Virus record (IMG/VR): IMGVR_UViG_3300033073_001271
Span: 9,824 to 73,823 of that record
From: a virus
Lineage: Duplodnaviria; Caudoviricetes
Strand: one strand, 5' to 3'
DNA length: 64,000 nt
Positions 1 through 64,000 of this stretch are shown here, in pieces. Every line of letters starts with the position of its first letter. The stretch's first letter is position 1. A program made the position numbers and the translations under genes. Below the pieces are notes generated by a model, which was given only the letters and a program-made list of their open reading frames with translations, was not told the origin of the DNA and made no database searches.

Positions 1-396
1 CAAGCTCCTTTTACTACTGTGTATTTACCTAGTGAGATGGTAGCGCATTATGGAGACGGGGTAATGTTTGCAAGTGGATTAATTGAAGTTGCTCTTAACT
101 TATGGGAAGACAACCTTTGGGCTGCTTGCGATAGTTTACTTGGTTTTGGTGGACCGATTAAAGGCAAAGCAAAAGATGCTTGGGTTGAAAGATGTAAAAA
201 GTTTGCTGATAAATATTTTGAAGGCGATTTAAAGAAGTTTACATATTGCATGAAAGATATTTATAACTTTAAACTGTGGACAGAACTCAAGCGAGAATAT
301 CAAGATGTTGATTATACTGAAGTAATAGAAGAGTATGATGATACACAACTAGAACAAGCTATGGCTTGTACTGGTGGAGCATGTGAGATTGTATGA
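1..396 (+). CDS. nrdA: Ribonucleotide reductase alpha subunit, C-terminal part (truncated by window start)
   Basis: Frame is open from base 1 (QAPFTTVYLPSE...). It ends in ACTGGACEIV, the C-terminal redox cysteine pair typical of RNR large subunits. Confidence 0.75.
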   Translation, partial: QAPFTTVYLPSEMVAHYGDGVMFASGLIEVALNLWEDNLWAACDSLLGFGGPIKGKAKDAWVERCKKFADKYFEGDLKKFTYCMKDIYNFKLWTELKREYQDVDYTEVIEEYDDTQLEQAMACTGGACEIV

Positions 397-1412
397 GCTT
401 ACCAACAATAATTAACTATAGCTTGCACTCCTTAAAGGTACAGGACGCTCCTGTATCTGGAGTGCAAAGTTTAACATTTGATAAAACTGTAAATGTTACC
501 TCAATTCCAACTTGGGGTAATCCATTTGTTAGCACAAATTTGCACAAAAAGCCGAACGTAAGCGTAAATCTTGTAAAATTTATAGCTGATACAGTCCAAC
601 CAATTGTATTAGATACAGGTGTGTATCAAAAAACATATATAAGAAATGCCGGAAAGCAGAGTGGCATACTACCATATATGGGGATACATACAAGTCCAGT
701 AGATATTGACATTATTATTTCTGCTGAGCCTGATACCCTAAATAAATCACCTGTAAATAATCCAGTTGGAATTAGATGTAAGGACATGCTACTAAATTCT
801 CTTAGTTATAAATTTAGTACAGATGGTTATTTCACAGAAGAGTGTTCATTTGGAGGTCATTCATTAGAATCTGGTGTAGTCAACTTTGATAAAAAGTCAG
901 AAAGTGCGACATATATACCTCACTCAGGAACAACAAAAAGGAGACCAGACTTTTTTATAAGTGGTGTACCAAAAGAAGTTGCTACATTACTTGCGAGTGG
1001 TGCGATACTTACATCAGCAGAGGTTTCAATTAGTTTTGATTATGGGGAATACCCATCATATGGTGGGTTTTATACAGTTGCAAATAAATATGTAAGATAT
1101 CCATTTGATATATCGTGTACATTTGAAGTGCTAGATAGAACATATTTAAAATATGATAATACAATGGTTGGATTGGTTCCAAATAGCGGATATTTATTTA
1201 GGAATGACTATAAAATAAATCTCAATACAGTCGATAGCGAACTTAAAAATTATGAGATTTGCCTTGGTATCACGGGCGTTTTAAGCATAGACCTAGGCGA
1301 TAATAATTATTTAGCAAGCTCTGATAGAAGTGGAGGTGAAGCAGGTCAAAGTAGTTATACGATCTATAGATTCACTTACAAAAATAGCAATAATGTATTC
1401 ACCATATCATGA
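393..1412 (+). CDS. Tail-tube-like protein, paralogue of 54800..55870
   Basis: Colinear motif matches to the tail tube: SGVQSL/KGVQSV, SYKFSTDGYFTEECSFGG/AYTFPVEGNSTESVTFVG, RYPFDISCTFEV/TFPIATTCEIEV, LSIDLGDNNYL..RSGG/LKIDLGNRNKL..YTGG. Confidence 0.7.
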   Translation: MSLPTIINYSLHSLKVQDAPVSGVQSLTFDKTVNVTSIPTWGNPFVSTNLHKKPNVSVNLVKFIADTVQPIVLDTGVYQKTYIRNAGKQSGILPYMGIHTSPVDIDIIISAEPDTLNKSPVNNPVGIRCKDMLLNSLSYKFSTDGYFTEECSFGGHSLESGVVNFDKKSESATYIPHSGTTKRRPDFFISGVPKEVATLLASGAILTSAEVSISFDYGEYPSYGGFYTVANKYVRYPFDISCTFEVLDRTYLKYDNTMVGLVPNSGYLFRNDYKINLNTVDSELKNYEICLGITGVLSIDLGDNNYLASSDRSGGEAGQSSYTIYRFTYKNSNNVFTIS

Positions 1413-2113
1413 GAAAAAAAATAATGTCAAAATACAGAGAACGCAAAGAAGCTCAAAAGGCAAGAACAACCGCTGTTAGCAATCCACATAGAAAAATTCT
1501 ACAACCCAAAAGTATAAATCAAGAAAATTATATTATTTCTATGGTGGAAAACGATGTCACAGTATGTACAGGTCCAGCAGGATCTGGTAAATCATCAGTA
1601 GCGGTAGGATTAGCTTGTGGCTGGCTATTGGAAAATAAAATCGAAAAGATTATTATTACTCGTCCAACAGTTGAAAATGGCAGAGGTTTAGGATATTTAC
1701 CCGGAGATAAAGATGAAAAAATACATCCTTATCTTGTGCCAGTTCTCGAAGAAATGGAGCAGTATCTAGGCAAAATGCTGTTAAAAAAATTTAGGGAAAC
1801 TGGCATCATAGAAATGTGTCCCCTAGAATATATGAGAGGTAGAAACTTTCACCATTCCTTTATGATTTTAGATGAAGCCCAAAATGCAACATATGAACAA
1901 ATAAAAATGTTCTTGACAAGAATCGGTATGCATTCTCGCGCAGTAATCAATGGTGACGCAGACCAATCAGACCTTCCTCAGTTTTTAAGAGGTGGCTTAG
2001 AAGATGTTAGTAAAAGATTATTTGGATTACAAGGTGTTGGTATTTGCCAATTAGATGCAACAGATATCGTGCGTAATCCTATTATTGGTAGAATATTAGA
2101 AAGGTTAAAATGA
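1409..2113 (+). CDS. phoH: PhoH-like ATPase
   Basis: Walker A GPAGSGKS, RPTVE..GLGYLPG, PLEYMRGR, ILDEAQN, GDADQSD and DIVRNP motifs. Confidence 0.95.
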   Translation: MRKKIMSKYRERKEAQKARTTAVSNPHRKILQPKSINQENYIISMVENDVTVCTGPAGSGKSSVAVGLACGWLLENKIEKIIITRPTVENGRGLGYLPGDKDEKIHPYLVPVLEEMEQYLGKMLLKKFRETGIIEMCPLEYMRGRNFHHSFMILDEAQNATYEQIKMFLTRIGMHSRAVINGDADQSDLPQFLRGGLEDVSKRLFGLQGVGICQLDATDIVRNPIIGRILERLK

Positions 2114-2376
2114 AAAAATTTTTAGCTCCCATAATTGTAGCAGCGGTATTGTGTGGCAATTTAGCTTTATGTGAAGCTCAAAGAACTGAAATTATTGCCG
2201 AAAGCGTGGAAATCAATGAAGAATATGTTTATTTTTATGAAATGACAATATCAAATCCAGAACTGTCACCACAAAGAAAAAACGCATATCAAACAAGCTA
2301 TCGTACTTTTATTACAAGTATGAATAGAGAAAATTATAGGAACAACCCAGAGCTATATTCTAATTTAGAGGATTAA
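2110..2376 (+). CDS. Small hypothetical protein with N-terminal signal-peptide-like segment
   Basis: MKK followed by the hydrophobic stretch FLAPIIVAAVLCGNLALC. ATGA overlap with phoH. Confidence 0.6.
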   Translation: MKKFLAPIIVAAVLCGNLALCEAQRTEIIAESVEINEEYVYFYEMTISNPELSPQRKNAYQTSYRTFITSMNRENYRNNPELYSNLED

Positions 2377-2377
2377 T

Positions 2378-2719
2378 ATGCCAGTTTATCATTACAAATG
2401 TACCCATTGTGCAAATGAGTACGAAACTTTTCACAGTATCAGAGAGGACATCCGAACCACTTGCGAAATTTGCAAAAACCAAACTTTGCAGGTGGTTTTG
2501 GACGGTGCGCCCGTTATAATAAATAAGGAAATCAAGACCATCGGCCAATTGGCAGAAGCGAACGCCAAGAAAATGGGTAGGTATGGACTTGAGGAAAAAA
2601 TGGCCCAAGATGGTTTGAATAGAAAAATAGAAAATCAGGAAAAGATGAAAGAGGCTAGAAAAATTGCCGCACTAACTCCTGAGCAAAAAACTAAATATAT
2701 TGAGACTGGAAAATTATAA
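2378..2719 (+). CDS. FmdB-family zinc-ribbon protein
   Basis: MPVYHYKCTHC...CEIC pattern typical of the FmdB Zn ribbon. Confidence 0.8.
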   Translation: MPVYHYKCTHCANEYETFHSIREDIRTTCEICKNQTLQVVLDGAPVIINKEIKTIGQLAEANAKKMGRYGLEEKMAQDGLNRKIENQEKMKEARKIAALTPEQKTKYIETGKL

Positions 2720-2952
2720 TGAATCGACCAAAAAGAAATATTGGCCCACACGTTGGAATTATAAAACTGAATATATTTGTTCACAGAATGCTACCAGATG
2801 GCAGTATCGATCCAGAAGTACTAGATTGCTCAGATGATTTTAAAGATAATAAAATGACTAACCAAGGAGAGATCTATGTACGTGGATTTGATAGATGGGA
2901 CTGTGTTAAAAAGATCAAAGAGAAATTAGAAGGACTAAATAATGGTATCTAA
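2719..2952 (+). CDS. Hypothetical protein
   Basis: ORF translationally coupled (TAATG) within the + strand operon. Confidence 0.6.
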   Translation: MNRPKRNIGPHVGIIKLNIFVHRMLPDGSIDPEVLDCSDDFKDNKMTNQGEIYVRGFDRWDCVKKIKEKLEGLNNGI

Positions 2953-3304
2953 GTCTGCAACACACGAAGAATTACAAAGTATTGGTATTGAACCGCCGAA
3001 ACAAACTTTGGTATGGTATCAAGATAAAGCTGGAAAATCTTGTGATGAAAATAAAGCGGTTGCTAAAACTGTAGAAATTCCAACAGAAGATGGAAAAGGC
3101 GTGATTATGACGTACCATGTAAAACATGGAAGAGGACAGTTATTTGATCCATATGGAATTGATATGAATAAAACAAACGCATACGATTTCCAATTTAAAA
3201 AAGTAGATAAAGATATTTTTGATAATTACGTAAAATATTTAACTACTCGCAGAGAATATTTTTTGACAACTGCTCGCAGGGCTTATATTAATAAAGGAAA
3301 TTAA
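2942..3304 (+). CDS. Hypothetical protein
   Basis: 120-aa ORF in tightly packed operon. Confidence 0.65.
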   Translation: MVSKSATHEELQSIGIEPPKQTLVWYQDKAGKSCDENKAVAKTVEIPTEDGKGVIMTYHVKHGRGQLFDPYGIDMNKTNAYDFQFKKVDKDIFDNYVKYLTTRREYFLTTARRAYINKGN

Positions 3305-3305
3305 A

Positions 3306-3554
3306 ATGGCTAAGAAAAAAGTATTGCCATCGGATGTGCCAAAGCAAGAACCATCTGATCACGATAGTAATGAACAAAATGAAAATACCCACACTTTACC
3401 TAATACATATCAAATGTTTGCTAGAAAAAAGGAACGTGGATTTACGGCAATGACAAAAGAAGCGTCAATGAGATCAGATGAAACTGCAATTGATAGAAAA
3501 GGTCATATGCCAGATAGAATTAAATCTTGTATTCATAAAATTAGGGAAGATTAA
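3306..3554 (+). CDS. Hypothetical protein
   Basis: AAAGGA RBS upstream, coupled to the next gene. Confidence 0.6.
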   Translation: MAKKKVLPSDVPKQEPSDHDSNEQNENTHTLPNTYQMFARKKERGFTAMTKEASMRSDETAIDRKGHMPDRIKSCIHKIRED

Positions 3555-4045
3555 TGATTTGCACTGGATATAATCAACACGTATTATCTTTACTAGATAA
3601 CCAAGAAATTTTATGGAAATGTATATTAGATGATGGAACTCAAGTCTTATCAGATTTTGATGTACCAGATGAAAAAGATCCTTGGACTAGATTAAGAATT
3701 TATTGTTATAACAATAACAAAAACATAGTAGAAGTAAAAGCTCTATGTCCGGGTATGCCAGAGACATCCATTTATAAAGATGAAGAAGGTTTAGACAATT
3801 TCTTTATCACAAGAGGAGTTACTAAAGACCTTAATGAGGACAACGGTGTTGTGTTCAGATTTATGTGCTTTGGAAAATTAAATGAAGAAGGCTCAATTAG
3901 TGTTACAAAATTTTATTGGCCTGAATTTGAGTTAAAACAATCTTCAGAAGTTAGATTAATGACTCCAGAAAACAACGCATTGATGTATAAAAAGCGCAAA
4001 ACGTGCGGAGATAGCTGTAAATGTCAAAGCAAAGAACAGATCTAA
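3554..4045 (+). CDS. Hypothetical protein
   Basis: 163-aa ORF with TAATG coupling. Confidence 0.65.
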   Translation: MICTGYNQHVLSLLDNQEILWKCILDDGTQVLSDFDVPDEKDPWTRLRIYCYNNNKNIVEVKALCPGMPETSIYKDEEGLDNFFITRGVTKDLNEDNGVVFRFMCFGKLNEEGSISVTKFYWPEFELKQSSEVRLMTPENNALMYKKRKTCGDSCKCQSKEQI

Positions 4046-4464
4046 GCAAGTATAAATCCCCATCCACTGGGGATTTTTGCACTCCTGCGCAATATGTAGC
4101 AGAATTAATATGTCAAAAACAAGCAAAGCATGAAAAACTAGGCACTCTTCCTTATAAATTTTGGAATACACCAAAGTGGAAAAAGATATATATTAGACAG
4201 GTTTCTTTAGCAAATAAACTTATTAAAGAATATGGCGAAGAACCTGTTATTAAATTTGTATCATCAAAAGCAGGATCAAAAACTATTTCGCTGGGCGCTA
4301 GGAATGTAAAATCAGAGATAGAAAAAATTAAAATATCCCTTGACAATGCTCCAAAGCGTGATACAATACAAACGGTAGAAACTTCGCAAGCAGTATTCAC
4401 ATCGAGAAAAACATTTGGCGTAAAGACATTAATACAAAGACTGAAAGAAGTAGAGAATGACTGA
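4021..4464 (+). CDS. Hypothetical protein
   Basis: 147-aa basic ORF directly upstream of recA. GGAG upstream of the ATG. Confidence 0.65.
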   Translation: MSKQRTDLSKYKSPSTGDFCTPAQYVAELICQKQAKHEKLGTLPYKFWNTPKWKKIYIRQVSLANKLIKEYGEEPVIKFVSSKAGSKTISLGARNVKSEIEKIKISLDNAPKRDTIQTVETSQAVFTSRKTFGVKTLIQRLKEVEND

Positions 4465-5452
4465 TAAAGAATTTATTAAAAAGTATGGCGAATATGTAAC
4501 AACTGGAGATAAAATCCTTGAAACGAAGAGGAATTACAAGACAATATCAATTAGCCCTGCTATTGATTTGGCTCTTGGTGGTGGTATCAAAGAAGGTTCT
4601 TGGATGATTCTTTCTGGTCCTCCAAAAGCTGGAAAAACTACAACAACAATGCAAATTATTGCAAACTGCCAAGCTCTTGGTCGTAAAATTATTTATTTAG
4701 ATGTTGAAGGTCGTCTAAAAGAAATGAATTTTGAAGTACCGGGAATTGATCCATCTCTAGTGCAAGTCATTAAATCCGGTGATGAGCCATTGGCAGCAGA
4801 GACATTTCTAGATATTGCAAGAAAGCTAATCTCAGATAAAGAAAATGAAGGATGTGTACTTGTTATTGATTCAATTTCATCACTTATTCCATCTCGTGAT
4901 TTAGATGAAGATATCAGTGGCATGACTAGACCGGGCCTGCCAAAAATCCTATCTGATTTCGTTAAAAAAACCGGACAAACGGTTCCTAATCAAAAGTGCT
5001 TGGTGATTATGATTACTCATATGATTACAAACACAAGTGGCTATGGTAAGTCAAAAATGGCCGATGGTGGCGTTAAAATTCAATTTCAAGCCGATACACG
5101 CATGGAAGTCAAGAGCGTATCTCCTTGGGAATCTGCTGGATCTACAAAAGAGCAGAAAAATGTAATTGGATTGAAAGTAACGTGGGATATTTTATGTTCG
5201 TCAATTGGCGCACCATATAAAACATGTGAAAGCTGGATTAGATTTGGTCATGGCATTGATAAAGTACAAGAGATTTTAATGATTGCTATTGATCTCGGAT
5301 TAATATCTGTTGCTGGATCTTGGTATAATCTTGACTTTATTGAAAGTGAAAAAATCAAATTACAAGGTCAGGAAAAGGTATATAACTATCTAACGGAAAA
5401 TCCAGAATTTTACACTTTACTAGAATCTAAAGTCAAGGAAATGCTATATTGA
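4457..5452 (+). CDS. recA: RecA/UvsX-like recombinase
   Basis: SPAIDLALGGG, Walker A GPPKAGKTT, YLDVEG, Walker B LVIDSISSL and GGVKIQFQA motifs. Confidence 0.93.
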   Translation: MTDKEFIKKYGEYVTTGDKILETKRNYKTISISPAIDLALGGGIKEGSWMILSGPPKAGKTTTTMQIIANCQALGRKIIYLDVEGRLKEMNFEVPGIDPSLVQVIKSGDEPLAAETFLDIARKLISDKENEGCVLVIDSISSLIPSRDLDEDISGMTRPGLPKILSDFVKKTGQTVPNQKCLVIMITHMITNTSGYGKSKMADGGVKIQFQADTRMEVKSVSPWESAGSTKEQKNVIGLKVTWDILCSSIGAPYKTCESWIRFGHGIDKVQEILMIAIDLGLISVAGSWYNLDFIESEKIKLQGQEKVYNYLTENPEFYTLLESKVKEMLY

Positions 5453-5862
5453 AAATACTTGGATTAGATGGGAAAGAATATTCTTGGGTTCCAAGCAACA
5501 ATATTGTAGAAACTGAAAAAAGGTCGGGTCTACACAATAAAGCCCGACAACTTCTTAAAGAAAAATATCCCAACGATAGGATATTAGAAGAGCTGGTGCT
5601 ACCCGGAACAAAAACAGAAACAAGAAAATCCACCCTAAAGGCGGATTTTTTTATTCCAGTCAGATCCTTAATCATAGAAGTTCATGGGCAACAACATACT
5701 GAGTATAATAATTTCTTTTTTGCAAATAAAATGGAATTCTACAAAGCTCAGGCAAGGGACAGAGATAAAAAACGATGGTGCGAAATCAATCAATTTGAAA
5801 TTATAGAACTCTTTCATAATGAAAGTATCGAAGAGTGGAGAGATAAAATATGGAAGAGATAG
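5449..5862 (+). CDS. PD-(D/E)XK (Vsr/DUF559-like) endonuclease
   Basis: ADFFIP..LIIEVHGQQH...D..K..WC motif set. TTG start with AAGGA RBS. Confidence 0.7.
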   Translation: MKILGLDGKEYSWVPSNNIVETEKRSGLHNKARQLLKEKYPNDRILEELVLPGTKTETRKSTLKADFFIPVRSLIIEVHGQQHTEYNNFFFANKMEFYKAQARDRDKKRWCEINQFEIIELFHNESIEEWRDKIWKR

Positions 5863-6335
5863 ATGAAAGAATAAATAAATTTCACAAAGGTATTGACGAT
5901 TGGATTGAGAGCAAGAATATAGACTATGGCATCGACTCTTTTGGTGACAAAGTATATGAGGTGAGTAAAATTTTACATTTAAGCAGAGACGAGCTAAAAG
6001 CTATGTCCGCTGTAGACTGTCAAACTGCAATATTTTTACTTAACCAATATTGGTCTTACTTAAACACGTTGCTAGCAAGAGAAAAAGCTGTTAAAACATG
6101 GGCTGATCAGGGCATATGGTATATCATTACAGGTATGCAACATGATAAATATTCTAAGTGGGAAGAAAAATATCACATGTCAATTCGAGCAAGCCCAATA
6201 GGTATAAAATTACAAATTTTGAAAACAACGGCAGAAGCTAGAATTTTAGCAACAGAAGCTACTGCTGGAAGGCTAGAAACTGCTATCAAAGTACTAGAAA
6301 ACTTATCAAGGAGTAAAACTTATGACAAGTCTTAA
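5850..6335 (+). CDS. Hypothetical alpha-helical protein
   Basis: 161-aa ORF with coiled-coil-like C-terminus, in operon. Confidence 0.6.
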   Translation: MEEIDERINKFHKGIDDWIESKNIDYGIDSFGDKVYEVSKILHLSRDELKAMSAVDCQTAIFLLNQYWSYLNTLLAREKAVKTWADQGIWYIITGMQHDKYSKWEEKYHMSIRASPIGIKLQILKTTAEARILATEATAGRLETAIKVLENLSRSKTYDKS

Positions 6336-6771
6336 AGAGCAGGCAAAAAAAATAATTGCAAAAGGAAAACTTCTAAACGATTCAGAGTTGATCAGGATGG
6401 GCTTGGATATGCTTGATGGCATCGACGAACCCGATATTGTTAAGGAAGAAACTCCTGTAAAAGTATCAAGCTCTTCAAATTTTATGGATCAATTTAGAAC
6501 AGAAAATAAAGCACCGATTGATACTAAATATGGAAAAAAGGTAGCTGTAAATGTTTCTGGTCGAATTAATGCTTTTGAGGATAATAAAACAGAAGCTGTA
6601 GAATTAATTGGAAAAACGCCAGACTTTACTCCTGCTCCAAGGAATAGAAAATCTAAGGTTGTTAAAGCTATTTGTACAGTATGTAATAAATCAGAAGAAG
6701 TTAATGAAATATTTGTACAGGGTAGAGAATTTTATCGTTGTGAGTCGTGTCTACTAAAGGGGAAATTTTAA
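6322..6771 (+). CDS. Hypothetical protein with C-terminal zinc finger
   Basis: CTVC...CESC at the C-terminus. Confidence 0.65.
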   Translation: MTSLKEQAKKIIAKGKLLNDSELIRMGLDMLDGIDEPDIVKEETPVKVSSSSNFMDQFRTENKAPIDTKYGKKVAVNVSGRINAFEDNKTEAVELIGKTPDFTPAPRNRKSKVVKAICTVCNKSEEVNEIFVQGREFYRCESCLLKGKF

Positions 6772-7247
6772 TGTCAGGATTTGGAGGATTTTCGATGGCA
6801 AATTATGATACATATGTTAGCTATGAACTACCAGTTAAATTGCTTACAGAAACTGCAAAGCTACCAGATAAAGCTAATCTATTTGACGCTGGATTAGATT
6901 TATACTGCGACGAAGAGTTAGTATCTTTAGCTCCCGGAGAACGAAAATTAATTTCTACAGGTATCGCTATGGCAATTCCAAAAAGATATGTTGGCTTGAT
7001 TTGGCCAAGATCAGGTCACGCAGTAAAGGGTGGGATTGATACTTTGGCAGGCGTAATCGATTCTTCTTATCGTGGAGAAGTAAAAGTTCTTTTAGTAAAT
7101 CACGATGGAAAGGTCCAATTATTCAGAAAGGGCGATAAAATTGCTCAAATTCTGATTCAGGCGATTGACGACTTTACCCCCGTAGCCTATAATGATTTGG
7201 GAGATACGTCTAGAGGCGACAAGGGATTTGGGAGTTCAGGAACTTGA
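6771..7247 (+). CDS. dut: Trimeric dUTPase
   Basis: DAGLDL, PRSG, GVIDSSYRGE, GDKIAQ and RGDKGFGSSG motifs. Start placed at ATG 6771 (TAATG coupling). Confidence 0.96.
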   Translation: MSGFGGFSMANYDTYVSYELPVKLLTETAKLPDKANLFDAGLDLYCDEELVSLAPGERKLISTGIAMAIPKRYVGLIWPRSGHAVKGGIDTLAGVIDSSYRGEVKVLLVNHDGKVQLFRKGDKIAQILIQAIDDFTPVAYNDLGDTSRGDKGFGSSGT

Positions 7248-7337
7248 TATATCTAAAAGTTGGGTTTATACTATTTATAGCATTCTATTGTATATCTGTA
7301 TATAGAATCATTAACGGAGCTATTATTGGAGATATTA

Positions 7338-7562
7338 ATGATAGAGATTGTATTTAGTTTAACCTTCATTTGGCTCATAGGTTTATTCTTATTTTTAGTT
7401 GTATATGATATCTATGCAGTTACAAAAGGTAAACCAACAGTTAGTTGGGCTGTTTTTGATATCAGTCGTAAATGGCCGATAGTGCCATTTTTATTTGGAT
7501 TCTTAGTCGGTGGATTGGCAGGTCATTTTTTCTTTCCAATCCCCATACCAGCAGGACAATAA
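7338..7562 (+). CDS. Small membrane protein (two hydrophobic segments)
   Basis: GGAG RBS at 7328. Hydrophobic stretches IVFSLTFIWLIGLFLFLVV and WPIVPFLFGFLVGGLAGHFFF. Confidence 0.65.
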   Translation: MIEIVFSLTFIWLIGLFLFLVVYDIYAVTKGKPTVSWAVFDISRKWPIVPFLFGFLVGGLAGHFFFPIPIPAGQ

Positions 7563-7563
7563 T

Positions 7564-7785
7564 ATGAATACATTAGTTACACTCGCTGCAATGTCAATTG
7601 GTCAAATTTTTACCATCAATCCACAAATTCCAGTTGTAGTTCAGCAACCACAACAAATTGTGGTTCCTTATGTAGTGCAGCAACCACAATACGTTGTTAT
7701 TCCACGACCAGTTTATGTACCTGTACAGGTTCCGGTTTATCAACCTGTATATTACACATACCCAATTTATAGAATTTACCCTTGA
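7564..7785 (+). CDS. Low-complexity Pro/Val/Tyr/Gln-rich protein, possibly exported
   Basis: MNTLVTLAAMSIGQ then PVVVQQPQQIVVPYVV..PVYVPVQVPVYQPVYY. AGGA RBS upstream. Confidence 0.6.
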   Translation: MNTLVTLAAMSIGQIFTINPQIPVVVQQPQQIVVPYVVQQPQYVVIPRPVYVPVQVPVYQPVYYTYPIYRIYP

Positions 7786-7795
7786 GGGCAATCAA

Positions 7796-8173
7796 ATGAG
7801 CGAAAGAAACCAATTAAATGCCTATAATCATTTTGAAGCAATTAAGAATGCAGTTGCTCAACTTGAAACAATCCACGTTTATGAAGTAAACTCCCGCCAA
7901 TTTGGCGATGCAGATACACCTTCACTAAAGGCTGAAATCGCAGATCTTGACAAGAAAATCCTTGAATATGAGCTTCAGCTAGCAGATTTACATAAATATA
8001 CTGAAGAACTGGAAAAAACCAATAAAGTTCTACTATCTGCTAACAATACACTTATTGAAACAAACAGGGCGCTAAGCCAAAATCACGAGGCCATTCAAGA
8101 TACAGCAGAAACACTCTCTGACGCATACAACAAACTACCGCGAATTGTAAAAAAACTATATGGAGTAAAGTGA
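7796..8173 (+). CDS. Coiled-coil hypothetical protein
   Basis: GAGG RBS before ATG 7796. Heptad-like LKAEIADLDKKILEYELQLADL. Confidence 0.65.
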   Translation: MSERNQLNAYNHFEAIKNAVAQLETIHVYEVNSRQFGDADTPSLKAEIADLDKKILEYELQLADLHKYTEELEKTNKVLLSANNTLIETNRALSQNHEAIQDTAETLSDAYNKLPRIVKKLYGVK

Positions 8174-8174
8174 T

Positions 8175-9629
8175 ATGAGCCAAGCTGTACTAGAAAATTT
8201 ACCAGTTGAACGAGCAGTCTTGGCTGGCATTTGCCAGTACGGCTTGGAAGTTTATGTGGAATTGGACTTCTTGCAACCAGAGTATTTTAGCCATGAAATT
8301 AATCAGGTAATTTTTACATGTTTGCAAGATATTATTAATTCAAATCAAAATATTGAATTATCAAGCCTGTTCTCAACAGCAAATAAATTGGGTGTATATG
8401 AATTAATTAACAAGACGACCGAATTGAGTTTTATTCGGTCGTTATTTAATTTTCCAATAAACAAAGAAAATATACCAAAATTTGCGGCCAAACTGACTAA
8501 GCTAAAACTAGCCAGAGATATCAAGAGAACTTTATCTATCTGTGATAAGTCTATCGGCAAAATCACAGGAGATGAAAATGTTGAAGATATTATAGGCATG
8601 ATTGAAAATCCAATCATGGAAATAACTTCTTTAGCGTATAAGGAACAAAACAATAAAACTGTTCTACTTGGAGAAAATATCAATGAGTATGTTGACTATC
8701 TAATTAATAATCCAACTGAGTATCTTGGAATACCAACTGGATTTCCTAAATTAGATGAAGCTATTGGAGGTGGACTGAGAAGAAAATCAGTAACATTAAT
8801 TGGCGCTAGAACTGGCGTTGGTAAAAGCGTTATTTCAACAAATGTCGCCGATTATGTTTCTGGTAAATATAACATACCTTGTCTTTATCTAGATACAGAA
8901 ATGGATTTAGGGGACCAAAGAAATCGTATGCTTGCTAAGATAAGCGGCATTAAAATTAACGATATTGCGAAAGGTGCTTTTTCTAAATCTTTTAAGGATA
9001 CTGAAAAGGTAACTCAAGCTGCAAACTACTTAAGTAAAATCCCTTATCACTACATATCAATTGCTGGACAACCATTTGACAATATTCTAAATATCATTAA
9101 AAGGTGGATACATCAATATGTTGGATTTGATGAAAATGGTAGAACAAATGATTGTTTAGTAATCTATGACTATTTTAAACTTATGAGTTCTGCTGGACTT
9201 GGTGCTGCTATGCAAGAATATCAAGCATTAGGATTTCAAATCACTAAGATGAACGATTTCTGTATTAAGTATGATATCCCATGCTTATCTTTTGTTCAGC
9301 TTAATAGAGAAGAAGAAATTGCACAATCGGATAGATTACAATGGCTTGCTTCTACTGTGTTAAAATTTCAAGTTAAAAGTGACGAAGAAATGGCTGATGA
9401 TGGATATGAAAATGGAAATAGAAAATTTGTTATTGTTAAGGCTAGACATGGAACAGGTTTAGATTATGGAAATTATATCAATGTCAAAATGAATGGTCCA
9501 ACAGCTAAATTGACTGAATGGTTTACAAGAGATGAGATTAAAAATGGAGCGGCAGCAAATGTCTCTGAAAACAACGACAACTTCGAAATACGAGAAAGTG
9601 AGTCGGGAGAAGATTTATTCAATCTGTAG
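8175..9629 (+). CDS. dnaB: Replicative DNA helicase (DnaB family)
   Basis: N-terminal ERAVLAG, TGFPKLDEAIGGG, Walker A GARTGVGKS, LDTEM, IYDYFKL, QLNR and KARHG motifs. Confidence 0.95.
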   Translation: MSQAVLENLPVERAVLAGICQYGLEVYVELDFLQPEYFSHEINQVIFTCLQDIINSNQNIELSSLFSTANKLGVYELINKTTELSFIRSLFNFPINKENIPKFAAKLTKLKLARDIKRTLSICDKSIGKITGDENVEDIIGMIENPIMEITSLAYKEQNNKTVLLGENINEYVDYLINNPTEYLGIPTGFPKLDEAIGGGLRRKSVTLIGARTGVGKSVISTNVADYVSGKYNIPCLYLDTEMDLGDQRNRMLAKISGIKINDIAKGAFSKSFKDTEKVTQAANYLSKIPYHYISIAGQPFDNILNIIKRWIHQYVGFDENGRTNDCLVIYDYFKLMSSAGLGAAMQEYQALGFQITKMNDFCIKYDIPCLSFVQLNREEEIAQSDRLQWLASTVLKFQVKSDEEMADDGYENGNRKFVIVKARHGTGLDYGNYINVKMNGPTAKLTEWFTRDEIKNGAAANVSENNDNFEIRESESGEDLFNL

Positions 9630-10635
9630 TGAACTATCAGATAGAGTCCCGTCTCTAATGCAAGCCTTAAATATCGATTTTATAGAATTTCCGAATCGAG
9701 TAACTTTCCCATGTCCTATTCATGGTGGAGATAACAATGAAGGGGCTTGTATTTTTATAGATGGATCTAAAACTAAAGGTAATTGGAGGTGTTGGACCCA
9801 TTGTTGCGAAAAAGACTTTGGTCAAAATATGATTGGTTTTATCAGGGGTGTATTATCTAAAAAAGAAGGAAAAGAAATTAGCTTCTATAAAGCTCTAAAC
9901 TTTTCATTATCTTTTTTAAATAAAAAGATTCTTGATATTCCAGAAGAAAAGATTAGCGAAACTATTTACGAAATCAATAAAATCAATGAGATCGTAAATA
10001 GAAAACCAGAAAAAATCAATCTTAATCTCTCTAGAGAACAAGTCATTGAAAATTTGACAATACCATCTAATTACTATATAAATAGAGGCTATTTACCAGA
10101 AACCTTAGTGGCTTTTGATGTTGGAGAGTGTTATAATCCTAATAAGCAAATGAACAATAGAGCAGTCGTTCCAGTCTATGATATAGATGGTAGCTATGTT
10201 GGTTGCACAGGAAGAGCAATAAGTGATGACATAAAGCCCAAATGGTTTAATAGTAAGGGCTTTAAAAAAGCTCTTTATTTATATGGTATATCAGTAACTA
10301 TGCCATACATTAAACAGACAAACACAATTGTTCTTGTAGAAGGGCAGGGTGATGTTTGGAGATTGTATGAAGCTGGAATTAAAAACTGCGCTGGAATATT
10401 TGGATCTGATTTAAGTGAAGACCAGTTAGTTGCACTAGAGGAAATGTCAATCTTCAATGTTGTAATATTAACTGATACAGATGAAGCTGGTGAAAAAGCT
10501 GCCGAAAGTATAAAAAATAAAGGTGGAAGAAGATTTAATTATTATAGGCCCAAAATTTCTAAAAAAGATATTGGCGAAATGTCTATTGAAGAAATAAACA
10601 CAGAACTCAAACCTCAAATAAAAGGATTATTTTAA
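9559..10635 (+). CDS. dnaG: DNA primase (CHC2 Zn finger plus TOPRIM)
   Basis: CPIHGGDN...WRCWTHCC and TOPRIM motifs VLVEGQGD and LTDTDEAG. Probable ATG at 9559 overlaps the dnaB 3' end by 71 nt. Confidence 0.9.
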   Translation: MSLKTTTTSKYEKVSREKIYSICSELSDRVPSLMQALNIDFIEFPNRVTFPCPIHGGDNNEGACIFIDGSKTKGNWRCWTHCCEKDFGQNMIGFIRGVLSKKEGKEISFYKALNFSLSFLNKKILDIPEEKISETIYEINKINEIVNRKPEKINLNLSREQVIENLTIPSNYYINRGYLPETLVAFDVGECYNPNKQMNNRAVVPVYDIDGSYVGCTGRAISDDIKPKWFNSKGFKKALYLYGISVTMPYIKQTNTIVLVEGQGDVWRLYEAGIKNCAGIFGSDLSEDQLVALEEMSIFNVVILTDTDEAGEKAAESIKNKGGRRFNYYRPKISKKDIGEMSIEEINTELKPQIKGLF

Positions 10636-11457
10636 ATGTCAAGAATTTTAGCATTTTCTGGTAAAAAGCAGTCGGGTAAAAATACACTTTGTAATTTTCT
10701 ACATGGTTATCAACTAAAGTCATTTGGGGTAATTGACGGTTTTGAAATTACAGAAGATGGCAAACTCATTATTGATACAATGATTAAAGATGACAATGGA
10801 AAAGATCAAAGAGGAAAGGGTGAAGTTGATGTAACTCGCACTGATATTGAGTTTTCAATTTGGGCTATGGATAGCGTTTGGCCTTTCATTAAACATTATG
10901 CATTTGCCACAACATTAAAAGAAATAGCAATTGGTCTATTTGGAATTGACAGAGATTTGCTTTATGGCACTGACGAGCAGAAAAATACACTAATAAACTA
11001 CAAATGGGAAGACATGCCAACAAAGGTAAAAGGCAAATCCGGACAAATGACAGCTAGGGAATTTATCCAATATTTTGGTACAGAAGTTTGCCGTAAAATT
11101 TATCCAGATATTTGGACAGATAAAACTATTTCCGATATTACTACAGAAGAACCGCATTTTGCCGTAGTAACAGATGCAAGATTTGAAAATGAAATTAAAG
11201 CAATCCAAAATGCAGGTGGCAAGGTAATTAGACTTACGAGAACTGTAGATGATGAAGATGCCCATGCTAGCGAACTAGCCCTCGATAGTTACGATGGTTT
11301 TGATGGAGTTATAGACACACAAAACCTTAACATACAAGAGTCGTGTGTCAAACTACTAGAACTGATGGATGGATGGGGATGGTTCTCTAACGAAATAGTC
11401 ATACCTCCTAGACGCGAATCTTTTGATCGCAAGAAGAACGTAACAACTATTAAATGA
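10636..11457 (+). CDS. Deoxynucleoside monophosphate kinase (T4 gp1-like)
   Basis: AFSGKKQSGKNT P-loop, AFATTLKE, REFIQYFGTEVCR and VTDARFENE. Confidence 0.85.
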   Translation: MSRILAFSGKKQSGKNTLCNFLHGYQLKSFGVIDGFEITEDGKLIIDTMIKDDNGKDQRGKGEVDVTRTDIEFSIWAMDSVWPFIKHYAFATTLKEIAIGLFGIDRDLLYGTDEQKNTLINYKWEDMPTKVKGKSGQMTAREFIQYFGTEVCRKIYPDIWTDKTISDITTEEPHFAVVTDARFENEIKAIQNAGGKVIRLTRTVDDEDAHASELALDSYDGFDGVIDTQNLNIQESCVKLLELMDGWGWFSNEIVIPPRRESFDRKKNVTTIK

Positions 11458-12485
11458 TCACTACATATTTTAGAAGTTCCAGTTTAAATAACTGGAAATA
11501 TTGCGAGCTGCAATATTTTATGACGTATGTTCTTGGTCACTACTCGCCTTCAGGTAAAAAAGCAGACTTAGGAACTATTACTCATGCGGTGTTTGAAACA
11601 CTAGCTATTTGCAAAAAGAGAACTCAGTTTAATAAAAGAAATACAATGAAAGTCACTCAAGAACCCTTGGGTGATTTTTCTTTCACAGATAGTGAATTAT
11701 ATACTGATGATTTTGTGAATTACATATTGGGTCGTAGTTTTGATTATTATCAAAAAAATTGCACCCATAATAATTTTACGCAAAAAGATTATGAATTTTG
11801 TTATAAAATGGTATGGGATACGCTTGCTTATAACAAAGGACAGTTTGATCCGCGCAACCGTAAAATTATAGACACAGAACCTCATTTTGATATACCAATT
11901 AATGAAAGCTGGGCAAAATTTGATTATACGTTGCCATCAGGTGAAAAATTATCTGGAAATCTGGCAATAAAAGGCACAATCGACCTTGTAACTGAGCTAG
12001 AGGATGGTACAATTGAGGTAATCGACTGGAAAACGGGCCAAAGGCTAGACTGGGCAACGGGCGAAAAGAAAGATTATGATAAGCTCATGAAAGATACTCA
12101 ACTATTGCTATATCATTATGCAATTAGTAAAATGTATCCTAAACATAGACATTCTATCATGACTATTTTCTTTTGTAGAGACGGTGGACCATTCTCATTA
12201 GCTTTTGACAAAGAAGATGATGCTAATTTTATAAAGTATCTAGAAAAAATGTTTAAAGAGATTGTATCTAATCAAACTCCAAAACCAGTTTCTAGAGAAA
12301 GAAGTAGTTTTAAGTGTCAAAAACTTTGTCATTATTATAAAACTAATTGGCCCGGAACAGACACTACAATGTGTCACTATGTTGAAGATCAACTAAAAAC
12401 TATAGGAATGCACGAAACGGTTAAGAATTGTTCTAAACCGGGGTTCACAATTGGAAAATATAAAGATCCGGGGGCGGTTGAATGA
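11454..12485 (+). CDS. PD-(D/E)XK exonuclease (RecB/Cas4-like)
   Basis: SSS..W..C, GTITH..FE, GTIDLV, IDWKTG and QLLLY motifs, with C-terminal Cys residues (KCQKLC...MC). Confidence 0.85.
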   Translation: MITTYFRSSSLNNWKYCELQYFMTYVLGHYSPSGKKADLGTITHAVFETLAICKKRTQFNKRNTMKVTQEPLGDFSFTDSELYTDDFVNYILGRSFDYYQKNCTHNNFTQKDYEFCYKMVWDTLAYNKGQFDPRNRKIIDTEPHFDIPINESWAKFDYTLPSGEKLSGNLAIKGTIDLVTELEDGTIEVIDWKTGQRLDWATGEKKDYDKLMKDTQLLLYHYAISKMYPKHRHSIMTIFFCRDGGPFSLAFDKEDDANFIKYLEKMFKEIVSNQTPKPVSRERSSFKCQKLCHYYKTNWPGTDTTMCHYVEDQLKTIGMHETVKNCSKPGFTIGKYKDPGAVE

Positions 12486-14092
12486 GGATACCAGCTATTA
12501 CTACTCACTATTCATTATTAAAAGGGTTTATCAAACCCGATGAAGCAGCTAAGAAATGTAAAGAGCTTGGCTACACACATTGTCTACTAGCTGACGATAA
12601 TTTAAGTGGTGTTGTAGACTTTTTTAGCTGTATGAAAAAAGAGGGTATAGTTCCCATCATTGGCTGGAAAGCTGATGGTGGTTACTATATCGCAAAAACT
12701 TTATTAGGATATAAACTTCTAATCAAACTTGTGTCAGGAGAAAATATAGTTTATACTGATAAAGACCTCCAGTTCTATAACGAAGGTGAGCTTTATTTAA
12801 TGGAGGTTTGTTATGCTGAAGAAAAAGACGCTATTCTTCACAGAATTGTACTTTGCTCAGGTTTAAAAACGACTCTTAAAAAATCAAAAGAAGCTAACCT
12901 TGGTGAATTCAAGAAATATTTTGACTCAAGCGGTTACTATTTTAAATCAAAAGATACCTTAATAACTAGAGATTACTCTAATAATAATAAGCTAATTTTA
13001 TCTTTGGAAGATTATACAATTTTTTCTAAGCCAAAATTACCAAAGGTTGATTGCGGAGGAATCCCAGAAGATGAATATTTAACCGAACTATGTCGCCAAG
13101 GTTGGCGTAAAAAATTGATGCACCTAAAAGGGGAGCAAAAGCAACAATATGCAGATCGTATAAAATATGAGCTATCTATTATTAATGGATTTGGACTGTC
13201 TGGTTACTTTTTAATTGTGCAAGACATTATTGATTTTGTACGAAGAAATGGATGGTTGCCGGGTCCGGGACGGGGTAGTGCAGGTGGATGCTTAGTTTCA
13301 TATTTATTGGGAATTATTGATATTGATCCATTGAAATATGATTTACTATTTTCAAGATTTTTAAATGCTGGTAGATTTAGCAAAGACAATATATCATTAC
13401 CAGATATTGATATGGACGTACCTTCTATTTATCGCGATGAAATTATTGAATATATCAAAAATAAATATGGCAAAGATCGTGTATATCAAATGATTACTCT
13501 TGGTCGTCTTCAAGGTAGATCAGCAGTAAAAGAAGTTGCAAGAGTTTATGGCAATATTTCTTATACAGAACTAAATGAACTAACTAAGAGTTTACCCCAA
13601 GAAGCGTCTATTTCAGACGAGTTAGAGGAAATGGATGTGAAGTCGGTGATTCTATGGACATTAGAAGATGACAGAAGAAAAGAATCTGAAATGATCGCAT
13701 CTAGAGAAAAACTAAAACAACTTTTGATAGCTGAGGGGGGATTGAGCGATAGCGAGATAGATACAGCATTAACGAATAAAATTCCAGACAAGAGAAAGCT
13801 GCATAAATGGTGTAAGATAGATCAAGATGGCAATCTTTCTGGGGAGTTGTCAGATTTGTTTGATTTGGCTATAAGAATAGAAGGAACTTATAAAAGTCAA
13901 GGAAAGCACCCAGCCGGTGTGATTATATCAAATGAGGATTTAATCAATGACGCTCCATTAATTAAAGATAAAAATGGAGATAATATTGTAGGATTTGAAA
14001 TGTCTGATCTTGATAAAGTCGGACTGACTAAGTTTGACGTTCTTGGTATTAACTTATTAGATAAGATTATGGAAATTACAAATGACGAATGA
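12482..14092 (+). CDS. dnaE: DNA polymerase III alpha (DnaE), N-terminal half: shortened PHP plus catalytic palm
   Basis: HYSLLKG, GPGRGSAGGCLVSYLLGI, LLFSRFLN, PDIDMD, GKHPAGVII and KFDVLG. The ORF stops just after the last of these. Confidence 0.93.
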   Translation: MRIPAITTHYSLLKGFIKPDEAAKKCKELGYTHCLLADDNLSGVVDFFSCMKKEGIVPIIGWKADGGYYIAKTLLGYKLLIKLVSGENIVYTDKDLQFYNEGELYLMEVCYAEEKDAILHRIVLCSGLKTTLKKSKEANLGEFKKYFDSSGYYFKSKDTLITRDYSNNNKLILSLEDYTIFSKPKLPKVDCGGIPEDEYLTELCRQGWRKKLMHLKGEQKQQYADRIKYELSIINGFGLSGYFLIVQDIIDFVRRNGWLPGPGRGSAGGCLVSYLLGIIDIDPLKYDLLFSRFLNAGRFSKDNISLPDIDMDVPSIYRDEIIEYIKNKYGKDRVYQMITLGRLQGRSAVKEVARVYGNISYTELNELTKSLPQEASISDELEEMDVKSVILWTLEDDRRKESEMIASREKLKQLLIAEGGLSDSEIDTALTNKIPDKRKLHKWCKIDQDGNLSGELSDLFDLAIRIEGTYKSQGKHPAGVIISNEDLINDAPLIKDKNGDNIVGFEMSDLDKVGLTKFDVLGINLLDKIMEITNDE

Positions 14093-14309
14093 AAAGTTTT
14101 TGGATTATGCTACAGTAATTAGAGATGGTAATGATATTGACTATAAAGATTTGAGTTTATCAGATCTAAGGAATCATGTACCTTGGTACAGAGGAAGGAA
14201 AGCTGGAATTTATCAGGTACACAATAATAAATTTTCTCAAATATATCACGATTTGAACGAAGCAATCACAAAGTTTATTGAATTGAGAGGAACATATGGC
14301 TCTAAATAA
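14082..14309 (+). CDS. Hypothetical protein between the DnaE halves
   Basis: 75-aa ORF overlapping both neighbours. Confidence 0.55.
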   Translation: MTNEKFLDYATVIRDGNDIDYKDLSLSDLRNHVPWYRGRKAGIYQVHNNKFSQIYHDLNEAITKFIELRGTYGSK

Positions 14310-15003
14310 TGGTCGGGATTATATTGTATTTGACTTTGAAACTGGTGGCAGAAATCCAAACAAATGTCAATTGACGCAAATTTCAGCTATTGTGCTTCAT
14401 GGTAAAAAGTTGACTCTCCAGCCCGGTGGAGTCTTCGACATCGAAGTAAGGCCCGAATTTGACGACGAGAAGGCTATTGCAGCAGGCTTTGATCCAGTTG
14501 AACAGGGCGCTTTGGATGTTACCAGAAAAACACGGGAACAGCTTGAAAAAGCGGTTGGACCAAAAGTTGCATGGCAACAATTTAGCGCATTTGTTAATAA
14601 ATTTAATATGAAGGGATCTCCGTACTTTGCTCCTATTCCAGTTGGATTCAATATCAACAACTTTGATATGCCAATCATCAATCGATATTGTAATCTATAT
14701 GGCCCAAAGGATGAGAAGAATGACAAACAAAAGCTAGTTCATCAAATTTATAAAGTAGATATGATGGATGTTTTATTTGGGTGGTTTGAGGATAATGACG
14801 CAGTACAAAAGTTGAATATGGATTATTTACGTGGGTTTTTTGGGTTCTCAGAAGAGAGCAAAGCTAATGCACACAACGCTCTATCAGATGTTGTTGACAC
14901 TGCAAATATTTTTATTCGCTTTATGAAATATCATCGTAAACTAAATAGCAAAACCACATTTGAAAAATCTTTTGCCAATTCTCCTATGGATATTGTACTA
15001 TAA
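14296..15003 (+). CDS. dnaQ: DEDDh 3'-5' exonuclease (DnaQ/epsilon-like)
   Basis: ExoI IVFDFETGG, ExoII GFNINNFDMPII and ExoIII AHNALSDV. Confidence 0.88.
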   Translation: MALNNGRDYIVFDFETGGRNPNKCQLTQISAIVLHGKKLTLQPGGVFDIEVRPEFDDEKAIAAGFDPVEQGALDVTRKTREQLEKAVGPKVAWQQFSAFVNKFNMKGSPYFAPIPVGFNINNFDMPIINRYCNLYGPKDEKNDKQKLVHQIYKVDMMDVLFGWFEDNDAVQKLNMDYLRGFFGFSEESKANAHNALSDVVDTANIFIRFMKYHRKLNSKTTFEKSFANSPMDIVL

Positions 15004-15019
15004 AAATAAAGGACATTTA

Positions 15020-16621
15020 ATGGTTGCCATTAAAGATATCAAAAATTTTGATGATGAAGCGACTTGGAATTTGATTTGCAGCGGTAAGACAAAGGGTATT
15101 TTTCAATTAGAGTCGGGTCTTGGTTCTGTTTGGGCCAAAAGATCACAACCTCGTAGTATTGAAGAGTTGGCCGACCTTGTATCTATTATTCGTCCGGGAA
15201 CGCTAGAGGCTGAACTGGACGGCAAATCAATGACCAAGCACTACACAGACCGAAAAGCTAAAATTGATGAGACTAAATATCTTGATCCGGCGCTAGAACC
15301 GATTCTTAATAAAACTTATGGTATTATTGTATACCAAGAGCAAGCTATGCGTATCGCTACTGATATTGCGGGGTTTACACCAGAAGAGGCTGACTCATTG
15401 CGTAAAGCTATGGGTAAAAAGGATGCGGCTCTTATGCAGGAAATTAGAACTAAGTTTATTAATGGCTGCAAATCTAAAAACATTGTTACCGATCAGTCAG
15501 CAGCGCAAATCTTTGATTGGATTCAAGCGTCAGCGCGATATTCATTCAATAAAAGCCATGCTGTTGCTTATGCTATTAACGCATTTGGATCTGCTTATTG
15601 TAAAGCCCACGATCCACTAAAATTCTTTGAAGTTTATCTGAACAATGCTTGTCACAAGCCAGAAAAACAGATTGAAATTAAAGAATTGATTATGGATGCC
15701 AAATATCATGGCATAGAAGTCCTGCCACCAAGGTTGGACTTTTTTTATCGTAGATTTACAATGAACAGGGATAAGAATGTAATCTATTTTGGTTATAGTA
15801 ATGTTAAACATGTTGGAGAGGGTGAGCAAGAAACATTAGCTAAAGTTGTCAGTGACGCTGAAAAGATTTGCAAAAAACCTATTAATCAATTTAATTGGCT
15901 TGATTGTTTATTTTTGATAGGCAATGAGATTAAAAAGAATGCATTCATATCAATTATTAGCGTTGGAGGTTTAACCGGAAAAAACAACCAAATATCAAGA
16001 AATAGAATGATATTTGAGTTTGAGAATTGGAATAGATTATCTCCAAAAGAACAAGAGTGGATGTTAAATTATTGGCGACATACTACAAATATGGCTAATG
16101 ATTCTTTTGTAAATTTAGTTAATTTAATGATTAATAACAATCCAAAAATTACATCGTCTAGAATGAAATCTGTGATTGATATTTATCAAACATTACAAAA
16201 TCCTCCATATTCATTGGAAGATGATCACTCTTGGATAGCTGATATTGAACAGAAACTGATGGGATGCGCTTTAACATGCTCTAAAACTGACATCGTTAAT
16301 ACAAATTTACCATATGAAGTAAATGTAACATGTTCAGAAATTTCAAAGGGTGAAATTAAAGGAATGCAAGACGCTTGTATTGCAGTTACACTAAATGAAG
16401 TTAAGGAATATACAATTACAAGAGGCAAGTCTATAGGAAAAACTATGGCTTTTATTAAAGCAGAAGATGGTACAGGAGAACTTGATTCTATCACTTTATT
16501 TTCCGAAGAATTTGAGAAAAATAAGAAGTTGCTTTTTGAAGGAAATACGGTATTATTATTAGGAGAGATACAAGAGAGAAAAGACAAATCGCTTGTAGTT
16601 AAGGAAGTTTTTCAAATTTAG
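15020..16621 (+). CDS. dnaE: DNA polymerase III alpha (DnaE), C-terminal half: fingers, HhH, OB fold
   Basis: GIFQLES, VSIIRPG, ILNKTYGIIVYQEQ, ADSLRKAMGKK, YSFNKSHAVAYA and OB MAFIKAEDGTG. Own AAGGA RBS before ATG 15020. Confidence 0.93.
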   Translation: MVAIKDIKNFDDEATWNLICSGKTKGIFQLESGLGSVWAKRSQPRSIEELADLVSIIRPGTLEAELDGKSMTKHYTDRKAKIDETKYLDPALEPILNKTYGIIVYQEQAMRIATDIAGFTPEEADSLRKAMGKKDAALMQEIRTKFINGCKSKNIVTDQSAAQIFDWIQASARYSFNKSHAVAYAINAFGSAYCKAHDPLKFFEVYLNNACHKPEKQIEIKELIMDAKYHGIEVLPPRLDFFYRRFTMNRDKNVIYFGYSNVKHVGEGEQETLAKVVSDAEKICKKPINQFNWLDCLFLIGNEIKKNAFISIISVGGLTGKNNQISRNRMIFEFENWNRLSPKEQEWMLNYWRHTTNMANDSFVNLVNLMINNNPKITSSRMKSVIDIYQTLQNPPYSLEDDHSWIADIEQKLMGCALTCSKTDIVNTNLPYEVNVTCSEISKGEIKGMQDACIAVTLNEVKEYTITRGKSIGKTMAFIKAEDGTGELDSITLFSEEFEKNKKLLFEGNTVLLLGEIQERKDKSLVVKEVFQI

Positions 16622-16634
16622 GAGTTTTGATTTT

Positions 16635-16967
16635 ATGAATTGTTGTCACTTTGTAGGAAAATTGGCTGCTGATCCAGATTTGCGAGAAGTTAACGGAACG
16701 TATGTTGTTAATTTTTCATTAGCGGTAGAAGATTACCGTAAGGATAAAAACGGGGAAAAGCATCGCCAAGTTAATTTTTTAGATTTTGAAGCATGGGACA
16801 CAGGAGCAACAACTATCGCTAAATACTTTAAAAAGGGCGATATGTTGATTATTGATTCTGAAGCTAGACAGCATAAGTGGGTTTCAAATGAACAACAACG
16901 AAAGAAAATTGTCTTTCGTGTAAAAACATTTAAATCGGCTGTACAAAGACCAGAATTAGAAGGATAA
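16635..16967 (+). CDS. ssb: Single-stranded DNA-binding protein (OB fold only)
   Basis: MN..HFVGKLAADP, NFSLAV, FLDFEAW and YFKKGD motifs. AGGAG RBS. Confidence 0.9.
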   Translation: MNCCHFVGKLAADPDLREVNGTYVVNFSLAVEDYRKDKNGEKHRQVNFLDFEAWDTGATTIAKYFKKGDMLIIDSEARQHKWVSNEQQRKKIVFRVKTFKSAVQRPELEG

Positions 16968-16970
16968 CAT

Positions 16971-18623
16971 ATGAGAAAGAAGAAAATTCTCTTTGTAACG
17001 GAGGCTTCATTCCATCCGACAGGATATTCTGTCTATACTAAAGAAGTATTGACAAGATTAAATAAATATCCAGAATTTGAAGTTGCCGAATTGGCATCTT
17101 TTACTGGTCCAGAGTCACCAGAATTAAAAGATATACCTTGGAAAGTCTATCCAAATATTCCAGCAGCAAATAATGAGTATTTTCATCAAATCTATAACTC
17201 TTCTATGAGTAATAAATTTGGAGAATTCGCTTTTAATCACGTTGTTCTTGATTTTGAACCAGACTTCGTGATGGATATTAGGGACTGGTGGATGTTGGAA
17301 TTTGAAGAAAGGTCTCCATTTAGACCATTTTTTAATTGGGCTATCATGCCAACAGTAGACGCAGAGCCGCAAAATGCCACTTGGATGGATACATACTCAT
17401 CTGCCGATGCAGTTTTTGCGTATTCTGAATTTGGAAGAGATACGATGCTAAAACAGCATAGCGATATCAAGTTTGTTGATATTGCATCTCCATGTGCAAG
17501 CAATAGTTTCTTTCCGGTAAAAGATAAGACATTTTTACGGAAAACCTTTGGCGTTCCCGAAAACGCAATAATTTTTGGAACTGTGATGCGAAATCAACGA
17601 AGAAAATTATATGCAGATCTATTTAAATCATTTAAACTATTTTTAGATCAAAATCCACTTCTCACAAACTGTTATTTATATTGCCATACGACATATCCGG
17701 ACGTTGGATGGGACATTCCAGAGCTAATTAAAGCTAATGGACTATCTTCTAAAGTTTTGATGACGTATAAATGCAGAGGCTGTGGAAAAGTAGACTCTAG
17801 AATATTTAGTGACGCTGTAGCATTTTGCCCCGTATGTAATGCATTCTCATCTGCTTTGGTTGGAATTAGCAATAAAATAGATGAAGTGGAATTAAATAGA
17901 GTATATAATTTATTTGATGTATATATTCAATGGGCAAATAGCGAAGGATGGGGAATGCCCCAGCTAGAAGCAGCATATGCAGGACTTCCGGTTATATCGG
18001 TAAATTATTCTGCGATGGAATCACTAATTGCAAATATCCAAGGCATCGGAATTAAACCCCTATCTTTCTATAAAGAGCTTGAAACGGGGTGCAATAGAGC
18101 TGTTCCAGACAATCAAAAATTAGCAGATACAATTAAAATGCTTGCAACTGATCAATCAAAAAGATCATATATAGCAAATAAATGCTACACTAATTCTAAA
18201 AAAATATATAACTGGGATTATACTGCTGAAACTTGGGCTAAATATTTCAAATCTACACCAGTTAGAGATAGATCTGAAACTTGGGCATCGCCTTCTAGAG
18301 TGTTTAATCCACCAAGAGAATTGCCAAAAGAATTAAATAATTTACCGCCAGCAGATCAAGTTAATTGGTTATTTTATAATGTTTTAAATATGCCACATTT
18401 GGTTAATAAATCTATGTGGAGAAGAATGTTAAAAGATTTAACCTATAGAAGTTCTGTAACTTCATCAATTCCGGGATATTATTATAATGATTTCTCACAT
18501 CCAGACTTGGAAAAAAGGTATGAAGAATTTAATATTGAAAAAGCATTTAACACATGTTTAAATATGCGAAACGCTTTTAATCAATGGGAAATTAGACGAT
18601 TAGAAATGATTGGGAAAAAATGA
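16971..18623 (+). CDS. GT-B (GT4-like) glycosyltransferase with zinc-ribbon insertion
   Basis: KILFVT..S..PTGY, GTVMRNQRRK, YNLFDVY, SEGWGMPQLEAAYAGLPVI, and CRGC...CPVC insertion. Confidence 0.88.
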   Translation: MRKKKILFVTEASFHPTGYSVYTKEVLTRLNKYPEFEVAELASFTGPESPELKDIPWKVYPNIPAANNEYFHQIYNSSMSNKFGEFAFNHVVLDFEPDFVMDIRDWWMLEFEERSPFRPFFNWAIMPTVDAEPQNATWMDTYSSADAVFAYSEFGRDTMLKQHSDIKFVDIASPCASNSFFPVKDKTFLRKTFGVPENAIIFGTVMRNQRRKLYADLFKSFKLFLDQNPLLTNCYLYCHTTYPDVGWDIPELIKANGLSSKVLMTYKCRGCGKVDSRIFSDAVAFCPVCNAFSSALVGISNKIDEVELNRVYNLFDVYIQWANSEGWGMPQLEAAYAGLPVISVNYSAMESLIANIQGIGIKPLSFYKELETGCNRAVPDNQKLADTIKMLATDQSKRSYIANKCYTNSKKIYNWDYTAETWAKYFKSTPVRDRSETWASPSRVFNPPRELPKELNNLPPADQVNWLFYNVLNMPHLVNKSMWRRMLKDLTYRSSVTSSIPGYYYNDFSHPDLEKRYEEFNIEKAFNTCLNMRNAFNQWEIRRLEMIGKK

Positions 18624-19708
18624 AAATACAATATATTGGAAATTTTACCGATGGAACAGGATGGGCTAAAGCGTCAACATACAATGCGTTGGCGCTATCA
18701 TCCGCAGGATATGATATATATTGCAAAGAAGTAAAATATAATAAAAATAAAGTTATTCTTGAAGAACAAATTCTAGAATTACTAGCTAAAGAATCCACAA
18801 ATTTTGATGTTGTGGTACAGCACGTTTTACCAAAAGACTATCAATATTTTGGCGGTGTGAAGAACGTTGGGTTTGTTGCTTTAGAGTCAATCATATTAAC
18901 TAATGTGGTCTGGCTTAAAAATTTAAATATGATGGATGAGATATGGGTTCCAAATAAAGAGTCTAGAGATTGTTTATTTAACTCTGGAATAGCAGTTGAG
19001 AAGATTAAAATCCTTCCTCATACATTTAACTATTCTAAAATAACCAACTCTAATAATCCAGCCTCAATCTCTCAACTAAATAATACATTTAATTTTGTAT
19101 TTATAGGGGAGTTTTGTAAGAGAAAGAATCTAGAGGCTTTACTAAGGGCTTTTCACGGGGAATTTGACTACGTTGAGCCGGTAAATTTATTTATTAAAAC
19201 GTCATCTAATATAGAAACTCTTAATGAGTTTAGAACAGACGTGCGAAAAAGAATGAAACTAGGGAGTCGTTATAAAGAAGAAGTTATCGTATGCGACTAT
19301 TTACAGGAAGACATTTTAACTGCAATAACAAAGCAGTGTCATGCGTTTGTAATGCCTAGCTACGGTGAAGCGTGGTGCTATCCAGCGATGGAAGCAATGG
19401 CTTTGGGCCTACCTGTAATTTATACATCTGATATAGGAATTAAAGATTATTCTGGGAATGGTTTGGGTTTTCCTGTAGTATCAGAGGTATCATACTGCTA
19501 TGGGGCGACAGATACTTTTGAAGATATTTATACATCACGAGATTTATGGAGAGAAATCTCTGTGCCAGATCTTCAGATGAATATGAGAAAGGTTTTTGAG
19601 TTATATAATTCTCATCAGGAAAAATACAACAGTCTTTCTGAAAAAATCAAAGAAACTATTAAATATTACGACTTTAGAAACGCAGAAATAGCCAAAGGAC
19701 TTATATGA
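18620..19708 (+). CDS. GT-B (GT4-like) glycosyltransferase
   Basis: MDEIWVPN, FVFIGEFCKRKNLEALLRAF and FVMPSYGEAWCYPAMEAMALGLPVI. Confidence 0.9.
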   Translation: MKIQYIGNFTDGTGWAKASTYNALALSSAGYDIYCKEVKYNKNKVILEEQILELLAKESTNFDVVVQHVLPKDYQYFGGVKNVGFVALESIILTNVVWLKNLNMMDEIWVPNKESRDCLFNSGIAVEKIKILPHTFNYSKITNSNNPASISQLNNTFNFVFIGEFCKRKNLEALLRAFHGEFDYVEPVNLFIKTSSNIETLNEFRTDVRKRMKLGSRYKEEVIVCDYLQEDILTAITKQCHAFVMPSYGEAWCYPAMEAMALGLPVIYTSDIGIKDYSGNGLGFPVVSEVSYCYGATDTFEDIYTSRDLWREISVPDLQMNMRKVFELYNSHQEKYNSLSEKIKETIKYYDFRNAEIAKGLI

Positions 19709-20124
19709 AAGTATATATTGGGAATAGAAATTTTAATGATGAATCATTTAAAGTAATTACAGAGCCAGAAATTTTAAGTTATATAGCAGAAGATTCAGAA
19801 TGTAATACAATTATTATAGATAATTCATTATCTAAACTAAAATTTGCGGATGCAGTAAATACAATATCTATAGCTGTCACTAAACTTAGAACAAACGGTG
19901 TGTTAATTATAAACGATATCGATTTTGATTTATTGACATATTTATACAGTAGAAATCCTAACTTGCAAGAGTTAAATAACTTAGTTTCTGGTATTAATGG
20001 ATTTAAATCTTTTTTATCTAATGACTTAATAAAACAAATCATGAGTAATTTTCCAAACCTAAGTTTAAAAGGTTCAGTGCTTAATAACTTAGAGTTTAGA
20101 CTAGAATACATCAGAGAGAACTAA
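19705..20124 (+). CDS. Hypothetical protein, possible degenerate class I methyltransferase-like fold
   Basis: Short Rossmann-like pattern ending KLRTNGVLIINDIDF. No glycine-rich SAM loop seen. Confidence 0.4.
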   Translation: MKVYIGNRNFNDESFKVITEPEILSYIAEDSECNTIIIDNSLSKLKFADAVNTISIAVTKLRTNGVLIINDIDFDLLTYLYSRNPNLQELNNLVSGINGFKSFLSNDLIKQIMSNFPNLSLKGSVLNNLEFRLEYIREN

Positions 20125-20663
20125 TGAGAATAGGATATATTCTAATATTAAAAGAAGCTAAATACTTTGAAAATTTAGTAAACGAATTGTCAAATATTAA
20201 AAACTCCAACCCAATTTGGGTTGGAGTAGTTATAGATGTGCCAGAGTATTACGAACAAATTATCAGCATTTTAAATACTTTTGGCTGTGATTTCAACGTT
20301 GTATATAATTTAAAAAATGATGAGGATATATATAAATTAGATCTATTCCATAAATATAAAAATGGATGGACTATAGTTAAAATTGCTGGAGAAGAAACCG
20401 TTGCAGACAAGGAGCTATTAAATAGATACATTTTGGATGGCAATAAAGCTGCAATTATAAAAACTAATAAAGAATCTATAAATGATATGTGCTTTTTTAA
20501 TTTTATATTTAAATATTTGAATGGTAATAAGTATGAAATTAATGAAGAAACAGACGAAGTAATCTTTAAGACATTTGAGGAAAAAGTTTTAGAGAAAGAT
20601 CCAAATATGATAACCACTTGGGAAAAGTTAAATGAAATCTACAGTAATACTACCAATATTTAG
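20124..20663 (+). CDS. Hypothetical protein in glycosylation cluster
   Basis: Translationally coupled ORF with alternating beta/alpha pattern. Confidence 0.55.
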   Translation: MRIGYILILKEAKYFENLVNELSNIKNSNPIWVGVVIDVPEYYEQIISILNTFGCDFNVVYNLKNDEDIYKLDLFHKYKNGWTIVKIAGEETVADKELLNRYILDGNKAAIIKTNKESINDMCFFNFIFKYLNGNKYEINEETDEVIFKTFEEKVLEKDPNMITTWEKLNEIYSNTTNI

Positions 20664-21252
20664 TAATGATAGCGAAGCGGTTAGATCTATAGTCAGTGTT
20701 ATTAATTCTGATCAAAAACCAACAAATTTATGCATAGTAACGACAAATAAGCTAAGTGAAAATAGATTAGCTTCAATCAATGCGATGTTTAAAAGCTGTT
20801 GTGATGGTGGAGAGTATTCTGAATCACTTTCTACGGATAAAAAAGTTATTAAAAAGCTATCATCTGATTTTAATATGTTTAACATTATTCTTAATAATCC
20901 ACTGACAAAACATCCAAACTATTACGCCGCAAAATATCTGAGTGAATCTGATGTATTTTTAACACTGACAGAAGGTTTTGTATATCAGCCAGAATCAATA
21001 GGAAAAATATTAAACAAATTTGAAGATCAACATATTGGAGCTGTTTATTCTGATTATATAGCGCGTGGACGATATACATTTTTGCCAACGTTGCATATAA
21101 TGGCACGAAGTTCAATTCCTGTACTAGAAATAGCATTTAGAAATAATTTGCTTGATATGGAAAAAATAACTATGCAAAATGGAGAAATTATTAATAATAT
21201 ATATGGAAAATCCATTGTAGCACATATACCTGAGCCATTAGTCATAGCATGA
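20632..21252 (+). CDS. Divergent GT2-like (GT-A) protein
   Basis: N-terminal TVILPIF..D and later KFED..IGAVYSDY...HIPEPLV resemble GT2 motifs. A canonical DxD is not evident. Confidence 0.5.
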   Translation: MKSTVILPIFSNDSEAVRSIVSVINSDQKPTNLCIVTTNKLSENRLASINAMFKSCCDGGEYSESLSTDKKVIKKLSSDFNMFNIILNNPLTKHPNYYAAKYLSESDVFLTLTEGFVYQPESIGKILNKFEDQHIGAVYSDYIARGRYTFLPTLHIMARSSIPVLEIAFRNNLLDMEKITMQNGEIINNIYGKSIVAHIPEPLVIA

Positions 21253-21959
21253 GCAGATTTACTAGAAAAATCAAAGGTAAAAATTATCCACCAATACAAG
21301 CAATTATTTTAGCTGCTGGGGTTGGAGCAAGAACTAAATCTTATGAACCAAGATGTTTATTAAAGTTTGGTAAAAAAACGATATTAGAAAATCAAATAGA
21401 AATTTTAACCGAAAGATTTAGTAAATGTGACATTACTGTAGTTGGTGGATGTGATATCAATAAAATTATAAAAAAAGTTGGTAAAAACGCCAGAGTAGTC
21501 GAAAATCAGTTATTTGAGCAGACCAATAGTGGAGAGAGTTTAAGACTAGCTGTAAATAATACGCTTCATGATACAATTTTATTTTTACATGGAGATCTTG
21601 TTATATCAGAAGGTATATTTGATAGAATAGATTTGGGTCACTCTTTCCTGTTAATTGATCAAAAAAATAAATTTGAAGAAAAAGAAGTGGGATTGACAAT
21701 TGTAGATAACAAAGCAACGGTTTTATCTTACAATTTACCAGTAAAATGGTGTCAAATAGCATATCTTGCTCCAAATGAAACAGCTATATTGAGAAAAATG
21801 TTTGCTAAGTCGGATTTTAATACAAAATTTTTGTTGACTTTTGAGATTTTAAACAAAATAATAGAAATGGGTGGATCTTTTACATGCTATGATATTGAAA
21901 ATAGCTATATAAAAGAAATAGATAGCTTAAAGGACATAAATAATGAAGTTATTGGTTGA
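21249..21959 (+). CDS. NTP transferase (sugar-phosphate/phosphocholine nucleotidyltransferase family)
   Basis: AIILAAGVGAR..S..PRCLL, TILENQI, FLHGDLV and EID..KD. Confidence 0.85.
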   Translation: MSRFTRKIKGKNYPPIQAIILAAGVGARTKSYEPRCLLKFGKKTILENQIEILTERFSKCDITVVGGCDINKIIKKVGKNARVVENQLFEQTNSGESLRLAVNNTLHDTILFLHGDLVISEGIFDRIDLGHSFLLIDQKNKFEEKEVGLTIVDNKATVLSYNLPVKWCQIAYLAPNETAILRKMFAKSDFNTKFLLTFEILNKIIEMGGSFTCYDIENSYIKEIDSLKDINNEVIG

Positions 21960-22701
21960 TAAAACATTAGTATCGTATGCTACACCAGCAATTTATGCTG
22001 GATTTCAGGCAGCAAGGCACGATAAATCTATCATGTCTACATTTGACACATTTGATAAAGTAAATCCAGATGTATATATCGCCGATGCAGATTTACTAGA
22101 TGAGTCAGTGCTTAAAAATATTGAAGAAAGGCCGCATCTTAAGGTGTGCATTGTTCAAAAAGATAAATTTGACCAACCGCACGCCAATTTTTCACTTTTA
22201 ACAAGTCGGCTGGGAGATATTTATCCTTGGGTAAATGAATCTGGTCATGCAGAAATACTTGAATACATTAATTTCAGCAATGTTGCAAAGTACAAAGCAG
22301 ATGTAGTGTCAATTGAAGACGTTCCAATCCAAGGAATTGAGAATATACAACTGCCACAGGATGTTATATTTAGAATATTTTCTTCAAATTATGTGCAAAG
22401 CCCCTATTTTTGTGGATTTTTGCCGAATCCAGAAAAAAAACATGTATATGCATCTTCTAAAGTTAGCTTGTCCAGTGGTAATAACTATTATAATTCAGCA
22501 TTTTGCAATTGTTACCCATTAAATAATAACGATAATATTTTAGACGCTATAGATTCAGATAATTCTGCAAAATTAAAAGAAATTAAAGATAGTATTTTAG
22601 AAAGCAATAATAATTTTTATTCAGTATCGTATATTTTAGAATTATTGAATATGACATCAGAAGCAAATAAAATTAAATTGAAACTAAAGGAGCTTTTATG
22701 A
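21943..22701 (+). CDS. Hypothetical protein, possibly glycosyltransferase-related
   Basis: FDKVNPDVYI pattern resembles GT-B N-terminal domains. Lies in the cluster. Confidence 0.45.
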   Translation: MKLLVDKTLVSYATPAIYAGFQAARHDKSIMSTFDTFDKVNPDVYIADADLLDESVLKNIEERPHLKVCIVQKDKFDQPHANFSLLTSRLGDIYPWVNESGHAEILEYINFSNVAKYKADVVSIEDVPIQGIENIQLPQDVIFRIFSSNYVQSPYFCGFLPNPEKKHVYASSKVSLSSGNNYYNSAFCNCYPLNNNDNILDAIDSDNSAKLKEIKDSILESNNNFYSVSYILELLNMTSEANKIKLKLKELL

Positions 22702-23144
22702 ATTTATCATTTGTTGTAAATAATCTAGGGAATTCTGAACAAAATTATCAAATGATTAAACTTATCAATACAATTGCTAAATCTAGCAATACTATTGTGC
22801 CAAATGTTTTTTATCATAATATTATGCCATCAATTATACCAGTTGAATGTTTGCATATGAATATCACAGGATTGAGCGGAATGACAGGAAAAACAGTTAG
22901 TTTTGACGTTGAATCTGCTCAAACAGTGATATCAACAGGAACCCCTACTGAAAATTGGCTTTACTTATGGGATATACCTTGGTTATACTCTGTTGTAAAT
23001 TATCCAGCAGCACTTGATTTGCTAGCTAAGTTTAAAATAGTTGTTCGCAGCGAAAGCCAAAAGGCGAATATTGAAAATTTTACAGGAAGAAAAGATATTT
23101 TAGTAGCAAAAGATATGGACGAGTTTTATAAATGCTTGATATAA
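22698..23144 (+). CDS. Hypothetical protein, possibly a GT-B N-domain fragment
   Basis: MNLSFVV...YLWDIPW...IVVRSE pattern. Lies in the cluster. Confidence 0.45.
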   Translation: MNLSFVVNNLGNSEQNYQMIKLINTIAKSSNTIVPNVFYHNIMPSIIPVECLHMNITGLSGMTGKTVSFDVESAQTVISTGTPTENWLYLWDIPWLYSVVNYPAALDLLAKFKIVVRSESQKANIENFTGRKDILVAKDMDEFYKCLI

Positions 23145-23908
23145 AAAGAATTTGCGATTTATACGATAATAATCATAGTATTAGAGAAATAGCCGATATA
23201 CTGGATACTTATCCTAATAAAATTTTAAGGGAGCTTAAAAAAATAGGCAAGGAGATTAGATCAAAAACCGAAAGCGCAAAAATAGCTTGCGAAAAAGGTA
23301 GGATCAAACCTCCCATGCTTGGTAAAAAAAGAACTCAAGCCGAAAAAGACAATATTGCCAGCAAACAAGCAGCAAGATGGCAAAAAATGTCAGAAGAAGA
23401 GCTAGAGGAATTTAAGAAAAATGCTAAAGATAGGTGGGAAGCAGAAAGTATAGAAGTTAAAATAGATAGACAAAAAAAGGCAGGCGAGGCTTTAAAAAGA
23501 GCTAGTATTGAAGGTTCAAAAGCCGAAAAATTTTTATATGAACAGTTGACAAAATCGGGCTATGATGTTATAATACATAAGACAGGACTTATTCCCGGAG
23601 AAAAGTTCGAAGTCGATCTGTATCTACCATCATTAAAAGTAGCGATTGAGATTGATGGCCCACAACACTTCCTACCAGTATATGGCGAAACTAATCTAAA
23701 TAGAAATATTAAATATGATGCTATAAAAAACGGCGCTTTGATATCTCGTGGAATTTGCGTAATAAGAATTAAATACTTATTAAAGCACACGTCACTTAGC
23801 AGCAACAAAAGACTGTATGATCTTATCATTTCTGAGCTGCAAAAAATTGAAACAGAATTTCCCAAAGAAGGTTATAGGCTAATAGAATTGGAGATGACAA
23901 ATGGTTGA
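23132..23908 (+). CDS. Putative free-standing homing endonuclease (HTH plus NUMOD3 plus Vsr/DUF559-like nuclease)
   Basis: SIREIADIL HTH, PMLGKKRTQAEKDNIAS NUMOD3-like motif, and EVDLYLP..VAIEIDGPQH. Confidence 0.7.
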   Translation: MLDIKRICDLYDNNHSIREIADILDTYPNKILRELKKIGKEIRSKTESAKIACEKGRIKPPMLGKKRTQAEKDNIASKQAARWQKMSEEELEEFKKNAKDRWEAESIEVKIDRQKKAGEALKRASIEGSKAEKFLYEQLTKSGYDVIIHKTGLIPGEKFEVDLYLPSLKVAIEIDGPQHFLPVYGETNLNRNIKYDAIKNGALISRGICVIRIKYLLKHTSLSSNKRLYDLIISELQKIETEFPKEGYRLIELEMTNG

Positions 23909-24656
23909 TGAAAAAATTATGGATAGTATTTTTGACCTCGGCTCAGGTGCTGTATCAAGGGATATTATTGAAGCTGCAACTGATGCGCCGGATACAACTT
24001 CGCCTGAATGGCATGATTATGTAATGTCAAAATTTGCAGACAGTGAACTTATTGAAATTAATGACAAGAAATATCCGAATTGCTACGGACTTCGTAGAGT
24101 TACGCGACTTTTAATGGGTGAAATTATTGCTAGTCGTCCAATTGAAGTGGCTAATGTACAAAACCCAACTCCAAGAACCGTTGTTCGATATGAAGTGACC
24201 GTTGAAACAACTAATGGTCAGCTAGTTACGATTGGCGATGTTGCGGGTGTTTCAGCCGTTAATACTGACGATCTATTTTTAGGATACCCAGATGAAACTG
24301 CTGCTACAAGAGCAGAAGGTAGATGCTTGAGAAAGTTGTTGATGCTTAATTGCGTTGCTGCTGAAGAATTAACTAGAAATAAAGATGTTGCTAAAGCTGT
24401 GCAACAAGTAACAAAATCCGCACCTACTGATGGAACTTATAAAGGTGAAGATCCTATCAGCGATGCACAAACTAAACTTCTAAATAATAAATGTCGGGAA
24501 ATGAACATTGATGTTTTGAAGTTTATCAACCTAGGCGAGAAACAATACTCTCGACTAGATGAAGTTAGTAAGAAAACTGCTATTAATATGATTAAACTCT
24601 TAAATGATTATCAAAATAATAGCAAACCAATTCCACATGAAATTTTAGGAGATTGA
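23901..24656 (+). CDS. Sak/Rad52-like ssDNA annealing protein (tentative)
   Basis: GLRRV..LLMG and AATRAEGRCLRKLL core plus C-terminal PISDAQ..LL module. Confidence 0.5.
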   Translation: MVDEKIMDSIFDLGSGAVSRDIIEAATDAPDTTSPEWHDYVMSKFADSELIEINDKKYPNCYGLRRVTRLLMGEIIASRPIEVANVQNPTPRTVVRYEVTVETTNGQLVTIGDVAGVSAVNTDDLFLGYPDETAATRAEGRCLRKLLMLNCVAAEELTRNKDVAKAVQQVTKSAPTDGTYKGEDPISDAQTKLLNNKCREMNIDVLKFINLGEKQYSRLDEVSKKTAINMIKLLNDYQNNSKPIPHEILGD

Positions 24657-25000
24657 GATTGAGTTTTAATATTACAAAAGGTCCAGATGGAATCAGTATT
24701 AGCGTCAATGGTGATAAAATCACTGATGTGTTTAAGGAACTTGCAAGACTAGAAGAAATTTTTGGAATTAGCAAGTGTGGCAAATGTGGTAGTACTGATC
24801 TATCATTTGTTGTTCGAAATGTGGATGACAATGATTATTATGAAATGCGCTGTAAGAGCCATAAATGCGCTGCTAGGCTCGCGTTTGGTCAGCATAAGAA
24901 AGGTGGAGGCATCTTTCCTAAGCGCAAGGACAAGGACGACAAGTGGCTTCCTGACGGCGGATGGATGAGATGGGATGCCGATAAGAAGAAAGAAGTATAA
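24653..25000 (+). CDS. Hypothetical zinc-finger protein
   Basis: CGKC...C..C..C residues. TTG start at 24653 or 24659 after AGGAG. Confidence 0.65.
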   Translation: MRLSFNITKGPDGISISVNGDKITDVFKELARLEEIFGISKCGKCGSTDLSFVVRNVDDNDYYEMRCKSHKCAARLAFGQHKKGGGIFPKRKDKDDKWLPDGGWMRWDADKKKEV

Positions 25001-25002
25001 AC

Positions 25003-25031
25003 AAAAAGCCCGGAGCGATCCGGGCTTTTTT
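25003..25031. terminator. Bidirectional intrinsic terminator at the convergence of the two modules
   Basis: AAAAA-GCCCGGA-GCGA-TCCGGGC-TTTTTT: 7-bp stem, GNRA loop, A and T tracts on both sides. Confidence 0.92.
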
Positions 25032-25127
25032 ATTTATCGCTATAGTTTACCGCTGTTCGTCTTCAACTATAGTTTGAGAATGAGTCGCGACTCGAAACAG
25101 CAAAAAGGTCGCCAGCTAATCTCTCGA

Positions 25128-26159
25128 TTATAGATATTCAAGGCTTACATATAAGCCATATTGCTTCTTACTTCCGATACTTAGCGGCCTTGCAGATAGT
25201 GCAACTCTCCAAGTGTGGCGAGTATCATATCCACTTCCTGTGCCAAATGAACCGTATGATCCACTTAAATTAGCAAGTGTACCGCTACTAATTCCAGCGC
25301 CACCGCCATTATATCTAGATTGTTCGCTATTATGAATATATTGAATATATTTAGGTTTCAGAACTCCAGATGAGATTGCGCCAGCAAATAAACGACCATC
25401 GCTACCGGGAGAATCCATAAGAGGTACAATCAAACCAGAGCCACCCACAGTCTCATATCCCGGAGGACTTAAACTAGCAACCGCAGAATCTGGATTGCCA
25501 GAAGTTTTTAGATATTGATAATCTGAAAAATTAGAAAATCTAATACCTACAGAGTTTGTATATCCCGGACGAATCGATGTTTGCGGTGTATTTCCACCAC
25601 CAGCAGAGCCTTCGTAACTCGCGCCACTAGGCCACGGTGAACCCCACCAAAATGCATCACCATAAGTGTATTGGCAATTTGCAGAATCCACTCCCATTCC
25701 CGGATTCGCCTTCCAATTAGTAACATATCCAGTGCCTGTAGGTAATGTTGAACCAAAATTTACAATCTCAGCAACTTTAGTAATAACTCCTACTGCCGGA
25801 GTATCTGGATCTGTTCTATCATATATTCTCAGTTGTGCGTTTTGAACTTTGACCGCAGTTGGGTGGTCAAAGTGAATAAACAACGTAGCGTCTGAACCAT
25901 TTAAAGCTGTAAGCATACCAGTTGCCGCAGCTTCTCTACCATAGCACGACGATGGCGTAATATATTTTACATTTCTAACGCTGCCATATCGTGCAGTACC
26001 ATCAGCATTTGTAATGTATGTTGTATCTTGATAACTAGTTGTTGAAACACTAGCACCAAATGTGCTACCGTAAAATCCAAGCCCAGATCCAGTTATTGTA
26101 TTAACTGGAAAAGAACCACCTATCGTCCCATCTAAAACCTCAAAAGAAATTGATGCCAT
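25128..26159 (-). CDS. Putative virion structural protein (Gly/Ser/Thr-rich)
   Basis: AGGAGG RBS, last gene of the structural module, beta-rich composition. Confidence 0.6.
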   Translation of the reverse strand: MASISFEVLDGTIGGSFPVNTITGSGLGFYGSTFGASVSTTSYQDTTYITNADGTARYGSVRNVKYITPSSCYGREAAATGMLTALNGSDATLFIHFDHPTAVKVQNAQLRIYDRTDPDTPAVGVITKVAEIVNFGSTLPTGTGYVTNWKANPGMGVDSANCQYTYGDAFWWGSPWPSGASYEGSAGGGNTPQTSIRPGYTNSVGIRFSNFSDYQYLKTSGNPDSAVASLSPPGYETVGGSGLIVPLMDSPGSDGRLFAGAISSGVLKPKYIQYIHNSEQSRYNGGGAGISSGTLANLSGSYGSFGTGSGYDTRHTWRVALSARPLSIGSKKQYGLYVSLEYL

Positions 26160-26193
26160 TTAAGCCTCCTACGTAGGAAAAAATTTGGTATAC

Positions 26194-26210
26194 CTAATAT
26201 ATAATACACA
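26194..26210 (-). promoter_or_regulatory. Candidate late promoter motif TGTGTAwTAwAwwwTAG, copy 1
   Basis: Minus strand TGTGTATTATATATTAG, directly after a stop codon. It matches copies at 52505 and 55915. Confidence 0.6.
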
Positions 26211-26435
26211 TTACCACTTATTTAAGGGACATTTCTCAGAGTTCCAAGAGGCTTTAACTTTTAAAAAACAACCACAGTTATTACATCTAATTGAAACACT
26301 ATCATACTGATCACAACTTTTACAAATATTCATACGCTTATTAAATTCTTCTTCTGGTGCTTGCTTTAAGCCATCTGCAATATGGTTTATAACAGAGTTA
26401 CCAAAATTTCTTGCAAGATTCACAACGTTATTCAT
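26211..26435 (-). CDS. Small Cys-rich protein (DUF6171-like)
   Basis: RMNICKSC...RCNNCGCFLKVKA....KCPLNKW. Confidence 0.7.
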   Translation of the reverse strand: MNNVVNLARNFGNSVINHIADGLKQAPEEEFNKRMNICKSCDQYDSVSIRCNNCGCFLKVKASWNSEKCPLNKW

Positions 26436-26776
26436 ACAATTAACTCCACAACTTCAGCTTCGTCATTCTCTTTATAAAACATTCCAATTTGAAAAGTGTC
26501 ATCCTCATTATAAAGTGCTTGCACATATTTTTTAAATTTAGTTAAAGCATCTGGTCCACAATCTAAATACATATTAACTGCATGTGACATAAAATTCATT
26601 ACAGTTGGATTAATTAAATTATTTTCAGTGCAGGCAGAACATCCACCTTCTTGGCTCATAGCTTGGTTAATTCTAGAACCAGCTTCTTTTAAATAAAAAT
26701 ATTCCGGTACTTTATTAAAAAAATCTTCTGTAACTAGTAATTGTTTAATAAGACCAGCTTCTAACATAACTTTCAT
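26432..26776 (-). CDS. Hypothetical protein
   Basis: 114-aa ORF with a CSAC motif. ATGA coupling. Confidence 0.6.
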   Translation of the reverse strand: MKVMLEAGLIKQLLVTEDFFNKVPEYFYLKEAGSRINQAMSQEGGCSACTENNLINPTVMNFMSHAVNMYLDCGPDALTKFKKYVQALYNEDDTFQIGMFYKENDEAEVVELIV

Positions 26777-26788
26777 CCTAAATCTCCT

Positions 26789-27973
26789 TTAAGAAATATC
26801 CGTACAGTCAAAATGATATTCACCACCACAACTTGATGATTGAACCTTTCCAGTATTTCCCAGCGTTAAACCCATCCAATTAGAAAACATATAAGTAGGA
26901 TAAATAAAAGATGTTATATATCCATCATCAAAAGTTCCACCAAGATTAAATGGCAAAGTAAAATTACACTCACAATATTGTTGCTCTCCAAAAGATACAT
27001 CTGTGCATTTTTTAATAACTGGTTTTGTGCCTAATCCCGGCGAAGCTCTTACACAATAATCACAGTCGGTGTATCCAGTTACAAATACTCTACCCCCTTG
27101 ACCAGTGCAACCGCAATCAGTATTGCCTGATATATGAAACGTTCTACTTTTTCCACAGTCAAATGGATACCAAGTTACACCATTTATCTCTTCACAGCCA
27201 CATTCTCCAGAAAAATTATAGCATTGCCACATCCGAAGTCCTACTGAATAATTAACACCAACGTCACAACTTTTTTTATATCCGCATTCTTCAAGTTGAT
27301 CTCCATTAATATTACAATCAAAAAAAGATAAATTTGCTCCATCAATTGGTTGGCATACAAAAGCGGGTTTTCCTTGAAGATCTAGCGATTTAGTACATAT
27401 TTTAGAGCCACCTATACATCCAGCAACTGTTTGGCAGCATAAACCTTTTGCATTTCCAGCTCCAGTTGTGCTTTTTAAGCAGTCATAATTATCTTCATGC
27501 GCTAAACCTTCTGCCCTCGGATGGGTGCTGCAAGAATGTTGGTACATAGGTAAGTACATAAAATTAGGTTTATGATTTTTACCTTCCTCCGGATTCACTT
27601 CTGGAAGAGGATATGGATCTTCATTACATCTCGTAGGAAACGTTGGAATTATATTTGGAGATAAATTTAATGCACTTATTTTTTCTATTTTAGAAGCAGT
27701 GCCTCTATTTAAAGTACATACAATTGTTTGAAATTTATCTCCGCTGGGCATTGCAGCATATGAAGCACTAGATGCCATATCTGAAGGTATATTACCACCA
27801 TTCACTAAATAAAGCCCACTTGCTCCATTTGATGCTTTTCTTCTAAAAACTTCTGGAGAAAAGTGAAAAACGGAAGTTTTTTTAGTTCCATAGAATTGAT
27901 TACCATATCCATATGGAAATTTATAATCATCTGATTCAAAATCAAATCCGTTTTTACTTCTTATACTATCCAT
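26789..27973 (-). CDS. Cys-rich putative tail-tip/virion protein
   Basis: Start placed at the ATG overlapping the upstream stop (MDSIR). About 25 Cys in 394 aa by hand count. Confidence 0.55.
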   Translation of the reverse strand: MDSIRSKNGFDFESDDYKFPYGYGNQFYGTKKTSVFHFSPEVFRRKASNGASGLYLVNGGNIPSDMASSASYAAMPSGDKFQTIVCTLNRGTASKIEKISALNLSPNIIPTFPTRCNEDPYPLPEVNPEEGKNHKPNFMYLPMYQHSCSTHPRAEGLAHEDNYDCLKSTTGAGNAKGLCCQTVAGCIGGSKICTKSLDLQGKPAFVCQPIDGANLSFFDCNINGDQLEECGYKKSCDVGVNYSVGLRMWQCYNFSGECGCEEINGVTWYPFDCGKSRTFHISGNTDCGCTGQGGRVFVTGYTDCDYCVRASPGLGTKPVIKKCTDVSFGEQQYCECNFTLPFNLGGTFDDGYITSFIYPTYMFSNWMGLTLGNTGKVQSSSCGGEYHFDCTDIS

Positions 27974-29579
27974 TGCATGTTTTCTCGCAGCTAAAATTAT
28001 TGGGACAGTAAATAAATTCATTATAAGGTCTAAAAGGATAGTATCCCTCATCACCATCTTTGGGATTTTCGCATCTACATCCCTTTGCTCCAGATGGAAG
28101 ATCTTTTATTCCTCCTCCAGTTAAGAATTTTTTCTTAAACCAATCTTTCTTTAAGAAGGATACCGAAGGATCTCCCATTTCAGCAGAATATGGTAATCCC
28201 GTTTCTTTATTTATAGGATCTGTAAGTCGATCAAATCCTTCGGGGGGTTCGTAATATTCCCATATTTTAGTATTTGCTGCTAAAACTCTTACAGTTAAAT
28301 TAGATTCAGGAATTTCGTAGATTTCATCAAATAGTTTATAATTGCCATCATCCGACCTATCCCATCTATCATAATGATATTCCCTAACTTTATATGGAAT
28401 CATACCTCTTTTATATATATTTGATGATCGCCAAGCATATGAGCATACTGTAGATATTCTAATTACAGCCCTTTCACATCTCACGTTTCTAATAAATACT
28501 GGCTCTAACTTGTCATCGCATAAATTGGTAAGCGGATTGACCGGATATCTTGTACTTGTAAATGGATCAGCTCCAGCCTGTATGCAATAATTAGGATCTT
28601 TAATTTTACTTGGTCTTTTATCATCTATTTGTATTAATTTTTCAAAATGTGTGCATGATGGCAAACTAGTTAATTTAATAATCACTCCTAGGTGAGCGCC
28701 ACCACCAACTGCGTAATCTAGTGGTGCATATCCACTAACACCTAATATGTCATTATATGTGAAACCGGGGCTTTGTGCGCTATAACAAGCTGAATTATTT
28801 CTTTCTGGTTGTGAATCTACGCCATGACCCACCATATCAAAATCATAAGTTAGAGCTTCACAATTTCTATAGATATACTGCTCTTTACCACCGTTCACTG
28901 AATTAACTAATTTCCAAGGGGAAAATCTTCCGGGTAATTGAGCATTCTCTGATTTACATTGATTATAGCACTCAGGACCAGAATCGCCACACACTTTTGA
29001 ACAGTTTTTATTTGCCCAACTTACCATATAACTAAATCCAGTCTGATTATTTCTTACAAAATAACCAACTCTCCATTCAAGCGCATTCATAGTTGAGCAT
29101 TTATCCCAACTTTGAGGCACACCCCATCCTCTAAACCAAGGAGTGGGCTTCATGACATCTCTAAAGTCTTCTGTAACAAAATCAGATCCTTCAATTTCCC
29201 AAGCTCCCGGATGACCAATGTCTGGTTTTACATCTGAAGGTGTGGCATATTCAACTCCCGGAGTATTGCAATGTCCCATAATACCATAAGTCGCTGAATT
29301 TGTTCCGGGCATACCATCTGATTTTGCTCTAAAGTAATAAGCTCCTCGACCTACAATATGATTATTTTGATTGATTTCTTCAATTGGCATACATCCTGTA
29401 ATTATACCATTATCATATGTAGTATAATTATTTGGATCTAATTTTATTCCACCAACTGTTCCATGAGATACTTGCATACCAATCATTTTCCAACTGCCAT
29501 AGTTTTTTCTATTAGCATATTTAAAAGCTGATATAGTATAATCTACTGGAATTATAACATCCGTATAGTCGCAACTCAT
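27966..29579 (-). CDS. Cys-rich putative tail-tip/virion protein
   Basis: 537-aa ORF with about 20 Cys, downstream of the hub-like genes. Confidence 0.55.
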   Translation of the reverse strand: MSCDYTDVIIPVDYTISAFKYANRKNYGSWKMIGMQVSHGTVGGIKLDPNNYTTYDNGIITGCMPIEEINQNNHIVGRGAYYFRAKSDGMPGTNSATYGIMGHCNTPGVEYATPSDVKPDIGHPGAWEIEGSDFVTEDFRDVMKPTPWFRGWGVPQSWDKCSTMNALEWRVGYFVRNNQTGFSYMVSWANKNCSKVCGDSGPECYNQCKSENAQLPGRFSPWKLVNSVNGGKEQYIYRNCEALTYDFDMVGHGVDSQPERNNSACYSAQSPGFTYNDILGVSGYAPLDYAVGGGAHLGVIIKLTSLPSCTHFEKLIQIDDKRPSKIKDPNYCIQAGADPFTSTRYPVNPLTNLCDDKLEPVFIRNVRCERAVIRISTVCSYAWRSSNIYKRGMIPYKVREYHYDRWDRSDDGNYKLFDEIYEIPESNLTVRVLAANTKIWEYYEPPEGFDRLTDPINKETGLPYSAEMGDPSVSFLKKDWFKKKFLTGGGIKDLPSGAKGCRCENPKDGDEGYYPFRPYNEFIYCPNNFSCEKTCNG

Positions 29580-32500
29580 GGATATATTACCTCATTTCCA
29601 TCATCAAAGAAGTTTGCCGCATTATTCATAGTGTCGGCGCGTCCATAAACATAAACCTTTGGAACTCCGCTTTCCATATAACCAGAAACTGGTAAGAATC
29701 CACTTCCAAGAATCTGTATTATGCCATTTCCATACATATAGCCGCTAGCGTGCATCCAAACATCAGGCGGTTGCTCTGCTATAATATTAGCATAATTTCT
29801 TAATTTAGCCTTTCCTAAAACTAATTTATTTTTACATTTAGTTAATATATTGCTTTCACAAGAGCCAACAACTCTAGTGTGCGGAATGCTCTCTGGTGTT
29901 CCTTCAATATCTAAAATTGCACAGTTATATAGTGGCCCCATAGCAGGAGATACGATAGCTCCATCAGAGTTCGCACAAAAATCACAACATGAGCTTTGCC
30001 AATTTATAAATCCGCCAGCATTTCCCAAAGATGTAGTTGGATAAAATTCAGAAGTTTTTGGTTGATCACATTTATTAAATAAAATCTGATTGCCATTTGT
30101 ATCAATATAATAATCAGCACCAGTTACAACTTTATTTGGGTCTTCTGAATATTGGGTTCCATTACCTTTAATAGCAACCCTTCCTAGAAAATCTACAGGA
30201 CAGTCGTGAATTTTATTAAGTGGAGATATAGCCACTTCAGATATAACATTATCTTTTCTACGGTAAATGTGCATGTCGCTTGTATAGGCGCATTTTCTTC
30301 TAGCTACAACAGATACATATCCATCATATCCAGCTAAATTAATAGTCTGTGGGTCATTTAAATTTAAAGTAACTCCGTTTGGATGAAAATATGGATCATA
30401 TTTTTTAATATTATATAGAGGATCTTCTGGGCAGTCGTGAAGTTTATTATATTCAATTTGAGCAATTAAAAATACTTCTTCACCTTTTGACTGATATATA
30501 AATTTATCTGTGGTATATGCACATTCTTTTCTTGCAACAATAGTTATATAAGTATTAGTTGGTACTTGTATTACTCTTCTTTGATCTAAATTTAAAGTAA
30601 CGCCACCAGTATATCCATAAGGATCAATATTTCCTATGCCATCTAAAGTTGGAGTTATAAAATAAGAAACTATAGTTTCTTCAGTAGCTTCAAAAATTAT
30701 ATTTTTTCCATCTATAGACATTTGTGGATAATTTAATTTATAAGGTTCAGAACTACCGGCAGGATTTTTAATCTTTAAATAGGATATTATTGTGTTTTCA
30801 GTTTCGTCAAAATCTAACGACTTCTCTTCTATATTGACACTTGGAAATGCAACTTTAGCTAAATTTACAGTCATAGATTCGTTAAATCTACAAGAATTAA
30901 AAGGATAAATAATTTTTTTATTTCCTAACCCCATATTTGGCGTATCGCATCCAGATGGATAACATAGAAATCCAATTTTCATAATTAACTTACATTGCGC
31001 ATCATGCATTAAAGGAAATATTTCAACGCCAAGTTCAATTTTAGTGTCATTAACATCGCATCCAAACATCTGCATTTCAGCATCAGCAAGACCAACCATC
31101 TTGCCACTTGCAATAGGAATTGTTTTAAAATAACTACCATTAAAATAGTCATTTTTATTTCCGGGTACAATTGAACTTCCGCTACCATGTTTATTATCAT
31201 TGGTAGCATCTAAAGTAGGAAATGGATCTCCATTTAATATTGGTATCGTTTGAGTATTAGAATCTCCAGTTGCAGCGTCGAACTGTATTGTGATTTTGGG
31301 TATGTCTCCAAATCCGACACTAATCTTTTTGCCATTAGTATCTTGCGTATAGTAATTTGTTACTAAATATGGAGTTTCTGTATTGTCGGGATTTTTAGTA
31401 TATTTTATAGTACTCTCGACTGTCCATCGGCGACATGACCAAGGCCAGCATTCGGGCAATCTGCTATAAAACTTTGACGAATTATTGAATACTAGTGCCG
31501 CAGGATTGTTTGCAGTTACTATTTCATTGCTATTATCAGTACCGGCTGGATTAAAAACCTCTTCTGAGGCTCTGCCAGCAGTTCCAACTTTATACGCTAA
31601 GTGTGCAGCTTTACAACCAACACCTTGATAATGTAATTTTAATACATTCTGAGCATCTCTAAATGAGTTTAACTCATGCAATGGCAGCATTCTATTTTGA
31701 ACACCAACACTTCGCATTTGAACTGGGCCACCATTGAAAGTAAGTTCAGTTCCACGTAAAGGTTGAACTCTACCACTTCCATGCGGTATCTCTTTGCTAT
31801 TGTGCTTTGGTATTGGCTGATCTATCATATTTTCAGGATCTGCCTTAAGTATCTGGCTAGTTTCAAATCCATCAACTTGCAGGCTATCAAATGTAATATA
31901 TTTATATGAATACGGATAAGTCATTTCATATTGTGTTTTTTGCACTTTATTCTTTGCATCCGTAAGAATAATTACACCTGTTTGCGGAGATACGTCTGGC
32001 GTAGTGGGCGAAGTTTCAGAAATATAGTAGTTTATAGGTTCCAGTTCGTTAAATACATTTTCAGTTAACAAATCTCCGGGTGGCAAAGTGTCATAAGCAA
32101 ATGCCAGTTGTGGTATCCCAGTCCACTCTATATAACCCGTTCCCATAACACCTGTTTGATATTGTCTGTATGGTATAAATTCGTACTTTACTTTGCCAGT
32201 TTCAGTAATAAATCTATGATAGAATGTAATTTTATCATCTTTACTATTTTCTAGTTTTACTTGGGCAATTAAAGAAGTAGCGTATGGCTCATTCAACAAA
32301 ATCGCTGTGATGTTACCATCAGTAGGATTATCAGGGGCTTTATTATTAGTTAACCAAAAATTTGCTTTTGCAGTAAATAATAAACTAGCCTCACTTATTA
32401 GATCATCGTATTTATTATATACTACAAATTTTATATCAACATTAGAGCCTTCGAGAATTACAGGAGCAAGAAATTCTTCATCAGTAATATTTAATTCTGC

Positions 32501-32875
32501 TGTTTGATCATTTATAGTTATAAACTTTCTAAATGGCAATCTTGGATCATCTGTGGCAAAATCCATATTAACTTTTGGAAGTTGTATTTTATATCTTAAT
32601 AGTTTATCATAAATCGCTGGATATATACCATTTTGGATTCTAATATCAGATGGTCCTATTTGATACTTATAAAATCTTGTAGATAAAATATCTTGTGAAT
32701 CATTAATATTATATGTTGCATATCTAGGATTATCATTAGTAGGTAATGATGTCATTACATAATAATCCCAAGCTGCCCAATTTCCCGGAGGAGGTGTATC
32801 TGGGCGCAACCTTCTAATATGAACGAGGACTTCATTTCCTACGTCATTATGACTTCCGACTTTTGGGTTTGCCAT
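29576..32875 (-). CDS. Large putative tail-tip/receptor-binding protein with internal tandem module
   Basis: 1099 aa. Two copies of DPY..GVTLNL...VVAR..CAYT.D...HDCP. Confidence 0.6.
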   Translation of the reverse strand: MANPKVGSHNDVGNEVLVHIRRLRPDTPPPGNWAAWDYYVMTSLPTNDNPRYATYNINDSQDILSTRFYKYQIGPSDIRIQNGIYPAIYDKLLRYKIQLPKVNMDFATDDPRLPFRKFITINDQTAELNITDEEFLAPVILEGSNVDIKFVVYNKYDDLISEASLLFTAKANFWLTNNKAPDNPTDGNITAILLNEPYATSLIAQVKLENSKDDKITFYHRFITETGKVKYEFIPYRQYQTGVMGTGYIEWTGIPQLAFAYDTLPPGDLLTENVFNELEPINYYISETSPTTPDVSPQTGVIILTDAKNKVQKTQYEMTYPYSYKYITFDSLQVDGFETSQILKADPENMIDQPIPKHNSKEIPHGSGRVQPLRGTELTFNGGPVQMRSVGVQNRMLPLHELNSFRDAQNVLKLHYQGVGCKAAHLAYKVGTAGRASEEVFNPAGTDNSNEIVTANNPAALVFNNSSKFYSRLPECWPWSCRRWTVESTIKYTKNPDNTETPYLVTNYYTQDTNGKKISVGFGDIPKITIQFDAATGDSNTQTIPILNGDPFPTLDATNDNKHGSGSSIVPGNKNDYFNGSYFKTIPIASGKMVGLADAEMQMFGCDVNDTKIELGVEIFPLMHDAQCKLIMKIGFLCYPSGCDTPNMGLGNKKIIYPFNSCRFNESMTVNLAKVAFPSVNIEEKSLDFDETENTIISYLKIKNPAGSSEPYKLNYPQMSIDGKNIIFEATEETIVSYFITPTLDGIGNIDPYGYTGGVTLNLDQRRVIQVPTNTYITIVARKECAYTTDKFIYQSKGEEVFLIAQIEYNKLHDCPEDPLYNIKKYDPYFHPNGVTLNLNDPQTINLAGYDGYVSVVARRKCAYTSDMHIYRRKDNVISEVAISPLNKIHDCPVDFLGRVAIKGNGTQYSEDPNKVVTGADYYIDTNGNQILFNKCDQPKTSEFYPTTSLGNAGGFINWQSSCCDFCANSDGAIVSPAMGPLYNCAILDIEGTPESIPHTRVVGSCESNILTKCKNKLVLGKAKLRNYANIIAEQPPDVWMHASGYMYGNGIIQILGSGFLPVSGYMESGVPKVYVYGRADTMNNAANFFDDGNEVIYP
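30197..30626 (-). repeat. Two tandem copies of a protein module of about 67 aa
   Basis: Copies at about 30428-30626 and 30197-30397 share DPY, GVTLNL, VAR, CAYT.D and K.HDCP. Confidence 0.85.
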
Positions 32876-32878
32876 TTT

Positions 32879-34387
32879 TTATTCCCTAGCTAATCCTGTT
32901 CCTGCATTTGCACATTCATCTACTTCTGTAATAACATAAGCAGATTTTAATTCACCATTGCACACTACGGTTAAATTTGACTTTGCTGCAATTACTCTAA
33001 CATCGTGTTTAATATATTTGAATGGATGTATTGCATAATACTCTGCACCCGTTTGGTCATCTGTAACAATTCCAAAATTATCATCGCTGTTAGGGCAGTC
33101 AAATAATTTACTTAATGGTTTGCGATTAACTAAAACAACTGGAGCAATTCCATTAACATATTTATCAGCAGGAGCTAGTTTGTATGTATATACATCGCTA
33201 CTCATTTCGCAATTGTTAAAAGCAACAACTGAAAAATATCCAGAATAAGGAATTGTAATATTTGTAGGAACAATAGAGCCATCAGGCTGCGTAATATTTA
33301 CAATACCTTGATTAGTTATATCTAAAATACCATTAGATTGAACTAAACTACCGCCCGCTGAATCAGAAGGTATTAAATCTGGCAATAATTCTTGATCGGT
33401 TTGAAAATAATATACTTTTTTAGTTCCAACGTCAAAGAATTTAATTTGGTAGTGTGTTTTTATTTCGCCGACATTCCCGTATTCGTATGATTGCAATTGA
33501 AAAGGTGGAACAGTAGTTTTAGCGATGCTAGGAGCTGAGCAATTTAACTTTTTAAATTTACCAACTATGCATCCACCACCTCCACCAGCACCCATCACTC
33601 GCCATTCGTAATTTACTTTAACTGCAATAAAATGATCACCCGGAGATAGCGATATTTGACTATTCCTATTTGTAATTAATGCAACTTCTTTAATGTCGCT
33701 TTTTACTATAGGTGATGGGCCACCTCCAAATGGATCTGGTTTAATAAGCCCACTAGCATTAACCGCTATATCAAATGTTGACCATTCTAAATTTTTACCT
33801 CTATATATAACTCCAGAACCAGTAGAAGCTGAATTAAAATTACCAGCAGGCAAAGCCGTTAACATTTTACCTTCTATAACTTCTGGTCCACCAACCCACA
33901 CTTTACGATCATCATCCCATCGTAAATCAACAGGTCCAGTTTTCCATAGAGACCTATCATTTGCAGCTTTAGTATTAAAGTATCTTCCCATGCCCGGAAG
34001 ACCATTTTTAGGCATCGGCAAACCACAAATATCATATCCCCATCCAGAAAGATAGAGTGGTCCTTTATAAACCATAGCTTGAACGCTATGGCTATTTCCA
34101 CTGGATAGAGGATCTTTTTTATGATTTAAATCTGTTGTTTGTCCGCCACGAACTGTAATTGCATAGTCATTTTCAGCAAAGAAAAAATAAGGATCTAAAT
34201 CAAAAGATGTTGGTGATACATTAAACTGATAAAAATTTCCTACACTTTTGTGATCGTTTGGGCCTAATGCAATTTCAGTACTTGGAAAAATTTTAGTAGG
34301 ATCAACCTTTTGAGATGGATCAGGTACACCATCTAATCCAATGCTCCTAGCTAATCTATCCCTATATCCTGCTCTAAACTGAATCAT
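32879..34387 (-). CDS. Putative tail-tip/baseplate protein
   Basis: 502 aa, positioned after the hub-like gene. Contains GPVDLRWDDDRKVW and a third copy of the Cys module. Confidence 0.55.
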   Translation of the reverse strand: MIQFRAGYRDRLARSIGLDGVPDPSQKVDPTKIFPSTEIALGPNDHKSVGNFYQFNVSPTSFDLDPYFFFAENDYAITVRGGQTTDLNHKKDPLSSGNSHSVQAMVYKGPLYLSGWGYDICGLPMPKNGLPGMGRYFNTKAANDRSLWKTGPVDLRWDDDRKVWVGGPEVIEGKMLTALPAGNFNSASTGSGVIYRGKNLEWSTFDIAVNASGLIKPDPFGGGPSPIVKSDIKEVALITNRNSQISLSPGDHFIAVKVNYEWRVMGAGGGGGCIVGKFKKLNCSAPSIAKTTVPPFQLQSYEYGNVGEIKTHYQIKFFDVGTKKVYYFQTDQELLPDLIPSDSAGGSLVQSNGILDITNQGIVNITQPDGSIVPTNITIPYSGYFSVVAFNNCEMSSDVYTYKLAPADKYVNGIAPVVLVNRKPLSKLFDCPNSDDNFGIVTDDQTGAEYYAIHPFKYIKHDVRVIAAKSNLTVVCNGELKSAYVITEVDECANAGTGLARE

Positions 34388-34402
34388 TATATATTTCCTT
34401 TA

Positions 34403-37400
34403 TTAACCCTGTGCTTCAGGTGGCAAAGTTCTATCTTCTATATTTACTCTAGTGTCTTCGTCTGCCCATCCGGTGGTATCTGGAGTGGTGAATCCCGCTC
34501 CTCCATGACCAAGATGTAGTCTAATATTATATAAATCAACATGATCAACTGGATATCTTTGATTAAAAATATAAGCTGGGCTATAGATTTGATCAAATGT
34601 TGATCCAAAACTTTCCAAAATATTTGTGCCTATCGGTTTCATAGCCTCTGGCACAGGCGAAGAGTGAATATTTACACCGACATCAACATCTGAATTATTT
34701 AATTCTCTTGCAAGAACATTTAGCATATTTCCAAATATTCCACCAGTAGAATTTCTGGTACTCATAGCCTGTTTTTCTATTGATGTTGCAAGCATTCGAT
34801 TAACAGGTGGTAATGAGGCTTTTGCCATTTTAGATCTTAAATAAGATAAAAATTTAAAATTATTAGCTCTAGATGCTATAATTTTATTATAGTTATAAAC
34901 AGCAAGTTTGCCCGCTCTTTGTGTCCAATTAGTAAAATTATATCTAGTTACTATTCCACCTTCGGATGATAAGCTGATATTCATATCGTTAATATATGGA
35001 CCAACATCGAATATTTTATCTGTAATACTCCATCTTGGTATATCTGCTAACTCAACAGTTCCGGTTTCATTTGTATGTAGCTTTTGAAGCTCTGCGTCGC
35101 ATAATTGCTGAGCAGATAGATTCATAGCATATATAGATCCAAAATTTTCTGGTTTAATAGAAGTATTAGATGTTATTTGAGCTTTGCCTTTTCTACCATC
35201 ATCAACATCTGTAATATATTTTGATTCAACAGGTTTTTTAGTATTGTTTGGTCCCGGCTCACCATCAAATCCAGAGAATGACCACCACGGACCCCAAACA
35301 TAAGTTGTGCTTTGTTGTGGTACTGATAAGTATAAAGGAGGACAAAGGGCTGGGTGTATAGCGCATTCCATATTTTCAGATCCAAACATATTTGCATATG
35401 TAACTTTAATATCTTTCGGAATTCTTAAAGATTTTCCATCAGCACCTATTTGACCATCTAGATAGTCTCCGCAGATAAGCTGAGCAAGAACACCAAATGC
35501 ATTAAAGCTAGTTGTATATTTATCGTATAAATGCACAGGCTTCATGTCAACTTTTACAAATCCTTTGACATAATTAGAAGCTATAGAATTGCCTGCACTG
35601 TCTGTTAATCCCTTTTTATATGGTTGTGATATTGGCCCAGTTAAAGGCACTGTATCTTGTAATAGTGCATCATATATATTTAATTGAGATACATCTATAT
35701 ATCTAGTACCCCATTCTTCATCAATATTAATTGGTGCAACAACAACACTTCGCTCGACATTTCTATTTTCTAAAGCGTTATATTCTAAAACTTTTGTTAA
35801 TGCGTATTCAGTACCAAGGTGGCTATAATCTGATGCCACAACTGGATAATTGTATCCATACATTTTAAAATCTACAGCAGGATAAACACCGACCGCTTTT
35901 AATCTACCCATACCATTGCTATAAAATGAAATATCAGGTATGTATTGGGTAATAGTTTCTCCAGCCCAAGCTGCGCCATCGGGAGATATTTCCCAAACCG
36001 TTTTAGCTTCTTTATCATAATCCACCCATCTAAAATTATAATCATTGTCATATCCAGTTTTACCCGGCTCAGATGGAGTAGCGACTAAAAATTGCTTACC
36101 ATAGTATTTTTCAGCGGCAAAACTTACTGCGGCAAATCTAGTATTTATTATTCTTTGTACATAATCAACTTGAGCATCTTTAGTTCCATACATATAAGAA
36201 GCTAAAACTTCTGCTGAATCAACAGATGTGTCTATTAAATCATGAGGAGTTTTCTTTCCGTTAAATATATCGGAAATGTCTTGCTTTGTAAAGTTTGTTA
36301 CCTGACCTAATGGATATATTGGACTCAGATAACCTCTTTGTCTTTGAGATATGGGGTCCATTATTGCAAACATTTTATGATATAGATTCCAACTATCTCT
36401 ACCGGATAATGCACATCTTAGTTCTAGTATATTAGTTGATATTTGAATAAAATCTTGTGGAGTAAAAGCTGAAGCAGTTGTTAAACTTCCTAATTCACTA
36501 GCATTAACTGTAATAGTAACAGGAGCCAGTGGATTCCAATAATCCCATACAGATCTTCCGTAAAAATATGTTGCCGATTGCCCTTGACCCCTTTGTCCCC
36601 AAACTGGTAAAATACTACCTTGGTTGGCAAACCAGTGCCTAGATACCTTGTCACCCAATAAAACTTTTTGAGTAACCATATCGCTAGTTAATTCTTTACC
36701 AAGTCTATAAGAAACTAATGTTTTTTGAGGATCTGGTAAATTAATTAGATCTGTAATAATTTTCTTTATAGCATTTTTATCAGGAGGCTCTCTTCTAGAG
36801 ATTAATTTCAATCTTAATCTAGCTCTTTTTAACATGCCATATTTATCAGCTTTAAATTCTTCAGGAAGATCTGCGTATTTCATATTGACACCAGTATCAT
36901 ACGGATCTAAATCTTCCTCTACTAAAAATACATAATCATACATTGCATATTGCGTAATTTCATTGACTAATGAAATAATATCAATCGCGTTGTCAGACTG
37001 TATTCTAAAATCTCCAAGTTGATTAATTGCAATATTTAAAGCGGATAGATCTAATTTATATATAGTTCCGGCAAATCTAATTGGACCACCAAATAAACTA
37101 GATTTGCAACATGCGTGTATATCATCAACTAAATCTTTTACGGGATATCCCAAACTATTTATATCCGCCGATCCAAATTTTCCACCTGTAGTTTGTTTTG
37201 ATGGATTTGGCTGTTTTGATGTATACGGATTATATCCATTTAAAAAAGTTCCACCATCATAATGATTTTCTTTAAAAGCATAAAGATTAATTATATTAGA
37301 TGGTGTATATCTTGATTTATTAAATTTTTTAGAATCATATTTATTTGGATAATCTAATTCAGTATAATCATTATAATTTAATACAGGTTTTAAGTCCGGA

Positions 37401-37987
37401 ACATAAAAAGAATCTAAAGGTTGGTCTAAGGGCAATTCTCCTTTAGCGGTATCTAATGTTAAGTGCGGTAAACCATCATCTGTATAGATTGTACCATTAA
37501 ATCCATTTAAAATAATCCATACGCCCTCAAGTAATGAGGCAACTGATTCCATTTCAACATTATACTTTCTTCCACCCCCAACGCTCTCCTCGTATGTATA
37601 TTTCTGTATTACACCCGCAAATGAGAATGTAGCTTGTTCATCCGTAGGTTTTTGTTTAACTTTTACTACGCAAGCAGTTCCCAATTCTGGTAATTTATAA
37701 TCTTTAATAAAATAAGGATCATAATTAGGAGCATTTGGATCTGTAGTTTCTGGTACACCTAATTCATTTGCATGTTCAAATATAAATTTCTTTGGGGGTA
37801 TGTATAAATCAGATTCTGGATTACTATAGTCATCATAGTTGGGATCTGATGTATCATAAGCATACGGGTGATCATCTTCAACTAAAGTCACTGAACAGGT
37901 AGAATTATTAGATTTAAATCCTGTGCTAATATTAATATCTGTAACGTAACATCCTAAAAACTCGATTGGCTCTTCAACGATAGTCAT
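34403..37987 (-). CDS. Putative baseplate hub/central tail protein
   Basis: About 1190 aa. N-terminal FLG..V..I.....STCSVTLVED and KYTYEES..G.RKYNVEM resemble hub barrel strands. Start placed at MTIVEE (ATGA coupling). Confidence 0.55.
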   Translation of the reverse strand: MTIVEEPIEFLGCYVTDINISTGFKSNNSTCSVTLVEDDHPYAYDTSDPNYDDYSNPESDLYIPPKKFIFEHANELGVPETTDPNAPNYDPYFIKDYKLPELGTACVVKVKQKPTDEQATFSFAGVIQKYTYEESVGGGRKYNVEMESVASLLEGVWIILNGFNGTIYTDDGLPHLTLDTAKGELPLDQPLDSFYVPDLKPVLNYNDYTELDYPNKYDSKKFNKSRYTPSNIINLYAFKENHYDGGTFLNGYNPYTSKQPNPSKQTTGGKFGSADINSLGYPVKDLVDDIHACCKSSLFGGPIRFAGTIYKLDLSALNIAINQLGDFRIQSDNAIDIISLVNEITQYAMYDYVFLVEEDLDPYDTGVNMKYADLPEEFKADKYGMLKRARLRLKLISRREPPDKNAIKKIITDLINLPDPQKTLVSYRLGKELTSDMVTQKVLLGDKVSRHWFANQGSILPVWGQRGQGQSATYFYGRSVWDYWNPLAPVTITVNASELGSLTTASAFTPQDFIQISTNILELRCALSGRDSWNLYHKMFAIMDPISQRQRGYLSPIYPLGQVTNFTKQDISDIFNGKKTPHDLIDTSVDSAEVLASYMYGTKDAQVDYVQRIINTRFAAVSFAAEKYYGKQFLVATPSEPGKTGYDNDYNFRWVDYDKEAKTVWEISPDGAAWAGETITQYIPDISFYSNGMGRLKAVGVYPAVDFKMYGYNYPVVASDYSHLGTEYALTKVLEYNALENRNVERSVVVAPINIDEEWGTRYIDVSQLNIYDALLQDTVPLTGPISQPYKKGLTDSAGNSIASNYVKGFVKVDMKPVHLYDKYTTSFNAFGVLAQLICGDYLDGQIGADGKSLRIPKDIKVTYANMFGSENMECAIHPALCPPLYLSVPQQSTTYVWGPWWSFSGFDGEPGPNNTKKPVESKYITDVDDGRKGKAQITSNTSIKPENFGSIYAMNLSAQQLCDAELQKLHTNETGTVELADIPRWSITDKIFDVGPYINDMNISLSSEGGIVTRYNFTNWTQRAGKLAVYNYNKIIASRANNFKFLSYLRSKMAKASLPPVNRMLATSIEKQAMSTRNSTGGIFGNMLNVLARELNNSDVDVGVNIHSSPVPEAMKPIGTNILESFGSTFDQIYSPAYIFNQRYPVDHVDLYNIRLHLGHGGAGFTTPDTTGWADEDTRVNIEDRTLPPEAQG

Positions 37988-40227
37988 CTTGTATATATCC
38001 ATCCTGCATTAATTGTTAATTTGCCATTTGCCCAGTCCCACGTTTCCTGTAATTCGTTTAAATAAAAATTTGCTGTATTTGGTGGATAATGATCAAGTAC
38101 AACGGCAATTCCGCTGACTACACATAATGAATCTGGATATCTCTCTACTACATCAACAGTCGCTTCTAGTTGAACTTTTCTTTCCGATTGTTTTGTTGTT
38201 GACATATTTTGTAAAATAGGTCCAGTTTTTCTACCTAAAACCATAACTGGAACAATGTGTTGTGATTGCACACCAGATGCCAAAGCATCAACTGTATATT
38301 TTTTATGATTAGGAATTTGAGCTGCGGAAGTTTTACGATATCTATTATCATCTTGAATATTTAAAGTAGCAGCTATACAATTTGGAATTTTTAATTTAAT
38401 ATCCCTTAAACTTTTTGGTATTGGCTTATAAGTTGCACTAAATTGAATAGTTCCAGCTATTTTATTTTCTGTAATCGTAGTGGCTGCTGGCCTAATATCT
38501 AAAACCATATTAGAGTTATAAAATGGAGTATATGTATTATCTTCGAATATTTTATTTGCAAAAGTAAAAATATTAGTTCCGATTCCCCAAGGGGCAAAAG
38601 TAATTCCCGCATTACCATATGGAGATATGCCACTTGGTGCGCCCTGTGGATCATTTAAAGGCCAGCCAGAAGAGTCAACTATGAGACCTTGTGAATAAGA
38701 TGGAACGCCACTTGTATTTAAATCTTGAATAGTTGTAAAATCTGTTGGATTAAAATGCGTAGTAGCGGGCGTTGTTTGAATTCCACTATAGCATAATTGA
38801 CTAAACATATCTCTGGCATTGACATATTTATTACTAATGTCTGACTTAACGCCTCTGGAATCTAGGCCATTAATAGTGCCTTCAATTTTGATAACGTCAT
38901 TTCCATCTTCGCCTTTTTCATAACTGCCATTAATTTCAATGTTGGCTGGGCTTCTTGAATAAAAATATGTTGTAGTTAATGAATATGAACCAGCAACCAT
39001 ATCTACAGTTGAAGTTCTTACAACATTATATTCACCATAAACCCCGCTATCCCATAAATTCTGACTGATCATAGTACCAGAATTTGGAATAGGACGAATA
39101 CCACTAGCCCTTGCTGCTAATCCATATTTATTATCTAAATAAGTTTCATAAGCAGACTGGTCAACATGGAGTGGTAAACCATTTGGCCCATTAGTTTGAA
39201 CGACTCCATTAGAAACTCCAGCGGCAGTACTTGGAATAAGAGTGTCATCCGCTACAACAGCCCAAGCCGTTGGCATAAAAGCATTGCTACCAAGGTATGA
39301 TCTACCATGAATATCCGTATAGATTATACCACCAAGTAAAGAATCCTTTTTCTTTCTTTGTACATAATTATACGCTTCATAAAACGCTTCAAATTTAGGA
39401 TATTTGCTAATACCATCGGAAGCACTGGGCGCAGATTTTGAAGATGGTTTAATCATATTTGCATAATTATACAATCCTGATGAGGGATCATAATCATATG
39501 TTGGGCTATTATTTTGTATAGCGTTTTCATTTGCAACTGTATTATTATAAAATATTGGTATACCTTGTGCAGAAATGGTGTGTGTTATAGTATATGAATA
39601 GTATGGCATACTATAATCATTAGTCATTGTACCATTACTACGATTAAAGACAAAGTATGATAGCTTATCCTCTTCTTTTTTAATTTCAAACTGTTCTGCC
39701 GCTGCTTTTAGGCGAAACATATTTTCTAAATTTGGATCATTTGAAGGCGGAGTAATTGCTTCAAATGACATGGTGATTTCTTGAAAGTGTATTCCGGCAG
39801 TATCTTCGGGTGCTTCGTTAATACCAACATTGTTAAGTTGTGCATACTTGTATTCTAATACTGGAATTCCAGACGGAATAAAATGACCCGGATTTGCATC
39901 ATCAGGAACTAGCCTTACAAGTTTAAGAGGGCCAGATCGTAAATCTCCAAGTCTACCAACTATAAAATCATTACTATCTTGAGTAAGGTAATATTGACTT
40001 GTTGTACCAACTAAACTTGTATATCTATCAAAAGCTCCAGATGGAATAATTTTATTCGTTCCCATAGGTTCTGGGACCATAGCGCCACGTATATTAAATG
40101 TATGTTTTTCACTTAATATCGTTCCATCATCCGCTCTATTGAACTCTTTTTGCATAGAGTTAGCAAAGCCATAATATAATTTTATTGGCTCCGCCGTATC
40201 TCCGAATATCAATCCCATTAAGCTCAT
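37984..40227 (-). CDS. Putative distal tail/virion structural protein
   Basis: 747 aa, downstream of the TMP. Recurring strand motifs (VDMVAGSYSLTTTY, ENKIAGTIQFSATY). Confidence 0.5.
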   Translation of the reverse strand: MSLMGLIFGDTAEPIKLYYGFANSMQKEFNRADDGTILSEKHTFNIRGAMVPEPMGTNKIIPSGAFDRYTSLVGTTSQYYLTQDSNDFIVGRLGDLRSGPLKLVRLVPDDANPGHFIPSGIPVLEYKYAQLNNVGINEAPEDTAGIHFQEITMSFEAITPPSNDPNLENMFRLKAAAEQFEIKKEEDKLSYFVFNRSNGTMTNDYSMPYYSYTITHTISAQGIPIFYNNTVANENAIQNNSPTYDYDPSSGLYNYANMIKPSSKSAPSASDGISKYPKFEAFYEAYNYVQRKKKDSLLGGIIYTDIHGRSYLGSNAFMPTAWAVVADDTLIPSTAAGVSNGVVQTNGPNGLPLHVDQSAYETYLDNKYGLAARASGIRPIPNSGTMISQNLWDSGVYGEYNVVRTSTVDMVAGSYSLTTTYFYSRSPANIEINGSYEKGEDGNDVIKIEGTINGLDSRGVKSDISNKYVNARDMFSQLCYSGIQTTPATTHFNPTDFTTIQDLNTSGVPSYSQGLIVDSSGWPLNDPQGAPSGISPYGNAGITFAPWGIGTNIFTFANKIFEDNTYTPFYNSNMVLDIRPAATTITENKIAGTIQFSATYKPIPKSLRDIKLKIPNCIAATLNIQDDNRYRKTSAAQIPNHKKYTVDALASGVQSQHIVPVMVLGRKTGPILQNMSTTKQSERKVQLEATVDVVERYPDSLCVVSGIAVVLDHYPPNTANFYLNELQETWDWANGKLTINAGWIYTR

Positions 40228-40231
40228 TTAA

Positions 40232-43200
40232 TTAATTCCCACGAACATAAAGTGTTGTTAAGTTAGTATTTTCCACTGGATATAGTTCACCAGAACTAAA
40301 TAGTGATATTCCTGAATTGTGTAAATTTGCACTTTTGATTGTCATATCTAAATTACTTAGTACTGTAGTATTATACACAAATAATGGCAATTGCGCTTCT
40401 GGAGTTTTAAACAATACTAAGTTCATTCCACCTTGCTGCGTAGGACCATTTTCAAATTGTGGACCTTGTAAGAATAAATTATTGTAATTATAGTTTCCGC
40501 TAGAATTTAAAGTTGATCCACTTGGATTTGATAAGAATAGATTAATATTATTATTATATGAAGATGGCGGTGGATCAGTCGCCATTACCATATTCATTCT
40601 ACCCGCGAAATCATCATATTCATATGTTTGAATATATAGTAAAGTACTGCCAGAAGAGTTTGGAACTCCTGTGTAATAATTTTCAATATATAAAGTTACT
40701 GGTCTTACATATGGTTTTATATAATTACCAATCTGACCAGATGGTATTTCTATAACATTTCCAGCCTGATCTACCAAGGCTATGTCATTTGTTGCAACCA
40801 CAAGTGGCATAGAACCATATACTTGCTGTGGCATTACAAGTGTAAGGCTATTGGTTGTAGTAAGCTGTTGAATTACAATTGGTAATCCGCTTTTATATAC
40901 ATCAGGCTGTTTAATAAATAGATTGATTCCACTATTATGAGTTTCTATTTGTTTGCAGAATAAATTAATACCTGAGTTATGCACTGCCTCAGCTTCGGTA
41001 TATAAATACAATCCTGTATTTACAGGAACACCGCCAAGCGCATATATAGGAATTGAATTATTTGCTCCGTCATTTGATTTTATAAATAATGGAAGATATG
41101 TAGGATTAGGATAAGATTGATTGATAATTTTAATCGCTTTTAAATCTTCTGACCCTTCAAAAACTTCTAGAGATTCTATAAGCTCAGCCGTTGGATTAGC
41201 CTCTATAAAAGATGCTTGAGAAGGTCTCATTCTCAAAACCGCTAGTTGAGTTAATAAATTATTATCAGTAATTAAATGGTGATTTCTACATATAAAAATA
41301 CCACTAGCAGCATCAAAAGTATAATAAGCGTATTCATTATAATCTCTTAATATAAGAGAATTGCTAAAAATATCATATTTGCCACCAAGATTAGATTTTA
41401 AGGTTGCTGAATTTCCAGTTGTATTATCATAAGATAGATTATTGGTTAATGTATAGTATGAAGCGTTAATATCAGCATATATTGCATTATCTAGATCAAT
41501 AGTTGGTGAAATTCTTTGTAATAATGTGTATGGACCATCTAAAATATCTTTTTTATAGATATATAAATAATTTAAAGGGTCAGTTGTTTGATTAGAATCA
41601 TCAGTTATAGAATATGCATCAGTTATTAAAAATCCATTATCTGCAACAAAGTAATTTCCAAAATTTTTATTTATATTTGGACTATCAATTTTTTGATTAA
41701 GATTATATCCAGATCCAATTCTGTCATAGATATATATAGATCCTCCGTTTGTATTCTTTGACATCCATCCTATAAATAATTTTTTATTATCAAAGTCTGT
41801 ATTTTCAGCATAAAATCCTAATTCATTAATTTGAACTTGCGTATCGCTTGAAACCATATTACTTGGAACGATAATTCCGCTTAAAGAAGATACTTCATTA
41901 GTGTTTAAATCTATATTGAAAGCAAGTGATAAAGCGTCAACATTTTTTACCCTATTATTCATTATAAAATCTGCACTTTTTACATATGTAGAACCAACGC
42001 AGTATAAGTTACCACTTTCTATATTAAAAGCTGCTGATACACCAAACGAATCTAAAAATCCATATTCACGGGGATATTTATCCTGTAAAGGCATATCTAT
42101 TCCCAGAGTATTATTTAAACCATATTCTTTATTCCAAGCGTAATATCTTGCGCCAAGCCAGTAATTATTCACATTTGAATTATATAAATTATTAGATAAT
42201 ACATTTCTAGTGCCGCTATTGTCTACAGTTAAATCATAATTATTTGTTATGAAATTATAACCTTCTCTTTTTGAACTTAAATTTGCAGCTTCGTAAGCAG
42301 CCCAAGGGTTTCCAGTTTGCGATACAGATGTTATATAGCTAATATCATAAGGAGATTTAGTTATATTATAGAAATGAATTCTTCCATATGGTAAATAATG
42401 AGGTATGACAAATTTATTTGCTGGTATATAATCTTCACTATAAAATTTATTATATAATTCGAAAGAAAGTTCTGTTCCCGGCTCTGTAATCATTAAAATA
42501 TAATTATTGTCAGAAACTTGACTAATTTGACAATCAGCACCAAATCTGTTTCCACCATACTCTTCGTAAATTACAGGACTTGAATTATTCGATTCGCTTA
42601 CTCTTTTGAATGGAAAAAAGTTATTCCACGATGTCCAACTATTTAGATAGGCTTGAGGTCTTGTTAATCCATCTTCTGTTTTATCTGATTCTATAGCTCT
42701 AGTATAAATACTACCTTCTACGCCACTCACTTCTACGGCAGTTCTAACTTTTGGAGAAAACCCATATCCATTTTTGCCAAGTGGAGAGTATAAAGTATGA
42801 TTATATTTCCAACCATTAGATGTCCAGTTTACACCGCTAATAGTTTTTAGATTTTCTATATTTGCCGCAGTTTGGAATTTAGCATCGTAATAAATATTAA
42901 AAGTGTCTGTAGTAACACCGCTGACATATTTTATGCCATTTAAACTAGTTACTCCAGTTGCACTAATAGCGGAAGAGAATTTAATGACTTCGCCATTATA
43001 TAGACCGTGACCAGCAGAGGTAATAGTATTGTTGTTATATCCTGTAATTCCACCAGTTTTTTTAGTGTATATATCTACTTTTCCGCAGCTTGGAAAATTG
43101 GCTACCTTAACGATCTTAATATTTGATTGTAAAGAAATAGTATTATTTGTAACTAAGAAAGTTCCATTTTCTGAATTAATTAAAGCAGTTCCATTATCAA

Positions 43201-44512
43201 CGGTATTGTATAATTTTTTAAATGTTGGAGGAACTAAAGAAGTTGCAGAGTATGAAGTTTGTATATCTGAGGCTGTTAATACTGATGCGGGGCGCATGTA
43301 GGTGCTTAGCGTAACAAATAAATATTCTCCGGTATTTTCTCTAGTTACGATATACCATTTAAAATTATCGTCATCAGAAAATGGCTTTGGAGTATTATCA
43401 ACACTATCGTCGCCCTTTTTACCGCTCGGCGGTTTAGGAGATATAAGTTTAGCTTTAGCTATATATTCATCTCTAGTTAATATTCCACCGTAAGAATATA
43501 CCTGTGTTTCTGCAATATTTGTTCCCGATATATCAGCAGATTGATAACGTACTTCAATAAAAATATCACTATAATCTGGATACTCTGGTGTTACTGCAAA
43601 AGATCCAACTGGGGATGGTGCATAATTAGCTCTTGCCGGTCGTAAAAAATTAGGATTTTGTAATTGATTGTTAAACAATTTAATATTCATCGTTGTCGTC
43701 AAATTTACACTATAATATTCGGAAAATGTATTAGAGCAACACTTTCTTACTTTTCCAAAGTTTGACGATAGCCCATATTTAGAAGAGTCACATCCAGTAC
43801 TAGGTTCTTCAGGCGAACATCCTTGTGCTGGAAGTAGGGGCGCAAAATTTGTAATAGATACAGAACCAGTACCACTATATGATGCGCTTGGCGTACTAGA
43901 TGAACATACTTGAAGGTCTATTGGATTTGATCCGCTAAATGGTGATTGGGTTGTTTTTGTAATTCCGCACTCATCAGTATAAGTAATGGTGATTGTACCT
44001 GTTGCCCCACCGGGAGATGGCGTTGCAGCAGCTTCATAAGTATACATTAATTGATTACAATTAACTTCTGATCCAATGTCAGTGCAAGATACTGAAGCGT
44101 TAACAATGGTATCAATAGTTAAATTTGTATTTGTTAATTCGTATGTATATTTTTCTGTACTTGTCCATTCTCTGGTTGCAACTGCTGCAATGTCATCCGC
44201 TGTATCAACATCGTTAATATACCAATCGATTTCAAAATCATATATGTAGGGGGTTTTTCCACGATTGGTCCCGTAGTAATAATCATATTTATTTGATGAA
44301 TAATCATTGATTCCATAGATTAACATGCCAGTTGCAGATGTAACATCTATTGTACTAGGAGACGACAGCGTGTAATCCCAATTCGTTTTATGTGGTGTGT
44401 AGGGGGCTGACTCAGCTTTTACTGTAATTGGCAATGTATTAAATATTCCAGTTGTTGAGGTTCTGGTTCCGCCCCATATATTTAATCCTAATCCGCCCGA
44501 TCTTCTTCTCAC
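40232..44512 (-). CDS. Large virion structural protein (propeller-like region plus C-terminal short repeats)
   Basis: 1426 aa, GTG start immediately after the TMP. FGADC/FGVSAA/FGNYF FG-GAP-like turns and approximately 14-aa repeats (HNSGINLF.KQ). Confidence 0.55.
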   Translation of the reverse strand: MRRRSGGLGLNIWGGTRTSTTGIFNTLPITVKAESAPYTPHKTNWDYTLSSPSTIDVTSATGMLIYGINDYSSNKYDYYYGTNRGKTPYIYDFEIDWYINDVDTADDIAAVATREWTSTEKYTYELTNTNLTIDTIVNASVSCTDIGSEVNCNQLMYTYEAAATPSPGGATGTITITYTDECGITKTTQSPFSGSNPIDLQVCSSSTPSASYSGTGSVSITNFAPLLPAQGCSPEEPSTGCDSSKYGLSSNFGKVRKCCSNTFSEYYSVNLTTTMNIKLFNNQLQNPNFLRPARANYAPSPVGSFAVTPEYPDYSDIFIEVRYQSADISGTNIAETQVYSYGGILTRDEYIAKAKLISPKPPSGKKGDDSVDNTPKPFSDDDNFKWYIVTRENTGEYLFVTLSTYMRPASVLTASDIQTSYSATSLVPPTFKKLYNTVDNGTALINSENGTFLVTNNTISLQSNIKIVKVANFPSCGKVDIYTKKTGGITGYNNNTITSAGHGLYNGEVIKFSSAISATGVTSLNGIKYVSGVTTDTFNIYYDAKFQTAANIENLKTISGVNWTSNGWKYNHTLYSPLGKNGYGFSPKVRTAVEVSGVEGSIYTRAIESDKTEDGLTRPQAYLNSWTSWNNFFPFKRVSESNNSSPVIYEEYGGNRFGADCQISQVSDNNYILMITEPGTELSFELYNKFYSEDYIPANKFVIPHYLPYGRIHFYNITKSPYDISYITSVSQTGNPWAAYEAANLSSKREGYNFITNNYDLTVDNSGTRNVLSNNLYNSNVNNYWLGARYYAWNKEYGLNNTLGIDMPLQDKYPREYGFLDSFGVSAAFNIESGNLYCVGSTYVKSADFIMNNRVKNVDALSLAFNIDLNTNEVSSLSGIIVPSNMVSSDTQVQINELGFYAENTDFDNKKLFIGWMSKNTNGGSIYIYDRIGSGYNLNQKIDSPNINKNFGNYFVADNGFLITDAYSITDDSNQTTDPLNYLYIYKKDILDGPYTLLQRISPTIDLDNAIYADINASYYTLTNNLSYDNTTGNSATLKSNLGGKYDIFSNSLILRDYNEYAYYTFDAASGIFICRNHHLITDNNLLTQLAVLRMRPSQASFIEANPTAELIESLEVFEGSEDLKAIKIINQSYPNPTYLPLFIKSNDGANNSIPIYALGGVPVNTGLYLYTEAEAVHNSGINLFCKQIETHNSGINLFIKQPDVYKSGLPIVIQQLTTTNSLTLVMPQQVYGSMPLVVATNDIALVDQAGNVIEIPSGQIGNYIKPYVRPVTLYIENYYTGVPNSSGSTLLYIQTYEYDDFAGRMNMVMATDPPPSSYNNNINLFLSNPSGSTLNSSGNYNYNNLFLQGPQFENGPTQQGGMNLVLFKTPEAQLPLFVYNTTVLSNLDMTIKSANLHNSGISLFSSGELYPVENTNLTTLYVRGN

Positions 44513-44517
44513 GGCTA

Positions 44518-47500
44518 TTATCCCCCTCTTGTTTGATCCGATGCTTTCACTGCTTTTTGAACGTCTGGATGTTTAGAAACTTGATCTCTAATCCATCCTT
44601 CAATTGTTGATTTCATTGCATTGACAATGCCTTCTCCACTAACTCCCCCAACATTAACTTGGCCACCAAAAGTCACATTGTGAGTTACAGTTACTGAACT
44701 TAATTGCCCAGCTAATGCACTCATTGTTGCTGTAAATCCATTAAACGACCCAACGAAGGCGTTTAAAGATTCGATAGATTTAGCAAAACTAGTCATATCT
44801 GGCATCTGTGGAGCTTGTCCATTATTACCACCTTCTGCGTATGGATCTACACTTCCGCCTTCTTGATAACGGCGAATTTTACCGCCTGAAGAGTGATGTC
44901 CCACTCTGCCGCCGCGAGCTAAATGAACAGCGCCGCCAGATGAAAAACTAGCAGATCTCCAACCCGGTTTAGCCTGTTGCATGATTTTTTCTACGGCTGT
45001 TAAAGGAGCGTTACTTTGTTGGTATTTTCTATTAGTATATCTACTAGCGTCATTCGCAGAAGGTTTTCTAGAAAATAAACTATCTTCTTCGGCTTTCTTT
45101 TTAGCAGCTAATTGCTCTCTAGTTGGATATTTTGCCAATAGTTGTTGGGCATTTTTTTCTGGAGCAGTCCAAGTTCTACTAGATGGATTCCAAGTATAAC
45201 CTTTTCCGGGAGATTTTAGCATAGAGTCAGCTTTTGCATTTGCGGCTCTCATACTATCATACTTTTTATTACTTGCTGCTGTAGCTGCTCTTGCAGCAAT
45301 ATTACCCTCTGCTATTTTTTTTCTATATTCATCTGGATCTGTAATATTTGCAGCATCCGCTTTATATTTTGCTCTTATTTTTTCAGCATCAGTTGTTATT
45401 GCAATAGTTTGTCCCATATCGGCCATCTCACTTAGAGCGCCCGGAGTGCCTCTCATTGCAGATTGGCGAGTTCTTGCATTTCTAGCTTGTGCAAAATTTT
45501 GAGGACTATTAATAGCATCTCTATTAAGAGGATTGCCACCTAAATCCATGCGGGTATTTTCAATTCTAGCAAAATCGCTCATTGGATTTGCAGCACGTCT
45601 TTGCGCCGCTCTAGCTCTAGCCCCAGCGCGTCCACCGCGAGCGTGATATTCAACTAATCCACCAGTAGCCATTCCAGTCATGCGACCTAATATTTTGGCA
45701 GCTTCTTCTTTGGATAGATCACTAATTTGACGATTTGATGTACTAGCTAATTTTTTAGCCTGTTCTTCTTTCTTTTTTCTGTTATTAGCAATTTCACTTG
45801 AGGTGGCTTTTCTTTCTTCAGTAGCAAAAATAGTACCAAAAAATCCCTTTTTGGCTATAGAATCAGAAAAATCTGGACCTTTTTCCTTTTGTCTGTATTT
45901 TTCTGGTAAATTACGTTCTTGTAAATCATATTTATCTAATACATTTTGTCTATGAATATCTTTGGCAGTGCCAGAACGGAATTGTAAAGATGGTCCTGCA
46001 TCATACCCAAAACGATTAGCTATAGTGCCACCAATACTACCAGTCATCATATTGCGATCATAAATATTACGATTAAACCATTTGCCAAGGCTCGCAGACC
46101 AACTATCATTAAAATCTGGAGCGTTTGCACCTTCTGGACCTGCTTCAATTTCTTTTACGGCTGCTGCGGCAGAAGCTCTTTTTAAATTTGCATCAATGTC
46201 AATTTGTCTTTGATTTTCTTTATTTACAACTGGTTTTTGACTTTTTGCAATATCAACTCCAATATTAAGCAATCCATTAGCAATACCTCCAGTCGGCTGT
46301 TGAGGCATTTGTCCAAGGCCATAACCACCGCCCGGAAGAGTATAATACGGCCCAGATCTTGCCGGGATTGGCGCTGAAAATTCTGCTATATCGGCAGCTT
46401 TTTGAGCTTTTCTTCTATCCGCATTAGCAATAGCTTTTTGTCTTTTAGCATTAGCGGATCTACCATAGTTTATGGCTCTACCGCCTCTTCTTAAATAGCT
46501 AACCAATCCACCAGTTGCATATCCATTATTAATAGCGTCTAAGGTATCTGTACCGATGCTATCGACGGCACTTTTCCTAATAACATATTCACCCGGAGTT
46601 AACATAGCTGGAACAGTATCAGTGCCTTGAGGTGTGAAACCACCATCGGCTCTGTATATAATACCACCCTTTGCCCTTTTAGCGGCAGGCGGAGCGCCCG
46701 GATTTACTGGCACAGCAGCGCCCGTTTTCTTAAATGCTTCAGGATCTTTGATGAAGGATAAATAGTTATTTAATTTAGAAATATATTCGCCAAATAGTTC
46801 TATATTCTTATTAACAGCTTCTAAAGAAGTTTTTGTCGATGAGATGATATCATCTATTTCTTTGGTTGTTAGTTTAGAACTAGTAACTCCAGCAGCTTTT
46901 TGCATAGCTTTGGATTTATCTTGGCCTCTTTGTACATTACCTCTTAACTGATCATTGAAACCTTTAATTTTATCTGTTACTTGATTTAGAGCTTTAATTT
47001 GCCCCTCGCCATACATAATTTCAAGATCTTTTAATTCTTTTTGAGCGGCAATTTCTTCTTGATAAATATTTTGCAGTTCTGCAATTAATTTTTGTTCAGG
47101 TGTGGATGTTTCTGCCATGACCATATTTGCCATGTCCATATTACCACGTTTAGCAAAAAAGTTTGCAGTTAATTGCTTTTTAATATTTTTACCAGCATCA
47201 CCAAGCTCACTTAATAATGAATCGACTTGACCTCGCATGTCACTAGATATAGCATCAAGATCGCCTCCAGCCGCCATAACCTCTTGCAATGCTATAGCAG
47301 CATCATCTTTTGATTTGCGCTGTTCATCACTTCCAAAGGCATATCCAGTTGCAGCGCCGGTATATGCTTCTCTTTGGGCTTTAAACTTTTCTAATTCAGC
47401 AAGCGTGTCGCCCGTTCTTTCGCTTTGATTGGCCAGTGTTTTTAAAGATTGCTCCAGTCTATTTGCTGTGTTTTGTATTTTTCCAGCTTCGAGCGGATCT

Positions 47501-50500
47501 TTTACGCCACCGGCTAATTGACCTTTGGCATCTCTTAAATTTTTACCAATGCTTTGAACGCTGGTATATGCAGTTTTACCAATTGAGTTAAATTGTTTTG
47601 CAAATCGCTGCATATTTTTTACAGCTAATGGGACATTTTTACTGTAAGCCTTAGATATAGCTTCAACCATACGTCCATAAGAATCAACGCCTTGATTGGT
47701 TAAATCTAATTTACGATTTTCTGATTGATTAATTTTATCAAGTATTTTTAATTGTTCTTGTTCAGCTTCTGACCACGCTTGAAGAGTTTCTTTGCTCATC
47801 TTCTTGATGGCTTCAGCGTAGTCTGTAAATTCTTTAGTAATTGAATCCCTTGTATTTTGACTTAAAATACTTGGATTTGCATTTTCTACATTGCCACCTT
47901 TTCCAGTTATTTTATCTTTAATAATTTCAGATAATCTTTTTCCAACTGCACTACCAAGAGATACGCCAAATCCTTGCTCTACAGTGTCAGCGATCAACTT
48001 ATCAATTTCTTTTCCGCCGCCTGTAGCCTGAGCTTTTGCAATACTTTGCAATCCAACTTCAAGATTTGGTATAACTTTATTCAGGTCTAATAAGTTAGTA
48101 GCTAAATTTTCACCAATTGGTCCTATTGTTTTTAAAGCATCTAAAGCTGGTTGTAAATCAGCAGCATCTGGCATATCTAAATCGAATACGCTAGCGTCTG
48201 GTATAGAAGATTTTAGTCCAGCTACAGAGTCGCTAAAAGCTGCATCTAATTCGCCAGATGTCTTTGTGGCTTGTTGAATGCTAAATTTAAAGTTTTGTAA
48301 TGTAGTTTTAAGAGCTTGTTCTTCAATAAGTGTTCCAATAATAGCTTCTCTTGCAGCACGTTCTTTTAGAAGTGTTTTTTCTGTCTCCATGATTTGGAGT
48401 TTTGCTTCTAGTAATGACTTTTCAAACTCTCTAGTGCCTTGAGCTATTTCTTGATCTCTTTGCGTCGTTAAACCCTGTGCTAATTTATTATTTCCAGCTT
48501 TAGTTGCTCTTGCAATATCTGGATTATATTTAGCATTTACAATTTTAGCAATTTCTTCTTGTTGTGCTTTAATTGCCGGACCTATATCAAAGTTTTGTCC
48601 GAGTTTAGCCATGTCGCTCATTACAGTTGTTAACTTCTGTAATTTTATACCAGATAGTCTTGTAACTACATTTTCAAAATTACGAACAGCATCAGCAGCT
48701 TTATTGAATTGAGCTTTCATAGTTTCTGATCCGGTTTTTAAAATATTTGGATCAAAAGAGCTTAATTCACCTTGCGCTTTAGCAAGTTCTGTTGTCATTT
48801 TTGAGAATTGTTGATTTACATCATTTAAATCTTTATTATCAATTTTTTCAAAATATTTATTTGCATCTACTATACCTTTGCTGGCAGTTGTAAACGCCCC
48901 GCTAATTCCTTGAGCAGCAGCTTGTATTTTTGACTCATCAAAAACTTTGGCAAGTTGTGTGCCAAAGAATGTTCCAGCAAAACTACCAATTGAAGATCCT
49001 AATTGAATACCTATAGCAGTGCCAGCAGGACCGGCTAAACTACCTAATGCTCCACCTATTATAGCTCCAATACCACCTCCAGCAGCACCACCAACTGTAG
49101 CTTGAGTGCTACTTGAAGCATTATAATCAGCTTGAGCTTTTTCAGAAAGCAATAAAGTTTGTATCATGCCGTTTCTAACTTCAACTTCGTTATTTGCAGA
49201 AGTTGCAAACTTTTCCATTGCTCTGCTTAAATTTTCACCAGCCTTTTCAGCCTGAGCATTTGTTTTTGCAATTTTAGCAGCAAATACAGCTTGTGCAAGG
49301 GCATACCCCATAATCGAACCTTCGGCTGCTTTTGATGCAAGGCTTAGCCTTTTACCAAATTTTGATGGTTCGTTATCACCTTTATCTGATTCATTTGAAA
49401 CTGTGCCTGTGTGTTGCTCCAACGCTTTTCTATCAGCTTCAACGGCAGCTCTATGCTCTCTTTCCGATTTCATAGCTGCGATTTGAGCAAAGCCCATATT
49501 TTTTAAGTTTTGTCCAATTCCATTAATAGTCGCAAAAGTACCGCTAAAAGCAGTAGCCATATCTGCGAATTCTTTGTCGAATTGAGACATCTGGGAAGCT
49601 ACACCTACAACAGCAGCGCCAAGCGTTACTAATCCTGTATTTAGTGTATTACCCTTTTCTACTATCGCGTCTAATTCAGCTTTAAATTTAGCGGCAGCTT
49701 CTGTAGCCGATGCTAAAGGTGCTTTTAGACTTTGTGCGCTTTGAGCTAATGAACTAGATGAGACAAAGTTTGGATCTTTAGGAGCGTGTTTTGCAAATGC
49801 CGAGAATTGTCCAGTTGGAGTTCCTCCGTTTGCAAAATGTTGAACAAATCCGCCGTTGGCAAATTTACCAACTTTGTTCATACGATTAAGAGATGCGTAA
49901 CCAATAGCTTGGGCTGATTTTTTATTGATAACGTACTCGCCGGGAGTAAGCATAGCCGGAACTGTATCAGTTCCCACGCTTCCACCGGATGCAAATGCTA
50001 AAGTTTGTGGGGGATTTGTTTTCCACTGTTTAATAGTTTTTAACACTTTAGCTTGCTGAGATCTATCGAGATTAAATTTAGCTACACCGAAATCACTAGA
50101 TCCAGTAATTCCATTAACTAATCTAGTGGCATCTCCGGGATTATTTAAACTAAGACCTGCAATTACTGGCTTTCCAGTCTTGTCGCCTAAAGCCTTGATC
50201 ATTTTTTGTCTAAAATCAGCAGACTGCTCTCTGGTAGATTTTTCAACTGCCTGTTGTTTAGCCTTTTCTCCAGCCTTAAATTCTTTTCCAAGTGCAGATT
50301 GATAAGCCTCTTCTTGATATCTTCCGCCTTTATATGACATTGGATCATATAATAATTCTCTATCAATTTTATCGCCAACTGCTGCTGCGGCGGCTCTAGA
50401 CGCTTTAGCGTCAACAAATGGCATTTTTAAATTGGGAAAGTCGCCGCTTAATAGGGTTGGCAACCCTTTAGTAAAGTCGAACGGTCTTTTTGGATCTGAT

Positions 50501-52419
50501 TTAGGATCAAATTCACCTTTGCCCTCTGCAAAGGTTAAAATTTGCTCAAACATATTTCCATAAGAGCCTTCGTTAATAGTATCTAGAAAATTACGTTCAT
50601 TTTGTGCGGTTAATTTTATAGGTGAAATACCAGTAAAATCTTCTGATTTAGCAATTGCCGCTTCTAAACCTCTTGCTAATCCATTCTCAATTGCATCTCT
50701 AAACTTGCCATATGTTTTGGTAGAAACACCTTCTTTTTCAATTTTCCATTTTTTATTTTTTACTTTTTCAAAAAGAGGTTGATTATTTTTTTCAAGATAT
50801 TTTTTTGTTTCATTACTTATTTGGTGTGTACCGCCACTATCCCTTACACCCGGTTCTAAAATAGCTGCGCCAATTTCATTTTGATCTTCAATTTTTCCAC
50901 CTGCGGCATATTTATTAACTCTAGCTAAATTACCAATTCCTAATTTTTTAACAGAGCTTTTCTTAATAACAAATTCACCGGGAGTAAGCATAGCTGGTAC
51001 AGTATCACTATTCCCACTTCCGGGAACTAATCCACCTGTAGCAAATCCAATTCTTCCACCTTGAGCCTTTTTACCAATGCCAAGAGATTTAATTCCCGGC
51101 AACAGACTTTGGCCTATTTTTAAAGCTCCAAAACTTGCAATAAGTGGTAGTAATGGCTTTAATGTTGTGCCAACTTGAATGAAGGCGTTAGCCATTTGTA
51201 GTAATTTAGATACTGTATCTTGGAATGCTGACGACTGCGTTAACTCTTTAACAAATCTTAAGAATTCTTCGCGGGTTTTTTGAATTTGTACGGCGAGGGA
51301 TTGCTGTGCGGTGGCAGCATCTCTTGCAAGTGAACCACTAGAGTTTTGAGCTACGCCAAGGGCTTTTTGTGCAACTGCAAATTGTTGAATAAGAGGAATA
51401 ACTTTAGAAACCTGACGGAATCCACCAAGTTGTTCAACAATTAAATTAAATCTAAAATCTTTAGGATCAATAGTTGAGAGAGCTATGCTCAATCTCTTTG
51501 CTGCTTCCATTGGGCCAACGAATTGACCTTTAATGTCTTGCAACTCAATACCAAGATCTCTAAGATTATTCATTGTATCAACACGCTGAACGCGCGTAAA
51601 GATAGTTCTGAAACCTGTTGCGATACTTTCGGCTGATTCACGGGTTGTTGATCTAACGCTTGTGAATAACGCAATAAGCTCGTTTAAACTACCACCAGCA
51701 CTTTCAAATGCGGAACCTGTAGTTTTAACGGCTGTAATTAAGTCCGATGATTCAACAGCAAAGTCTTTAGAAACCTGATTAATTGCAGATAAAGATTTCT
51801 CTAAGAATGCTACTTCACTCCCAGTTCTTTGGGCCTCACGACCAAACTGGTTTAAAATAGCAATAGCGCCTTCTGTAGTGTCTTCGATTGATTTGAATGT
51901 GGCGGCTAAGTCTGTTTGGGCTAATACTTTTAACGATCCAGTTACTTTGTCGGCTGCGAAACCAGCTTGTGTTAAGTTTCTAGCAGCAACGATTAATTCT
52001 TTAGAAGATGCCCCTAGGCCAGTTGCTATATTACCAATTTCAACTTCTAGACCTCTTAGCTGCCCTACTGTTTTTCCTGTGGCTTGAGCGATCTTTACCA
52101 TTTCTCTTTCAAATTCTATAGCATCGCTAACAGCGTGCTTAATCGCTCTTGTTAAACCAACAAAAGTTCCCGTAGCAAGAGTTATAGCTGAAAAGCGTTT
52201 TGCCGCCTGAGCTATATTATTGCCAAGAGAACTTACAGATTTACTGGCTCCATCAGCAGCTTTACCAATACCTCTGATCTGAGATTCAGCGGTAGCTAAA
52301 TCCTTGATCTTAATATTGAGGTTCATACCTTGAAACTGCTGTTTTAAATTGTTTACAACTTGAGATAGGTTTTTAGTTTGTAAGTTTAATTCGGCAGTTA
52401 TAGCGAACTTTGAAGCCAT
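44518..52419 (-). CDS. Tape measure protein
   Basis: 2633 aa, Ala/Lys-rich helical. TP901-like N-terminal domain (AIEFEREMVKIAQATG...LAQTDLAAT...VSKDFAVESSDL), glycine-zipper segment. Follows the tail tube and chaperone region. Confidence 0.93.
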   Translation of the reverse strand: MASKFAITAELNLQTKNLSQVVNNLKQQFQGMNLNIKIKDLATAESQIRGIGKAADGASKSVSSLGNNIAQAAKRFSAITLATGTFVGLTRAIKHAVSDAIEFEREMVKIAQATGKTVGQLRGLEVEIGNIATGLGASSKELIVAARNLTQAGFAADKVTGSLKVLAQTDLAATFKSIEDTTEGAIAILNQFGREAQRTGSEVAFLEKSLSAINQVSKDFAVESSDLITAVKTTGSAFESAGGSLNELIALFTSVRSTTRESAESIATGFRTIFTRVQRVDTMNNLRDLGIELQDIKGQFVGPMEAAKRLSIALSTIDPKDFRFNLIVEQLGGFRQVSKVIPLIQQFAVAQKALGVAQNSSGSLARDAATAQQSLAVQIQKTREEFLRFVKELTQSSAFQDTVSKLLQMANAFIQVGTTLKPLLPLIASFGALKIGQSLLPGIKSLGIGKKAQGGRIGFATGGLVPGSGNSDTVPAMLTPGEFVIKKSSVKKLGIGNLARVNKYAAGGKIEDQNEIGAAILEPGVRDSGGTHQISNETKKYLEKNNQPLFEKVKNKKWKIEKEGVSTKTYGKFRDAIENGLARGLEAAIAKSEDFTGISPIKLTAQNERNFLDTINEGSYGNMFEQILTFAEGKGEFDPKSDPKRPFDFTKGLPTLLSGDFPNLKMPFVDAKASRAAAAAVGDKIDRELLYDPMSYKGGRYQEEAYQSALGKEFKAGEKAKQQAVEKSTREQSADFRQKMIKALGDKTGKPVIAGLSLNNPGDATRLVNGITGSSDFGVAKFNLDRSQQAKVLKTIKQWKTNPPQTLAFASGGSVGTDTVPAMLTPGEYVINKKSAQAIGYASLNRMNKVGKFANGGFVQHFANGGTPTGQFSAFAKHAPKDPNFVSSSSLAQSAQSLKAPLASATEAAAKFKAELDAIVEKGNTLNTGLVTLGAAVVGVASQMSQFDKEFADMATAFSGTFATINGIGQNLKNMGFAQIAAMKSEREHRAAVEADRKALEQHTGTVSNESDKGDNEPSKFGKRLSLASKAAEGSIMGYALAQAVFAAKIAKTNAQAEKAGENLSRAMEKFATSANNEVEVRNGMIQTLLLSEKAQADYNASSSTQATVGGAAGGGIGAIIGGALGSLAGPAGTAIGIQLGSSIGSFAGTFFGTQLAKVFDESKIQAAAQGISGAFTTASKGIVDANKYFEKIDNKDLNDVNQQFSKMTTELAKAQGELSSFDPNILKTGSETMKAQFNKAADAVRNFENVVTRLSGIKLQKLTTVMSDMAKLGQNFDIGPAIKAQQEEIAKIVNAKYNPDIARATKAGNNKLAQGLTTQRDQEIAQGTREFEKSLLEAKLQIMETEKTLLKERAAREAIIGTLIEEQALKTTLQNFKFSIQQATKTSGELDAAFSDSVAGLKSSIPDASVFDLDMPDAADLQPALDALKTIGPIGENLATNLLDLNKVIPNLEVGLQSIAKAQATGGGKEIDKLIADTVEQGFGVSLGSAVGKRLSEIIKDKITGKGGNVENANPSILSQNTRDSITKEFTDYAEAIKKMSKETLQAWSEAEQEQLKILDKINQSENRKLDLTNQGVDSYGRMVEAISKAYSKNVPLAVKNMQRFAKQFNSIGKTAYTSVQSIGKNLRDAKGQLAGGVKDPLEAGKIQNTANRLEQSLKTLANQSERTGDTLAELEKFKAQREAYTGAATGYAFGSDEQRKSKDDAAIALQEVMAAGGDLDAISSDMRGQVDSLLSELGDAGKNIKKQLTANFFAKRGNMDMANMVMAETSTPEQKLIAELQNIYQEEIAAQKELKDLEIMYGEGQIKALNQVTDKIKGFNDQLRGNVQRGQDKSKAMQKAAGVTSSKLTTKEIDDIISSTKTSLEAVNKNIELFGEYISKLNNYLSFIKDPEAFKKTGAAVPVNPGAPPAAKRAKGGIIYRADGGFTPQGTDTVPAMLTPGEYVIRKSAVDSIGTDTLDAINNGYATGGLVSYLRRGGRAINYGRSANAKRQKAIANADRRKAQKAADIAEFSAPIPARSGPYYTLPGGGYGLGQMPQQPTGGIANGLLNIGVDIAKSQKPVVNKENQRQIDIDANLKRASAAAAVKEIEAGPEGANAPDFNDSWSASLGKWFNRNIYDRNMMTGSIGGTIANRFGYDAGPSLQFRSGTAKDIHRQNVLDKYDLQERNLPEKYRQKEKGPDFSDSIAKKGFFGTIFATEERKATSSEIANNRKKKEEQAKKLASTSNRQISDLSKEEAAKILGRMTGMATGGLVEYHARGGRAGARARAAQRRAANPMSDFARIENTRMDLGGNPLNRDAINSPQNFAQARNARTRQSAMRGTPGALSEMADMGQTIAITTDAEKIRAKYKADAANITDPDEYRKKIAEGNIAARAATAASNKKYDSMRAANAKADSMLKSPGKGYTWNPSSRTWTAPEKNAQQLLAKYPTREQLAAKKKAEEDSLFSRKPSANDASRYTNRKYQQSNAPLTAVEKIMQQAKPGWRSASFSSGGAVHLARGGRVGHHSSGGKIRRYQEGGSVDPYAEGGNNGQAPQMPDMTSFAKSIESLNAFVGSFNGFTATMSALAGQLSSVTVTHNVTFGGQVNVGGVSGEGIVNAMKSTIEGWIRDQVSKHPDVQKAVKASDQTRGG
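46582..46620 (-). repeat. DTVPAMLTPGE(Y/F)V cassette, copy 3, in TMP
   Basis: Encodes DTVPAMLTPGEYV. Confidence 0.9.
49930..49968 (-). repeat. DTVPAMLTPGE(Y/F)V cassette, copy 2, in TMP
   Basis: Encodes DTVPAMLTPGEYV and shares ccgggagtaagcatagc with copy 1. Confidence 0.9.
50968..51006 (-). repeat. DTVPAMLTPGE(Y/F)V cassette, copy 1, in TMP
   Basis: Encodes DTVPAMLTPGEFV. Confidence 0.9.
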
Positions 52420-52435
52420 TTATATTTTCCTCTAT

Positions 52436-52489
52436 AAAAAAAATAACATGCTGGATAAGCACTCTTTATGGGGATACTGTCCAGCATGT
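52436..52489 (-). terminator. Terminator-like hairpin in the TMP leader
   Basis: Perfect 11-bp inverted repeat AACATGCTGGA...TCCAGCATGTT (52445-55 and 52479-89), followed on the minus strand by A and eight T. Confidence 0.7.
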
Positions 52490-52504
52490 TCGCTACTTTC
52501 CATC

Positions 52505-52521
52505 CTATATTATATTACACA
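52505..52521 (-). promoter_or_regulatory. Candidate late promoter motif, copy 2 (upstream of TMP)
   Basis: Minus strand TGTGTAATATAATATAG, just after a stop codon. Confidence 0.6.
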
Positions 52522-52522
52522 A

Positions 52523-53380
52523 TTATTCAGATGAGTCAGCTTTCTTTTTCTTTGATTTTTTAGCTTCTTCTGGGGGTTTATCGATACTATCTATCGGATT
52601 TCCATCGTCATCCAGAAATGGAAGTTTATCAACGTCTAATCGTTGTCCATCACGATTAACTTTATAACTATTTCCATCTGAGTCATATGCAATAAAATTA
52701 CCCTGTTCATCTATTAGTCTTTCAACGTCATCAGTATCAATAGAAATTAAATGCCCTTCTTTATTTACAAAGCGACCCTGACTATCTGTAAAATTATATT
52801 TAGTAAGGAATTGGTTCTCTGGCAAATTCTTTTCATAGTTAGAATCTAGACTATATAAGATATTAGCAAGTTCACTTGCAGCTTTAACAGCCCAAGGCTC
52901 AGCGCCGCGCTCGTTATAGTCTTCTAAATCCTTGAATACTGGCTTTTTAGTTTGTGGATCTAGTGTGCAAACAGAAACTAGATAATCAAATCTTTCATTA
53001 TCTGCAACTCCTTCGGCTGTAGTGTTGTCATACGAAGTTCTTTCTGCAATAAGATCTCTAAATTCAATACGAAGTCTTTTAAGTTCAAGAGCAATAGCTT
53101 TAGCTTTCTTAAGTGGAATACCACCCTTTTCAAGAACTAATTCTCTATCGCCAATTTTCTTAACAAAATCTTTGTATTGATTTTCCTTTTCTTCGCTCCA
53201 AATTCCTTGCTCAGTTAAAAAATCATTTAACTTTGCTCGAATGATAGCCTTATCTTCTAGGGCTTTTCTCCAAGCCTTATTATAAACAACCTGAGAATTA
53301 TTTATATCCTTGCGGCTGGGCGCTTTGACAAGCACTGTTACATCGCCTTCAACCACAGTCTTCATTCCTTCTTCAGCCAT
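52523..53380 (-). CDS. Putative tail assembly chaperone
   Basis: Located between tail tube and TMP. N-terminal VLVKAPSRKDI.....Y pattern, helical and charged. Confidence 0.55.
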   Translation of the reverse strand: MAEEGMKTVVEGDVTVLVKAPSRKDINNSQVVYNKAWRKALEDKAIIRAKLNDFLTEQGIWSEEKENQYKDFVKKIGDRELVLEKGGIPLKKAKAIALELKRLRIEFRDLIAERTSYDNTTAEGVADNERFDYLVSVCTLDPQTKKPVFKDLEDYNERGAEPWAVKAASELANILYSLDSNYEKNLPENQFLTKYNFTDSQGRFVNKEGHLISIDTDDVERLIDEQGNFIAYDSDGNSYKVNRDGQRLDVDKLPFLDDDGNPIDSIDKPPEEAKKSKKKKADSSE

Positions 53381-53381
53381 T

Positions 53382-53732
53382 TTACTCTCCTCTATCTTTG
53401 AACGGTAAATTAATAGTATACTTTTTCCATGTAATTTCGTAATTTAAAAACTCATTTTCCAAATTCCTTATTTGTGTATTACCACGATCAAGGATTTCAG
53501 ACCGCATTTCTTCAAAAAATTCCCTAAGTTTTTGCTGTTCCTGTGTAGGATTATCAATATCCCAAAGAAAGCCAAAATACTTTTCCATGCTAGAAAGAGA
53601 TCCAATCATTGTAGTTTGAATCTTTTTTTTAGCAGCGCCTAGCAATCTATCTTTTGATAATTCCTTTTGGCGTTCTTCTCTAATTTGTTTAAACTCAAAA
53701 GATTTTTTTAAATACTTTGAGAATTCATCCAT
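53382..53732 (-). CDS. Hypothetical protein (tail chaperone region)
   Basis: 116-aa helical ORF between tube and TMP. Confidence 0.55.
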   Translation of the reverse strand: MDEFSKYLKKSFEFKQIREERQKELSKDRLLGAAKKKIQTTMIGSLSSMEKYFGFLWDIDNPTQEQQKLREFFEEMRSEILDRGNTQIRNLENEFLNYEITWKKYTINLPFKDRGE

Positions 53733-53733
53733 A

Positions 53734-54780
53734 TTATTGCCCTCTCGCTTTATTCATTACAGATTGATTATTTTGCATCTGTATATCAATTTGCACATCT
53801 GCAAATTCAAGATCCGATGAAATAATATCTCCTTTATTTAATAGCTGTTGCATTCTATTCTTTTTAATTTGCTGTACATGTGGCGAATTATAAGATTCAA
53901 TACGAGCAGCTTCCTGATCCGACCCAGCCATTACAAATACTTCACCAGCATTTGCAATTTTTTCATTATTAGTTAAATTATTAATTTCTTGCTCTTTTTT
54001 ATATTTTTCATTTTTACGTTTTTGGTCTATAAACCAACCATCTAAACAATCGTCATCCTCTATAACTAAATCAATAGGACTTTCTGGATTTTCATATACG
54101 CTATCATACATATTAGAATATGAACATAAAACTATTTGATCTCTAGTTAGCATTGAAGACGGTTTATTAAATAGATTTCCAGTTTTTTTACCTAAAAGCC
54201 ATATAGGTCGCCAAAGCTCAGATCTAGCTATTTGTCTAAATTCAGTTGTAGAAAATGTCTTACTTTCATAATAAGAAGTAACGTCAGTAAGTCTTATTTT
54301 TTTCCAATCGTAAGGAGTTTCGGATGATTGAAAATATGTTGATTTTTCTATAATCCAACTCCATTGAGCTAAGGATGCAATACCCTCACATGTATATTGA
54401 TCTAATTGGGCTTTTTTTCTAGCTATTTTTGATATCTCAACTTCAGTTTTTTGAATAGCGTATTTTATTCCAGCAAGTTCTTTCGGTCTAAAAACTGCTT
54501 TAAATGCATTATACTTTAACTCTTCGAGATCTTTTTTATATTTATCCATGTCAATATCATCAAATGGAGAATATAAATCTTTATCATAAAGAATTTCTAG
54601 TATTTCATCTTTTATATAACATCCTTGTTCATAAGCGTTATCATAGAACTGATCATATATTTCTATTGAATCGTATAATAAACTTGGATCAGGTTCCTTA
54701 ATATATAAAGAAAGACCATCTCTGCGGAAGCTGAGATGGCCCTTCATTATTCTATAAATCGAAAATTCCTTCCTATCCAT
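53734..54780 (-). CDS. Hypothetical protein, possible tail assembly chaperone
   Basis: 348 aa, immediately downstream of the tail tube, with AAGG RBS. Confidence 0.5.
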   Translation of the reverse strand: MDRKEFSIYRIMKGHLSFRRDGLSLYIKEPDPSLLYDSIEIYDQFYDNAYEQGCYIKDEILEILYDKDLYSPFDDIDMDKYKKDLEELKYNAFKAVFRPKELAGIKYAIQKTEVEISKIARKKAQLDQYTCEGIASLAQWSWIIEKSTYFQSSETPYDWKKIRLTDVTSYYESKTFSTTEFRQIARSELWRPIWLLGKKTGNLFNKPSSMLTRDQIVLCSYSNMYDSVYENPESPIDLVIEDDDCLDGWFIDQKRKNEKYKKEQEINNLTNNEKIANAGEVFVMAGSDQEAARIESYNSPHVQQIKKNRMQQLLNKGDIISSDLEFADVQIDIQMQNNQSVMNKARGQ

Positions 54781-54799
54781 CCTTAACCTACTTCGTATC

Positions 54800-55870
54800 T
54801 TAGGACTTTACACCTGTATTAACAATGAAGTAGTTAAAACCTTGGTATGAATAAGTTGTGGTTGCATTGCCCCCACCTGTATCGCCACCAGTGTAGTTTA
54901 CACTTGTTAGCTTATTTCTATTTCCAAGGTCAATCTTCAGTGTTCTTTGACCATTATCAAAGTACAGTTGGATAGGTTGATTAATTAGATTTTTACCATC
55001 GCCACTTGCACTTACTCTGTCTCCACTTAGAGAAACAACTTCGATTTCACATGTGGTGGCAATTGGGAATGTTGCATATTTGGTATATGGACGATATCTA
55101 CCAAGCTCGAAGATGTTTTCACGACCAATATCGGCTGTAACATTAACATTTTGAACTTTTCCATATCCAACAGCAGTTGTTACATCGCTTGGTAAAAATG
55201 TACCACTAAATGTAGAATCGTAAGTTCCACCGCTCGCATTAACGAAGTGTTGTCTGCGGAATACTGTTCCACTAGCACTACCATCATCTTTACCTTGTGG
55301 CCCGTGCAAACCAGTGGCTGCTAAATATGGATAATTAGCATTTCCAGAGGCCCAAGGTCCACCAACATTTTTTAGTTCACCAATAGGAGGAACCCATAGT
55401 TTATCATTTCCTACAAATGTTACTGATTCTGTTGAGTTACCTTCAACTGGGAATGTATACGCAACATTACTTGGTCTCATACCTGAACACCAGATGAAAC
55501 CAACTTGGTTTGTACCACTAGCTGATGTTTCTGTATCTGGATAAATCGCTAGATAAATACTTGCTTTTTGATTACTTGCAGCTACAATGTTCTGTGTACC
55601 ACTTGGACAAGATGTTAAATAAAGTAATGGATTGCCATCAATTACTTTTTCTGCTGTAACTTCAATTTCTGGTACATTTTCGATATTTTCAAAAATTGCC
55701 AATTGACCAAGTTCAAATACTTGTTCTAGATTGAAGTTTGTTGTAATACCAACTGACTGAACACCTTTCATCCAAGTGATAGTTCCAGTGCCTTCTGCAC
55801 GACCATCAGTTGGTGCAGCTTCAATGCCAAGAGCTTGGATTGCGTAAAAAATACGATTATTCTGTGCCAT
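54800..55870 (-). CDS. Major tail tube protein
   Basis: Located after the neck genes and before chaperones and TMP. GVQSVGITTNFNLEQVFELGQ and a related second repeat VQNVNVTADIGRENIFELG. GGAG RBS. Confidence 0.8.
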   Translation of the reverse strand: MAQNNRIFYAIQALGIEAAPTDGRAEGTGTITWMKGVQSVGITTNFNLEQVFELGQLAIFENIENVPEIEVTAEKVIDGNPLLYLTSCPSGTQNIVAASNQKASIYLAIYPDTETSASGTNQVGFIWCSGMRPSNVAYTFPVEGNSTESVTFVGNDKLWVPPIGELKNVGGPWASGNANYPYLAATGLHGPQGKDDGSASGTVFRRQHFVNASGGTYDSTFSGTFLPSDVTTAVGYGKVQNVNVTADIGRENIFELGRYRPYTKYATFPIATTCEIEVVSLSGDRVSASGDGKNLINQPIQLYFDNGQRTLKIDLGNRNKLTSVNYTGGDTGGGNATTTYSYQGFNYFIVNTGVKS

Positions 55871-55914
55871 TTGTTTTTTCTCCGTTCATAGATCTATGTA
55901 AAAAGAGCTTTAAG

Positions 55915-55931
55915 CTAAATTTTAATACACA
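55915..55931 (-). promoter_or_regulatory. Candidate late promoter motif, copy 3 (upstream of tail tube)
   Basis: Minus strand TGTGTATTAAAATTTAG, just after a stop codon. Confidence 0.6.
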
Positions 55932-55935
55932 TTAA

Positions 55936-56904
55936 TTACGTTACTCCTGCTAATCTCACTTCAGTTGAGCATCTAGCAGTTCCGATATAGAATGAGTAAG
56001 ATATTTCTGTAATATCGTTAATTACTGTATTGTGTATTCTACAAGTTTCATAAGGATAGTTATTAAGTAAATATGGATAATTATACTTTTTATCTATTAA
56101 ATTACCAGCTATATCAATTGGATACGCTCCACTTTTTGATACCGTGTTGCTATCAAATAATTGAATAACTCTATCATTTTGATAAGATATAGCATCTAAT
56201 ATATCAGACACTATAGCATCTCTATCGCCAAGCACATAGAAAACAAAGTCACTATATGCCCACTGACCACCGCCTAGTTGATAAGGTTTCATAATTCTTT
56301 TAGGAACAGCTTCAACAAATACTGCTGGAAGTTGAATTCTGGTTTGACCAACTTGAATCCAGTCTCCTGATGATGTGAGAAAATTTGTATCTAATCTAAA
56401 AGAATTTTGTTGTACCTGTCTGAAAAAAGGAACACCCTCTGCTCTATCAACAGATATCCACTTATATGAATAGTTTAAAGATACAGTTGAAGTTGCAGCT
56501 ATAGGATTATCAAACACAACTCTTCCGTTGGGATAGTCTATTCTATAACCTGAACCTACATAGTGGCCTGCGCCTGAGCTATATGTTATAGGTTTAAAAA
56601 CATTGTTTAGATAGATTCCAGAAATTTGAATCGGCTGGGTATTTGTAGATACACCACTTTCCCAAGCCCAATTTTTTCTATATGACTGCCATACTTGATT
56701 TGCTGAGTAGTTGGGGTCTGCTGCTGGTCTTAATATATGCTTATCGCCACCATACATACCAGAGCTTGGAATATTAATATTATTGAATCCGCCTTTATCA
56801 AGAAAGCCCCAATCATAAAATGAAATCATATTGTCTAACAATACATTTCTAAGGGCAAATTCTTGTGTGCTTTTTATTCCAACTAATCCGGGATTGTAGG
56901 TCAT
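55936..56904 (-). CDS. Putative tail terminator/completion protein
   Basis: Directly upstream of the tube. C-terminal QLPAVFVE..P......LGGG....DFVFYV resembles tail terminators. Confidence 0.6.
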   Translation of the reverse strand: MTYNPGLVGIKSTQEFALRNVLLDNMISFYDWGFLDKGGFNNINIPSSGMYGGDKHILRPAADPNYSANQVWQSYRKNWAWESGVSTNTQPIQISGIYLNNVFKPITYSSGAGHYVGSGYRIDYPNGRVVFDNPIAATSTVSLNYSYKWISVDRAEGVPFFRQVQQNSFRLDTNFLTSSGDWIQVGQTRIQLPAVFVEAVPKRIMKPYQLGGGQWAYSDFVFYVLGDRDAIVSDILDAISYQNDRVIQLFDSNTVSKSGAYPIDIAGNLIDKKYNYPYLLNNYPYETCRIHNTVINDITEISYSFYIGTARCSTEVRLAGVT

Positions 56905-57524
56905 ATATTTTGCTCCACTATCTCAGCGATTTCTTTTTCGTGATTGGATAAGGCGCGCGTGATAAAATTATCTTCTTCGGTTCCAGAAAATGATGAATTA
57001 ACTTTAAAGGCGCTTTTGGGAACCATGATTGCTCCACCAGATCTACTTTGAGAATAATTTCCATATTCAACGTGATAATCTTTAATTAAAATTGCATCTC
57101 CGGCAGTAAGCAACCATTTTAACCAAGGTAATGAATTACCAAGCTGTGTCACCGATGTGGCCTGTGGTAAATTTAATAAATTTTGAAAGTCTGTTGGTTG
57201 AATATAGATACTTAATACATTAGTAGTTGAATTTTTATTTAATCTTAAACCTTTAAAGTAAACATCAATTGAATTTGATATTGCATAAATAATTGTTTCT
57301 GTTGGATCGTCTGCAAGGCCAAAATCGAATTTCAATATTCCACCTTTTAAAGATTGTATTTCTGGGCAACTAGATAAAGCCTTGATAGTTAAATTAATAA
57401 CATCGGCCCTAATTCTTGGAACCGCTTTATTAAAAATTTTCTTTAACTCGTCTCTACAAGCGTCTAGAATGTCTTTTTCAATTTTATTATTTGAATCAAG
57501 TATTTTAATTTTACCTTTAAACAT
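56901..57524 (-). CDS. Putative neck/tail completion protein
   Basis: Position among neck genes. ATG at 57524 next to the upstream stop. Confidence 0.5.
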   Translation of the reverse strand: MFKGKIKILDSNNKIEKDILDACRDELKKIFNKAVPRIRADVINLTIKALSSCPEIQSLKGGILKFDFGLADDPTETIIYAISNSIDVYFKGLRLNKNSTTNVLSIYIQPTDFQNLLNLPQATSVTQLGNSLPWLKWLLTAGDAILIKDYHVEYGNYSQSRSGGAIMVPKSAFKVNSSFSGTEEDNFITRALSNHEKEIAEIVEQNI

Positions 57525-58020
57525 TTGTGGCCCACAATGTAACAACGTATTTAATAGGGTTCTGAGCAAATCCTTGGGGAAAATAATCAGTAATTCTAAC
57601 TAGCGTTTGATTTTGATGTGGAGATATACCTTCATAATATTGGGGTATAATATATTTACACCTTTGTATCTTTGAAAGGTCAGTTAATTTACAAACAGTT
57701 TGCGCTTCAGCATTCGGTACATTAATAGGAATACCAACATCCACCCAAAACTTTCGATTGTAATAAATTCTTCCATATATATCTTCCGTAGTTTCTATCA
57801 TTTTATATCCAATACCATTACAATATGGACATGGAAAACCTTCTTCAAATGGATAAGGCCCACCCGTTTTATAAACCCCATTTGATTTATAACCATTGAA
57901 AGTACAATTAGGACATTCTTGACGAACCTCTGGATAAACTAGAGTTATTCTTCTAGCCCAGAGGTTGTCAACAGCGTCATTATACGCATCAAATATGTTA
58001 CTAGGTAACGATAATGCCAT
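57517..58020 (-). CDS. Putative head closure/stopper protein with zinc finger
   Basis: Follows the connector-like gene. CPNC...CPYCNGIG motif. Confidence 0.55.
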   Translation of the reverse strand: MALSLPSNIFDAYNDAVDNLWARRITLVYPEVRQECPNCTFNGYKSNGVYKTGGPYPFEEGFPCPYCNGIGYKMIETTEDIYGRIYYNRKFWVDVGIPINVPNAEAQTVCKLTDLSKIQRCKYIIPQYYEGISPHQNQTLVRITDYFPQGFAQNPIKYVVTLWATNV

Positions 58021-58022
58021 TT

Positions 58023-58238
58023 TTAATAAGGTAAGCCAGAAGGTGTAGAATAGTAGTAACGTGGACGATCAAATCTGTTTGTAAATCTTGTATCAAATTG
58101 TGATACGGTTAAACCTTTATTTACAGGTGGATTAATAGTTTGATAAGCTGTTGGAGCTGCTAATTGAGCCTGAAGAACAATACGCCCTTCATTTGGCTGA
58201 GCATTTCCAGAAATAATTTTTTGTGTAACGTCTGCCAT
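58023..58238 (-). CDS. Small hypothetical protein
   Basis: AGGAG RBS and tight spacing on both sides. Confidence 0.55.
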   Translation of the reverse strand: MADVTQKIISGNAQPNEGRIVLQAQLAAPTAYQTINPPVNKGLTVSQFDTRFTNRFDRPRYYYSTPSGLPY

Positions 58239-58250
58239 TTATATCTCCTA

Positions 58251-58775
58251 TTATGAAAAGTAGCCAGCACGATAATCGACATATCCACGGTTGGCACTGT
58301 CTGCGCCCGGCGAATATGGAGAAAGGATAGATTTTCCGAAACCCAGTTTTCCAGTTTGATATGCGAGTTTGACATCATCGTATTTTTTAGTTAGATCATC
58401 ATTAACAATTTTTAATCCTGCAACTACTCCTCTCATATCAAGAGAAGATGCGCCATCTCTAATAGAAAATGCTTTTAAAGCATAAGTTCTAAGAAGACTA
58501 TTGGTTAATAATAATCCAGATCTTAGACAGCATAAAGCTATGAAGTCATCATCTTTATTACTTGGAGCAACAGCAGTTAATGTAGGATCTGGAGTTAATA
58601 TACCATTATCTACTTCTATGGTATAATCAATATTAAATTCCATTTCCATATGCAATAGCTGCGCTGCTACGAGAATAGATTCTTCTATTCTGGAATCTGA
58701 AAACAGTATGCTATCAGTGTCTAAATCACCGATAATATGTCTAACTATAATTACCATCTCATTTTGCCAAGGCAT
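58251..58775 (-). CDS. Putative head-tail connector/adaptor
   Basis: Helical N-terminus VRHIIGDLD....FSDSRIEE typical of adaptor proteins, plus position. Confidence 0.6.
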   Translation of the reverse strand: MPWQNEMVIIVRHIIGDLDTDSILFSDSRIEESILVAAQLLHMEMEFNIDYTIEVDNGILTPDPTLTAVAPSNKDDDFIALCCLRSGLLLTNSLLRTYALKAFSIRDGASSLDMRGVVAGLKIVNDDLTKKYDDVKLAYQTGKLGFGKSILSPYSPGADSANRGYVDYRAGYFS

Positions 58776-58776
58776 A

Positions 58777-59082
58777 TTATATGTTCCTATAGACTTTAAA
58801 TTTTTGAATATCGGTAGAGAAGACGCTAATTGTAAAATCTACTTTTGCTTGGATTTGCCACGTACCAACTTGATCTAAATCACCAGCAACCGTTGTATAT
58901 CTTATATTTCCATCTGTGCCATCTGTAATTAATGACGCTGTTTTGATAAGATCGCTGCCGTCTGGTTTTTGAAAAATAATATAAATATTATCAGCACTTG
59001 ATACGTTTAATGGACTTGAACCATTCATAACGGTTATATTAAAATTAACACCTATATCGCCATAATGTATCTCAGAGGCCAT
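58777..59082 (-). CDS. Stand-alone BppU-N-like Ig domain protein
   Basis: GDIG..F.ITV......IIFQKPDG...DGTDG.IRYT..GDLDQVGTWQIQAKV. Confidence 0.7.
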   Translation of the reverse strand: MASEIHYGDIGVNFNITVMNGSSPLNVSSADNIYIIFQKPDGSDLIKTASLITDGTDGNIRYTTVAGDLDQVGTWQIQAKVDFTISVFSTDIQKFKVYRNI

Positions 59083-59554
59083 TATTTATATTCCTTTACT
59101 GTATTCATAATTAGATTAACAGATGGCACAACATATAAGATGTAATCTATATCAGTTGTTAAATAACATGTAGTATCAAAACTTGAATTACCAACTGCCA
59201 TATTAAAATCTCCTGCCATCATAGTTGTCAATAAATAACTTTGTTCTGTATCAACATAAGATGTAAAGTCAAGTTCTTGGGTTGCATATAAAATTGACTC
59301 ATCAACTGTATTAAGTGTCATGTCATAATTTATATCTGTTGTCACGTATACAATATGATACACATTTATGTTGCGGATTGGATATAAACTAGAAGAAAAA
59401 TCTGCAAGACAATCAAACTGAGATCCATTATACATCTTTTGAATTGGATATGGTAATAAATTGCCTTCACAATTCAAACCAATAGATGCATATAGTAGAT
59501 TAATTCCACCGAGTGTTGATATTGGATTTGTTGATAGTGGATGAAATCCTAGCA

Positions 59555-59555
<1 letters not shown>
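59082..59555 (-). CDS. Hypothetical virion-associated protein
   Basis: MLGFHPLSTNPIS N-terminus, in the fibre cluster. Confidence 0.5.
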
Positions 59556-61687
<2,132 letters not shown>

Positions 61688-61701
61688 TTTATTTTCCTAT
61701 T

Positions 61702-62463
61702 TTATGGGAATTTATAATATGAATTCCAGTAATTGTTTAAATATTTTTTTAAGTTTGTTATATCTGCCGCAGTATATGATGAGCATACAATTAGTTCGCC
61801 AAAATAAGTAGCGAATCCATAGCCTGTTCCACCGCGTTCAGCAGCGGCCAAATATCCTAAAGCAGCAGATGGGGCTGCCATAGATGTTGTTATAGTTGTT
61901 GTACCCCAAAAATTATTATGAGATCTAAATGAAGTAGAAGATACTGATTCTATAATTTCTAGATTAGTAAGTTGTGATGTAGAATAAGCATTAAGAATTG
62001 AATTAATACCATAACCAGAACCAGTCGAATCTTGTAAGTTATAACCATCTGTTTGAGCTAAATATCCTATTTTTGTAGTTGTTCCTTGTCCATACAATGC
62101 AACAAATGCTCCCGGAGATGAAACGGACATTCTAAAGACAACTACAATTAAATATGATCCTCTAGTTAATGCTGGCATATTAGATGATGTTTGCATATAA
62201 GCATTAGAAAACTGATCGAAATATATAGAAGGTTTTCCGCAACCTGTAGATGCGTTGTATGTTATAGCAGTAGATCCATTAGCATTGGCTATAAGATTTC
62301 TACCTTTACCACTTAAATCAGTCCACTGTGCTTTTGTAGTAGCAGTTCCGGCAGTAAAACCTTGGTCTCCTCTCACCCATAATTCTAATCCTGATAGTTG
62401 CGCTGGAGTAAATGAGAATGCCGATTTTTTAGGAAATCCTCTTGTCGAAGGAAGTATAATCAT
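61702..62463 (-). CDS. LamG/concanavalin-A-like domain protein
   Basis: FTP..LSGLELW..GD....WTDLSG.GRNL ... GELIV.......I.NL..YL...W pattern. Confidence 0.7.
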
Positions 62464-64000
62464 GTTGATACATTTCCTCCAACTACATATTCATTAGCAG
62501 TTCCTGTGTTTAAAATACTAATCATCGCCCACTGTTTTGCTGTTTTAGCTCCGTCTGGTGCATATCCATTAACCCCAGCTCCAGATCCAACAGTAACCTG
62601 TCCAGCGCCCTTCTGTACTACTGAGCAGTTAAATCCTATGATTAATCCGCTTGGTATAGTCAATGTAACAGCGCTTGCAGATGTAGAAACTATATTAGCT
62701 CCATTATCTGATTGTGCTAAACTTCTACTACCAGTAGCTACTACCGTTGTAGCCGAAAATCTTGATAATTGACCATCTGCAAAATATGAATTGCCGCTAG
62801 GATCAACAGAATATAATATTGTCGATGATGAATTCTGTACTTCTAAAAGATTAGCAGTTTGAGATGCAGCGCCCTGAATTAACATTGGTTTTGCAGTACT
62901 AGACTGAGCTTTTACCGTTCCTAAATATAATGATCCCGGTATGTAGACTGAGCCATTATTTGTTCCACTTCCAAGAACTACAGTTCCTGCTGTTGTAGTT
63001 CCTGCGCCACTCCCACAGGAGATATATACATTTCCAGCAGAACCAAAGTTCGAAGCAAGATTTATACAAGAAATAAAAACAGATCCTCCATTAGTGTTAC
63101 TACTTCCCTGTGCATAACTAATATATGTAGTTCCACCTTGAGAATTTGCAGAAAAAGCAGAAGCTGATGATATGTAAGTTGTACCACCATATCCATTTCC
63201 TTGAGATGTATTAGCATCAGATATTCTGCAAATACCTCCATAGCCATTTCCCTGTGGTCTAACAGATCCAACATTAACATTCCCTCCATAAGCAGTAACA
63301 GAAGAAGTACCGCTGGCACAACCTAAATCAACCTTACCGCCTTGACTTGTACCTCCTGTATTCCAAGCAGAAGAAAATGCAGAATCTCCACCAATTGCAC
63401 TATTCAATCCTCCTATAGCACATCCTCCAGATATTCCGGGAGCATATGGATTAGCATTTGTTACACTTCTAACGCCCAATATACATCCACCATTATTATC
63501 TACATAGAAAAATGGATCAGTAGCTAAATACGCTAAAAATTCAATATAATTAGCTTGTGCAATCATGCCCTGATTACTAGATCCTCGAACTCTAATACCT
63601 TTTCCAGTATCAGAATAACTACCAATTACTGTAGTAATATCTAAGTGTGCGCCAGATGCAGTTGAAGTATTTATAGTTAGTCTTCTTGTAGATGTGTCTA
63701 TTGCTGCAATAGATTGTCCTTGAAGATTGCTTGTATCTCCATTATAGATTGGAATATATGTTGAAGTTCCAACTGCAATAGTCCCCGGTCCAGTTGCGCC
63801 TGTCAAACCAGTGGCTCCTGAGTTTCCAGCAACTCCAGTAGCACCTGTAGCACCAATATTACCAGTAACTCCAGTAGCACCTGTAGCACCAATATTACCA
63901 GTAACTCCAGTAGCACCTGTAGCACCAATATTACCAGTAACTCCAGTAGCACCTGTAGCACCAACATTACCAGTAACTCCAGTAGCACCTGTAGCACCAA
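62460..64000 (-). CDS. Fibre/spike protein with collagen-like repeats (5' end beyond window)
   Basis: Frame is open from 63998 through ([12 protein letters not shown])n. About nine GG.V.I beta-helix-like repeats and a C-terminal [19 protein letters not shown] domain. Confidence 0.8.
63835..64000. repeat. 36-bp tandem repeat (4 full copies plus a partial, runs off the window)
   Basis: Unit ccagtagcacctgtagcaccaatattaccagtaact at 63835, 63871, 63907, 63943 (one substitution) and 63979 (partial). Confidence 0.97.

Follow-up and report, generated by a model that had tools for sequence, protein, structure and literature searches.

Gly-Gly cassettes related to a region of lambda gpH appear to bound exchangeable segments in a large phage tape measure protein

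The DNA analysed here (the window) is a stretch of 64,000 nucleotides from a Caudoviricetes virus (record IMGVR_UViG_3300033073_001271, positions 9,824 to 73,823), and it encodes a 2,633-aa tape measure protein, P0001, that is best explained overall as a conserved chassis with exchangeable slots joined by gpH-like cassettes, a reading that we consider probable. The comparison of relatives supports the view that the cassettes are real domain boundaries with exchangeable segments between them, and the cassette is, on its homology, an element that lies near the C-terminus of ordinary tape measure proteins, lambda gpH included, and that was apparently multiplied in the P0001 lineage.

The tape measure ORF, as given by the ORF list and its translation, occupies positions 44518-52419 on the minus strand. 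A sequence-only reading of the same DNA had placed the feature at 44518-51080, which correctly covers the part from cassette 1 to the stop codon but misses the remainder of the ORF, up to 52419. PF10145 (PhageMin_Tail) matched aa 133-320 with 69.5 bits (cut-off 33.2) and tape measure PHROG families matched aa 10-450; NCBIfam gave no match for the protein. The gene is the largest of a tail module in which ORFs of 322, 356, 348, 116 and 285 aa precede it and ORFs of 1426, 747 and 1199 aa follow it, so that it stands between small ORFs at the chaperone position and large distal-tail genes, and the identical gene order was found at three other loci (L082, L083 and L084). Ten tail-module neighbours showed no match to a Pfam or PHROG family, and a PDB sequence search returned nothing for the 285-aa and 1,426-aa neighbours. 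By its PF10145 score and gene position, P0001 is assigned to the TP901-type tape measure proteins. The record as a whole is 73.8 kb and about 49% complete; the representative bacterial genomes searched contained no prophage relatives and the cultured-phage collection no close relatives. The features of the protein are listed below with the evidence for each.

44518..52419 (-): tape measure protein ORF P0001 (ORF list, translation, PF10145, tape measure PHROG families)
51070..52419 (-): N-terminal tape measure domain, aa 1-450, conserved chassis (identity among relatives)
50881..51069 (-): cassette 1, aa 451-513, with KAQGG, FATGG, the core DTVPAMLTPGEFVI and YAAGG (cassette HMM, aa 459-513)
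49996..50880 (-): variable slot 1, a 295-aa orphan globular insert, aa 514-808 (identity among relatives)
49822..49995 (-): cassette 2, aa 809-866, with FASGG, the core, FANGG and FANGG (cassette HMM)
46678..49821 (-): helical ruler, aa 867-1914 (segment clustering, identity among relatives)
48970-49101 (-): glycine zipper or hydrophobic stretch, about aa 1107-1150 (hydropathy peak at aa 1107-1138)
46480..46677 (-): cassette 3, aa 1915-1980, with RAKGG, RADGG, the core, YATGG and LRRGG (cassette HMM, aa 1923-1980)
45673..46479 (-): variable slot 2, basic segment C1, aa 1981-2249, pI 9.8 (missing from relatives or 26-53% identical in them)
45631..45672 (-): GG-only cluster 4, aa 2250-2263, with MATGG and HARGG, a half cassette without the core (motif scan)
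44947..45630 (-): variable slot 3, basic segment C2, aa 2264-2491, pI 10.3 (34-41% identical in close relatives, absent in distant ones)
44827..44946 (-): GG-only cluster 5, aa 2492-2531, five xGG motifs spaced 8-9 aa apart (motif scan)
44521..44826 (-): conserved C-terminal end, aa 2532-2633, presumed hub-binding (81-89% identity among close relatives)

The pattern [FYMHLRK][ASRQ]xGG occurred 18 times in P0001, compared with 2.0 +/- 1.4 expected from 5,000 composition-preserving shuffles, an enrichment of about nine-fold, and 17 of the 18 motifs fell into five clusters (aa 451-508, 809-866, 1915-1980, 2250-2263 and 2492-2531) within which successive GGs are 8-9 aa apart. The sequence-only reading had counted 16 such motifs in five clusters and had described a near-identical DTVPAMLTPGE(F/Y)VI module in three of them. 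Apart from the slightly higher count, both descriptions agree with our results: the module starts at aa 472, 818 and 1934, and no further copy was detected elsewhere in the six frames of the 73.8-kb record. A full cassette measures ~55-60 aa and is composed of a phi-(A/S/N)-x-G-G motif, the D-T-V-P-A-M-L-T-P-G-E-(F/Y)-V core, two short helices and one or two phi-A-x-G-G motifs, with two prolines and a Gly-Glu turn among its invariant residues. P0001 carries three full cassettes and two GG-only clusters, which are junctions reduced to xGG repeats. The DNA of the three in-gene copies is only 48-56% identical, yet the 13-aa core is exact and is written in different synonymous codons, which argues that conservation acts at the protein level; the comparison shows the cassettes to be under strong selection as peptides. 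When the cassette was modelled alone with AF2 (89 sequences), pLDDT was 64.7 and only two short helices were predicted, and within a 436-aa construct the pLDDT of the cassette was below 35. This prediction fits a cleavage site or linear motif and a partner-dependent docking element equally well.

We compared P0001 with 100 relatives, which carry one to seven cassette copies each. Segment clustering yielded the order N-terminal domain, variable segment, ruler, variable segment, with cassettes at the joints, the ruler (segment cluster 1; about 1,025-1,356 aa, and about 1,050-1,056 aa in P0001) being common to most relatives. For the N-terminal domain, identity is 86-97% among the 11 closest relatives and 69-79% among those more distant, and in close relatives the cassettes are 80-91%, the ruler 71-76% and the C-terminal end 81-89% identical. 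The chassis is 71-97% identical, whereas the slots are absent or 26-77% identical; the slot 1 insert is missing from most relatives and is 33-77% identical in five. The cassettes remain 70-88% identical even where the ruler falls to 23-31%. In a breakpoint test with relatives that share 86-90% identity with P0001 over the N-terminal 511 aa, homology to the relatives with a different insert stopped at aa 510-513, the end of cassette 1, and resumed at aa 809-812, the start of cassette 2. The same is seen in the DNA of one relative (L086), which is 90% identical to the P0001 gene in the N-terminal domain, 92% in cassette 1, 91% in cassette 2 and 75% in the ruler, and shows no similarity in the insert. 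In slot 2, homology to P0006-P0010 was lost at aa 2007-2144 and regained at aa 2238-2287, and GG-only cluster 4 coincides with the point where homology returns. Two relatives, P0003 and P0005, have an insertion exactly at GG-only cluster 5, the break falling at aa 2488-2514; this cluster stands where relatives have their C-proximal cassette, and in P0017 its counterpart in the alignment is the end of the last full cassette. Both P0003 and P0005 matched PF03496 (ADP-ribosyltransferase) with 38.9-39.2 bits against a cut-off of 23.4 and possess the STS and ExE motifs, and in P0005 the ADP-ribosyltransferase has cassettes on both sides. Another relative (L008) has an ADP-ribosyltransferase-like segment, half a cassette and then an insert as in P0001. 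Hence the proposal that inter-cassette segments are exchangeable, and its prediction of variable inserts between conserved cassettes, found support: not all of the segments are invariant, slots are replaced or only 26-53% identical, breaks lie at cassette edges and some slots hold an ADP-ribosyltransferase. The comparison shows that the inter-cassette segments are either exchanged between relatives or evolve fast, and that the breakpoints lie at the cassette edges.

The segments that the clusters separate are as dissimilar as had been claimed, namely a PF10145 domain, a 295-aa insert that is not of tape measure type, a ruler with a glycine zipper, and two basic segments. The description of the latter as low-complexity did not hold, however, as their residue entropy (3.8-4.0 bits) is like that of the rest of the protein; they are basic, with pI values of 9.8 and 10.3. 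The 295-aa insert retains GAAIL, FE, RPFDF and DAKAS as invariant residues in its alignment. In alignment A3 the invariant E114, D137 and D159-A-K161 (about residues 626, 649 and 671-673 of the tape measure protein) match the residue order E ... D ... (D/E)xK of PD-(D/E)xK nucleases. A nine-sequence profile of the insert gave no significant match to PDB sequences or Pfam, no shorter stand-alone homologues were found, and the JGI metagenomes searched contributed a single weak locus. AF2 modelling of aa 445-880 gave a mean pLDDT of 43.8, and values of 35-57 over the motif region of the insert. Judged by its alignment, the insert is an orphan domain: its invariant residues resemble those of a nuclease, and no homologue could be detected. 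The slots of P0001 thus hold an orphan domain and two basic segments, and the effector domain that could be matched, the ADP-ribosyltransferase, is found in relatives. The C-terminal end is presumed to bind the tail hub, by analogy with the structures of lambda, JBD30, Douge and T5, where order within the tip is confined to the final 30-45 residues.

The cassette is evidently old and widespread. At E<=1e-3 it was matched by 35,313 cluster representatives, with up to 11 copies per protein, and by 217 cultured-phage records, almost all of them in tape measure proteins; the phages that bear it infect Actinobacteria, Proteobacteria, Cyanobacteria and SAR11. When the cassette profile was compared with PDB sequences, it retrieved the Douge tape measure protein (1.9e-14) and lambda gpH (6.8e-5), and hhalign matched the cassette to gpH 731-785 with 95.4% probability (E 1.7e-8). 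In multi-cassette tape measure proteins the first cassette has a constant position (median aa 515), and in 247 of them the last lies a median of 137 aa before the C-terminus; in P0001 the last full cassette is 653 aa, and the GG-only cluster at aa 2492-2531 is 102 aa, from the end. The spacing between cassettes is irregular, from <50 to about 2,500 aa (median 677). The element was also found outside a tail context, in gp79 of Pelagibacter phage HTVC103P, whose gene lies between the portal and capsid genes and encodes a cassette and xGG repeats. Three other identities were ruled out: PF09718 (Tape_meas_lam_C) has no match to the cassette, a TonB-box reading of DTVPA is incompatible with the presence of the cassette in actinophages and with the loss of these residues in lambda, and autoproteolysis at D-T is contradicted by the absence of D-T in lambda.

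Cleavage of lambda gpH was first described in 1974. During tail maturation gpH is converted to gpH* and gpHC by a cut in the glycine-rich part of the protein close to its C-terminus, for which site and protease have not been identified, and residues ~690-817 are disordered (PMC12617516). The masses of the gpH fragments place the cut at about aa 710-737, and the lambda cut may lie 10-25 aa upstream of the cassette. T5 pb2, which has the only tape measure cut mapped to a residue, is cut after R1127 (PMC10038345), and the site R1127|AEGG falls on RAEGG, one of two matches to the xGG pattern in 1,219 aa. No cassette homology is detectable in T5 pb2, and the link rests on the 5-residue motif. Among natural gene splits at cassettes (88 loci), only ordinary short tape measure proteins with one C-proximal cassette end just after it, and a GG at the C-terminus was seen in 17 of 246 tape measure proteins and so is not general. 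Given the precedents of lambda and T5, it is conceivable, with somewhat less than an even chance, that a protease cuts the P0001 chain at the xGG motifs or next to them and that its segments are thereby freed.

In the explanation that we favour, the chassis would consist of the N-terminal PF10145 domain, the helical, glycine-zipper ruler of about 1,050 aa and the C-terminal end of about 100 aa, and each cassette would be a functional junction inherited from a gpH-type maturation region. Tape measure proteins leave the tail ahead of the DNA, so the segments in the slots would reach the envelope or the cell of the host. The cassette DNA, which forms tracts of 150-175 bp that are 76-92% identical between genomes, might serve in addition as crossover points. 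A bolder version, which we put forward only tentatively, is that phi-(A/S/N)-x-G-G and the DTVPAMLTPGEFV cassette jointly form a maturation signal that nearly all tape measure proteins share, marking the cut site in lambda gpH and in tens of thousands of others, and that its multiplication in one large uncultured lineage produced a polyprotein from which exchangeable effectors (ADP-ribosyltransferases, nuclease-like domains and basic proteins) are set free in the host ahead of the DNA.

Alternatively, the cassettes could be uncleaved structural elements that fold upon binding a partner, either by zipping together three or six tape measure chains or by docking to the tube lumen, the hub or assembly chaperones, in which case the whole chain would be one polypeptide with tethered inserts. 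The lack of an autonomous fold in the AF2 models, a conservation so strong that it points to a sequence-specific partner, the constant position of the first cassette, the proximity of the last to the hub-binding end and the negative protease searches of the record (see below) are all consistent with this possibility. On the other hand, the homologous region is disordered in the cryo-EM maps of lambda (aa ~690-817) and Douge, the irregular spacing matches no tube periodicity, HTVC103P gp79 has the cassette outside a tail, and the lambda and T5 proteins are cut in this very neighbourhood; we regard such an uncleaved element as possible but doubtful. It is unlikely that the cassettes act after ejection by binding a component of the host envelope, such as a periplasmic chaperone, peptidoglycan or a membrane protein, and so position each segment in the envelope. 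For the HK97 tape measure protein a dependence on the host factors FkpA and PtsG is reported (Cumby et al. 2015), and both the invariant prolines and Gly-Glu turn and the occurrence of the element outside tails would suit a host-binding role; however, the envelopes of Actinobacteria, Proteobacteria, Cyanobacteria and SAR11 share few components, and no result points to a particular host partner. Even less probable is the view that the cassettes have no role in the protein and are passive, as recombination scars or homology anchors. Breakpoints do coincide with cassettes, and the identity of cassette DNA between genomes is what such anchors would show, but the exact core encoded by divergent in-gene copies, the conservation of cassettes next to a diverged ruler and the persistence of homologues across phages that span phyla together indicate purifying selection on the peptide.

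The sequence-only reading had drawn an analogy with adenovirus and African swine fever virus (ASFV) and had proposed a search of the genome for a SUMO/adenain-like protease. The clan-CE families PF00770 and PF02902 had no match at E<=1 in the 73.8-kb record, which at about 49% completeness leaves their absence unproven, and PF14464, PF01398 and PF00877 were absent from the same partial record. P0001 itself contains no HExxH motif, no Cys and no peptidase Pfam match. The adenain/ASFV pS273R-type consensus is (M/I/L)-x-G-G, whereas a logo of 3,418 GG sites has F/Y/L at P5 (58%), A/N/S at P4 (73%) and V/I at P2' (66%), that is, a hydrophobic residue at P5 and a small one at P4, and the analogy was not sustained. 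Cleavage after each xGG by an adenain/ASFV-pS273R/Ulp-like cysteine protease, as in eukaryotic-virus polyproteins, is most improbable, as it has the roughly nine-fold excess of GG motifs and nothing else in its favour and is opposed by the search of the record, by the site logo and by the mapped T5 cut, which lies before AxGG rather than after GG.

If the tape measure protein is indeed a fixed chassis with cassette-bounded slots, the tail ruler of some phage lineages would be a modular carrier with payload slots of fast turnover, and would provide a route of effector delivery separate from head-packaged proteins. Such a design could explain the wide variation in tape measure length among closely related uncultured phages, and it cautions against inferring tail length directly from the length of the protein. 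Cleavage is established for lambda and T5 and has lately been proposed for myophages, its purpose in lambda, like site and protease, not having been identified (PMC12617516, PMC11972413). A conserved and easily mutated element that adjoins the lambda cleavage zone, and that is present in about 35,000 cluster representatives, makes the question testable in lambda.

Searches of the literature on the motif strings, and on tape measure proteins together with ADP-ribosyltransferase, polymorphic toxin or polyvalent protein, returned no account of an architecture of the P0001 type, and the nearest known systems share parts of it. The tape measure proteins of TM4, SPbeta (YomI) and P1 (Sit) have embedded cell-wall hydrolase motifs and are precedents for domains carried into the envelope; these are single peptidoglycan-acting domains, for which a repeated delimiting cassette or module exchange is not described. 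The polyvalent proteins embody the same concept, a giant virion-delivered chain of unrelated effectors including ADP-ribosyltransferases, and their processing into units is presumed (Iyer et al. 2017, PMC5512222). They travel in heads or by conjugation, and embedded zincin-like MPTase peptidases are their defining feature, whereas P0001 is without HExxH and has a non-enzymatic cassette as the boundary of its units; tape measure proteins are not mentioned in that study. T5 pb2 has a C-terminal muralytic domain, and its maturation cut, on an xGG motif of the kind enriched in P0001, separates the enzymatic module from the ruler, but there is a single cut and a single cargo domain, unlike the multi-slot P0001. 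Mycobacteriophage Douge gp16 has two cassettes (aa 963-1034 and 1411-1472) and Pseudomonas phage JBD30 gp46 has one (aa 1016-1087); the last 33-42 residues alone are ordered in the baseplate, cleavage of the JBD30 protein is speculation by its authors only, and, unlike in P0001, no swappable inserts are documented. Lambda gpH is the closest parallel, since its aa 731-786 are homologous to the cassette, including the flanking FATGG and YATGG, and have a glycine-rich hydrophobic stretch on one side and the hub-binding C-terminal helix on the other. However, gpH has a single cassette, which lies about 70 aa before the C-terminus, and no inserted domains, whereas P0001 has three full and two degenerate cassettes distributed over 2,100 aa and bounding non-homologous segments.

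The analysis centred on the tape measure protein (TMP) gene and the module that contains it.

44518-52419, minus strand: TMP ORF, 2,633 aa, which carries the whole finding
26789-63806 of the window, minus strand: late/structural module, dark throughout (18 of the 20 large ORFs tested had no PHROG match)

The TMP N-terminus matched PF10145 (69.5 bits versus a Pfam cut-off of 33.2) and several tape-measure PHROG families, and the gene is the largest of a tail-like module with the order 322, 356, 348, 116 and 285 aa, TMP, 1,426, 747 and 1,199 aa, which relatives keep. The neighbours of the TMP gave no Pfam or PHROG match, the Pfam negative covering the ten ORFs closest to it, which argues for a very divergent phage; no close relative was found among the cultured phages and prophages searched. 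The source record is a 73.8-kb IMG/VR contig with a completeness of about 49% (CheckV). The ORFs of 348 and 356 aa (window 53734-54780 and 54800-55870, minus strand), adjacent and similar in size, lie upstream of the genes in the chaperone position and may be a pair of tube paralogues; a homologue of the 356-aa ORF at another locus (L084) has a faint Phi812_tail_tube match. The ORFs of 116 and 285 aa (window 52523-53380 and 53382-53732, minus strand) occupy the usual place of the G/GT tail assembly chaperones and are kept in all relatives examined; a single base lies between them, neither an overlap nor an obvious frameshift arrangement was seen, and they had no family or PDB match. Elsewhere in the late module, residues ~20-80 of a 710-aa protein (window 59555-61687, minus strand) match collagen-like or tail-fibre PHROG families, and its homologue at locus L083 has Pfam Collagen repeats.

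The sequence-only reading had described clusters of xGG motifs and a repeated module in the TMP, and both were confirmed. The pattern [FYMHLRK][ASRQ]xGG occurs 18 times, compared with 2.0 +/- 1.4 in shuffled sequences, and 17 of the matches fall within five clusters with a GG-to-GG spacing of 8-9 residues. Three copies of the DTVPAMLTPGE(F/Y)VI module (aa 472, 818 and 1934) form the cores of cassettes 1-3, and a cassette profile searched against all six reading frames of the record recovered those three and no others. The copies are only 48-56% identical in DNA and encode shared residues by different synonymous codons; therefore, the repeat is kept by selection at the peptide level rather than by recent duplication. 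The segments between clusters are indeed dissimilar, but the low-complexity label given to the two basic segments (pI 9.8 and 10.3) did not hold. Within the helical ruler (aa 867-1914), a glycine zipper of GxxxG repeats spans aa 1107-1150 (nt 48970-49101); similar stretches have been described for TMPs and at the N-terminal end of the T6SS effector Tde1, where they act in permeabilising membranes (PMC10240207).

Residues 440-2633, used as the query, retrieved 100 relatives of 1,448-4,587 aa, nearly all bearing PF10145, and each contained 1-7 cassettes. Cutting all proteins at the cassettes and clustering the pieces yielded a common plan: an N-terminal domain of ~460 aa, a cassette, at least one variable segment with cassettes between, a shared segment of ~1,025-1,356 aa, a cassette, and a C-terminal part that varies. 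Across the eleven closest relatives, identity was 86-97% in the N-terminal domain, 80-91% in the cassettes, 71-76% in the ruler and 81-89% in the last 102 aa; the 295-aa insert (aa 514-808) either was missing or showed 33-77% identity, and for both basic segments the figure was 26-53%. When the TMP was compared with four relatives (P0006, P0007, P0008 and P0010), homology of 86-90% extended to aa 510-511 and returned at aa 809-812, positions that match where cassette 1 ends and cassette 2 begins. Other breaks lie at the two clusters of xGG repeats without the core (aa 2250-2263 and 2492-2531), at aa ~2238-2287 and 2488-2514. At the DNA level, comparison with locus L086 gave 90% identity in the N-terminal domain, 92% in cassette 1, no match in the insert, 91% in cassette 2 and 75% in the ruler. 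In the per-segment comparison of relatives, where ruler identity drops to 23-31% the cassettes are still 70-88% identical. The segments between cassettes are thus not invariant among relatives, and the earlier proposal that they are exchangeable stands.

Two relatives, P0003 and P0005, carry an ADP-ribosyltransferase (ART) in a slot (PF03496, 39 bits; cut-off 23.4), and its STS and ExE motifs are present. Cassettes lie on both sides of the ART in P0005, and the upstream junction in P0003 is one LADGG motif. At locus L008, an ART-like segment is followed by half a cassette and then by the insert family of the window's TMP. Most other inserts lacked a Pfam match. An HExxH motif is present in 58 of 246 multi-cassette TMPs and absent from the window's TMP. 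The insert of the latter has a conserved core of ~190 aa with invariant GAAIL, FE, RPFDF and DAKAS residues in the order E...D...DxK. The core profile matched neither PDB sequences nor Pfam families, searches for stand-alone homologues of the insert were negative, and its AF2 model was poor. We treat it as an orphan domain, for which the residue pattern would make nuclease activity a lead only.

A cassette profile built from 89 diverse copies (alignment A2) was searched against PDB sequences and matched TMPs of solved virions: two copies in that of mycobacteriophage Douge (E 1.9e-14), aa 732-786 of lambda gpH (E 6.8e-5) and JBD30 (E 0.039). An hhalign comparison with lambda gpH gave a probability of 95.4% (E 1.7e-8, aa 731-785), and the gpH core is flanked by FATGG and YATGG, the arrangement seen in the window's TMP. 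The cassette is not Pfam Tape_meas_lam_C, and no description of it was found in the searchable literature. For the cassette alone, AF2 predicted just two short helices (pLDDT 64.7), and the lambda and Douge maps show disorder over the homologous regions; it thus acts like a linear or partner-dependent element and not like an autonomous domain. Among 1.84 billion cluster representatives, the profile matched 35,313 proteins at E<=1e-3, of which 2,020 reached E<=1e-30; up to 11 copies occur in the largest, which are 7.8 kaa long. Two tape-measure-like proteins of this database, P0102 and P0103 (7,794 and 7,872 aa, 10-11 cassettes), would imply tails of >1 micrometre if they are end-to-end rulers. 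The cassette is also present in 217 cultured-phage records, nearly always in annotated TMPs from phages of Actinobacteria, Proteobacteria and Cyanobacteria. Short ordinary TMPs have a single cassette 22-57 aa before the end; in multi-copy proteins the median position is aa 515 for the start of the first copy and 137 aa before the C-terminus for the end of the last, with irregular spacing between copies (<50 aa to ~2,500 aa). The sole clear non-TMP context seen was gp79 of Pelagibacter phage HTVC103P (L089, 4912-6207), an acidic protein of 431 aa whose gene lies between those for portal and capsid; it has six xGG motifs and, at the C-terminus, a cassette core (SDSIPALLSDGEFV). In the T4-like cyanomyophage P-TIM68 of Prochlorococcus, a 623-aa 'hypothetical protein' (L090, 4026-5897) encoded within the cluster of baseplate-hub genes is probably the gp29-type tape measure, because it has two cassette matches as well as TMP PHROG matches.

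Cleavage at the cassette junctions is plausible from homology and position, and we put it forward tentatively. In lambda gpH, cleavage has been placed to a glycine-rich zone near the C-terminus rather than to a residue (PMC12617516); fragment masses put it at ~aa 710-737, either at the first xGG of the cassette or a short way upstream. The only TMP in which cleavage is mapped to the residue is T5 pb2, which is cleaved after R1127 to release a 92-residue enzymatic fragment (PMC10038345). This bond reads R|AEGG, and the 1,219 residues contain just two [FYMHLRK][ASRQ]xGG matches, RAEGG among them; however, the cleaved bond is N-terminal to AxGG, not C-terminal to GG, and cassette homology was not detectable in pb2. 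The main rival, in which the cassette stays uncleaved and serves docking or zipping, is rated only a little less likely. Processing of the adenain or ASFV type, which the sequence-only reading had invoked, is not supported, as the logo of 3,418 GG sites (P5 F/Y/L, P4 A/N/S, P2' V/I) mismatches adenain, ASFV and Ulp sites, and no clan-CE, JAB or NlpC/P60 protease was detectable in the half-complete record. Overall, the proposal was partly supported: modular exchange was, the adenain analogy was not.

TMPs with a functional domain are known from T5, TM4, SPbeta (YomI) and P1 (Sit), and TMP cleavage is known for lambda and T5 and has been proposed for phiTE (PMC11972413). Virion-delivered multi-effector "polyvalent proteins" are likewise a known idea (PMC5512222), but those are head-packaged or conjugative, with embedded metallopeptidases, and TMPs are not mentioned there. 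What is apparently new is the repeated use of a conserved gpH-type cassette to join the parts of a modular TMP that swaps its payloads, together with the tie of this cassette to the lambda cleavage zone.
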